Origin: Amoeboaphelidium protococcarum X5
Lineage: Eukaryota; Fungi; Aphelidiomycota
Direction: 5' to 3'
DNA: 64,000 bases
Assembly (NCBI GenBank): GCA_023515725.1
Contig: JALDTO010000098.1
Span: 956,164-1,020,163, forward strand
Part shown: positions 1 to 64,000 of the stretch, piece by piece
How positions within the stretch are numbered: the stretch's first letter is position 1
Layout of the letters: each line of letters starts with the position of its first letter
Made by a program: the position numbers and the translations under genes
Notes under the pieces: model-generated
Told to the model about the DNA's origin: nothing
The model's database searches: none
Seen by the model: the letters and a program-made list of their open reading frames with translations, nothing else

Positions 1-621
1 ATAGCGATTCATTCTTTTGTATGTCGTGCCTCTGGCCATTTGAGACGTGCATTGGATAGTGTATTTCTGATAATGGTAAGTTTTGTTAATGCTCTGTGAT
101 TGTATAATCTGACCGCGCGTTTGTAGTAGCATTTAAAATGCATCCAGCGAGAATTACATTATGTAGTAGGCGGGATACGCTTAACAGTATTAGAAGTACT
201 ATTGCTATCTAGGGCTTTGAAATGTCATGATTTAAATCTGGCAGCCATTTGAGTCTATCATTAACCAACTCTTAGTGGATGGAATTCTGGCGGCCCTGTT
301 TGGTGGTCGCATCCCGGAGAAGAGTGTGGAGATAGATTGCTTGTCGAAGTTGGGTGTGTGTGTGGTTGATAAAAGTCTTTATCAGTTGATTTTGTTGTTA
401 GTCACAGATGATCTTTACAATAATATACGCGTTTTATTTTACTATCTTTTGTATTTGTTTATTCTGTAGATGACCGAGGATTTTCTGCGATCTTCTAATT
501 TTAGATCACTTCCGCTCCTCTTAGAATTGAGTGATTTTCTATCGCTTTTTTCAGATTTTTACCTTCAAGTCCTATTCAGTCTGTATGATTGATTGATTGA
601 ATGCTTGGAGAGTAAATATAA

Positions 622-2055
622 ATGGAAAATATGGAAAAGGATCAATTAATTATTTCGAATGTAGATGAAGAGGATGGATTCTAAGTGGAAAAGCAACAGA
701 TTGTATTTCAGCATATATAGCAGCGAAAGTGGAAATTGTGGCTGATCATTGGCTGTCTATCTGCTCTATTCATTACAGTATTCAGTCTCTCTATAGCTCT
801 GGTGATAAGCAGAGATGGTCAAATATCACCGGCTGATAGGCCTAACCCAGTGATTCTCATATCGCTAGATGGATTCGCCGCCAGGTATCTGCAGCGTTAG
901 TTGACTCCTAATCTATAGCGGCTTATCGATAATGGTGTACATGCCCCTTTTATGCAGCCAGAATTTCCCAGCAAGACTTTCCCGAATCATTGGTCTATAG
1001 TGACTGGTCTCCTATCTGAGAGTCATGGTATCGTGTCTAATCAATTCTATGACCCGGTGATTGATGATGTCTTCACCTATACCAACGATACTTGTAGCAA
1101 GGATCCTCGATGGTGGCTAGGTGAGCCAATATGGAATACTATCAAGCGATAATAACTCAGTTCAAATGTCTGCTTCTGGCCTGGTAGTGAGGCTCCTGTT
1201 AATGGGATGCATCCAGATCGATATATTCCATACAGTCAGGCGACAGAGATGGATAATAGTGCGCGTGTTGATCAAGTGCTTGAATGGCTTGGTGAGCGAT
1301 ATGCCTGGGATCAGACTTATGGACCAGATTTGATTGCAATGTACATCTCCTCTGTCGATTCCACAGGTCATGCAAATGGACCAGATTCTTCCGCTGTGGA
1401 TGAGGAGATTAAGAGAGTTGATACTGATGCTATCGGTCGATTGATCGATGGACTGAAGGCAAGGAATGCTCTTGATTATGTCAATTTGGTCATTGTCAGT
1501 GATCACGGTATGGCTGCTACTGATCCGAATAAAGTAGTCTACTTAGAAGATATCTAAACGTCTACCGGTCTGAATGTGACAAATTATATCACCGTCTATG
1601 ATGGCTCTCCCGTACTTCACATCCAGCCCCACAACGATTCTGTCGCTGATGTTGTCTACACTGCTCTGAAAGAGTAAAGTGTTAAAGACAAGACTTGGAA
1701 CGTTTATAAACGCGGTGAAATACCGCCCATCTACTAGTACAGCAATAGTAATAGAATATCGCCGATAATTTTGGTTGCTGATTAGCCTTACACCATCTCC
1801 TAGAAGAGAGGTGACTATTTCCTCAAAGGAACTCATGGCTACGATCCGCGGGATTCTGATATGCACTCTATATTCATTGGACATGGCCCGTAATTTGCCA
1901 AGAATTCCACAATTGCAGAATCTTCTGGAATGTCTAATCTAGACGTTTATAAGATTCTGTGCGCACTTTTGAATGTCAATGAAGCTCCCAACAATAGCAC
2001 TTTATAGGAGCTCAGTTTTATTGTGCCTAATGAGTTTCTTGACCCTAGAAAATGA
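622..2055 (+). CDS. Ectonucleotide pyrophosphatase/phosphodiesterase (ENPP/NPP family, alkaline phosphatase superfamily), type II membrane protein, 477 aa
   Basis: Table-6 ORF ATG622-TGA2055 joins track ORFs 952, 1207 and downstream sequence. N-terminal TM (WLIIGCLSALFITVFSLSIALVI). Motifs ILISLDGF, FPSKTFPNHWSIVTGL, VDSTGH..GP, VSDHGM, GTHGYD. Confidence 0.93.
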
Positions 2056-2349
2056 TTAAATAAAACTTGTATTTGTGATTATAATTCAACATTATTTCCT
2101 CGGATAGAGAGGGATGCCACGCCGTTACCTCGATTACCCGGACGCATATCTAGGCTGGATGAGTTTTTTTAGCTTTTTGGTTTTTTTGTGTAGCTTAGAT
2201 TTGGGCTGTACTAGAACAATGTATTTCCGTGCCACTAACCGATTAGCATAGTAAATACACTAATTGCAATAATATATGCTGTTAGAGGTTAACTTGGAGT
2301 TCATGTCACCATTCACATGCTTTCAATGGCTTACAGATATATCCACACT

Positions 2350-3246
2350 TCACCGCTATCTAGCATTGTGAGGCTTTTAAATTAGATTTAATCGATCGCG
2401 ACAGAATTTTGCCATCTCAGCCATCAAAACTGGATAAAATGCTGGATCTTGATTGAGGCCTTTCAGTGATTACTTCAAAACATTGTACGCATAAGATCGA
2501 TGAACGTCGCTGAATTCAGCAGTGTCTGCCAAGTCATTAACCATCTTCTGAAACAACTCATCCTTTTTGAATCCTCTATAAGAGTCCTCAAGCATTAATT
2601 TGACTGCTTTAACAGCTGGATCGAAGCATCGATGAGTTGATACGACAGCATTAGGATCTCGATCGGCTCTGTCAAAACTCGCGCGGATCATCGCCTTCGT
2701 TTCCTCGACAACTTTCTAATTCAAGTTGAGCTGCATTGAAGATTCGTCTTCAAAGAACATCTTACAGATTTTACGCGCCTACTTTGCCTGTATGGACGGC
2801 GAGAGATGCAGTTCATTCTGATAACGCGCCACTGCCAGATAAAACAAAAGATTCTCAGGCGCGAGACTTCGAATAAGGTATGCAAGGAAATAGGCCAATG
2901 GGACATTAGACTTTAGCAGTGGGTTGAGACCTCCTTTTACTATATCATCAACAGTAACTTCCCGCTACTACTGCATTTGCTCAGACTTGCGCAATATGAG
3001 TTTATCTGAGAGCAGAGGACATGCTTGCACTCCAGACAGGGCAACGGTAGATTGAGGATTAAGTAATTTCAAGCGAAGCATAACTTTGGATGGTAGCTAT
3101 AGCTATTACCTTAATTGATTAATCTCCATGATTTTTGGCTTTCCCTGATTAATCTTGCGATCAAGAATATCTTTAGAGGGGGACGAATGGGATTGATGAA
3201 CAGAGTGGATCAGCTGCTTATCACGTCTTGTCAGAGGTAAAGACAT
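2350..3246 (-). CDS. RGS (regulator of G-protein signalling) domain protein, 298 aa
   Basis: Table-6 ORF ATG3246-TGA2350. RGS-like segments LAYFLAYLIRSLAPENLLFYLAVARY, ARKICKMFF..SSMQLNL, CFDPAVKAVKLMLEDSYRGFKKDELFQKM. Confidence 0.8.
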
Positions 3247-4018
3247 TGAACGCTTTAATTTTATTCTCTATAATTTACCACTAACCTACAAATCAATTTG
3301 AGGAGTATAACACTTTTACATCTAGATGCCTGGCGATTTAGTCTGTCCCTTGCGATCATAAATCATTTTACCCCTTGTGCGAATATGACCCAGCTAAGGT
3401 TCACCACCCTTAGAAGCGCTATCGACTGCGTGTCTTTGACGCATACTTGATATTGATCTTTTCAAAATCGAGCCTTATTCGAGTTTATAGACTCTTTGAC
3501 TGTTTAAACACTACTAGCCAATATCATGTTTCCCAGATGATGCTCGCCGTGATCTCTGTTGACGCGGTGATTTTGGATAATGCTAAGATAAATTACCAGT
3601 GCTGTCATCACATTCTTATTTCATATACAAAGACATTATTATAATTAAATGAATCTATGTAATTAGTGAGGAAAGAAGCTAAAATTGATAAACTAGGATC
3701 ACTGATCATCACGATGCACGCGAATCAATTCTTGTGTTCATGAAAAGCAGTTAATATCTACTCTCTAATTGGCTGTCGAGATTTGTGCCACAAAGATGAC
3801 CAGTTTTGTGTTGCCATCTAATTATCCGTGACCACTCATGACATAGAATTATATGTTTGCAAAATGAGAAAGTTTTCTATAGCTGTAATAATACTCTACA
3901 GTACAAGATTAGCGTAAGATTTCGAAACGACTCTTAATCTCATGGTGTGAGTTTCAATCTTTTCGTTTCCATTGTTTCAAGTTTTGAATCAGATACTTCT
4001 GGAGATCTTAGCATTAAT

Positions 4019-5262
4019 ATGACACTTTTTGAAAGTTTTGCTTCAATCCATGATGAAATTGTGTGTTTTAAGAAGTCTGAACTGGGATTATATGGCCCTG
4101 TGGGTTCTAAACGCGTAAATTTGGTATAAAATTCTGGCGCAACTCCTGTTGTGAAGGTGATGAAAGACGCGTCGACACACGGTAACAAAGAGAATTTTGT
4201 ATCATCAAACTCTTAATTTCCTTCTGGTCCAAGATTAATAAAGCATTCAATCATTAAAAATATTGCATCTGCTAATTTTGTACCTTAGGGTAAGCAAGGT
4301 AATTATGATGTTGGAACTGGTATGGGTATTGTATCCACACTCAACGATCTGTGCCATTCGGTTGTAATTTGTATCTCAAACATTCCGTGGGACGTTTCAA
4401 GACGCGACATTGAACAATATTTTGATCCGTTTCAGATCTAATCGTGTCATATCTTGATGGATCTTGCATTGGATAGTCCGGCTAAAACAATGGGAAAAAC
4501 ACTGGCAGACGCGTACATTGAAGTTGAGAACGTTGGAATCGCAATGGACTGCATCAAGTTGAAAAATTAGCTGTTGATGAAGAATCGTGCAATTTCTCTA
4601 CGCGTATCTAACCATGAGGAGCTGATGCGTAGACTGTTTCCTCAATGGAGTTAATATACCAAGTCACAGAAGGAATAGTACATCACTCATAATGAACGCC
4701 AAGCCATTCTAATGGTTTGCAGAGACTATAAGGTAAATTTATTCCCTAAGTTTAATTTAAACCAGTCTCGGTTATCAATAACTTTAAACTATTGTAGCAA
4801 CATTTCTCTCGCAAATGTGCTGATAGACCTTATGAACTGATCATGTCAATGCTGGAAAAGATACAATGGACAGGCGCAAAACTGAAGCCATCTGAAACAC
4901 ATCAAAAGGAGATCTTTGATATGTATATGCAGGCAGTCACAATTTTGAAATAGCACATCCAGAAGGAGCATCATCACATAAGCGAATCAATGCTACCACG
5001 CTTTTTAAAGGCTGGTCTTGAATGTCCAGGATATAACGCGCAGTAAAAGAAGCTTATTGGGAAACAAATGCCAAATGCTACTAAATCCTCTCTAGTCATT
5101 TAGCCTACTCGAGACGTCACATAGCCAAAAGATTCAACAGAAACTGACGTCAATACAGAGGATGACATGGATATAGACACCCCAATGTTTTCGAGCTGTG
5201 TGGACTTTGGCGATATTGAGTTGGAAGAGAATTAAAACCAATAAGACACACTGAAATAATGA
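4019..5262 (+). CDS. RRM-domain RNA-binding protein (fungal-type uncharacterised family); one intron 4733-4797
   Basis: VICISNIPWDVSRRDIEQYF...HILMD...GKTLADAYIEV...VSNHEELMRRLFP (RRM-like), followed by FSRKCADRPYE and GLECPGY. A GT..AG intron restores the frame. Start codon uncertain. Confidence 0.7.
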
Positions 5263-5487
5263 TTCTGAACGTGAAAATCCATATCGAATGCATAATGGGT
5301 AATAAAAAGAAGTGACAACCATACGGAATATGAAACGAAATTGAATAGCAAAGTTAAGTATGAAAAGAGCGAGCGTCTTGTCGTTTCAACTTTGGTGACG
5401 CGTCTCTTCTTTCTTCTCACACTCTATTGTTTTACACTCTGTTCACGAAGCTTATTTGTATCTTGGCATATAATAGTTAGGCTCATT

Positions 5488-8400
5488 ATGTACAAATTTC
5501 ATAGAAATATTACTTTGAGTCGTCTGGACACTTTCAAGAGTGAGTAGAGATATGCAGACGTTAATTTGTACTCCTGTTTGGTTAAAAAACGGAGCAGTGA
5601 ATACTTGAAGATTGAATCCTACACTGTCCCGGAGTTGAAACGTATCACATTCAAGGAGGCTTTGTTGGGGTAATATGAGCTTGCAAGAGTTGGTGACAAG
5701 TTTGGTCCTAGTTGGGCGACGGTTTGGTTTAGAGTTCAAGTATCCATCCCTAAAGGTTTCGTCGAGGTTGATGATGAAAAGATTTGGCTGCGCTGGAATT
5801 CAAACAGCGAGGCGATGATCTGGTCTCAAGATGGTAAATGTCTCCAAGGATTGAACGGTGGTAGTGGGCATGATAAGAGGCTTGATTTTGCTCTGGATAA
5901 CAAGCTGTTAGGGAACAGTGACGGTGGGCATATTGTTTTATATGTTGAAATGGCTTGTAATGGTATGTTTGGCAATGCGTCTGGTGGTGATAGTATTCAA
6001 CCTCCTAAATCTGACAGGCAGTTCACTTTAGATACCGCTGAACTGGTTGTATATGACCAAGTTGCATTGGGTCTTTGGTACGATTATCAGATTATATCTG
6101 ACATGGCAAAAGAACTCCCTTCGGATAGTCAACTTGCAGCTGAAGCTCTGGTGACGGCCAACTCCATTGCCAATACATTTCTGGCAGAAGATAAGCAGAC
6201 GTGGAGCTAGGCAAGGCAGATTGCTTAAAAGTTTCTCTCTGCTCAAGCCGGCCCTGCTGACCATGAAATCACAGCTGTTGGTATGTGTCATATCGATTCT
6301 TGTTGGTTGTGGATGTGGGATGAAACGCGCCGTAAATGTGCTCGATCTTGGGCCAGCCAGCTTGTTCTGATGGACAAGTATCCTGATTATAAGTTTGCCG
6401 TCTCACAGGCTTGTCAGCTAGAATCTGTTATGAATGATTACCCAGAGCTGTTCGAGAGACTGAAGGAGAAGGCTAAATCTGGTCAGTTTATCCCGGTTGG
6501 GGCCACTTGGGTGGAAATGGACGGAAATTTGCCATCCGGAGAGTCATTTTGCAGATAATTTCTGTACGGATAGCGCTTTTTCAAAGAACATTTTGGACAA
6601 TACTGTGACATTTTCTGGCTACCTGATACTTTTGGTTATAGTGCACAATTGCCTCAGATCATGAAGTTGTCTGGAGCAGATTACTTTCTGACTCAAAAAC
6701 TGAGCTGGAACAATATCAACAAGTTTCCTCACACCACGTTCTGGTGGAAGGGATTGGATGGTAGCAAGGTTTTGACTCATTTCCCGCCTGCTGATACTTA
6801 TTGCGGTCAAGGTACGGTGAAGGAAGTAATGTACAATGTCAAGAATCATAAGGATAAGGAGCATTCTAATCAGTCAATGTATCTGTTTGGACACGGTGAT
6901 GGCGGTAATGGCGCAACGTATGATATGCTTGAGAGATTGGAGAGGATGAAGGGCGGTGTCAAAGGACTTCCTAAAGTTAAGATGGGCAGTCCATAAGATT
7001 TTTTTAAGAACTTGAATGAAGCTGATTCTGAATCTTATCTCACATGGAGCTCTGAGCTGTACTTTGAACTGCATAGAGGTACATACACATCTTAGGCATT
7101 CGTTAAATGGTACAATAGAAAGTGTGAATTTCTTCTGCGTGACATTGAGTAACTCTATGTTTTATTAGGAAATGGCCAGTATCCGAGAGATTAATTGGAT
7201 GCTATGTGGAAGAAGCTGTTGTTCAACTAGTTTCATGATATTTTGCCTGGTACTTCTATTGAATTGGTATATGAAGACACGCGTCGTGATTATAAGGAGA
7301 TTTACTCTTTGGGTACCAAGTTGCGTTCGGATGCTTTCAATCAAATGATATACAATGCTGTTAGCTCTGGACTATCTGGCGACAAGATGGAGTAGATTAA
7401 ATCCGTGCTTGGAATATAGAAAGAGTCTAGCTATGAAATGGTTCAGAATTGCTAGATGCAGGTCGCAGTGTACAACAGTTTGTAATTCGATCGTGCTGAG
7501 GTTGTAGAAATTGATATCCCGTCCGACCTGGCTGTTGAGCCGTCGTTTGAACAAGTTGTTGCTGCTGGTAACTCGGCTTTAGTGTTGGCCAAGACACCAG
7601 GCTTTTCGTTGAGCTTCAATTCTATTAAAGACAACGATATCAAGGAGCAAGTCACTATATCATTTGATGGTGATGTGTGCTTAATGTCCAACTCCTTGAT
7701 TGATGTCAAATTTAGCTGTCATGGCCTTTTGCTGAGTTTGGTTGATAAACGGGCCAACGGGCGGGAGGTTATTGACTAATAGCATTGTGGTAATAAGTTT
7801 GTTCTTCATCAGGATCTTCCTTTATATTGGGACAATTGGGATCTTGAGGCGTACCATTTGGAGAAGACTTATGAGACTGGGATCGGCCAGCTTTAGATCA
7901 TTGAGAATGGTCCACTAAGAGTCGCATTCACAGTCGCCCATCCATTGACAGGCAAGAGCCAGTTGAAGCAGAAAGTATCCTTGACTTGCAACTCTGCCAG
8001 AATCGACTTTGATACTGAAGTAGAGTGGCATGAGAGTCATAAAGTCCTCAAGGTACAGTTTCCAGTTAACGTAAAGTGCGACCACGCCACTTATGACGTG
8101 CCTTTTGGACATTTGACGCGTCCTACCCATTTCAACACCTCTGTAGATTTTGCCAAGTTTGAGGTTTGTGGTCACAAGTATTCCGACCTGTCTGAGTATG
8201 GTTATGGCGTAGCATTGTTGAGTGACTCCAAGTATGGATACTCCACGCGGGACAATGTGTTGAGAATGACTCTTCTCCGCGCACCAAAAGCACCAGATGG
8301 CAACTGTGATATGGGACATCACAAGTTTAAGTATGCTTTGTATCCTCATCTGGGCTCATTCACGGAGTCTGACGTTGTTCAAGAAAGCTACAAGTTGAAT

Positions 8401-8736
8401 GTTCCACTGCTGACTAGACTGGTTCCTGTGATGAAATCATTACCATCCTCTGTGTAATCGGCATTCACTATATCCTGTAGTAATGTCATTATCGACACTG
8501 TTAAGCTTCCTGAAGAGTCTCAAGATATAGGTGATGCTAATTCAATTATTGTCAGATTGCATGAAGTTATGGGCGGTAGAGGCTAGTATGAATTCAAATC
8601 TCGCGTCAAATTCACTGCTGCATAAAAGGTTAATATTCTGGAGGGGCGTATTGAAGACATTGCCGTCACGACTCTTGGCGTCCTCTCTGTCTCTATTAAT
8701 CCCTTTGAGATTGTGACTCTGAAATTGCATTATTGA
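5488..8736 (+). CDS. AMS1: Cytosolic/vacuolar alpha-mannosidase (GH38, Ams1/MAN2C1), 1082 aa
   Basis: Single table-6 [105 protein letters not shown]. Confidence 0.96.
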
Positions 8737-8855
8737 ATACTTGTTATAAATATATGGATTTTGTGCAGTGATGTTCACTGAAGACTTCTCATAAGATTTT
8801 TTTCTTGATATCGAAAACAGCTATTAAAGTGATAATTTCTCACTGCGTAGAAAAT

Positions 8856-9566
8856 ATGTTTAAATTTGGATATCACACGTAGATTTAGACGCGATTATTT
8901 GGCCAGCCTATGAGATTCTTTAGTAGCCGATTATTCCCAAAGGAGGCATCAGTCATCAGAGATCCTACGAAGGCTGATTTTAGTCCTCTAGGTAAGACTC
9001 TGAGCGGTGGCGCGAATCAATATCAATCTCCGTATGCGACTATATTTCCTAGAGAAAATAGGAATCCTCAGAATGTTCCCATCAAAAGACCATATGAAAG
9101 ATTGATCAAGCTACGTAAATTGGTCCGACCATCTCGACTAGGTAAGAAGATGACATTTGACGCGTGGTGTGTCGTTGGTGATCGGAACGGCTCTGCGGGA
9201 ATGGCTCATGCCACGTCAACGCAGGCTGCAAAGGCGGTTAAGCGCGCGTTATAGCTAGCCAGAGGTCAATTAAAGCATTACGAGCTGTATGAAGGAAGAA
9301 CTCTGTTCCATGATATCGACATGAAATATGGCGCGCTGAGAATGCGACTCTTCAGTAAACCTGCCGGCTACTCAATCAGAGCTCAGCGAAATGCATATGA
9401 CGTGTGCCAAGCTGTTGGCATGTAAGACATTGCTGTACAGATCCTCGATGGAAAACCAAATCCTATCAAGATTTCACGTGCCGTATTCCATGCTCTTGAC
9501 AATTTGCACTAGACTCCAGCTGCAGTGGCCAATGCTCGTGGTCGTTCAGTAAAGGAAATTCATTGA
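8856..9566 (+). CDS. MRPS5: Mitochondrial ribosomal protein uS5m, 236 aa
   Basis: GKKMTFDAWCVVGDRNGSAG..AVKRA, YEGRTLFHD, KPAGYSIRA, VCQAVGMQDI. Arg/Phe-rich N-terminal presequence. Confidence 0.88.
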
Positions 9567-11460
9567 TATTTTAATCATTGAAGATTCGTAAAATAAACTT
9601 TGAAAGATCATTTACGGCATTAATTTTTATATTTACGGGTCAGCATCTTTTCAAAATTTCTTTATAATAAGGATAATAATATATCAAAATATATGGCTTA
9701 CAACAATATCCAACAGTCTGTTATCGAAGAGTGTCACTACAACCAACAGTCTTCTTGCGATTTTGGCTGTTGATTATAATAATATACTCAATTTTTTTCA
9801 TTCGAATGGTGTCCCTTGCACGTCTTATCAATCTCTTCAATGGCCGCATTTAGAGCGCCAATATTCCTAGTCAATTCATCAACTTCGCCAGTTAATGACT
9901 GATTTTAATTCATTAAATCACCCAGTCTCTTCTCCAGAGTCTCTTTCCTCTCCACCTATTTCTAACGATACCGGAGTGCAGCTTCTCTATTCTTCTCACG
10001 TCTATGCTCAGTAATCTACCTCTTTGGACTCTTGCTGATGTTGTTCGTGTATCCAGCAACATGCTGCAATGACTATTATCTCTCTTATTGATACTAATGC
10101 TAATACACATGCTACTATTATTGAATAGACTAATGCATATGTTAATGAGGAGATGGTCTAAACTGCTCGTCAGATACCCCCTATGGAATACGTATAGGAT
10201 GAACTTCTTACTACTGATGAGAATCAATAGATGGATTCGGACTGATCAGGAATGGCGATTACTAAAATACAACAGCAGGAGCAGATTAGGAGTTACCATC
10301 ATAAAGCTGCGACGTTCTGTAAATCATACCAGCAGAAGGAGGATGATGATGGTGATGTTATTACTATTCCTAGAAGGAACCAGGATATCTTCGATTCGAG
10401 TGAGTCCATCGCGGGTTCTAATGTAGCTACTATTATTACACAACATAATTCTAAAAGCTCAACGATGAACTTTAGTCTTATGGCGGATTATTAGGATGAT
10501 TGCTAAAGTACTACTATTAATCTGACGAAGATTGCTATGAGGAGGCATTTTCAGACCAAGGAGTCGGATAGAATGGGGGTCTTACTGACGGCAGATGTAG
10601 CTCACGAATAGATGGTATGGTAGGCCTTACAACAGCATTCTAGTTTTAAGCCTATATTTATTATCGCTCCTTCTACCTCTCTATACCAGAATTCCAACTC
10701 TACCCGTGTTGCCACCGCCTTTGATCACCAACGCCACGTTGATCATCGCCACCAGAGCTGATCATTGCACTTTGAGGATCATCGGGATTGTTAAGCGGTA
10801 CTCGCTGATGATAAATCACATCATTATCTTCTTTGCCTCCACCCAGCTTAATATCCATCTATCGCGCAACACCGACTCTGTCTATGCCCTGATCATCGAC
10901 AATCTCCACATGATCGCTGGTTTGTTTGCAGTCGGCTGACTCAGCAGTAGTCGAGGCAACTGTTTACGGCTGTGAACAATCCTACGCTTATCCAGAGGCA
11001 TCTACGTCATTAGAATCAGCCAGAAGATTAGTTATATGCAATCGTTGACTAAGCTATTCAGAGTGTGAGTGAACACTTTGCCTTGACCCACTCGGTCGGT
11101 CTCCTCCTAATCCGCTAGTGGTGGCAACATCTTTTGCTGCACCTTCTTCTTGGTTCATTGCTTGAAAATTTCTATCACACAACAAATATTATGTACGGGG
11201 ATTAATTATATATATACGAATGCAGAAACAATGATAATAATAAGCAAAGAATGGCCAGTCTATTTGTATAATTATTATAATTTTTAAATCCAAATGCTTG
11301 TTGTTATTATTCAATTGATCGCAAGTCAAAGGTGTCGTCGCTTGTCGATCAATAAAATCGCTGGAAAAAACTTTGAAAGGCCGACGACATTCTCGCTGAA
11401 CTCGAGCGAAATAGCCGAGAATCGGTGATTGCAATCGTTGACCCCGTAGCCATCTCGACC

Positions 11461-14400
11461 CCGTGGAAAGGGGTACCTTACTACTCTTAAGCCAAATGTC
11501 GCTACAAAATTGTCGCTAACACGATCAAACGAATGTCGCTGACAATGTTGTTGACAATGTCGCTACATAAACTGCGCGTGCGACCAACACTGTTTCAGAA
11601 ATATCAGCTTCAGTATCAGATATACAGTTGCCTATATCTGACTCTGATATCAGCATTCAAAATAAAAAGTGCCGTGAGAAGCCTAAAAGAAAGTCGTAGT
11701 CAAAATATAGTATGATTTAATTTCCAATCTCAATACTTATTTCATTACTTTTGTAGAGCGAACTTCACTGTTAAGAGAGATTTTGAGAATGAACACTACC
11801 AATGGAATGTCCATCAGCAATTATGTCCCTCCTCCTGGTGCAAGGAAGATCAAGAGGCAGAGAGAAGACGCAGAAAATGCACCGATCCATCCTGGTAAGA
11901 CTTGGAAGTGCCCGATATGTAAAAATCTTCATTTCCCATCTAATAAGAAGCCGCACACTAAATTTTGTTTGGAATAGTTAAAGAAGAACAACAGTATCGC
12001 AGGTTCCGCGAATACTTTGTCAAGTTGGCTGACTGGAGCATCCTTACAATCAGTGGACTCTTTCGCTAATGTACCAGTTCATCAATCCGCGTCTGATCAG
12101 ACGCCTGAAACAAATGATATTAATGCTCATCATGATACTACCTCCTCAGTCGAAAATGATGATCAAGTTAATGCCACGTTAGTGATTGAGTAGAAAGATT
12201 AGAATTGGAGAAGTCATCCCTCCACCGCATTTATAGTCAAGTACACTGATGAGATTGACTACGCCATTAAAGGAACAGGTTCGCGCGGCTATCAATGCAA
12301 TGCAACGTCGTCAAGGTGTCATGGTGTCTGCGATTGCAAGCCGCTGAATCCTCTGTCCTGGCGTGATATCTGGATTTATCCGCCTAATCCTTTATTAGTC
12401 TCAGATTATATGGAGAGCTAGGATTTTGTGAAGGAGAAAGTTATATTCTGGACGCCAGAAGTGTTTTTCCATCATCTTGGTGTTCGCCACATGCCTTGTC
12501 CAGTTCATGGCGTTGTGGATGGTCACGTTAAGGTAGCAGGCTGGTCAGCAGTAGGGCCTCGAAAAGTAATAGGCATTGGTCAGTCGTATTACATCATGTT
12601 CAAGAGGTACAAATGCAATCTGTGTCACTGTGGTACTGGTGGCAGGACTGGTAAGGAGTTTCGTGGAATAGATCCAGATACTTTGCAGCATCTTCCTCCT
12701 CATGTTTAGCAATAGTTGCCGTGTACGGTGATTGACAACACGATCCTGGACAACTAATTGATTTAATTAATGGATAGGATGATCATGCGAGGAGTCTCTT
12801 TTAATGAGTTTGTAAAGATGTTGGATGAGCTGTTCAACAACTAGCATTAATCAAGACATCTTGCCTATCTGTCCGCATCAACATTTGTTAGAAGGAACCC
12901 ATAGAAGACTTTAATGTTTTAAGCTTTGCCTGCACTGATTGACCCATTTCCAGAATTCAGCGACAAAGATTAGTATAACGTATCCATTCCATCCACTACT
13001 GTTTTAAAGAAATTCTATTATAAGAGCCAAATGGATGTGTATGATCTGAAGAACGCCGCTGTCGCGCAAGTTACTGGCAAAGTTTTGAGCGGTGATCACA
13101 CTTTCAAAGCAGCCAAGGTGCCTGTGTCTAAGTCTCAGTAGATATTTGAGGGATTATACTCCTTGGTGAATGAGTATGGCCAAGTAGCTGGATTCTGGCT
13201 TGTGCCAAACAAAAGTCTGAAAGAGTTGACTGGTGAATTTGAAGTCTTGAAGCAGCGCTATGCGGCCAAAGATGAAGAGGGTCCTCAGGCTTTCTTCACA
13301 GATCTCTGCTGCACTGAAAGAGCATTTCTCTCTGATATGTTTGAATCTCTGTCAGCTACTGGATAAGGATAGCGAGTACTCTTGGATATATTTCATTTCA
13401 TGGAGCGGTATCCTGTTAAGAAGAAACATCCTCTATACTCTCTCTTTGCCTCCAACCTCCGCGACGCGATATTCATCTGTTCTGAAGAAGACATGCAAGA
13501 TGTGAAGTCAGTATTACAGCAGCGTGGAGTATCAGATAAGTAAATGGATCAGATCAAGAGAAGCTATCTATTGCGTAATGGTAAAGTGAGAAGATTTGTT
13601 CCACCTGCGGATATTTTGTCGAATAGAATTGATCAGGTGGTCTAAATGTTCAGAGCGGTTAACAGTGAGTTCATTGATGATCAAGTAATGAAACATCACG
13701 AGCGTAATCTGAAGCACGCCAAAGATGGCTGTTTATCAGATCCTCCTGGTGTTGACATGTACTTGCAATTAAAGCCTGGAGATGATGGATCTTTTAAGTA
13801 GTTCAAGTGTTTTAGAGGTACCAGCCAATAAGAAGGATATCACATGATGTTGTACAATGCGTTTTAAGCAAAGTCTATCTCTCCTGAGCTATATAATGTT
13901 ATGCTCATGGACTTTGTCTACAGAAGAAATCAAGATGCGGCACTGACCTGTGGGCTGACTCCGGATTTTCATATTTACAACCCACTAGTGCTGAGCTAAA
14001 TTAAGCAGTTGTATGTCGACAATGCGAAATACTTCAAGTGTCCTGTTTTTGAGAATCTGACCATTCCACAGGTATCTGAATTCTCAAAATCTGTTAAATT
14101 TGGCTGTAGTAAGTATTTGGGCAAATCTCTTGATCTAAAGAACATTTCTGACTAGTAGCTGATGATGGAATGCGAAGGTGGCTTTGATGAAGAACTGATT
14201 GATGCACTGGCCGATCCAGTTGAAGTTGATTTGACTGTTATTGATATGGATTAGAGTGATATATCTACTGAGCCCATCAAGCTGAACTCTGATGATATGA
14301 TCTCTAAGTTTGCATTCAATGTCATATCACGTCCCGTCTCCTCCCAAAAAGAGCTCATCTTATTCATGTCACTGTTTGAACAATATTGCACCAAGAAAAA

Positions 14401-15516
14401 CGGTGATGATAAGTAAGTAGATTATGAGTAAATGGCTGATCGATGGAATTTTCTGGTTTATAACAAGATTGCCGCCTGCTCAAATTAGTCTGAAGTTGAT
14501 GATTTGTTATCAGAATACTCTTTTAAAGCACCAAGCCATTTGAAGAGTTTTGAAGATATTGTGGAACGTAAGTTGGCATGCAAATACGCGATTGATCCAT
14601 TTAAGGCCCAGTTCAGACAGCTATAAAATCATTTGACTGACCCAACAGCATTGCATATTCCGTTCGAAATTCCGTAGTTGCATTAGGTGTCTACTGAGTA
14701 AACTGTCTAAGTAGTTGAACATGTATCTGTAGAAACACAGACTTCATTGAACAATTTGAGCTGCATCTGTCCTGCTACTCAGTCTGTTTAGAGTGTCAAT
14801 GATTTGCTTGCTACTGCAGATTAGGATATTTAGAGATTAGTTGATAGTATAGACGATGCTTACTTCACCAATCTGGATATGGGCACTTTGTTCAATCCAG
14901 TTTTGGGTCTGCCTGATGGTGATGATATTCCTAGAGTTGACAATTTTGGAGAGAATGTAGACATCAACGAACAGCCGACCTTTAACTAATTAACTTATCA
15001 TACCGTCGATATCATTTAAGCTGATACTGGGCCTGTCACAATGACTGAGGCTGTCAATTTGACTGAACTGCTGCGTTAGAGATTCGGCGACGACGTGTTG
15101 ACACCTGAAAACGGATTTGTCAATGAAGAAGAGTTGGACAGTAATTTGAGAAGCGAATCAGTGAAACAAGTCTGCAAAATCTGCTGGAAGCCAAGATTGA
15201 TGGCTGATTCCAATTAATGTACTGAAGGCCATTCTTCCAAAAGATGCGATGCATCAAGTTAGTTAGACGATTCTTTGTTGTAAATGCGTACAAGTCTCTA
15301 TAAAAAGTTCAGAAAGCGTGTAGAAAGAGAGAGAAAGTTGAAATAGACGTGATTTTATGAACTGATTGAGTAATTGAGTGGATATGATCGCAGATCTTCG
15401 GTTTCTTCTTACTCATCCCTTGAAATCCGTATAAAATATCGCAACCGACCTGCGGTCGGCAGCGATATAATTTTTTCCCGACTAGGCGTATAACCATATA
15501 ATTTGCCGTGGAAAGG
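11461..15516 (+). mobile_element. Putative DNA transposon (Dada/DUF6729-type); boundaries tentative
   Basis: Transposase ORF flanked by the 11-bp direct repeat CCGTGGAAAGG (11461-11471, 15506-15516), terminal hairpins and repeated AT(G/A)TCGC motifs. No long terminal inverted repeats seen. Confidence 0.55.
11496..15352 (+). CDS. DDE/DxxH transposase, DUF6729/Dada-like, ~1270 aa; intron 11710-11756 (alternative start ATG11789)
   Basis: Frame open 11757-15352 in table 6 in all segments checked. WIYPPNP, FWTPE, CPVH..GW..GPRKV..RYKC, VLSGDHTFK (D, 13094), VNEYGQV, FTDLCC (D), LDIFHFMER (DxxH), GCLSDPPG, RGTSQQEGYH (E, 13832), VDYEQMADRWN. N-terminal CPIC..H..C and C-terminal CKIC..H..C zinc-binding motifs. 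Confidence 0.8.
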
Positions 15517-15566
15517 TTAATTTGTGGAATTGGAATAAATAAAATTTGGTACGTATTTATCAAATG

Positions 15567-18101
15567 TCAATGATCATCTCCCAGGATCTTGATAAAGTCT
15601 TCAAGCATATCTGTGTCAGGTTCGCGACTCAGAAACAGGTCCAGGATCTTGATATTCGTCATTTCTCTCAGCTAATCTTCTTCAGATAGCAATGGATCAA
15701 TTGGATCTCCTTGCATAATCTTTGAGTTGATTGTCAAAGCTACATACAAATTATACAACGCAGATTATTTGAATTAATTATTGCAGTCGCTCAATTATAG
15801 ACATTACCTCTTTCAATTATCGCGGTTGGAATTCCAGTCTCGTACGCGCAATGGATACCAAAACTACCATCACTGCAACCACTGGCCAACTTGAACAGCT
15901 TTTTAACACGACCACACGCTAAGGCTTTCATTCTTGATAGGGAATACGTGCCTTGATGGTCATCATCTTACTCCAATACTACTTGCATTTATCCAAAGCA
16001 TAGGCGGTGAGAAATTGATGATATGAAACTATCCTTCAACGCGAAATGTAGATGAGTGGCACACAGAATATAGGGAGGCTGTGATGCTTAGCTCCCTAGT
16101 AACTGATGCAAAATACCAACCTACAATCCAGTGCCATCCGCTACATCCGTACCTTTGCCAAATTCGTCAATAACAAACAAGCTCTTGCTATCGGATAGTT
16201 TCAACATCAGCTTTATCTGATCCAGGTCGATTTTGAAAGCTGATTTCTGGTTGGAAGCACTTTCGACAGTCTTCAAACGTGTTATTAACTTGTTCATCAA
16301 TGGTAAATGAGCATTGCTAGCGGGGACAAAGCAACCAATTTAAGCAAAGTACTGGATCAATGCAACTTACTTCAAGTATACAGATTTACCACTGCCATTC
16401 GGTCCAGTCAATATCAAGCCACGTACATTAGATTAAAACTGCAAATCGTTCGCAACAAAGTTGTTACAAGCAACTTCGTGTAAAATATGACGTCCTTCAT
16501 GGATTTAATAATCTTTAGCTCCGATATTTGGACGCGTACATTAGTGGCGTATGGACAGCATGGCGTAAGATTGCAAAACATCCAACTTGGCAATCTCCGA
16601 CTCCACACTTTCTAAGAAGTTGCACCCTTCTACAACTCTCAATTGCACCTCTTGCAGAATGTCAAGTTCTCTGTCCAGGATCAAATCTTCAACATCTCCA
16701 AACTCATCGTCCAACGCCTGCAAGTCAGAATCTTTAAAGTAATAGTACGTTTCATCACTAAACTAAAACTCCATCAGATGCCCGAATGCATTAGAATGAT
16801 CTGCCACAGTTATCAGAAAATATCCCAATTAAGCGACATATTTTATCTGCGCAAACGACTGATGCACATTTGCCGCACTGCACTTTTCGTATAGAATCTA
16901 CGTTAGAGTATCTCCTAACACGACCATTCTTCTTTTATACGCATCAAGTTGCTAGTCTTAACCGGCTTTAATCGAAGCATATCCAGTGGATTCAAAGTCA
17001 ATGACGCAGTTGATCAACTAGCTGACGTCTTCCAACGCATTAATATCAATCAATCGGACCAAAGATGCAAGCAAAAGATGAGACTGAACGTCAAAGCTAT
17101 TGCGTACTAATATTGATAAGCGGCCGAGTTGATTGCATGTCTACAAAAGTATTTAATTTAAATAACGCGCGTATATAATGCTTTTACCTTTAAAACAGAC
17201 TCCCAACAATTGACACTACGCCAAACACAAGTTGACTGTAGAAGAGACTTTAATGATTTGACGCCTTGAAGAATTTCTCGCAAATCATTGAGACAATTCT
17301 CATCGCTTACCAATACCTCGACCAAGTCATATCTCGTATTCAAATCAAACTTGGAGCAGGATGGTACATGCATCCATGCTTTAAGCTAATTGTATCCTGC
17401 CTTTGTACATAGTATAGAACTCAAAAAAGCTACAGAAATCTAACTAAGGTTAAATACGCTATATAATTCAAGGGTAGACTTACAATAAATGCCATCATGA
17501 ATGTCTAAGGCGTCTTAAGAATCCTTGTCAACCCACAGGTAGCTATCAAGTGTAAAGTACTCACTTCTAGCAATGTGAAACTCATTCGTTAACTCAGCCA
17601 TACACACCATCTACAATCAGCTCAGTTGCATGAAAATTGATGGCCGAAACGGGGCGATCGTTCTTACAGTAAGAGAACTTGAAACAGATCCCGTGAAATC
17701 GCGTCTGATCAGCTCTACACTTAAAAATTACACGTCTGAAACATTATCACTACATGAAACATACCAACTTCACCATCATCTTCCAGTTTCAGTCTTTCTT
17801 CACTGTCATTATACAATATAATTCTCATTGGATTCAATTGAGAGCAAACTACAACCATTTTACATGACACCACAATCCAAAAATGTTAAGACGTACCAAC
17901 ATTCAACAGGTCGTCAGGAGTGCTATTAAAGTCACCAGGCAGATGATAAACCACATTGTCTACATTAGACACGTAATTTTGAATTCTCGTGTACAGTATG
18001 TTAACAATATTACCTTTAACATGAGCACACCCAAAACTCCCGTGTTTATTGAGCATTATTGCAACAACTGAATCTGTACGTCTGTCTGCTAGATGCTACA
18101 T
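15567..18101 (-). CDS. MSH5: MutS homolog 5 (meiotic crossover factor), multi-exon
   Basis: [64 protein letters not shown]. N-terminal exons rebuilt by hand (GCAHVKD, QLNP, FTLDSYLWVD) across several short GT-AG introns. Confidence 0.88.
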
Positions 18102-18366
18102 GACTTCTATTACGTGTTAGACTAATCGTGTTCAATGTGAAACAGCAAAAGAGAACGCACTATTGAGTGAAACTGAAAGTGAAACGCTGTGAAGATCGCG
18201 CTCTCATGGTTTCAACGCCGTGCTTGATCATACTCCATCAATCTTCTTCTCGTGGCGATGCTTTCTCTCGTTCTTTCATTCAATCGCCTTTTCGTCCAAT
18301 CGTGTTACACAGTAATAGTCTTCTCTATATAGTGCCCATTAATTAACAAAAAAGTGGTATACAGTT

Positions 18367-21300
18367 ATGAGTATTCTGGAAAGGGACCTCACTCACTTGA
18401 AATGGTCTATTAGTAAGAATCCAAGGTGGAAGAATTTATCTGTGGCCAGTATCGTTACATAGTAGTAGGTTGCAAGTTCGGAATCTGATGCATTGAAAGC
18501 CTTCATGAGAGTAATAACTGCCAGTGATGTGAATGGACAGTTGACTCTTCTGGCATTGTAGTCTATTGACAGATTTATATAAAGTTAGCACTTTAATAAT
18601 AATTGTATGCCGCTTCTTGGTTCCATTTTGGCTAGTGTCGTTTAATGCAAATTCGAAGCGTCCGACTCTAATGTTGATGAATGCGTTCTCTTGGCCATAA
18701 TGCAAGTCTTGTTGCATGGGATTGAAGTATTTGTGTCCAGTTCAAGTAGCGAAATGTTATTTCCCAATGGCATTTCTTCTGCTGTTGCTGTTGTGGGAGA
18801 TGCTCTGGTTTGTGCCATAATGGAAACCATCTTTTCGATTTTGTACTAAACTCGTCTCTCTGATGTTCTCCGTAAATCTGCGGAACTCAACGTTATTCAG
18901 ATTTTTAAACTTTTGGTCAGATATTTAGAATCTCAGGACGTTGCTGTTAATGAGCAGGATGCTATTGGATAGAATGACGCTCAAGTTAATCCCGAGTTAA
19001 GATCTCGCTTGTCTAGGGAAGATTTCGTTCATATTAGTAACTAGACGGAGGAGTAGCACGCGGTAGCTAATGAGCAGAATGCCAGAGATAACGCTAGTTC
19101 TAGTAGTGCGACTGAAGATGCTTAGGCTGATCTTTCACAGCAGTCTCAGCCTTTGGCAAGAGGTTCTATACCTGATTTAGCTGCTCATATTGAGGGGCTT
19201 TCTGCTCCGAATGATCAGGCGTAATTATAGGAGACCGCATTGCTTAGCTCCGCCAGCGCACGATTCCGGGAGTCTAATAACTTTTCGGTGCATTCAGTCC
19301 AGGAGATTTTTAGATTCTTGGTGTCCATGATGGAGTCGTCTTAGAGCGACAACGCCAAGACGATATCTCTTTCAGTGCTCTGTCGTATCGTTGAAGATGG
19401 TGCTGATGTAATTGAGAGAGATCTCATATTGATGAATTTATTTCGCTAGGATTTGTTCAAGAATCTGCTCTTGCTAGTGCGATCATCTTTAATAAACATC
19501 AATGTGTCTATGCTAGGCCTGACGTTGAAATGTGTCTGTACATTGAGAATATTTACATTTCTGGACGCGTATCACAACTTTACGGTTCACATGTTGATAT
19601 CATTCCTGTAGGATACTCTGCCAATGTCTATTGTTTAGAACAAGTAAAAGTAGGTGCGATAATTGTTATCCAAGTACAACTGTATTGTATCAAGTCAATA
19701 AGTTGATGGAAATCTTGGCTTAGATCAACTGCTTGAAGACTTGCCTAACATGTTTGCATTTACCTACAAGATGTTTGCGTATAATCCGAATATCACTGAT
19801 CCAAGAGATATGATATTGGATGCCCTGGCGCAATTGTTACAGGGTAACTTCTGTCATTAACTATTCGCTCAGTGTGATTGTGTGGTCACTGGTCAGTATG
19901 TGTATTAAGCATTGATTACAACTCTGTGTCAATTGACTATTATGCCTTATTTGATTCAGGAGATTCAAATCGGCAGCTTTGATTCCTATATGAGATTAAC
20001 AAAGAATGATCGGGATAGATATGAGCGCGCAGGAGAGGTTATCCCAGCTAGTATGTACAGAAGTGTGAGTATTAAGGCTTTTGATCTATTGTAGCAGTTA
20101 CTTTAGTAAGAGATTTAAAGATTTTCTTCGATAGATGTCGCGTCTATCCGGATGTTATAGTTGCAAGATCACACGCAGGTGCTGGAATTGCTCAATATGA
20201 AGAAGGAGAAAATGAAGATGATTGAAGCTGCGAACAATTTTAATTAGAATCCCTCACAAGGTCTTGAACTCATGATGAAGATTGGACTTTTGTCAGATCT
20301 GAGCCCGCAATCTGTTGCTAAAATCTGCCACGTGCTGCCATTGAATAAGAAAGTACTTGGCGAGTTTTTGTCCAAGCCCAAGAATTTTGATGTCCTCAAG
20401 GAATTCATGAACAACTTTGACTGGTCCAATATTGCCACACCAAAGCCGCGAATGGATTAAGCACTTAGATCTGTTCTGTAAAAGTTCAGATTGCCTGGTG
20501 AAGCTTAATAGATTTAACGTGTGGTGGAGGCATTCAGTGATGGATACTTTGAGCAGTGCTTGAATTAAGATGCTTAGTTGTATTATGAACAGCATGGCTC
20601 TGAGGAGAATTATAAAAGTCAGGAAGCTTTACCGTTAGATCCGGATGCTGTATTTGTGTTGGCCTATGCCATTATTATGCTGAATACTGACCAGCACAAT
20701 CCGCAGGTGCGCAAGAGAATGACGGCTGAAGATTTTAGAAAGAATTTGAGATAGACTAATAGCAAAGGCCGTAATTTCCTCACTTCATACCTTGATGCGA
20801 TTTATGAGTCTATTAAGGAAAATGAGATCTTGATGCCTGAAGAACACGAAGGAGACGTTGGATTCGAGCACTTGGTGAATGAAATTGCAACCTACCGCTC
20901 CTCAGCCTCTACTCGGTATCCTCTGAGCCCTTAAGATAGTATCATACTTGACAAGGTGCTCTTTGATTAGTATTGGTAGATTCTGTCCACCACTGTCTTG
21001 TATTATTATCATTCTAGCGATACTCAGGCGAATTTACATCAGTCCATTAAAGTGTACAATTAGTTATGCTAGTTGTCGTTCACCTATGGTAATGTTCTAT
21101 GTACTGATGGCCTTTTGATAAGTATGTTCCAGTCTAGTAATCTTCTTCTGTCTTCAATGCTTTCATAGTAGAATGTTGAAGTTGCACTTGATAGTATCAC
21201 ATTTGCGGAACTGTATAAAGACATTGGAGAGTATAAAGTGTTTAGAAAGAAAAGAAATCGTCTACTGTTGAATCTAAAGAATGACGTTCATGCCCAAGTC

Positions 21301-22545
21301 TCGTGTCTCATATCATTCCGTAATTTGTCAGAGTACAAGCTTGGTGTGAATAGTGCCTGGATCTATGTATTGGATATTTTGAGCCATTTCTATCTTTTAG
21401 ACATTATTATGCCGAAAAATCTATTAACTTGCATAAATATTCAAGATTTATAGAGAATCGAATGTCAATCTACTCACATTATTGGCAAGAAGACTATCGG
21501 CCCCTAGCTGGCTTCAAGCAAGAAAGTCTCTGGTGAAAGCAATAGCAGTGGATCTGGATTCCTCAGTGCTCTGTAGACTTTTCTGTTATCCAGTGCAGAT
21601 TCTTCCGGTTCAAATGGTGTGAATGGTGATGAAGAATATCAGCATCCTCCTCTGACTGCCGAGGAGAAAGAAGCGGAAGCTGTCTGTCTTGAAATTGTTA
21701 ATGAGTGTAAAATTGCATAGTTGTTTGACTCTGGTATTGATGACTGTTTGGAAAACTTTGTACATGCAGCTCTTGCCATCATAACTCCTCCAAGTGCTAA
21801 TGAAATGTCTTTGCCATAGCAGGATCTTGCCTAGTTTCTTTTGCTATTGCTTCTTAAAGTGCTTTAGAGTAATGTCAGTTTTATAAAAACTGCTTGGGTT
21901 AATTATGGCGTTGGTGAAAGTGTGGCCAATATCTTAAGAATTAGGAATTTGAGTTCATAGTTGTTCTTATTTATTGTGAATTTTATTGTTACGCTTAGTG
22001 TAAAATTAAAGGATGACACTGAGTTGTGTGCAGAGATGGTCTAGTAACTGTTGACAAGTTATCTTTAACGTATGAACGTTGATCGCGATCATGTTGATCT
22101 GAATGAGAAACAGCTCTAAGTGGATGCGTTATAGTCTGTTTGGTATTTGTTCGAATAGTTGCAGTCTTAGGATAGATTAGAGACTTGTCTCCGGCCATGT
22201 ATAGATAAGTGTAGAGATTTAATAAAAGAGGTATCTGTGCTCTAGGTATAAGCGTCCGCTGATTCCGATCAGCTACCTCCTCAATCTAGTTCTCCTGCTG
22301 CCATAGGATGGGAAATTATGTAAGTCATACTGAAAGCACTGAAATTACATCCACTATCGGCTAAACAAGAATCTGTAAAAGTATCGAGCATTGAATTCAT
22401 GGCAATTACTGAAATGCTGGGATTCTTTGTCACAGCTCCTCAGAGATTGCAGAATGAGTCCAGTGCCGCCACCACAGTCACCGCGGGTTCTATCTCCAGT
22501 AAGCTGCACCAGGCAGAGTCCCGTAAGAAATTATAGACTAAATGA
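18367..22545 (+). CDS. Large Sec7-domain ARF guanine-nucleotide exchange factor (GBF1/Gea type), 1392 aa
   Basis: Table-6 ORF. FRLPGEAQQIQRVVEAFS (glutamic finger), FVLAYAIIMLNTDQHNPQVRKRMT, IYESIKENEILMPEEHEG, LNKKVLGEFLSKPKN. N-terminal KNPRW and PFMRVI. Confidence 0.9.
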
Positions 22546-22759
22546 TCTTGGTATAGTTGAAAATACAATCAGGCAATACTGCAGTTATATTTTCTCTTTG
22601 CCTTCTTCTAATACTGCTTGCCGTGATGACGTCGGCTCTGTTCTCTCAATGGCTCAGCTTTTCTTCATTTTTCTGACTTCAACAATTTTCAATTGCCTTA
22701 ATAGATACTATCATCGAAAGTAATCAGAAATATATAAATTTTCTTGATAAATCTTTATA

Positions 22760-22981
22760 ATGTCAAACGCGATTCCCGAATAAAAGTAGAATAAAGTCAC
22801 CAAGGCTGGTACTAAGAGTAGTGTTGAGTCGACATAGACATCTGTAGTTACGCGTGTCCAAAATCAAATCGGTTCACTGTTCAAAGGCGAGAATCTTGTC
22901 CTCTACTGGCCAGCAGCTCTATTTGGCGTATCCGTCTACATCTTTCGCTCTTATGGGTGGGTACTCAGAACAATGAATTGA
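22760..22981 (+). CDS. Small single-TM protein, possibly Tom6-like; 3' end may be spliced
   Basis: MSNAIPEQKQNKVTKAGTKSSVESTQTSVVTRVQNQIGSLFKGENLVLYWPAALFGVSVYIFRSYG... Good ATG context (TATAATG). Missing from the ORF track because of TAA/TAG. Confidence 0.5.
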
Positions 22982-23137
22982 ATTAGTTAATATATAGTCT
23001 TGGCTTGTTTTTATTTACATTCTCTTTTTCTATTCAGTTATACAACTAGCTGAATTAGAAGACCCTAATCTACAACCGATTTCTCTCTTCACTGTTCTCA
23101 CGCAGGTAATTTTAACTCCACTGCCTGCAACGTTGAC

Positions 23138-24702
23138 ATGATTAGATCAAAGATTTCAAATTTCAATAGCATAGGATTTAGGTAAAGAGTATCCTTATAT
23201 AATGATACGCGATGGTCTATTAGTGTGAAGAACGTACTGAATTGTCAGCCTCGACTATTATCCACAATTCGTTCTATCACTGCGGAATACAGTTAATCAA
23301 CTCAGGAACGGCGGTGGACATCTGATGAAGATCTCACGTTGTAAATGTCTTTGAAAACTCATGGTTAGAATTGGAGTAAAATTGCGCAACTGTTATAGAA
23401 TAGATCGCCGCAATAATGCAAGCTGCGATACAAGTAGATGCTGGCCGTATGGAGACGTGAATCTCCGAACGATAAAGAGCGGCGATTGCATGGCAGTAAA
23501 CGTCTGGTAATGATCGCTATGGGCAGTAATGCTGTGGTATGTGTAAGTAAATTATCCGCTGCCATCTACACGGGAAGCAGTGCTCTGATGGCCGAGTCTT
23601 TGCATAGTGCGATGGATATGATCAATCAATGTCTTTTGTATGTGGGAATCAAGCGGTCTATACGGCAACCGAGCCCCACACATCCATATGGATTCCACAA
23701 AGAGTTGTACGGTTGGGCGATAATCAGTGCTGTGGGTGTCCTGTTTGTCGGCGGCGGAGTGCCCATATACACTGGAATCAGTGCCCTGGTTGATGGTATC
23801 CCACAAGCAATGACAGCCTCACAAGTCCAAGTGGGGTTCTCTGTGCTTGGCTGCGCTCTGGTCAGTGAGAGTTTCACCGCGTATAAAGCGTACAAGTAGG
23901 TGGCTCATAATGCTCAAAAGTCTTAAATGTCCGTGAAAGAGTACCTTCGCAATGGTTCAGATTCCAGCTCGGTACAAGTTTTGCTGGAGGATTCTTCATC
24001 CGTAATTGGATCTATAATTGCTGGCTCTTGCCTCGGACTTAGCTAGTTGTATCGCGACTTTTGGTGGCTGGATCCTATTGGTAGTTGTGGAATTGGCGCG
24101 CTCCTCAGCTCAGTGGCGCTATTTCTCATTAGACGCAATCTGTCCATGATGTTAGAGGTAAGTCTATCTTTGATTAGTAGAGTCTAAATCGCAAACATTT
24201 TTATGTAGAGTTCAATGCCATCTAATAAAGTTGCTATCCTCTAAAAGATTATAACGACGGATCCTATAGTCTAATCTATTCAAGGTGAGTGTTTCTATAT
24301 TACCCAATTTGACCCAACTACTGTATGTTAATGCGAGATTTAATGTAGATGTCAAGACTGCCGCGTTAAGCCCTGAGGATGCAAGATTTAAAGCAGAGGT
24401 TCAGTTCAATAGTGTAGAGGTGACTAGACGGTATATAATGAACAATGAAATTGATTTGAATTCAGAGCTGTAAAAGGTGAAAAGCTTTGATAAGGCTGAG
24501 CAATTGGAATAGTATCTCACACAGTTCGGAGGTAATGTGATTGAACATCTTGGTGATGAGATTGACCGGATAGAGGAAAACATAAAGGTATAATATTGTT
24601 CTAGTATATGGATAATAATTGTCAAACTTAAGTCATAAGCTCGTCGTTATAATGTAGGATAATGTTCCAGAAGTCAAACACGTTGATATAGAAGTAATGT
24701 GA
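23138..24702 (+). CDS. SLC30A9: Cation diffusion facilitator, ZnT9/SLC30A9 ortholog with N-terminal presequence and Myb/SANT-like domain; introns 24158-24208, 24285-24348, 24588-24657
   Basis: AESLHSAMDMINQ, HPYGF, ISAVGVLFVGGG, VLLEDS, DPIGS, DVKT..RFKAEV, LGDEIDRIE, PEVKHVDIE. Confidence 0.88.
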
Positions 24703-25001
24703 ACTGTACTCAATAATCTTGATGATTACTCGGCACTATATTTGCACTCAGTTACTCGTTTTAAGAGTTTAAGATCATATTATTAATTTAGTTTTCTCTA
24801 CCGCCTCAAAACTTTTGAATCTTGACGTGCTTATCTTATTGACTAAAATGAACATTATTGCCGTTCTAATAGGGAGGACTTTAACGAGCGAAGGCGAAAA
24901 CGCGTCTAAACTCTTAAGGCCAAACAACGGAGCTTGCAACTTGCGCATTTTCAATATTCTCTCTTTTGACCAACTTTGCACAGCAGGCGACGCAACGAGA
25001 A

Positions 25002-26558
25002 ATGCAAAAATTGATAAAGCGTCTTGTGTCCACAAATGTTGCTGATACGCCCACCATATCAGCACGATCTATTAGCGTGAAACACAACGCGTCTAATGTC
25101 AAAACTTAATTACAGTCTACAAAGCAGCTGAAAGTATCTCAGTTTGAAAGGGAGCAATTGCTGAAGCGATATCTGAAATTCCACCTTGATTATCCCATAA
25201 GTATGGTTGAGAAATTGCTGCGATAAAAGAAGATTTGGGTATTGCGTACTGAGGAAGCCTATACTACTACAACATCTGTATAAAGAAAATTTGTAAATTT
25301 AAGTTCAAATTTTATACTAAAAGCTGATGATACTGTTTGCATTGATTACAAGGATAATCCAAGCGTATCGCGGCCATCGCTGGACACTATTCTACAGTAG
25401 CCTCTTCCACCGATGACTGCCGATTAGACTCAGCTAGACTCTGCTATGGAGCAATTAAGAGGAACAATTCTGTATCATGATGCAGATATCATAGTACTGA
25501 ATAAATCTCCGGGGATCTCTGTACATTCTGGATCTAAAAATTAAAAAGTGCATTTGTAGCGATTGTTCAGACTATTGAGACACGTTGATCCTCATGAAAA
25601 TAGTGACGCGTACTAGCACGATCCATAAGCAGTGCATAGGCTCGATAAACCTGTTGGTGGATGTCTTGTACTTGGACGTAATTAATACTCTATACGTATG
25701 CTTAATCAGGCGTTTAGAGAGTCTAGCGATCCTTCGCTATTTCATGCCACGGTTGAAGAGTCTGTAGATGCCTTTGGTAACACGGTTTAATCATCATCCG
25801 AATATCTCTCTACCCATCCCGGTTGGCTTAATGTTGATACTGATGATAAAAATTATATCTCTGATACAAATAAATAGACTCACGTTACTCCAACCAGAAT
25901 GGAGTTGTAGAAAGTGTATTGGGCGATATTGACTGGAGTTCCACCAAAGCCTAGAGGTGTGATTGATAACTATCTATTTATTCCGCCCGAGGCTGGTATT
26001 GATATTTCATGCGATGATGACTTTGATTCAGCTGTTGATGTACCCACCCAGTATGGTGTGACAGTTGTGGATCCAAGTAGAATACATCGCGCATATCAGA
26101 GATGTCTCAAACGCGCAGTGACCAGGTATGAAGTCGTCCACTAGATTGGAACTAAAGGTTGCCTGGTGCGACTTACTCCTTTAACGGGGCGGAAACATTA
26201 GTTACGTGTTCACTGTGCCACCACATTGAATAGTCCGATTCTGGGAGATGCAAAGTATGGGATCAAATCGTATAGGAAGCTGCATGATATCGGTTGGGGA
26301 TAGCTATTGGATTTCACTCGATACAGTGGCCTTAAAGGCCAGATGCCCATGTTTCTGCATATGAGATAGTTAAACATTGAAAATTATTTTAGTCATCTTG
26401 GACACGGTGCAAAAGGTGTTGAAAATGAACAATAAGCTAGAAGTATTGGTGGTAGTTGTTATCAAGCGCCAATGAATCTCAGCGTGACCTCTGGATTGAA
26501 TGATCTGTGGAAGCAGCTACTGCGTGCTTGTCACTTTGACTTTTCATCTAAAGTATGA
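25002..26558 (+). CDS. RluA/RluC/D-family pseudouridine synthase (probably mitochondrial), 518 aa
   Basis: ILYHDADIIVLNKSPG, VHRLDK (catalytic Asp), KVYWAIL, AVTRY, PLTGRKHQLRVH, PILGDAKYG, MFLH. Confidence 0.9.
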
Positions 26559-26872
26559 TATTTTTGTTCGCGTTATAAAATGAATATAGAAGTATTATCA
26601 ATTTATTCTACATTCTTATTTAGTTTAGTTCATTTAGTTAAGTTCATTTAGTTTGTACCTATTTGATATTCTGCCTTCTTTAACACTGTCAATTACGCGT
26701 CGCACATCGTCATTCACGAGCTTTGGGCGATCGATTTGAAATTGCGTCATCAAAATTATTTCCCTTTTCGGCGAAGCTTATCAACATTTCGCGATAACAT
26801 AATTTTTTATTTTTGACCAGGAGCTTCTATAAATTCAATACAATCAGCACTTCATATTAAAAATCGAGTTGA

Positions 26873-28699
26873 ATGAGAAGTGATATTATTTGGGTGTTGG
26901 TGGCTTCATTTCTGGCAGAGTCTAGCCGTGGCATTGTTTTGTCCTCTTTGACTCCATGTGTATATTATCTACAGGGATCCCCCACAACTATTGGTATCGC
27001 TATTGCCTTGTACTCGCTTGGTAGACTATTATCTGCTGTTCCACTAGGATATCTACAGGACCGACTGAATTCTACCAGTAGGACCCTTTAATATGCTTCA
27101 GCTGGCGGTGCCTTGTTAAATCTGTTCTATGGCTTGCTTTTCTTGTTGCCAGCTGAATCATAATAATCATCAGCTGTGGCTATCATGCTTCTCTGTGCTT
27201 TAAGGTTTGGTATTGGATTCTTTTCTGGTACTCTAGCTGTGGTTAGATCTTATCTGATTAAAGTGTCATCTGATGGGTAGTAGAGGACGCAGTACATCAC
27301 TTGGAGTGGTCTTGTTTAGTATATTGGATTCTCATTGACTCCACTTATCCCCATCTTATGGAGTCTCTTTAGTTCATCATCTTCGTCAGATACAGCTAAT
27401 CCCGGATAGAATGATGACGGTATTAATAATTAATTACCAGGCAATGATAGCTATAGTGGTCAAGATTTTGCTACTCAGTAAAGCTTTTCGTAGGTGCAAT
27501 TAAATTGTGCAATGCCTGGGTATCTAATGTTCGTATTGAATGCTCTTCTTGTGTTAATAGTCAACTTTGGTATGCCGCGATATGATACACCTAAACAGAA
27601 TGATTCTTAATGTGATGTTAATACTAGTTAATCTACACGTACTGGTGAATAGGACATGCCTCCGAAGAAGGTATCTGTGCAATATAAATAGAGTTAATTG
27701 AAGTAATCACCTAGAGAGTCTACACCTCTGTTGGAATAATAATAATAAAATATGTCTGTTAGGGATGAATTGTCTGATGTGGAGACTCTAGATGATGATG
27801 ATGGTGCACATTCTATAGTCAGTCAATACTCGCGCTATCAGCGTTACTCTGGTGACTCTATCCGACTGATGCCATCGAAGGAGAGTATGCAATCGTCACC
27901 TTAATAGGCCTCATTACAACCTCCTTAATCTTCAGCACTATCATAATCCGGAAAAGAACCATCACTTTAGAATACAAAAGATTAATAAAAGGAGCGAATG
28001 ATGCAGTTTGTAAAGTTGAGTGTCGCTGTGTATTTCTTCCTCAACTTTGCACTGCGTGGAATTATTGGTGTGGCAGAGACTATTTAGCCCACGGAATTTG
28101 AACGAGTGAGCAAGATCAAGGATCAGAGTCGATTGATCACGATGAGCAGTGCCTTCTTTGCCAGTCTAGGAATGGTTGGACTGGTGGTGTTCATATTGAT
28201 ACCGATTGTGTAGAAGCGATTGAATCGAGTACTGGCTCGTCGCACTGTTCCAGAGAAGAGTCTATGCAAGGCCGCTATAATGCAAACACATACTCTCATG
28301 AACTTGTTCGGTATCATGACTCTTCTTGTCGGATCTATCCTGGTATCTGATTATATTCATCGCTTTATGATGGCACTATATGCTACCGGAATGGTATTGA
28401 TTTGGAGTGTAGGATCTCCGCTGTGTTAGACCGTGGTTATTGTAGCCTTTTCAGAAGCTTTGAATGCTGTGGACTCCCGCTGGCCTGGCTTTAGAAGTGA
28501 TAGCAAGATTGGTACTTGGATGGGATCGCTAACTACGGCTGGTAGTGTAGGTCGTATAGTTTTACCAACTGTAGCCAGTATGATTCCATTTGATATCGCC
28601 AACGGCATCAATGTCTTGCTCTGTCTCTGCTGCATCCTCGCGCTGATCACACAGCGAGTAATCAGTATTAAGTGGCTTGATCAGAGTATCCCTACATGA
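26873..28699 (+). CDS. Major facilitator superfamily transporter (MFSD8-like), 608 aa
   Basis: Multiple hydrophobic segments. IALYSLGRLLSAVPLGYLQDR, RFGIGFFSGTLAVVRSY, GTWMGSLTTAGSVGRIVLP. Long Q/S-rich central loop. Confidence 0.85.
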
Positions 28700-28887
28700 T
28701 GATGATGACTTGCGCGCTAGTTTACCTTTGATGGCTATTTATTGCTCACCATCACTACTTGCTAAGTGCAAATTCGTATTCTCTAGACACTGTCAATAGA
28801 GTTTACAAAGATAGTGTAAAATTGAGAGACTAGATATAATAAATGTATGATCTATGTGTTAGTATTCAGTATAACGTTCATCAAACT

Positions 28888-31464
28888 TCAATCTTGCTAT
28901 TAATGTGACGAAGACTGATCGTCCGAAATCTACTGCAATAACAAATGATAGTAAAGATTATGAGCTCCATCTTTACCATGAGCTAAAAGTTGTACATTAT
29001 CAGCGGAAGAGTATTATTATACAGATTCGATGGCCTTTGACATTTCTTATATGATAGTAGGAAGAGCATCTTGAATTTTACGAGCATATTTACAGAATAC
29101 AGTCTCTGGCTTGTTGTAGAGGAAACAATTGGACACGATCAGCTTCAAATCTTCAGTAAAATCATCCAGATTCAGATACTCCATGTCATTCATCTTCTAT
29201 TCGATAGTCTAAAAGCACATTGGCCGCTTCACAATCTCATGGTAATCAGGTACAATCTCCTTATCAACAGGTACATGGAAGAACTTGTGCTTATCCAGAG
29301 ACGAGATTTACTACAGATGCATTCTAATACACTCATTGACGGGGCTGAGTTGCATCAGTACCAGCTATTATAGATCACGTATGTATCTCAACTTCAACTT
29401 TTCTCTCTTCTTCGTCATTTCCGCCTGTAATCGTAGAGATTCCAGGTCAGTGCGCATAGAAGACAAAACTGCAAATCGAGCCATGTTCTACTCTTCGTTA
29501 GCCTTCATCTGACTAGGAAATGAAGACCATGGCTCAAGATGGAGACGTTTGATAAGGGGCGCCCCACGCTTGGACTATCTCTTCAGGGACCAATACTTGC
29601 AAACCTGATGCAGAAACTTTAACTTGCCTCTTATATCTATACCGTCAAACTCTAATCTCTCAGAAAGTCTATCAACTATGAGCTGTGGTGTTATGATGTC
29701 ATCATATTACTACTACTATTTACTGCCATTATGACAATGATTGTTCGACAATGTCCGCCCACAATTAAAGTCAATACTATCCAAATCGGGCAATTCCCCA
29801 TGTCCTGGAGGTGTATGCTAATGACAAAATGCCTTATTGATAGAGTAGTCAATTCCATTATGCTAATACTACTTCATCTTCATATAAAGTCCTGCTTTGC
29901 GAGCACAAGTGACATGGAACGCTTTAAAGCATGAAGATTTATGACATTGGATACAAGCACCTTGCACGTGACAATCAGGCATGTCCTCAATTCTGTCTTT
30001 ACAGAGATAACATGACAACTTCCATCGCGACTTGGGAATAGACTCAATGCCATCAATAGGCTCTGCATAGACTGGATTAACGATCTTAACTTCAGGAATC
30101 CATAGTGCACACAGAAGATGAGCCCAACGGTTATTGGTGGTCTGCTTGAATGCTCCATCAGTATGAGGACATAGAGCACACATAACGTTATCATCCGGCA
30201 TAAGCATACACTTTCTGCACAGCCACTAGCCTTCCGGTATAAATGGAACGCCATAGCAATCCTAATGTACGGCTACATTGCATCCATCACAGAATATGAT
30301 AGCATTTGTGTTATCAGCCTCTCCATCCAAACAGATGCTGCATATCTCATTCTCCGGAGCAAATGGATCAACCTGATGATGCCGATGTGTATCCTTTGTC
30401 AACATGAACCACTCCTTCTCGATACAATCTATAATCGATTCAAATACATCCTCACTAACACTTATTGAGTTACTACCATCAGAAAACTTGGATTATTTAT
30501 TACCTGATTGAGATGGAAACTCTGACCGTCTCTGCGTGTTAATTATATCAAGCCAGCATTTATCCTACTCATCCATATCATACTCTACTGTGCACATTAA
30601 ATCATTCTCTGTTGGTTCTACGTACCTCAAATACTATTACTATGACCGTTTGGTTGAAAACTTGCGAGGTGATGGTTTCTAATACCTAGAATCTCTCTTT
30701 CCAGATGGTGATTACTTTACGTGGGGCTAATTTTACTATTGCTACTACTACTGAATCAGTCTAAAAGAGGTCTTGGGCAGTTGAGATAGATCATCTTTAG
30801 GGTGAAGAACTCCACCATCTCTCATATTTCTACTTCCATCAGCAGCCGTATCATCCTTATTGATAGTAACGGGCAATTCCTATTCAACATCCAACTAAGT
30901 AAATACATCTTTATAACTCAACTCTTCTCTGGGCTTGGCCTATACAGGACTCCCACTGACAGGACTAAATTCATCATCATTGATCACCATTTAGACAGAA
31001 TCTGGGAGATTAGTTGAAGATATAGCTTTGAAATTAGTAGTACTCTTTCTCCTTTTTAAACTTCCAGTACTACCAAGATTACGATTCAAAGGTGGCCTTC
31101 CTCTACCTCTTCCCCGTCCTCTACCTCTTCCTCTACCTCTTCCTCGTGGCGGTATGGAACTGCGTGTGTTGTTATTATTATTACTACTACTATCATTAAA
31201 TTTAAACGGAGAGTGAATCATAGCAGATGACCTAGATGTGAGTACATGCAGTCCAGCAGACGGTCTTCCCCTTTAAGTTAATTATTATTATTATTATTAT
31301 TACTGTTACTACTATTCAATACTAGATTGACTCTCAGTGTCATTTTCATGGTCACCACTTTCATAGCTGTGGTCATCATCGGTCCCGTAAGAGTCAGTGT
31401 CATTCTCACTCTCTATTCCATCCAAAGAGCCATCACTGACCAATCTCTTCCTTCTCCTATTCAT
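28888..31464 (-). CDS. NTO1: NuA3/MOZ-complex scaffold Nto1/BRPF: EPC-like region, PHD-Zn knuckle-PHD, C-terminal bromodomain, 858 aa
   Basis: [89 protein letters not shown], and bromodomain [27 protein letters not shown]. Confidence 0.92.
31281..31314 (-). repeat. (TAA/TAG)n microsatellite encoding polyglutamine inside NTO1
   Basis: Minus strand TAG TAG TAA CAG TAA x7, in frame between ATG31464 and the PHD region. Confidence 0.85.
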
Positions 31465-31975
31465 CCCCTTTGAAAACGAAATCCTGCACTATTCTTTTTA
31501 AATTTTAGCGCAGAAATACTTGAAGGGAGTCGACGGTATATAAGGCAGTCAGTCAGTCGTTCTGTCCTCCGCGCAACACCGTTCGTTCGCCACAAACACT
31601 TTCTTATCGCGCGCGCGCGTTTGAACACCAAGCGGGAAAGAGTAGGCAAACGGCAAAGGCATTGTGCCCGCCTCTGCGGCAAAACGTTTCAATATTACTT
31701 GTGGCGTTTGTTTCACTCTGTCTTTTGAGTTTTACAGCACGTTTTATAGTAGAGTGGGTAAGATGTCACTTGGTTCATGAATCTGGCAATAGAATGCCAT
31801 TAATTACAGAGATCAACTTGATATGGAATGATATAGGCCTTTGTTATGGATTGAGGCAGTTGTGAGGATGTAAGCTTGCCTAATTTTCACAAAATATTTC
31901 AATTATCTCAGCTTCCACACAACTTTCACTATTTATACACATTAATAATATATATACATATATATCATATTCTGT

Positions 31976-33901
31976 ATGCTTACATTAAATTATAATTCTT
32001 CTACTGCAGCATCCTAGATAAGAGACGCGATTGATACATTTACTAAGGCTAATGATTTGCAGTAGTAACGTTTAAACTTCCACCACATTTGCGCACCATT
32101 TTAAAGAGTTCCATTCCTCGACTGGATATCTCCAATTCTGTGGCATTTATTGCAAGTCATTAGTGGTTCGGTACTGCTCATGAAAGGCTTTCTGACATCG
32201 TTCAGCAACAATGCTTCCATTAAGACGCGTAGATGGTTGGCATAGTTCAAGCGAATGGTTGTGGTAAGACTAAAACAGCTTTGAAATTGACTGATTAGTT
32301 CATAGTACTGCCTGTACGTGTACTCTTTACATCATCTGGGATATGTAATGATTTTAGGGGCGTATTGATCGCTGCTTAACGTAAACTGCGTTAATAGATG
32401 CCTAAAGATCTATCTATTCACGACGTGTCTGAATTTTCTCAATAGTGTCTCCATCTTGTTCATCTCTACCTGTGGTCTTTGCTGGAGATGTTTGAATTCT
32501 GTGTTTCTCATGAATTAGTAGATTCTGATGACGCATAAAGCCGCTTCACCTTTGCTCTGCTTCTACTCACTGGTAATCGTGCATTAATTGACTGGTGTGT
32601 ATAGTTCTTCAATGAGCACAAGAAGGCTGTGGTTTGAGATTTTTAATAATTCAAGCATGATTATATGAATGTTAAATCTGGGCGGTGATTTGTGTTTCTT
32701 TTTGATGAGGTGCATAATCTATTTGGAAAATGTCACGGTTACTATCTAATTAATGGCGATTCAGTGTCTGACAAAGATTTAGTGCAGAGGTGGAAGAGCG
32801 CATAACGTGATGGGCACATGAATGGCGAATTTTGTACATATTTATTCCACCAGTTGCGAATGGTTATGGTGTAGTATTTGTAAAGTCCTCTAACACCTTT
32901 TGCTTTCGTTACGTGCTCTACAAAGATGAGCACTTGGTAGATAGATATATGGAGATTAAGAATAGTCGTCGCTTATCTGTAGGGATATGATTGTCAAGTT
33001 TACTGATCTACATTAGTTTGCAAAGGATGAAGTGTTGATAGCTACAAGTAGCATGTTTGATATAAGTGACGGCATTTTAAATTCGTTAGATCATCTGGAA
33101 GATTTACAGCGTCCCTATTTTGTGTATGAGTTTCTAAACAACCTGTGTACTTCATTCCCTCGCATAAGGCATGGGTAAGATTTAAAGCAATGGTTGAACG
33201 ACAGTCTCTAACATACAAGGGCGACAATTGGATAGCATTACCTTGAGAAAGTCCTTCAACTTTGTATTGGGAATCGTGCTGGGGATATGTGGACATTGCG
33301 ACAGTTGGTGTATCGCCTTTCTACTGCTTTGATGGTTTGCGGCGGAACTTTAGTCTTGAGAGATGAGATGGAGTTATCGCGTGTTATATCTGTAGGTGTC
33401 GCACAATTGGAGTCTGGAAATCGAGTTAGAATAGTCGATCATTTCTATGCAGAAGCCATTCGTCTCTCTGTCGGTTGCGACGTTAATTAATGTGAAGCGG
33501 CGATGAAATGTTTAACTTTGCTTCACGATTAGAGTGCTCATTTGGAGTCATCAGATTATTCGTCCATGAGACTTACAATGTAGCGAGCATTGGCTTGGCT
33601 GTTCTTGTCAGGGCAAATCTCATTTAACTTTAATCCTTACTTTGATGATGGATAAGAAGCGTTGACAATTCGAGCACTCGCGTGGTCTGCGGTCACCACT
33701 GAAGAACTTCAACTCGGTAGTGGCTAGGCATATGATGCTTAAGCTGTGGTAGGAGTTCTTGAAGGTACTTTATAGCATATTTTCCTCCCGCGCACGCCAG
33801 TTGGTCCTGATTTAGTCATGCTTGCCACCGTCGATGGGATTGATAGCGTCATACTAGTTCATTCCAAGGTTGACGATAATGTTCACTTACTCATTGATTG
33901 A
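31976..33901 (+). pseudogene. Decayed Crinkler (CRN)-type P-loop NTPase + PD-(D/E)xK REase gene
   Basis: Walker A-like ANGCGKT (32251-32271), Walker B FVFLFDE (32689-32709), REase-like FLPRTPVGPDLV..ILVHSK (~33780-33870). In-frame TGA at 32635 and 32686, frameshifts near 32055 and 32940. Confidence 0.62.
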
Positions 33902-34695
33902 ATTCACTAGAGCGCTAAATTAATTGGATCTTGGTAGAGCATACTCATATCTTGAACAAAATTATACTGAATTGCAATAAGCGCTCATCAATAGTCCACT
34001 ATATAAGGTTGTATTTAATCCGTTAGGCTTTTCGAAGCAAGTTTAGTATGCTTTTAAAGAACACAATTAAGCTGCGAAGATTTATGGTAGGAATGATAGG
34101 ATTTACTGCTGAATCTTGATGATTTAAAATGCCACTTGCATGACTCTCATAGCGTTATTCGGTGGTAGATTGTCGGTTGTGAAGTTGAAAAATGGTACGC
34201 TAATAAAGATTTATATCGAACGAGGCATGGAAGACTATGACTAGAAGTGAGAAAATCAGCCTGAAAAAGGATCAACTTCTGTAACATTCGTCATATCGTG
34301 GCCTGAAGGAAGGCAAGACAAAAGATTCTAGCATCTAACATATTGATGACTATTGTAAGGCTAAGAAGGCAAGGCCGTTTCTTTGAATGCGTGACTCTAA
34401 AGTTAGAATATATGCAATGTAATACTTTGAACCTTACTGATTAGTATGTCTACCTTGAAGATATGTTCTCCATCAAAATTTACTGAAAACCTTGAGTAAA
34501 AGTAGTATTCAGGTGACTCTGAATGCTTAGGCACTTTAATCGGTGTATAGTCTTCGACACTGAATGGCTAAATTTTCAAATCCCGCGTACAGTAGACAAA
34601 GACAATATATTCAACAACAATCTCATAATTTATATACTGAGACATCTAAACAGTGCGCATAACAGCCAACATACTGTCGGGTAACGTAAAGCTCG

Positions 34696-37600
34696 TCAAA
34701 CTTATTCGTTCACTTCGAAAGGATGTCTGCTGCATTTACTCTCATACACAGCGACAGGCAACTCAGACTGTGTCTCCATCTCTTTACAAATCTTCCTAAT
34801 CTGAATCTAAAACTGCAATGGGTCAAACTAGAATTATTACTACGTGTCGAGAATGGTGTGCTCAATGTCCTGTGCAGCATTCCTGGCCAGCATCATCTTC
34901 TTACTAGTGTCGGCCTTCTTACTGCTGGAATTCAGCTTCTTGAACAGTGTGCTAGAATTATCCTTACTATGAACTTCTGCTGGTGTATTAACAGAATCAA
35001 CAATGTCATGCAACTTCTACACCAACTTTTTACAAGTCTAAGAGGACACGAAAACAACCGTCGAGTAGATATTCAACGACATGATCTCAGACAGCAGACT
35101 ACTGAACCCAATAAGATCTGAATACATCACCACTAACACATGATATTATACTTATTGATTCAAAGCCAAGGACACGCGAGTTAGATTAGATGACACAAAT
35201 TTGATCTGCGGATACTTTTGTTAATAATACGGAATCTTCTTCGCAGTCTTGACAAAGCTCGATCTGTGCACGGAGTTTAACGCAAGATTCCCAGAAATCA
35301 ATTACAATTTAGAATCATCAACACCAATCAATTCACCAACAACAGCACCAACTTCGCTGGACACACGTTTCGCCACCAAAACATTAGCAGCATCGCTAAA
35401 GTCACCATCAAGAAAACAATAAATCTTTGCATTACTCTAAACTGCTTAATCCCCTCTGGCAGTTTGATCATTACTAATTAAAATCTTCTTTTAGTAACTT
35501 AATCTCTATCTAACCAAAGAGGGAGCATCAAAGTACGACTCCCATGGAAAAGCGGCACATGATTAAGAACACACCAAAGTGACTGGATCATTGACATCAA
35601 CAGTGAATTAGTTAGTTCTCTAAGGCAAAAACTACTAAAGCGCGGGAATAATTCTAGGAAACCATGTAGTTCGCAGATTATGCAGCAGTTTCAGTGTCTT
35701 CAAAGATGCCTGATTATCACCAGAGTCATAGGTAGACATCAGAAAAGTCAAAATTTCAAATACATCGCGCTTCTTCTACGCATGAAACTCTTTCGCCGGA
35801 ATAATAACATCTTGAATTGGGAGCAAAAATAATGACGGCAGAGTCTTTTGGTTCTTGGCATCGGTTTTCGTCAAGAGCTAAATTTCACTTACAGCAGAGC
35901 TATTAAGGGCATTCAACTTCATAAAGAGTGGCTTTCCAGACTTTTCAGTCCGCTGACTAAAGCTATACTACGATATATCAACTATTCCATCTCGCACTTG
36001 ATCTTGGAACGATGTAAATTTGGAATTCTTATCCACTAGTCGAATCTTTGATAACTCAGCAGAGTCAGCGTGTTATAGACCGGAAATAGACTAGATGGTA
36101 CTTACCTGAGATGCCAGGGAAGATTGAGTGGCAGTACTAATCGCAGAGGACTTGGAAGATGTGGTTGAGAATTTTGATTTATCAGAAACTTTCTACTACT
36201 CTTGAGTCGGCGAGAACAACTTAAGCAAAACATCATTCAGTGTTGCAGTGACTGGACATTCTACAGTGCACGCTATATCCGCTGCCTTGCTCGCATATAG
36301 CTTAAACTAGACCAAGCCATTCTTAGCTCTATCCACCAAATTGCTCTTATCACCTGACTCATTACCTGCCGGACTATTTAGACTGGCATCCGCATTTTCA
36401 GACGCGATGCTTTTCACACTAAATGCCTTGTACAATCCAATCTGAGGAGACATGAATGCAATATGACTTTCCAAATTCAGTATGTAAAAGTACCTCTCCG
36501 CATTAGGCTTGCTATTGGAAGATTGATCCACTGCCAACTTCTTCCACTTCTACAAAACGGATTACTAAACATGATCCACATAATCTTTCCAACTTTTCTT
36601 GTTCTTCATAAATGACTGACTAACACTTCGAAGTCCTAGCTCATAAGCAAGCAGCCAGCACAGAGGAGTTTTCATTTCACCATCTTTCATAGTCACTGCA
36701 GCAAAGTCCAGGGCAAGTTCATCTTTATCCGAAATCTGCTTCGATACAGCACCAACTGTAGCTTCGGAGCTCAAACTTTCAGACTCGACATTGTAATCAG
36801 AGTCTGAATCTTTAGTTAAAAATGAATCGTTCTTACCAATAGAAGCCGTCTTGGAAGTGGAATGACTATGATTCTGCTTTAACGACTCAGACGCCAGACC
36901 TGATTTGACATGCTTCATCTACGCGCCACCACGAATCAGTTTAGAAGAGTGATCCTTAGAAGTTGAACTGCTACTAAAATATTAATTCAAAGAACCAGGT
37001 CTTGATACAACAGAGTGATAATAATGATGAGATAAATATTACTGTTCCAGCTGTAGATATGCGCATGGAACATATTCATAATCTGCCCGTAATTTAGAGT
37101 CCTGAACGGCAAACAGATAACGGCTCAGTTTCATGTAACAATTTAGGACGGATTGGGGTACACGCCCAGTGTAGTTGCCAACACAATAAAAAGAGTCCAC
37201 AAATCTCACAGCCTCTTTGTAAAATTCCAAACTCAATTCGGCTTTTCCCATAACCAAAAGCAACTCAACTACATTGACATAATCAATCAGACAATGCTTC
37301 AAATTTCTCATCTGCAACGAATTGGCAAGACATTTCTGAGTATAATCCAGTAACTTCTCTATCGGGATATCAAACTAAATCGACTTTAAAACATCTTGCA
37401 GTTTCTAACCATCAATAGCGACTGCTGCATATGTATGATCCAAGACCAAACTTACAAACCACCTTCTTGCCATTACAGAATTGGACACTGAAGAGTCCCT
37501 TACCAAAATATCAAAAGCATTCCTGGCGACTGTAAATGCTTTAGCGGAAGCATCTGGAGAAATTTCAGATGGTGAGCGACGCGTCATAAAAGATGATTTT

Positions 37601-39945
37601 CGAGCAGACGAGAACATGGGCATATTCCCAATAGACATGCTTGATCGCACATTATCCTAGGCAAACGCTTAGTTCAAATCTTCTCTATCACTCAAGACGG
37701 ACACTTTGGAAATCAAACGCGCTTTCAGAACCAAATCAGAATCTTCCATGTACCTGTCATACAAAGCTGCAGCTTCACTATAGCGATGTAAATCAATTAG
37801 ACACTTAATTATCTGAACACAAACTTGATGACATTGTACATTGGATGTCTAGTAGTTGAACAAATGGCGACCAACAGCTTTACCAGCCTCAGATGGCACA
37901 AAATCAGCCTAAAATAAAAGCCCATTCAAAATGGCGTCCTCTCTAATCTATTTCTCGTTGCACAACAAATCAATAGCGTCAAACGTCCATCCACATTTAC
38001 GATAAACTTTGGCCAATTTCAGTGTCAAATCAAAACAGTCAACCGATGTGTTATGCTCAACAATAAATGTGGACAGATAAGCGGACGCTTCTGAAAAGTC
38101 ACCTATTTACAAACAAACGTCAGCAATCATTATGGTAATCTTTCGTAACTAATCGATCCAATGAATTTGAAGATTACCCAGACTGATATACTTATTAAAG
38201 CAGGTCTTCAACAATCTTATAGCCTAGTACGCAAATCCAGACTCTATATACACATTAGCCAAAGTTTGAACAAGATGGAAATACTCATTATGCTTCTCCT
38301 CCAAGGCACAGAGATCAATTGCGGCATAATAAAACTTGATCGCCTTTTCTATTTAGCAATTATCCAAACAAATTGAAGCCAAATTGGACAATTAAATAAA
38401 GGTGACAGGTCGCTTTCTCAGCCTCAAATTCTCAAGAGCAGCATCGAAAGCATAAATAGCAAACAGAGCCTTCTTATTCAGCAAGAGCAATTCCCCATAC
38501 AGACGGAGAGCATTGTAACCAAGAGTTGACAAGATTGGATTACTATGACGCGTCTTTAACTAATGCAGTAGACAGATGCATTCGAAAGCCAGAGACTCAG
38601 CAACCGCCAATGAATTATTTTCATGCATTTCATATAGAGCACAAACATAAGCAGCTTTAGCCTTGACATAACTGAGCAAAGATTTATTATAAAGCGCCTG
38701 TATCTCTTTAAATCTGTACTCGGAATCTACAGCAATACGCATCTGATCATGTATCATACTAAATGCATCACTCTAATCATCTTCCAAATCTTCCAAATTC
38801 AAAGCTTCCGTACTAAGAGGATCAATACCAAAATTCAGACACTGAACATCACTAAGCACCGCCAACTTGAGACTAATCAGAGCTGTACCATCAATATTAT
38901 TCGACTACTCTCGCAAAAGTAACTCATACAATTGACAGAGCTCATGCTCACACGGAAGAACATTCTTCATATGATGCACAGATGACTCAATCTTCAGCAG
39001 TCTCATTTAAATATCAAAAGCTGCACTACCATTTATCATGGATTTGAAGCCATTATTGCTGAGGATTTACAACTAACTAAATACTTTCCACTTGGCATTG
39101 TATGATACTAATCGCAAAGCCTGCTCTTCAATCGCAGCGGTTCGTTAAATCTTCTGCTGCTCTAAACAATCAAAGTACTTTTGAATAGTCTCCTCGCATT
39201 GCGCAAAATTATTCAATCTATAATCCGTCATAAACTAATCAAATTATTTCTAAATCGAACTATCACCGCTATTTGTGATATCTGAAGTGTTGGCTCTACT
39301 ATCATCATTCACATTATCCAAAAGGCCAACGATAAAATTCTCCATGTGAGACTCTGGTATGAACTTGCTCTAATTAATAGTGAGACTGAATAGCATTGTA
39401 CTCTTTGGATACTTGACAGTCTTAATGGCATTTAGTGCAAACTTATCTTCAAATCTAAAATTCTAAACCGACAATTCTTATCCAGCACCTTGCTGACTTG
39501 AAGTAGATGAAGCACTGGTCGGAGTGGCAAACAGCTCCGTGTGCAGATTCTTGGTCAGCTTAGTCCTATCAATCTGCTCCCCTAAAAACTCTGAATCCCA
39601 GTCATCTTCAGCTTCTTCGGGTTCTTTAGATTATAATTTCTATGATTATACAGGGGACTTCGCATCAGGCGAGTGACTTGTGGAATTCGTAGCTCCATTA
39701 GGAACACTGACAGGGGCACTCTTCTCAATGGACAGTCTCTAGCTATTCTTTGTTAAATTCTCCTGCTTAGTAGAAGGCGTGGTGACTTCATTATCATCTT
39801 AAAATTCATCATCCCAATCTTCTACTTAAAAGTTGCCAGCATGAAGGCCCACAAGCGCAGTAGAAGCTTCAGTATCAGCCTTTACAATTTACGGCGCAAC
39901 ATCATTTCCACCAAAATCAGAATCCCAGTTTTCGCTATCATACAT
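34696..39945 (-). CDS. Large uncharacterised protein, ~1749 aa: acidic WDxxF motifs, helical/TPR-like core, C-terminal CHAT/separase-like 'PWE' segment
   Basis: Track ORFs 38560, 37405, 37039, 36565 and 36307 share one frame from ATG39945 to TGA34696. Possible 60-nt in-frame intron 36046-36105. Confidence 0.75.
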
Positions 39946-40255
39946 TACTCAACTGTATGTAATAATATCAATAGTAATTCAGATGAAAAGTATTAATATG
40001 GATAAGACACTTGAGTGGATACAACAATAGACAATATACAGTACTAGGAAAAGAAGTTGATTGTTACAACAAAATTAAATTAATTGTTTCAGAGTAAAGT
40101 CCGTGCGAGTGAGGGCCATTGTTTGATCTCTCGCAATGATAGTTGTTGGTTTCAACTCTTTACATGGCTTTCTTCTTGATTGCTACTGCTATAACTTCTT
40201 ACATCGCTGTTTCTTGATTATATATATCTTGTCAAGTCTAATATCGTAGTGTATT

Positions 40256-41317
40256 ATGTCAAAGAGCGAGAAGAGATTATCTGTATAGAGAGGATCTTAA
40301 AGTCCTGACGTTAATTTATCGGAATAGTAGAAGAATGTGCATCCATTGCGACCAAAATCGAGTCAAAGTCCTACGACTCCATTCTATTCAAACGAGCGAT
40401 TATTCGACGAGATAACAGCATTAAAGAAATAGGTACATGAGTTGCAGGATAATAATAAACTTCAACTGACTTAGATAAGGCGAATGACAGAAGAGCAGAA
40501 GAGGAAGGATAGTGAATACGAGTAACTGTTAAAGATGCGCTTGGGGCTGACCGTTTCACCGGGAGATCATCAGACCGCGGATTCTTTTAGAATTGAGGAC
40601 AGCTATTTGGTCGGGCGTTTGAAAGACACAATCAAGTAGAAAGACGCTGAGATTACCACACTGCGCACAGAAATTGAACAGCTTCGATAAAATTGTAAAT
40701 AGAGCCAACTGAATAAGCTTGAAGTTTAACTCAGAGCTGTGCAGTTGGAATTTGAGACTTTAAAACTTTAGTCCACTTCCAAACCACGCGATGATAGTTT
40801 GAATGCGAAAGCTAAGAAGACTTAAGAAGCGCCCCTGAATTTGTCGTAAGGGACAAAGAACGTAAAAACATTGAATGACAAGTCATCTGCATAGATTAGT
40901 GAATAATCTCCGTCCAAGAAAACTATCAAGTAATCGAGTCGAAGTGTACACTCACCTCAAGAAAGTAGTAAGCGTGCTAAAGGTGATAAGTCATCTTATG
41001 ACAGAAAGAAATCACATCAAAGTAAGGATTTTTACGAAGGGGTATCTTTGCATGAGCCTGGTGAGGTGACTTTGAAAGAGCGGGATTAAATTGAAAGTTA
41101 AAAAGAGCCTGGACAGGTGAATTAAGAAGATGCATTTAAAGCAAATTATGCTCACATATCTGACGCGTCAATACAGTCTGCGATCCAAGTTCCTCGATTG
41201 ACTCCAGTGAATAAGGCTGTAGAATCAAAGACCAGTCAATAACCTGTTAAGTCTTCATAGAATTCCATCTCAAGTTAAAAGAGTAAAAAGTCGATTAGTT
41301 TTGAGATTCCAAATTGA
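40256..41317 (+). CDS. Coiled-coil protein resembling the IQCE N-terminal region, 353 aa
   Basis: Open table-6 frame, absent from the track. NERLFDEITALKKQV..TQIRRMTEEQKRKDSEYEQLL..SYLVGRLKDTI, then a low-complexity S/K tail. Confidence 0.65.
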
Positions 41318-41914
41318 TGTTATGAGTAGAAAAATAAAAAATAGACTTGAAATTTAGCTTAGCGGTTCTATTTCATTCACGAGATTATTCTTAAGCATTG
41401 ATTGACCCATGTGATCAAAACTAAAAAATAAACTGACACTCTGTGTGAAAGAAAGTCAATTCGAAACCAGCTCAATATCGATGTCAATTTATCGTATGCT
41501 GAAACACTGAGTATAAAACAAATAGAAAATTCAACGAGGAATGATTAAATTAAAACGGCAAGATCAAATTGAAACGCCACTAGCGCGTGTAATTTTGTCT
41601 CAAAAAGGAAAACTTGAAGTGGCGAGATTAGTGATCTGAATGCGCAAAGGAGGAAATCACAGCGAGAAGAGGAAAAGAGAAAGGCCGAGAAGAGAAAGTG
41701 GAAGATTGAGCCCCTTACCGTCATCGTGACGCCTTCTTAGTCTACCCCATCCTTTTCAATTCTTTTGCTCTATCTTTGCATTTTTCAAGTCTACGCTGGC
41801 TATTATCTAAGAATTAGTTTTGGTATTTCTGCCTCTTCTGTGTAGATTGTAATAATCAATAAAAGATTCCCTTTCTCGTATCGTAATCCATCCATATTGA
41901 ATTAGCATAATCAG

Positions 41915-44900
41915 ATGAATCAAGGTGACATTAGTACGTCTATAAATTTTGGTAATCTTTTCCGTGGCATATTCAAGATACCTGCTCCGGTGCCTCCAGA
42001 GTAACCGCAGCCTATTGGTGAAGGTGTATGCTTGCAAGGAGCCAATTTTGCCCCAGTGATCTTGTCTGCGAATAATTCGTGTCCGTAGCACTTTTACTGC
42101 CCGAACACGTCTCCTGATAATCCGATATCGAATCCGCAAATGTGTCCGCCCACGCTCAAGTGTCAGTCGCTGCGTCTGACATCCAATTTCTGTGAGCCAC
42201 AAGGTCTTTATGAGCCGGTGCCGTGTCCAAAGGGATTCTATTGTCCGAATCCAAGGGAGAGAATCATATGTCCAGAGAATCATTACTGTCCGACTGGTCG
42301 TGTTGTTCCTATTCCGTGCACGTTGCCTATGAGCATTTGCCCTGAGGGCTCTTTCAAGTAATCATACTATGGAGGACTGTTGGTCGCTGCCGTAATGGAT
42401 GTCTTTATCGTTATCCTGCTGATTGTACTAAAGTGTCGCGGTCTGAGAGATTAGAAGCGTCGCGCCAAGAAGATGAACCGCATGAAGGTTGGCCGTAACA
42501 TTGGTACCATCAGTGAAGTGCACATGTCTGACGATAAGAGTAAGATCCTATTCTTGACTAAGCCTTCTTCTGATGAGCTTGATGATCAGGATGATTTTGA
42601 TGGTAGTACTATTGCTGGGAAAAAGCGCGGATTTAAGGCTTATTATAGACGCAGATTGATTAGATTCATCAACTGGGTGGGGATGTTCTTGCCTATCCAT
42701 GTAAACATCAAATCTCCTGAAGAGACCAAGAAGCGTCCAACTGCTGTCAACAACTATCAGTGTTCTGTTGGTGCGTACGCCGCTCGTCCTAGTCATAGTA
42801 CGATTGATATCTCCGACAATAATCCTTATGGTAGATCCTCTGTATGCAGTGCCGCTGCCACTTTCAGTCGTAATCGTGCACAGAACACGGTGGTGACCAA
42901 AGTGTCTAGCACTCATTTCAGTCATAATCTGCATGATCTGCTTCATGCTTTTAAACGCGCCCAGAATGGTCAAGACTTGAGTTTGCACTTTGAATTCGAT
43001 CGTCTGTCTTTGACTCTGCCGTCTGGTAAATGTATTCTGAATGGTGTCAATGGTCTGATTGTACCTAACAGAGTGACTGTGATTATGGGCCCATCTGGTG
43101 CTGGTAAGAGTACGTTTATGAATGTGTTGACGGGCAAGTTGAACAGAACCGGAGGTAAATTGCTGATCAATGGCAAAGAAGTGGAGATGCACAAGTATAA
43201 GAAGATTATTGGGTACGTGCCTCAGGATGATGTTATGCTTGAGGAGTTGACTGTTCGTGAGAATATTGCCTACTCTGCCAAGACGCGTCTACCCCGCTCC
43301 TGGTCCAGTGCTGAAGTGGAGAAGTTTGTTGATGAAGTGCTGGATGCTTTGGAGTTGTCTCACGTTGCCAACAACATGACATCTGCAGTAAGTGGTGGTC
43401 AGCGAAAGCGTGTTAATATCGGTATGGAGTTGGCAACTGCTCCAAGTGCAATATTTTTGGATGAACCTACTTCCGGTCTGGATAGTACCGCTGCTTTAAA
43501 GGTGGCAAATATCATGAAGAGAACTGCGCAGGATATCGGTATTACTGTCGTCGCTGTAGTGCATTAGCCTAGATATGAGATTTTCGAACAGTTTGATGAT
43601 GTGCTCATGATTGCTCAAGGTGGAAATACTGCGTACCTTGGTCCTAGAGAAGAAGTTTTGGACTATTTTGAGAGTCTTGGCTTTTACTTTAATCCAAAGA
43701 ATAACCCCGCTGATGTTCTTATGGATATTCTTAGTGGTAAAGGTTAGCGTTTGAATCCATCTCTGCTGCCGTAGAATATTGACGCTCAGAATCTGAGTAT
43801 GTACATGCAATAGCTTGTCGAAGATGGAAAGGCTGAGTTTGTGGAGTACGATGTCAAAGAGTTGAGTCAAGCTTGGATGGTGCAAGAAGATTTCAATCGC
43901 AATGATTTGCCAGATTTAAGTTATTTGAATACAAGGGGTCCAAGTGCGTAATTGGCCATGACATCCGCCACCCCTGTTAATTAATTGAATGATATCGTTG
44001 TCGCGTCAAGCGAATTTGATTAGGAATCTACCACTATAGTTGAAGGTGAGAATAAAGAAAACGAGGCGCTGAGTATTAACGATCAAGACCTTTCAGACAA
44101 GTTCCATGATAGCTTTGAATAGCCAGCTGATGTATTAGGTACTTCTGACGACTATGTAGAATCTTTGAAAGATTTGAAAAAGAGAACTAGCAGAAATAGA
44201 TTGAGCACATTTTATACTGACAAAGATGTCGAGAAGGATGGTAGTGACAAAGGACTGGGTGATTCTGATAGTGCGAGTTATTAATCTCTCTCTGAATCTC
44301 ACGATAGATTGAGATAAGCTTGTAAAGAGCGTGGCGCTAATTCAATGGTATAGTTGGTCAATGCTCATAACAGATCCATGCTTCAGTAATACAGACGAGT
44401 CAATGCATTCTTTATAGAGTTGGGTGTGGCAGTTGTTACCGGCTCTCTGATGGGTCTGGCTGTGACCAGTTACAATGGAGGTCTGTACCAGGGATTGCTA
44501 ATTGTGCCATTTACTTTACTCTCGCCTGCACCGATTGAAGTTGTCATTCCGATCTTGTGCCTGCTGGTCTCATGTGCAATCGGTCTGTCTGCTGCACCTG
44601 CTGCAGTTAAGGTGTTTAGTGAAGAGCGCGATGTCTATTATCGTGAGGCATCTACTGGTCATAGTCCTTGGGCTTATTATATTGGGAAGAATGTCGCGTC
44701 CACTTATCGATTCGTGATTACTTCATGGCATTTCTGCTCGCTCTACCACTTCTTTGCGACTCCTAACATTAGCTTTTACTTGATGTTTTACATTCACCTG
44801 CTCATGTTCTTTTGCGTGTATGGAATGTCTTTCGCTCTGGGTATGATGGTGAGGCGAGAGAATGCTAGTATGACTGCGGTATGTCTTGCTGTCGTTATGG

Positions 44901-45184
44901 CTGCTCTATGTGGAGGTGGACCGAATTTGGCCGATATGTAGAAGATCAATCTTGGTTGGATTCTAGATCTTTCATATGCTCGCTGGGGAGCTGAGGCGTG
45001 GTATTCTGAAGAGCTGCTCCTTTTCGATGGTGTCTTTGAAATTTATAACGTGTCGGCTGCCGTGTTTGGGTTCACTCTTGGTAGATACTGGGTAGATATC
45101 ATCATTATGATTATAATTGGTTGTGTTTGGAGAGTAATTGGATACTTACTGCTGATCTGTTTAAATCGACAAAAGTAGCGTTGA
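41915..45184 (+). CDS. ABCG half-transporter with N-terminal Cys-rich extracellular domain, 1089 aa
   Basis: CPKGFYCP-type repeats, TM, Walker A GPSGAGKST, GYVPQDD, signature VSGGQRKRV, FLDEPTSGLD, VHQP, NPAD, C-terminal TMD. Confidence 0.93.
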
Positions 45185-45306
45185 TTATCATTCAAAATTT
45201 TGTTCGCTGTACGTGGTGAAGTCATTATTTTGTGACGTCTGGTATATAATAAAAAATTATCAACTTGAAGGCAAATTTCTAATTTTCAACAAGAACGCTA
45301 ACCATC

Positions 45307-46030
45307 TCAATATTCTAAAATTGCAGCGCCAGCATCAGTGACTTGTGGAATATTGCTCTTGATATCGAACGCTTTACTCAAAACAATCTTGAAGATTTTC
45401 TAAATGTTCACACCCTACTGCGAGGAGGTGAAGATCAGCGGTGCCTTCATGGCCTTGGCAAACTTTCGGCTCTGGCTGGTGATCTCTTCTTGATCTTCCT
45501 TGCTCAGCTGCTGAAACTGATCGTACTTGGTACCGATGAGAAACGGGAGCGCCGTCTTGTTGAAACCTCGCGCCTGGCGATACCATTCTTTGACAGAGTT
45601 CAGCGTGGACTTTCTGGATAGATCAAACATGAACAGTAGAGCCACAGACTCATTGCACACCAGGGGCAGCATGTTCACGAATTCTTTCTATCCACCCAGA
45701 TCCCAGATGGAGAAAGTGATTTCGTTATTCTTCAAAGTGATGCTCTTCTCCATAAAATTGACACCCAGAGTCTGAATGTAGTCTTCATCAAAAGTGCCCT
45801 CAACATACTTGACCATCAACGAAGTTTTACCAATTTGAGAATCCCCCAGCATGCCAATTTTCAACACGATACTACATCAAATAAGAATTAAGCACATTGT
45901 AATGCCCTAAATATAAATTTAATACTTACTTTTTCTTTTACTGTTCTAAAGCGCCATCATCGGTCTGATCGTTGGTCGTTTCAAGAGTGTTGTTGGCAGC
46001 AGCGTTACTTCTAGAAGTACTCTAATCCAT
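45307..46030 (-). CDS. TEM1: Tem1/Spg1 small GTPase (mitotic exit / septation initiation); one intron ~45874-45929
   Basis: LKIGMLGDSQIGKTSLMVKYVEG, DYIQTLGVNFMEK, WDLGGQKEFVNMLPLVC, KEWYRQARGFNKTA, GTKYD. Confidence 0.95.
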
Positions 46031-46436
46031 ACTATTGCTGATATATAATAAATTTGTATTTAAAAGAAAGAGGATAAAGCAGTGTTAATTAATCTAAATG
46101 GGAAGTATTAGAAATAATATAAATTTAGGCGCATAGTTACAATGTCCTACATAGTACTACTGTCAATGGCAACTTGAAGATTTCTAATGCGTTTCCATGA
46201 CGACTAACGCGCGATCGTTTGAGTCCCAATCAAGAGGTGACTTCGACCTAAAGAACATTGCAAATATGATTGACTGCTCCCAAAATCTTACGGCCCATAA
46301 ACTTGAAAAATACATCTAAAATAAAATGAAAATTTATGCTTGGTATAAAAGTCTTCTATGGAAAGACTCACACTAACTAATGTTACCCAAATTCATTGTA
46401 GTAATCAATAGAGAACTACTTGGCAGCAACAGTCAA

Positions 46437-47975
46437 TCAGAATAGATCAATGCCACTAAGTTCCGACTACTCCTTGACAAACATCTCAAAGTACTGGTAG
46501 ATGATCGTCACAGCCAGTAAAATACCAGTACCGCTACCAATCGCGTCCATCATGTCTGCCACAATAGACAGCGCACCGATACACATTCCACCAAAAGCGG
46601 CCGCGGTCGGAATGATACGCTTCAACTCCTTGTACATTGATCCCTCACGATGACCACGCATAACCATTTGCTGTTCCTTCAACTGACGCGCCACGTCACG
46701 AGGCGATGATCCGCTCACTTCAATCCACGTCTTGGACAAGAACGCGCACGCAGACAGCATAAAAGCAACATACACTGCAAAGTGGATCGGATCACTCAGC
46801 GCACTCACCCAATTGTGAGGCGGGGAGATATAATACGCCATTCCACCGCTAGCCTTTAATTGACTAGTTCCCTCCAACGGCTCCCATACACCAACCAGAC
46901 GAACAAGGAAATTCTCTGGGTAGCGATTGAACAGCAGCTGGGAAACAAAGTAAATGTTGGACACCAGCGCAGACTACAACATGATAGGCATATTTGAAGT
47001 ATAAAACAACTTCACAGGGAAAGTGCCTTGATGACCGCGAAACTTGTTGCTCTTCACCGGAATTTCAATTCTAAATCCCTAAAAGTAAATAACAATAGCA
47101 AACACCACCAGAGTCGACAACAGACTGGACAAGTTTGGTGCATGAGATCTAAAGAAGGCTTCACGCACGGCACGCATCTTATCAGATCGAGTGATGATCA
47201 AGTGGAAGAAAGCCAGAATAGCTCCATGGAACTCGGTACCACGACCAGTGTTGATAGTGGTTGGTGAAAATGACTGCCACATGATATTCTCACAAATGTT
47301 AGTGGCAATGAACAGCGAGATACCGGCACCCAGTCCGTAACCCTTCTGCAACATCTCATCCAGCAGAATGACGATAAGACCAGCGATAGTCAACTACAAA
47401 ACCAGTAGAAGACAAATACCAGCTCCAATTTCCTTTGGATCCCCGTAAAAACCACTCAAAATACTGACCAGAGCCTGGCCGAAAGTCATAATAATAGCCA
47501 ACAACTTCTGCGCACCATTAAACAGGGCGCGATCTTCTTTCAAGCTGTGGTCCACTTCAATAATACCCGCTCCGGATAAAAGTTGAATAATCATACCAGA
47601 GGTGACAATCGGAGTAATACCATACTCCATCAAGGTACCGCGGTTACTGGCCATGATAACACGGAGCCAGAACATGGGATCAGAGGAGTCAGAACTCATA
47701 ATACCATATAGCGGAATCTAAGAACACACCAGAAAAATGATCAATGTAATGGCAGTCCATAGAATCTTCTCTCTAAATTACACCTACAAGTTTAACACAT
47801 TCAATTGTCAATGATCATAATGAGCTGAGAATCAATGAATAAATTACTCTTCTGTCAGGCTGGGCAACTTCAGGAATTAGAGCCATAAACGGCCTAATCA
47901 AATGCAAAAATCTCACTACATATAAAAGCTGAAATGTATGGTTCACCTAGTTCCCAATACAAACCTACCTCCCAT
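46437..47975 (-). CDS. SEC61: Protein translocon subunit Sec61 alpha; two 5' introns
   Basis: [79 protein letters not shown]. Confidence 0.97.
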
Positions 47976-48312
47976 CACAGCTTCTTCTTAACAGTAGAGC
48001 TTCTAAGGTCGCGGTGTGATTGTTCGTTCGTTCGTTCGTTCCGGGAAAGAAAAGAATCGCCTCGCCGAGAAGAAAGTGTTTCGAACGACCAAAACGATAG
48101 ACAGAGCGAAGAACGACCAACGCGGACGCGACGAATCTCTTTCTCATTCTTGGTGAATCTCTGAAGACAGCCTTTTCACACTGCAGATGCTCCCATAAAA
48201 CATGATCTGATGTAAAATAGTAAACCTGTCATCGTAAACCGCAGGGAAGTAAAATTATAGTATAATCCCATTTTATACTCAACTCAAACGTATACCTCGA
48301 TTAACTTCATGA

Positions 48313-51300
48313 TCACGCATTCTTCTTGAGATATAGATTAAAGGTGGAGCCATTGATCTCAGTTTCTTCTACAATATCCGTCACTTGGCTGTCATCCGGC
48401 AGTTACGATGGGGCTGATTTGAACATACTGACTAAAGTGTCCTTCTAAGTTTTCAACATCTCATTGACTTGGTCATCCAGATCATTGACAAACTTGTAAT
48501 AGACATCAACAGAGTCAGTCTACACAAAACCAGCCTTTCTTCTCAACTTTTACACGCGATTGATCCACTCACGAGCCAATCCTTCCTGAAGTAGCTACTT
48601 GTCCAGAGTGGTGTCAAGCAGAATCAACGCATCCTTATCACTGTTGGACTCATAATTCCCACTTGAAGCGCTAGCATCAAAGAATCTTCCTACACTGAGT
48701 TCTTCATTCGTCAAGTCAAATCCTGCCAATTGAATCTTATTCGCCGTCATAAACTACTTGACCTCCTGCGAACTAAGATCATTTAGAGCATTCTTAATTT
48801 TGGCAGCGTCCTTTCTAAACTTGAGACCCAGTACTTTATTCTCAGGCTGGATTTTGTACCTCACACCATACTACTCTTCATCCTGAGTTAAAGTGATCGT
48901 TCTAACGTTCAACTCTTCTTTGATGTAGCTCTCCAGTCTCTGGATATCCTGCTTGTACTCCTCAGATTGGTAAATGATCACCAGCTCTCTCAATGGCTAC
49001 CTCAAAGAAATATTCTTCTGCTCTCTTGTCTACCTACCCAACAAGATCACAGTCTACATTCTACCAACTGCACGCTCAGTCTCCTAGTCAAAGTACTCCT
49101 ATCTCACACTCGGAAAGTCGATAAAGTGGACTGAACGCGTATCTTTAAACTACTTGTTAAATGCACTATCAGCAGGTAAGAACTACTTCAGGCCTTGGTA
49201 CATATTTTCACAGAGAAATGGAGTAAACGGAGCCATGGCACGCGTCAAGGTTAATAGAACTTCGAACAGAGTATTCAAAGCCACTTAAGTCTCCTCTGAG
49301 CCATTCTCACCTTTCAAACGCTTTCGATTGAATCTAATGTACCAGTTGGTGATACTATCAATCAACTTCAACAGCTTTGGCACCACAGTGTACAATCTGT
49401 AGGCGGCCATCTCAGCACGCACAAATTGAATCAGCGATTGTGTAGATCCCAAAATCCACTTGTCCATAAGATTATCCAGCTGTGACACATTCTCATTGTA
49501 CATGAAATCAATACCTGTGTCCTTCTTCAGTAACAAAGCCTAGGCGGCAAAGAATTTAAAAGAATTCACCCACGGGGATAGAACATCCTTCAAAACTTCC
49601 AAGACACCATCCTCCTTAAACTTCAGAGTCTCCGCACGAACAACAGGCGAATTAATCAAGTATAGGCGAAGAGCATCAGCACCATAAGCTTCGATTACAT
49701 TAGAAGGCTCAGGATAGTTCTTCAACCTTTTGGACATTTTCTTACCGTCCGATGCCAGGACAAGACCATTCACAATCAGATTTTTGAATGGAGGCTAATC
49801 AAATAGATGCGTTGACAGGACCAACAGAGTATAAAACCAACCACGCGTCTAATCCAAACCTTCAGCTATAAAGTCAGCAGGGAATGACTACTCAAATACT
49901 TCCTTATTCTCAAATGGATAATGCTGTTGAGCATAAGGCATTGAACCACTCTCAAACCAGCAATCGAAAACTTCCTCGATTCTCTTCAAATTGCCTTTAC
50001 CCTTTTTGGATGGAATCTAAATATGATCAATGTTGTCTCTGTGCAGATCAGTGATGCCAGTCTGACCAGACAGCTACTCCAACTCTTCAACAGAGCCCAC
50101 ACAGACAATCTCCTCCATATCATCGCTCGCCCAAATTGGGATAGGTGTACCCCAATAACGGTTTCTACTAACTGCCCAATCTCGAGCATTAGCCAACCAG
50201 TTAGCAAACCTCTTCTCCTGCACAAAGTCCGGTACCCAATGAGTCAAACTATTATTCTTCAGCAGCTTGGGCACAATCTCTTCGACACGAACGAACCAAC
50301 ACGGGACAGCCTTGTAAATCAGAGGAGTGTCAGAACGCCAACAAAAAGGATAACTGTGAGATAACTGCGACTATCTTACAACTCTTCCCTGATTCTTCAG
50401 CTACTTCGTGATCAACTTATCAGCATCCTTGACGTAAACGCCCTTAAAGTCGGCAATCTTCTCCATATAGCAGCCACTTTCATCCACAGGACAATAACCA
50501 GTCTCACCTTTGGCAATGACTCCATTAGCTAGACAAACGCGGTAATCATCTTCACCAAATCCAGGTGCTTAATGGACAATACCAGTACCACTATCATCAG
50601 TGACGTAAGTATCACTCACAATCTTGAATGCAGACTCCTTCTTATCTGCGAAGTAACCAAATAGAGGCACATACTTCATACCAACCAACTCAGCACCTTT
50701 GTACTTCTTGATCACCTAGAACTTGGCCTTCTTAGGATCCTTGTACACAATCTCCAACCTCTTTTCTAAAAGAATCCAATTAGAGCCACTCTCCTCATCC
50801 TTGATCTGAACATAATCAAACTCAGGGTGAACACAGAGCGCAAGATTACTAGGCAATGTCCATGGAGTGGTGGTCCAAGCCAGCACAGAAACGTCAGGCT
50901 GATCAACCAAAGGAAATGACACTGTGACGGCAGGATCAAGCACATCCTTATAGTTTTGGTTGGCCTCAAAGTTACTCAATGGTGTATTACACGCAGTAGA
51001 GAACGGCATCACCTTAAATCCTTAATAAATTTGTCCCTTTTCAAACAGCTGTTTAAATACCCACCACACGCTCTCCATGTACGAAGTGTTCAGAGTTTTG
51101 TAGTCATTCTCAAAGTCAATCCATCTACCCATTCTCTCCACCGTAATCTCCCACTCTTTGGCATATCTCATCACGATAGAGCGACACTCTGCGTTATACT
51201 TATCAATGCCCAACTTCATGACATCGTCCTTGTTCTTGATCCCCAACTTCTTGTCAATCTCATATTCCACCGGAAGACCATGAGTATCCCAGCCGAACCT

Positions 51301-51588
51301 TCTCTCCACATAATGGCCAGTCTGAGCAGCATAACGCGTCACAGTATCTTTAATCGTTCCCGTTAGCAGATGACCATAATGAGGCAGACCAGTAGCAAAA
51401 GGTGGACCATCATAGAAAGAGTATCTCGGCTTGCCTTCACCAAGTTTAGTTTAAGTCTTGAACGCGTCCACGGAACGCCAAAATTCTAATACCTTGCGTT
51501 CCTCAGCAGCAAATTCATGCCTCATCAGAGTCAAGTTTGGATTTTTGACATCAGCCAAGTGACACTTTGAGCTTTAATCAGATGTCAT
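48313..51588 (-). CDS. ILS1: Cytosolic isoleucyl-tRNA synthetase, 1091 aa
   Basis: [15 protein letters not shown] (HIGH), [49 protein letters not shown]. Confidence 0.97.
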
Positions 51589-51976
51589 CTCGATTACTAG
51601 TATTCCTCAAATTTAATAGTCAGTTTGCTGTTAAATTAAAATAGCGAGGCTTAGACAAAGAGATTTCGGTTGATCTGGAAGGCAAAAGAATGCGAAAGGC
51701 GCGTGCAATCAGATCCGATGCTCTATTTATGGAAAGCACCAGCGACGGAGCCTAGAGATAACGATTGACACTTCAGTGCTGTTTCAGATAGTGAGACAAT
51801 CCGACGAGGCGTAAACGCGATCATTTCCAATCTCGGAAGTTATCGTCTGTTTCAGTAAGTGAAACGGATTGCGTGAGGCGGATAGATTAGATGTCTCAAC
51901 CTGGACTTCTCCTCTTTCACATATACTTAACATTTATAACATTTCCATTAAGTGAACATCTATTCATAGCATTATT

Positions 51977-53345
51977 ATGACACAAAGAAGTACTCAAAAG
52001 TCTACTCAACAGACTCAGCATACTCAATTGGAGCCAACAATTCCTGAAGAACGCGTTGAATCTCAGGAACTGTTGGAAGATGAGGTAAGTTCAATCAATG
52101 TCACTCTGTACTATTTCAATGCTTTATTAGTGTACATGTAGGAATGCTTCTTTCAAGATATTGATGAGTTACAAAACCAAGGCATCAATGCAAGTGACAT
52201 ACAAAAGTTGAAGGTTGCTGGTGTGTGCACTGTACGGTAAGGCGTGTTTTGTGAGACCAAGTAGCGTTTCAACGTCGCACGCGTTTCACTGATCTGACTT
52301 GTAGTGGAGTGATGATGTGCGCCAAGAAGAATCTTTTGAAGATCAAAGGCTTATCTGAGGCTAAAGTTGACAAGATTCGTGAAGCTGCCAGCAAGATGAC
52401 GGTTGGTTTGCCGTATACTACTTCTTAACTTACTTTGATTGTTATCATACGTGATGAGTGTAGGACTGTGGCTTTATGACTGCGATGGAATGTGCTGTTC
52501 GTCGTCAAAGTGTTCTTAGAATAACAACTGGTAGTGCTGAGTTTGATAAGTTATTGGGTGGAGGTGTCTAGTCTATGCAAATCACTGAGGTGTTTGGAGA
52601 GTTCAGAACTGGCAAGACGCAATTGTCTCACACTTTGTGTGTCGCATGTCAACTTGATACGAGTCAAGGTGGCGCTGGCGGTAAGGCTGCCTACATCGAC
52701 ACCGAGGGAACGTTCCGTCCAAACAGAATTTCTCAAATTGCGACAAGATTTGGACTGGATCCTGAGGAAGCTGCTGAGAACGTTATCTATGCGCGTGCGT
52801 ATAACTGTGAACATTAGATGGAGCTGATCACCCTGCTGGCTGCGCGTTTTGCTGAAGAACGTGGTGTATACCGTCTCTTGGTTGTGGACTCTATAATAGC
52901 TTTGTTCCGTTCTGACTACACTGGTATGTGTATTTGTATAATTGATTTGTATTTAGATGTACAAAAGTGTAGGACGTGGTGAATTGGGCGAACGTCAACA
53001 AAAGTTGAATCAAATGCTGTCTCGTTTGATCAAGATCTCGGAGGAGTTCAACATTGCGGTATTCATCACCAACCAGATGACCTCTGATCCTGGTGCTGCG
53101 TTATCATTTGTTCCCGATCCAAAAAAGGTAAGTGTTTTATCATGGTTATAGAGACATTAACATCTTTATACTCTTTGTAGGCTGTCGGTGGACATATTCT
53201 GGCTCATGCATCTTCAACGAGAATTGCGCTTCGCAAGGGCCGTGCTGAGACTCGTATTGCCAAGATCAATGACAGCGCAGATATGCCTGAAGGCGAGGCT
53301 GTCTATGCTATTAGTGAAGGCGGTATAATCGATGCTAGTGAATGA
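51977..53345 (+). CDS. DMC1: Meiotic recombinase Dmc1; five introns
   Basis: [79 protein letters not shown] (Dmc1-type rather than Rad51-type residues). Confidence 0.93.
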
Positions 53346-53498
53346 TATGGATAAGCGGGCATGATATTTAAATCAACAACTAAATTTAGATCCATTTTTC
53401 TAATTCATACACTCTTTTCTCATCATCAATATTCGGAATCATACTATACAGCATCATTATAATCAAAGTCATCTTTCTACAGGTCCGCACTATAAAAT

Positions 53499-54335
53499 TC
53501 ACTTAGCCGCTCTAGTTACGCGTTTAGGAGTAGCAACTGACGCAGAAGATTTTTTGGCTGTGCCAGCCTTTTTAGCAGAACCTGAAGATTTATCGCTTTT
53601 AGTACCAGATGCACCAGACTTCTTCACAGAGCCCACTGAATTCTTTTTCTCCTTTTTACCAGACAATGGCTTCTTTGCTGGCGAGGATGCACTAGATTTT
53701 TTCGCCGTTACGGCAGGTGAATCAGCTTTATTTTTCGGTGTGGATGGAGGTGTTGCAATTGGAGAAGACTTTCCCGCAGCAGATACTTTGCGCTTCTTAG
53801 TCACGGGTGTCTCCACAGTATCGTTGGCATTCTTTTTAGCGGCTGAACTTTGCTTACTCGTGGATTATCTGCCTGATGATTTTTTGCCAGACCCAGAAGT
53901 AATCTTCTCATTACTCACCTGAGCAGCTTTCCTTTTACTCCCAGCCTTGATCTACCCAGTTGCTTGCTTTGAACCAGATGGCTTCTTCTTCGCGGCTGGT
54001 GTTGCGGCACCCTTCTTGGTGGTGCTGCCCTTTGCTTTGGCAGCTGCTGCGATAGGCTTCTTCTTGGCACTAACTTTCGCAGTCTTCTTAGCAGAACTCT
54101 TCTTCTCCACCGTCTTACCAGTCGAGCTTTTCTAGCTACTCACACCACTGTTCAAGTCAGAATCATAACCTTCACCATCATCATCTCTCATAGATCTTGA
54201 TCCAATGCTTGATCTACTGCTAACCTTCTTAACTTGTTTCACATTGCCAGAGGACTTTTTCGAAACGGGCTTTCTCACTGCAGCTCTATCAAACTGAGTC
54301 TGCTGTTATTGTTCTGCTGATAATACTCCTCCCAT
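53499..54335 (-). CDS. Lys/Ala/Ser-rich basic low-complexity protein (histone H1 tail-like), 278 aa
   Basis: ORF ATG54335-TGA53499. MGGVLS start. KKSSAKKTAK, AAKKKP, TPKR/SPAKK motifs. No globular H15 domain recognised. Confidence 0.75.
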
Positions 54336-54747
54336 AGTAGCGATTGGTGTAAGTTCAAATAATTAATTACTATAGTTTCAGTCGCTTGGAGACTATATAA
54401 ATATATCTGTAGAGTTAATTGTTACGACGAAAAGTCTGTAATGGCAGAAGCGCTGAGAGTTTAAATAGAGGCTGTGCTGTTTGTTTGTTCGTTTGTTTCA
54501 CCTTGGAGTTCGCTGCCTCAGCCATTGATTGTGTTTGTTTAGCAAGTCCGTTGCTACAATGAATGAATTTAACGATTTTCCAACCGCTTGAAATACAGTT
54601 GTGTTTAAGTAATTAGAAATTGGTTGTATAAATTTATTTTAATTGGAGCAATCAGTCTATATGTTTGCATATGCCAATCGTAACGCGCGCTTGTAACTCT
54701 CAAACAATCATACATTTCAATAAATCGCGGAATCAATAACCTCTATA

Positions 54748-56493
54748 ATGGCTGATATTATAGTGCATGAACCGCGTTAATTTAGAGTTGAAGAATTCGA
54801 TCCTAAATTCATTTATCTATTGAACGTAACTAAAGATAATATAGAAAGTGTCGCGTTAAATGAAGTTGGTTTATAATGGATCCCGTTGATAGAATGCGTG
54901 TCAATCTAAAGTGAACTGGATTTCCTGCTTGGCTGGTTTGAGTATTGCGGCATTCAAGTAATTTATCTAAATATTACGTCTGATAAACAGAATAATGATA
55001 GCGCGTAAATGTTTGATATAATACGGACAGTGCAGTATATCTTAAAAAGATCCAAATTCAATATTTGGATTCGAATGAACATTAGCGTGGAATCTTGGCG
55101 TTGCTGGTTGTAGATATCGCGTGCCTTGGACTATATTACACGTCTTCATCTCTTAATCAAATATGATAAGACTGTTTGCGTGGAACTATTGAGGCTATAT
55201 GCCGGTGAGCCAGTATCGGCAATTGAGCTACTTGATGCGGATTTACAAGGCGTTGAAGAGTTTATTCCGTTGAAGTTTCTGATTAGATATAAAAATGTCA
55301 CTTTCGTTCTCAGACGTGAGAGTTTAGATTAGAATGTTGATAATATCGTATAGTATAAATAATAGCTGGCGTTGAATAGGAATGAATATTAGTAGAAAGT
55401 GGACCAGTATCACGATATTCTCCAGGTGCCTATGAAGCCAGCGAGCGATTACTTGTCTGATTATTCGTACAATATGTTTCTGGAAGACCGAGTCAAGTAT
55501 GATCAGTATAGGAACGCTTTTATCTAGTGGCTTTAGTGCAATAACTCACTCTAATCTTATTCTATTCTTAATGTTGGAACTGGTTCTTAAGCTCCGTTGA
55601 TATTCCAATTTATACAAGCGATAAAAGTTGTGGGTTTTGACATTAGAAAGTTCAAGTTTTATGCCATGGACAGGAATATATATGCTGCTAGGGCGTTGTA
55701 CCGGCTGATAATAAAGTACGAATTGCAACATGTAGTTATATGCTTACCACCTGCTGATATAAGACATGTTAATCGCGAGTACTTCACGGAGGCTGATCCA
55801 CATTTTGGCGGCTTTGATCTTGTGATTAGCGAATTGCTCGGATCCTTCGGAGATAATGAATTGTGCCCAGAGTGTCTGCATCCCACTTAAAAGTTTCTAA
55901 AAGCGGGCTCTCATTAGCAATATATTCCCTATAAATACTCTTCATACATTCAACCTATTACCTCGACAGTGTTAAAGCAAAAAGTTCGAGAGCTGAGTAT
56001 GCAGAATCCGTAAATAGCATTGTGCACTCCCTTCGTAGTGAATATGAAGCAATATACCAGTGTAAGAGTGGAAGCAGCTAAAGTTTGGGAATTCGCTCAT
56101 CCATTGTCGGAGTAGGAGACTTTTACACGCGTGTCTGGTGTTCACGTATTCTAGAACTAGTATGGTACACCTGTTAGACTGGATGCCATTGCTGGCTACT
56201 TTGATTGTGAATTGATTTAGGATTCTTTATCTAGTGATACGTTAATCTCAATAGTCCCAGAATCTAAAACTGATGGACTCAACAGCTGGTTTCCTATCCT
56301 GTTTAACCTTGAAAAGTCGGTTGTCGTTGAGCCGTCCTAAAGTGTTTGTGTATAATTTAGAAGATATCGAGATTCGAATTCAATGTGGTACGAATGGCAG
56401 GTTCAAATACACGGCGACATGATAGATGAAGTCCGCCACGTCTCAAAGGTATAAAATCTGAATGGTCAACATTACAAAGTGGAATTGAAATGA
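54748..56493 (+). CDS. Divergent PRMT5/Hsl7/Skb1-family arginine methyltransferase, 581 aa
   Basis: LQVPMKPASDYL..YNMFLEDRVKYDQY, DLVISELLGSFGDNELCPECL, IPYKYSSYIQPI, WEFAHP, GYFDCEL, SWFPI, WYEW. Confidence 0.87.
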
Positions 56494-56655
56494 TTCTACA
56501 TTAGTAGCTAAAGTAACAGTGCATTATAAAAAGCAAGACGTAAAGTTTAGTAAACATTTTTTATTACTCATTTCTCATATTTATCTTCTCATATCATTCA
56601 TCATCAGTATTGTCCATCATTCAAAACGTAAATATACAAGTCCTCAGTGTCAAAA

Positions 56656-59600
56656 TCACAAGGTTGGAGGCGTAGCTCTAGCAGTGGCTCTAAAGCGTTC
56701 CATTTCTCTTTCCAGGCGAGTAGACTTCTCACGATGATCTTCAGCATCACGCTCAGCTCTCTTCTTTGCCAGTTGTAAGTCACTTTCACGTCCCTCCAAG
56801 TCCATGATATCCTGCTTCATCTTGCGCAACTTATCTTGAGTCTTGTTGATCTCATCATCTTGGCGCTAGCGGATACGCTCCTTCTCAGCCACCTGACTCT
56901 GCAGATCACGAATTAATCTCTCATTACGTCTGCTGCTCTGCTACAAATCGTCCCTCTCACGAGTAACCTTATCAAGCTGAGCAGTCATGTCGTACAACTT
57001 GGACTCCAACTTCTTGAAATTCTTATTCATATCACCCTTGACAGCAGATTCCAAGTCAACAATACGCAACTGATACTCTTTATTAGTCTTCTCCAACTGA
57101 GCATTTGAGCGAGACAGATCATTTACGGCATCCTTCTCTCTTTGCAACTATGCGGTCAATTCTGCACGGGCTTGTTCAGCAATACGAGCCTTATCACCTT
57201 CAGTGTCAGCCTGTTCACGAGCCTCATCAATGTGACTCTTCAACTCGCGATTCTCATTCTCAAGCACAATATTGTTCTTTTCCAAGGTCAGCTTGACCTG
57301 ATTAACAGAAGTGAATTGCTCATTCAATTCCTCATAACGGGCATCGACACCTCTCTTTGACTTCTCCAGCAAATTCTTCTCAGTCTCAATCTCCTCCAAC
57401 TGTATACGCAGTTCTCTTAATTGAGTAGACAGAGTGTTGGACATGTTCTGTAACTAGTCCTGGCTTGCCAAAGACAGTTCATAGGCGCGGCTAAGCTCTT
57501 GCAGCTTCTGCTCATATCTATCCTTCTCCTTCTACCAATTAGAGTTTCCACGAGTCTCTTCTTGCAATTTAGAGTTGAGAGCACTTACAGTCGACTGGAC
57601 ATCGCGGTAATTCTCCTTGATCTACAATGCATTCTGCTTCTCTTGATCCAACTAGTCAGCCAAAGCTTTGCTCTCAGTCTAGTACTTGCGACGCAATTCT
57701 TCAATCTCAGCCTCGCGCTCTTCATACTCGTGACGATAACGATCTCTTTCTTCACTTAGGTCAGCAGTCAATTTCTCCTTAGCCAGACGGAGTTCTGCCA
57801 ATTCAACTTACTCCTCTTCAGTGCGATCCTGAATATCCAATAACTGAGCCTCGGCAGACTTGGCTTTCTACTCGGCATCCAAACGCTCCTACAATGCCTC
57901 ACTCAAAGTCTCCTCAACCTCCTGGATCTGCACTCTCAATGAACTCTCAGCCTTCTCAGCTTTGATTCTTGCAATCTCAGACTACTCAAGCTTTGTTACA
58001 GTCTCTTCGTACTTGGCCTTGTATAAACTGATAGATTCCTCCAATTCTCTAACCTTAACATCAGAAGTATCTAATCTCATCTACACCTCCTTCAACTCAG
58101 TGCCAATCTTGCGGCGGTTGGAAGCTTCATCATTCTTACTAGCAATTTCAGTCTCAAGGCGCTACTTCAAGTCAGAAACGTCAGCTTGCAACATCTTCTG
58201 CTACTTTTCGTAGTCGACCACCTGCTGCTTCTTTTCCTACAACTCAGCCTCAACCAAACGCTAAGAGGCAATGATAGCACGCTTAGAATCTTCCAGCTTT
58301 TGCAGCTTCTCCTCATATTCGTTCTAAATCTGAGAACGTGCAACTCCATCATCAACAGTGCGAGACATTTAAGATAGCTCAGCCTTCTCGCGCTCTTCAT
58401 TCTCCAGCTGCTCTCTTAGAGATTCAACTTCTTGCTCGAGACGCTTCTTGGCTTCACTCAGAGCAGCTTTAGAGCCTTCTCCTCCATCCAGCTCCTCTTG
58501 CAATTCGCTTATACGCTTCTCCAGCTATCTGCGATCTCTATCAGAAGTGTCCAGCTGCTTTTCGAGCTTCTCAACCTCGGCCATTAAAGAATTAGCCTTA
58601 CGCTCGTGCCTATTCGCCATTTCTTCATAATTGACACGGACTTTACGCTCGTCATCAATCTTCACCTGAAGCTCACGCACAGTCTGCTCAGCCTTCTTTC
58701 TAGCCTTATCAATATCAGTCTTGCTTCTGGAATCTCTGTCATTGGTTGACATGAATTCATCAATCTGAGCCTCCAACTTCTTCTTCTAACGCACAAGTTC
58801 ATTCTTGGTTGCCTGCTCCTGATCCAATTACTCACCCAGTGCATTGATCTCCTTAAGAAGCATCTTTCTAGTTTCCTCCAGCTAACCATCCTTGGCCAAG
58901 ATTTCAGATTCCATTCTGACGCGATAATCTGCCAATGCCTCCTCTACTCTCTTCTTGGAATCTTCTGCGACACGACGGTTGTTTTCTTCTTCCTCCAACT
59001 AAGCTTCAAGCTCCTAGACTCTTTGTTCATAGCGTCTCTTGGTCTTCTCCAACTCATGCACATTACGGCCACCATCACCAATCTCGTCTACTAGAGCACG
59101 AAGTTCAGACTCAACATTCTCCTTCGACTTGGTCAGACTGTAGATCTGCTGATCCTTCGCCTCAACTTCACTGGTAAGAGCTTCAACAGTTGACTACAGA
59201 CGACGTTGCATAGATTCTTGAGATTCGCGCTGGCGACGCTCAGACTCCAAAGCCGAATTCACATTGCGCAACTCGGTCTCCGCAGCCTTGGCTGAACGCT
59301 CTGCACTCTTGATGGATGAGATCTAACGTTCAACTTCAACACGCAGATCGTCAACTTCAGCAGTTAATCTGATTCTGGATTTCTCAGACGAGGACAGACG
59401 GCTCTCGGTGTCGCTGAGACGCGCAGATAGATCAGAAATCTCTTTTTCCAGACGAGCTTTAGCCTTTTCCAGAAGTTCCATCTTTTCAGCATCTTCAACA
59501 GATACGCGACCGCTTAAGGATTCAATCTCGGTTGCTTTCAGAGCCAATTCACGCTATAACTCCAAACGTGCAGTCTCTTCTTCATCCAATCTTGCTTGCA

Positions 59601-62600
59601 GTTCCACCAGATCATTAGTAATCTTTTTCCTGTTCGCCTCCAAACTATTCACCTTTCTCGTGGACTCATCCAACTCGGTAGTCAACTACTGGACCTACTT
59701 GTCCAATGAACTACGCTCACGCTCAGCCTTAGTATAGTTAGCCTCCACCTCTTCCAAGCGAGATTGTAACTGCACAGAGTTCTTATCCAGATTCTCACGA
59801 GCATACTTCAGATCGCTTAAGGCTTTCTCCTACTCTGCAGACCTAGTCTTGGTAGACTGCAGTTCACTCTCCAATTAGCGGCGAGCCTTCTCTAATTTAG
59901 CACGAGTCTCCTCAGCTTGAGCCAACTCATCAGTCAATGCGCGAACCTAAGTATCCAACTGAGATTTCTAGCGTTCAACATTGCTCTTCTCCTACTTAAT
60001 AGAGTCAATCTAAGAACGCAACTGGTCAATAGACTAAGCACTCTTCTTTCTCAGTTCCTCCAATTGAGCCAGAGCAGATTCCAACTGACGTCTCAAATCT
60101 TCAATTTCAGCTTCTCTCATACGACGAGCTTCAGACTGCTTGGATTCCTGATCACCCTTCTCCTCAACCAGAGCAGACATTTCAGCCAGCTCTTCCTCCA
60201 ATTTCTTCTTCTGCTTGTTCAACTTCTCACGCTCAACAATCTGCACTTCCAATTCGCCCTCGGCAGTGTCCAGCTTATTTGCCAACTCACGCCTCTGCTT
60301 GTCAATAGCATCTTTTTCACGCATCTCCTGGTCAAGACGAGCACTCAACTGGCCCAGCTCAGCATCCTTGCGCTTCACATTATTCTCAGCATCAGCACGC
60401 ATTCTATTGGATTCTGCTAGAGCATCTTTAGTCTACTTCAGCTCATTTTCCAAAGTCTATCTCTTCTTGCCCAAATCATTACGATCCTGTTCAGACTTTG
60501 AAATCTAGTCTTCCAACTCTGCCACCTAAGCCTGCAACTTGTTCTTCATCTTCAGCAACTCGGACTCCTTGTCATGTCCGGATTCCACAGAACGCTGCAG
60601 ATCCGACAAGTTGCCCTCCAGTCTCTTCTTTTCATCCGCCAAACGACTCTTGTCATCCTAAGCTGAATTCAAATCATTCTACAACTAATAGATCTGCTAG
60701 TCTTTCATAGTCTTATCCTTGTCCAGCTTATCAGTCAACTGACGTTCCTAATCCAACTAAGATTAGGTAGCTGCCAGCTGATCGGCATATGTCTTGCGAT
60801 GAGTCTTGACTTCCTCCAACTGACTCTCCATGATCTCGTACGCCTAAGTGACTGCTTTCAGCTCTTCTTCCAACTCGACCAGACGTCTCTAGGCACGGCT
60901 GAGAAGTTCTTATTGATCAGCAGCAGCAGTCTTTTCACTAGCAAGACTTTCTTCCAGTCTACGCTTCTACTCCTCCAAATCGCGGCTATTTTACTCTAAG
61001 CGATCCTTTTCATTGCTAATAGCCTTGGCTTGCTCCTCCAAGGATTTAATGGCCTCTTCACGTTTGCGCAATTCATCATCGGTACGGCTGACATTCAGCA
61101 GAGGTTTCACCTTGGAATACAATCTCCACCAGGACCATTCACGCAATTGAACAAAGATACGAGCATTACGCTAAATGACTCTGATACCCTTCAACTGGTC
61201 GAGACGTCTCTTGAACTTGCTACGACCCAGGAAACCACGACTGTAGGCCTAAAAACCAGAGATGATGGACGACAGTTTGTTATCACGCTGTTCTTCCAAC
61301 TGTGCCAAAACACCAGCTCTAAAGAACACCTTCGAGCTACCGATACGGTAAAGGTTCTCATCTAGATTCAAAGACTCTACCAAAGTCTAGGCGGCCTTCT
61401 TACCATCCATGTATCCCTTTGGAATCACTCCCTGAGCAAGAATCTCGTAACGATGACGGAATTCAGCAAATGGCAAACGAGATGGGAAACCTTGACGCAC
61501 AATACGAATACCTTCCAGCACACCATTACATCTCAACTAGTCGAGCACCAGATCGGCATCAATCTTACCAGGCTTCTTCTCCTCGTTAGGAATGATACAA
61601 CGCACAAAGTGAGGCTACGTAGAATACAACTAGTTCATCAAAGTGTTCAACTGCTCTCTATGACGCTGAGACACAGTTCTGAAAGCACCCTTCTTCACAG
61701 TGCTCACCACTCTACGAGTAGAATCGTCCTCCTCAGCCAAGTAGTCGGCAAACAGTGAGGCAACAAACTTCTCACTAGAATTAGCTAGCAACTTGGTGAT
61801 GTTATCATTCAGAGGATCTTTGTTCTTGTCCAACCAGCCGGCAGTCTTATACTCCACAGCAGACGCATAATGCTGCAGGATGAAGCCGTCACCAAATCTA
61901 GGCACTTCAAACTTGGATGATTTTCCCTTCCACAAACCAACCAACTTCTCGGTAAAAGACTTATCAGTAGCCTTTGGCATAACACAATCTTCATCCAACA
62001 GCGACAAAATACCGATAGGATTGGCCTTGTCAATCAGATCGATGGTAGGTTGCAAATCTAGACCAAAGTCGATAAACTTCCACTCAATACCTTCGCGCTT
62101 ATACTCTTCCTGCTCCATGATGAACATGTGATGATTGAAAAACTACTGCAATCTCTCGTTAGTGTAATTGATACACAACTATTCAAAACTGTTAACCTCA
62201 AAAATTTCAAAACCAGCAATATCCAGCACACCAATAAAGTAGGCACGAGAGGTAGGCTTATCGATGGCCTAATTGATACGATCAACCAGCTTGCCAAACA
62301 TACGTTCGTACAAACCACGAGCCAGAGCTTCAACGGAGTAGCTGACCTGAGATGGATTTCTAGCTTAAACCACAAAATCACGACCAGCCTTGATACGAGG
62401 CTTCAGCAAACCTTTAGTGAATTCTGCAACTGGAATACCAAACAAATGACACACCTTATCAACAACCTTCTAGGCAACATCAGTCAGCTGTGCCTAATCT
62501 TCACGATCAGCTACCAGAGTAATGTTGCCCAAATGCATGATGGCTGCAATACAACGGAAAAACTCAAACTACTCTTCAGAAGTAATACCCATGATATTGA

Positions 62601-63729
62601 AAGCCTCGAGGACACCGTTGAAATCAGCAACATCATCAACACCATCAATGTTCTTGTTACTGTTCTTCGTGAACTGATAGTCGTTCAAAGTCTCAGTCAA
62701 CAGCAGCTACTACTTCATCTACTCATTAGCTCCCTTGGTAAGCTGATAGAAGATGTGATAGTTTCTCTCCTTAGAAGTCTAGTGAGTGACACGAGACTTC
62801 TCCAACAGATAACGCTCGATGTTACCACTGGCAATATGACCGCTGCCACTAAACTCGATACGCACAAACTTACCGAAACGGGAAGAGTTGTTATTACGAA
62901 CAGTCTGAGCATTACCAAAAGACTCCAGAATAGGATTAGCCTGCAAAATCTACTGCTCCAACACACCAACCTTGCTATTCACCTTGGCATCAGTACCTGA
63001 AGCAATAGAGGTCAGATACTGAATGACCTTCTTGGTGTTCTCCGTCTTACCGGCACCAGACTCTCCAGTAATCAGAATACTCTAATTCTCACGATTCTAC
63101 ACCATGTCATGATAGGAAGCATCAGAGATGGCATAGATGTGAGGAGGCATCTCGACACGACGTTTGTTCTTGTACATCTGAACAACCTTGTCAGTGTAGA
63201 TAGGCAACTTGCGGTAAGGATTAATGGCCACCAGAAAGAGACCCGAGTAAGTGTAGATCAGATTGGAGAAGTAACGCTACTTCAGATTGTGCAAGACAGA
63301 GGCCTCATTCAGATAAGACAGCTCAGCCATGTCCTCAATCTTGTCATATTTTGGCGGATTCATCTTCTCGGTCTGGTTGATGTTCACAACGGCGGTTTTG
63401 CCTTCGCTAAACTCAACAGTCACCTCTTCGCCATTCTCGGCAACAATCGTGGCAGCAACATAGCCATCCTGCTGATTCTCCACCCAGACCCACTTTTTCT
63501 CAGCCCATGCAGCTTGGTCCACAGCATCGACCAGAAACTTTTTACCGCTGGTTCTCAAGTACTACTCAGCCTCAGCATCTACGATCTAATTCTTTGCATT
63601 GTTGGTCGGTCTACATTACATGTGATATCACACATGATAGAGTGAGATGATAATGATGACGAATTATAGTGATACTCAACTGGAAACTTACTATTACTCA
63701 ACCGCCTGTTTAGTTGCAGACGGAGCCAT
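56656..63729 (-). CDS. Myosin II heavy chain, ~2330 aa; intron 63611-63691
   Basis: [83 protein letters not shown], then a very long heptad coiled coil. Confidence 0.97.
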
Positions 63730-64000
63730 CGTTAACAACTTTACTGTATCAATCAATCAAGATATAAGGATATATAATCAATAAGAAATGAGAGTAATAT
63801 CAAAAGTGACAATGATAAATCTCTTGTTATATAACTCTTTCAAGCTGTTACTGGATGGAAAAGAAGATGAAAGTCTGAAACAACAACACAAATACAATCG
63901 TTCTATTGAAAATCCGTCCAAGAGAATTGAGATTTGTTTGTCGTTTATCGATTTCACTCTCAAACAACACACGCACGCACTTGCGATCAAACAAACGTCG

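Follow-up and report, generated by a model that had tools for sequence, protein, structure and literature searches.

A probable, recently inserted Dada-type DDE transposon with no small-RNA target at its insertion site in Amoeboaphelidium protococcarum

We analysed a stretch of 64,000 nucleotides (the window) from the algal parasite Amoeboaphelidium protococcarum, in which a transposon of 4037 bp occupies positions 11471..15507 of the forward strand. In contigs from four studies, these bounds are fixed by a step in depth, by loose ends of further copies at 11471 and 15507 and by comparison of the ends; one flank in X3 departs at 15506 and one in X1/X2 at 15508 (the X labels denote contig sets, X9 and X10 being one sample). 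The tips read 5'-GGGTACC...TTTGCC-3' and are flanked by an 8-bp target-site duplication, GTGGAAAG, with a left copy at 11463..11470 and a right copy at 15508..15515 (both forward strand), which is single in the empty-site contigs. Duplications of 6, 7 or 9-11 bp also fit the window site alone, but the flanks of other copies rule them out. Since only one site has both flanks paired, the length of 8 bp comes from one insertion. Apart from the junction discussed below, every right flank in X10 begins with G, and the eighth base outward is A in a mixed consensus of two left flanks in X9; should these flanks belong to the same copies, at least one copy lacks a perfect 8-bp duplication. The host neighbours both lie on the reverse strand: a bZIP gene (9788..11158; Pfam bZIP), whose first in-frame ATG is 312 bp from the left end, and a MutS-family gene (15567..17610; Pfam MutS_V and MutS_III), whose likely stop is 59 bp from the right end. 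No second copy of the element was found within the window.

Long terminal inverted repeats had been thought absent, and indeed only GG/CC is shared at the tips: inverted matches between the 200-nt ends reach 6 nt at most, and a repeat finder returned no pair of terminal inverted repeats. The ends do carry subterminal structure. On the left, four TGTCGCT repeats (11497..11564, forward strand), out of 13 occurrences on both strands of the window, fall within 68 bp and are candidate transposase binding sites. On the right, a DNA hairpin with TATCGC on both arms (15436..15468) lies in a region, 15353-15507, whose fold has a z of -2.6, with 3 of 300 shuffles as stable. The first ATG of the transposase comes just 25 nt in from the left end, and there is a TATAAAA 71 nt in from the right one.

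This organism reads two stop codons, TAA and TAG, as glutamine. Under NCBI table 6 the frame from 11789 to 15352, ending in TGA, encodes 1187 amino acids, 43 of them glutamines written as TAA or TAG; under the standard code these 43 codons are stops, and the longest open stretch in the transposase frame is at most 95 amino acids. The TAR share of glutamine codons is 0.56, against 0.38-0.59 in seven host ORFs. The transposase start at 11496 lies in another frame, and a predicted GT-AG intron of 47 nt (11710..11756) joins exon 1 (11496..11709) to exon 2 (11757..15352), all on the forward strand. It is the sole donor-acceptor pair within the tested ranges that opens a frame of 1269 amino acids; the spliced product is identical to the NCBI model P0010, and comparison with exon 1 reveals a similar N-terminus in a second family (family 2, P0004), including the stretch KRTSL.R.IL.M. 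Because the upstream start needs the intron, the ORF of about 1270 amino acids given in the preliminary description is true of the spliced form only, the unspliced form from the internal ATG at 11789 having 1187. That description also called the gene invisible to standard-code annotation; a scan under that code would indeed overlook it, but copies are already present at NCBI as hypothetical proteins, not recognised there as transposases. In some gene models of this genome, which are chimeric, transposon copies are fused to lipoate-ligase (LplA) or PIG-U genes.

The RNase H-like core (13094..13834, forward strand) holds the motifs GDHTFK (D436, 13094), TDLCC (D505, 13301), LDIFH (D533 and H536, 13385) and RGTSQQEGYH (E682, 13832), with a helical insertion domain before the last. 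All four were intact as first read, and across 100 aligned sequences their columns are conserved (D 95, D 99, D 95, H 94, E 90). The second D is 27 residues from DxxH and the transposase is thus without an inserted exonuclease, again as first noted; in 69 of 92 scorable aligned rows this interval carries an insert of more than 200 residues. Zinc motifs stand at both ends as described, C41/C44/H56/C60 at the N-terminus and a CCHC finger, C1129/C1132/H1148/C1153 (15173..15247, forward strand), at the C-terminus, where family 2 has the same pattern. Between them, Pfam DUF6729 matches above its cut-off (12368..12937, forward strand; E 1.7e-11) around a Dada-type finger, C237/H240/C276/C279, whose second ligand is His as against Cys in 62 of 67 non-gap rows. 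A predicted model of the core (pLDDT 95) agrees with the proposed RNase H fold, with both D residues at the ends of strands and E within a helix. With this model as query, the closest fold in the PDB is the IS256-family transposase of ISCth4 (Foldseek E 3.5e-6; VIA Z 15.2, rmsd 4.5, 337 residues aligned, next match Z 9.8). Searching solved structures by sequence gave no match for the transposase, and the absence of a MULE structure from the fold-match lists says nothing either way.

Judged by sequence, the element belongs to Dada. The D-D-E spacing is 69/177 residues, compared with 68/176 in Dada-U6_DR; RGTSQQEG(Y/F)H is encoded in six of eight passages of published Dada DNA among the matches listed; and the protein matches a fish DUF6729 protein collinearly (E 1e-27), ray-finned fish making up 73 of the 74 matches of that protein. 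With the DUF6729 match, these features bear out the earlier assignment to the DxxH transposases of this superfamily. The left end GGGTACC also agrees with NGGWACC, the end published for Dada-U6_DR, Dada-U6_CT and Dada-tY_CaAu, with a post hoc chance of about 3e-4. Our main reading, to which we give a probability of about 0.8, is that the locus holds a complete, multicopy Dada-type DDE transposon, recently inserted and without a small-RNA target at the window site.

That the element is multicopy and recently active, as proposed, follows from several observations. Full-length copies are 98.8-100% identical and lie at different loci, and their contig depth, which is not true copy number, is roughly 15-fold in X1/X2 and roughly 4-fold in X9/X10. 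The transposase cluster has 21 members, P0001 occurring exactly on four contigs and P0010 on three, and 11 of the 16 proteins examined keep all four motifs. The insertion site is empty on the homeolog, where an empty site had been sought, and in a second sample; the contig sets showing it empty are X1, X2, X3, X9 and X10. A host gene domesticated from a transposase and present in single copy might show the intact ORF and host-like TAR usage found here, and a domesticated Dada does exist in carps. However, near-identical copies whose number differs between samples imply recent movement, and the sharp ends with a duplication, the intact catalytic residues and above all the contigs with empty alleles refute domestication, which we regard as next to impossible. 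Elsewhere, scans of metagenome contigs with P0001 and with five close relatives gave 9 and 287 pattern matches, and one of viral contigs gave 42, none of them confirmed; a profile search for further relatives added one protein.

Target specificity, which the preliminary description expected, is where its view largely fails. Every Dada family with definable ends in the 2013 paper of Kojima and Jurka lay in a small-RNA gene (PMC3706591), and one could suppose that our site is likewise a multicopy small-RNA gene, too divergent for recognition. There is a likeness, judged by eye, between the site CCCCGTGGAAAGG and the U6 target CCCCTGCGAAAGG. Nearby ATTGCA, TGACCCC and TAATTTGTGG resemble U1 motifs. 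However, neither a tRNA nor an Rfam family was found at the insertion site or in the window (best flank E-values 0.61-9.5), and the empty site, once rebuilt, is no more stable when folded than its shuffled versions (z -0.2 and -0.5) and contains none of seven tested snRNA/tRNA motifs; on these grounds we rejected readings of the target as U1, U5 or U6, which had been considered from snRNA motifs. Moreover, other copies have flanks unrelated to those of the window site and to each other, and copies adjoin the LplA and PIG-U genes. Targeting of small-RNA genes is thus largely refuted for this element, and a hidden small-RNA target is very unlikely. A short or weak target motif is compatible with the roughly ten flanks seen, several as mixed consensus. 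Since transposase homology is present and small-RNA insertion absent, we file the element as an untargeted Dada variant rather than as a member of a targeted lineage.

How does such an element move? In X9 and X10 a right end of the element is joined to a left end through a 6-nt spacer. The junction is seen in one sample at single-allele depth (48 versus 47), and is therefore probably a chromosomal dimer rather than a free circle. The logic of the assembly graph, through a junction contig of 60 nt, implies that a genomic copy has this same spacer as its left flank; among the contigs listed, it begins none of the five other right flanks in X10. ISCth4 makes 8-bp duplications, and its integration is best when the spacer is 6 bp (PMC7780238), so that an 8-bp duplication together with a 6-nt junction spacer reproduces its geometry and hints at copy-out/paste-in transposition in a eukaryote. 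In such a scheme the transposase would recognise the ends through subterminal motifs, the TGTCGCT repeats and the right-end hairpin, rather than through inverted repeats. One end would be nicked and then joined 6 nt outside the other, the product being a circle, or a tandem dimer if joining occurred across sister chromatids; the junction would then be cut and both ends integrated with an 8-nt stagger. From one junction and one paired site, we would put this IS256-type end-to-end route at a little short of an even chance.

Cut-and-paste is the default for eukaryotic DDE elements. The same untargeted Dada could well move in that manner, like MULE or hAT, with the 6-nt junction a rare side product, for example of one-ended transposition or of a local hop beside a resident copy; we consider this quite possible, though we would wager against it. 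The chromosomal depth of the junction in a single sample is what such a product would give, and tandem dimers are common among Drosophila DNA transposons (PMC5932611). In the same source, however, a double insertion leaves a full duplication between the copies (8 nt for hobo), not 6, and no other X10 right flank starts with the spacer. MULEs are IS256-related yet use flank hairpins (PMC5499845); that paper also states that the hairpin transposases of hAT and MULE need a Trp, whereas our transposase alignments contain no Trp column conserved at 90%. Hermes and the P element match the predicted fold too (Z 9.1 and 8.7), but ISCth4 aligns over model residues 12-536 and stands well above the hAT and P matches.

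Returning to end-to-end joining, one may ask whether Dada elements in general are eukaryotic copy-out/paste-in transposons whose true geometry this family exposes. The idea is speculative and we lean against it. If it held, an 8-bp duplication and a flank-derived 6-nt junction would be hidden in fish by identical small-RNA flanks, and the published oddities of Dada (one-ended insertions, carried 6-mers, 6-bp tandem spacers) would be explained. Given the ATG just inside the left end and the TATAAAA near the right, the joined ends could also supply a promoter. [quoted passage not shown] Dada is known as a target-specific superfamily; the present family is compact, intact and recently active, and its diverse flanks give unambiguous ends and duplication length and offer a natural untargeted control for mapping targeting. 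Its length of 4 kb and single intron make recoding and assays practicable, and the mechanism of Dada thereby directly testable. The analysis further connects Pfam DUF6729 with Dada; in our search we found no paper naming DUF6729, and the repeat may already be listed in the genome paper of the species, its supplements or Repbase.

Among known systems, the Dada superfamily (PMC3706591, PMC8869645) shares with our element the core spacing of DDE and DxxH, RGTSQQEGYH, zinc fingers at both ends including the C-terminal CCHC finger, an intron, the lack of inverted repeats, a similar NGGWACC end, a 6-nt spacer in a tandem junction and several near-identical copies with coding capacity. It differs in inserting into small-RNA genes, in its published duplications of 6-7 bp (against 8 bp at our one site, a length the 2013 paper left open for Dada-U1), in its lengths of 4666-10979 bp and in an N-terminal CCCC finger where ours, at the corresponding position and with three of the Cys retained, is C-H-C-C; the aphelid element is written in the TAR=Gln code, and its transposase, about 23% identical to fish proteins, forms a separate branch in the tree. 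The fungal Dada-1_LB and Dada-2_LB (P0006, from Leucocoprinus) share the core (E 3e-25) but have a DEDDy exonuclease inserted after the second D, ahead of DxxH. Our element lacks it, whereas it is retained in P0034, from the same species as our element, and in some close environmental relatives. In a midpoint-rooted FastTree (58 rows, none dropped, 505 columns), whose deep nodes are weak and from which we claim no order of events, the P0006 group is sister to the clade containing our element (support 0.87). MULE/MuDR elements such as Muta1 (PMC5499845) are IS256-related DxxH transposases with subterminal repeats, and Atlas leads for our transposase reach 0.80-0.82, below the 0.9 level. However, MULEs have inverted repeats, a conserved Trp and hairpin cut-and-paste, and we rejected membership for an element lacking the first two and any MULE match in Pfam. 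Finally, on the predicted model, ISCth4 of IS256 (PDB 6XG8/6XGX; PMC7780238) would be the closest solved fold, sharing the DxxH group and the helical insertion domain; it is bacterial, of about 400 residues, with 35-bp inverted repeats and 10-11% identity to our transposase, and its circles are demonstrated, whereas the aphelid junction is probably a chromosomal dimer. Because inverted repeats are absent and P0001 has no Pfam or NCBIfam match to IS256 (Transposase_mut), the aphelid element may share the mechanism of IS256 without belonging to that family.

Our analysis of copies and empty sites indicates that the open reading frame at 11789-15352 (+) belongs to a mobile element. The preliminary description had proposed counting copies and looking for an empty site, and both turned up. 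The element's 90% cluster of NCBI proteins has 21 members (15 among the matches listed), with one exact protein (P0001) on 4 contigs and another (P0010, the spliced product) on 3, in two locus-tag series; full-length copies lie 0-14 residues apart, three older proteins are ~92% identical, and all four motifs are present in 11 of the 16 proteins examined, the other five being fragments or a split pair. In contigs of sequencing runs X1 and X2, depth rises from ~100-115 per allele outside to 1400-1800 within the element, a ratio of ~15-fold (range 13-19) versus 3.6-4.7-fold in X9/X10, rough figures since depth is not copy number. The empty site appears in X1 and X2 as a joint that skips the element, and in X3, X9 and X10 as left flank joined directly to right flank, with two alleles in X9/X10 (X1-X3 are one sample, from which the window itself may derive; X9/X10, X6 and X5 come from three other studies). 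An empty homeolog fits because this species' genome is duplicated, as stated in passages of PMC10608142. A copy seen in X1-X3 over 13590-14210 and 15315-15458, ~8% different with small indels and at single-allele depth, belongs to the family too and was inserted earlier. In X5, a run recorded under another organism, the element appears at 99% identity (11471-15450), but the host's flanking sequence does not. Aphelid DNA present at a low level would explain this most simply, and transfer may also account for it.

Taken alone, this site is compatible with duplications of 5-11 bp, and therefore the ends must be set by other copies. Among the loose ends listed, those before 11471 come from X1 (1 contig) and X9 (2), while a junction resumes at 11471 and an X5 contig begins there, the exception being one X1 flank at 11470. 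Behind 15507 lie loose ends from X3 (1), X6 (2) and the X9/X10 junction, and contigs stop at 15507 in X3, X6 and X10; two flanks deviate by a base, an X3 one falling at 15506 and an X1/X2 one at 15508. Because other copies' loose ends fall at these positions, the element is 11471-15507, with GTGGAAAG duplicated. No matching pair of left and right flanks of any other copy was found among the flanks listed. The ends share no TIR; the left carries four TGTCGCT repeats and the right a hairpin. The left tip fits NGGWACC, as printed for the ends of three Dada families; this match was made post hoc. The left junction of Dada-tY_CaAu reads GGTACCT (PMC8869645, Fig. S2 text), resembling the aphelid tip, which suggests that its published end is perhaps a few bases off.

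Under the standard code this eukaryotic, gene-dense window holds 7 ORFs of at least 150 aa, versus 58 under table 6, and ordinary host genes flank the element; named protein hits identify the host as Amoeboaphelidium protococcarum, and the UAR-to-Gln code is already published for this species (PMC5304391, in part). Under table 6 the ORF encodes 1187 aa and contains every motif named in the preliminary description. A 47-nt intron links it to an upstream exon (ATG 11496), giving a 1269-aa protein identical to the NCBI model. Such splicing is supported at sequence level, since in family 2 of the same species the stretch ahead of the internal Met is similar; the first residues overlap the terminal DNA repeat, and their conservation could stem from the repeat instead. 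Elsewhere in the window, a code-6 ORF (23138-24376) has an unusual pairing, a Myb DNA-binding domain preceding a cation-efflux domain, and the sole match of a 1749-aa ORF at 34696-39945 (-) is a weak TPR one.

The proposed Dada/DUF6729 assignment was borne out. Pfam DUF6729 matches the transposase; its D-D-E residues are spaced 69/177, almost as in Dada-U6_DR with 68/176 (excerpts of PMC3706591); RGTSQQEGYH or RGTSQQEGFH is encoded in 6 of 8 Dada passages found by search in the PMC8869645 supplement; and a fish DUF6729 protein (P0008) is collinear (23% over 592, E 1e-27), 73 of its 74 relatives being named as proteins of ray-finned fish, the known range of vertebrate Dada. The family is large (1734 clusters at E <=0.001), and among 100 aligned rows the catalytic columns are kept in 95 (D436), 99 (D505), 95 (D533), 94 (H536) and 90 (E682). 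In an AlphaFold model of residues 188-744 (pLDDT 95, pTM 0.91) we see the anticipated RNase H order, with both Asp predicted at strand ends, the Glu in a helix and a helical insertion after DxxH. A tree of 58 rows groups three A. protococcarum families with two Paraphelidium proteins and environmental sequences in a single clade (0.99), to which the fish proteins do not belong and within which the exonuclease insert is patchily distributed. The Paraphelidium tribonemae members (P0029, P0033) suggest that these elements are long resident in aphelids. Family 2 (P0004, P0005, P0024) shares ~50% identity overall; its triad is intact and it occurs in several copies. Family 3 (P0034) retains a 3'-5' exonuclease insert, and may be inactive because its DxxH column aligns as DxxW. 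The exonucleases of Dada-1_LB and Dada-2_LB resemble by eye that of a Leucocoprinus relative (P0006). The contigs that carry two close environmental relatives (P0025, P0027) measure 4015 and 4029 bp, about the element's size, and may be collapsed multicopy elements.

The expected specificity for small-RNA genes was not supported. ARAGORN and Rfam scans of the window and of both flanks found no tRNA or small RNA, the rebuilt empty site has no more structure than shuffles, and no motif common to this site and the other flanks is evident; with ~10 flanks seen, there may still be a short or weak preference. On one side a MutS-family gene has its likely stop 59 bp short of the insertion; on the other, a bZIP ATG follows after 312 bp. 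Two NCBI gene models (P0003, P0015), probably chimeric annotations where other copies have inserted, fuse identical copies to PIG-U and to LplA (lipoate-protein ligase).

How does the element move? In X9 and X10 (one sample), a 60-nt contig runs from 30 nt of the right end through AATCAA into 24 nt of the left end. Its depth equals that of one allele (48 versus 47 in X10), which makes a head-to-tail dimer within a chromosome the probable source. With 31-letter words, a junction-only spacer would yield a 66-nt contig; a second path therefore enters the left end via AATCAA, and we infer a genomic copy with AATCAA as left flank. None of the other X10 right flanks (five of five contigs) starts with AATCAA. 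We give a probability of roughly 0.45 to an IS256-type route. Cut-and-paste, at somewhat worse than even odds, is the rival. Four points speak against the IS256-type route: passages of PMC5932611 describe cut-and-paste elements as often forming dimers, MULEs share the IS256 ancestry and nonetheless use hairpins (PMC5499845, in part), the junction is a single one, and the X9/X10 flanks have no obvious pairing at 8 bp.

The IS256-type route would agree with the predicted fold, for which the best Foldseek match among solved structures is ISCth4, of the IS256 family (E 3.5e-6; all top five rows); by VIA the model aligns to it with Z 15.2 (rmsd 4.5, 337 aligned), whereas the next chain reaches 9.8, Hermes 9.1 and the P element 8.7. 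Tandem dimers of IS256 have reportedly been seen. ISCth4 makes 8-bp TSDs and junctions with flank-derived 6-8-bp spacers, integrating best at 6 bp (excerpts of PMC7780238). The published Dada data include one-ended insertions, carried 6-mers and a 6-bp tandem spacer, and leave an 8-bp duplication open; for KolobokP a circular route is suggested in passing (PMC9587614, in part). No earlier description of this element was found in the literature searched, a scope outside which lie the species' genome paper and Repbase. Since Dada is already recorded in fungi (PMC5751038, in part), finding it in an aphelid extends its range; new for Dada are a family that has defined ends and sits outside small-RNA genes, the 8-bp duplication, a size below all others to date and the IS256-like junction.
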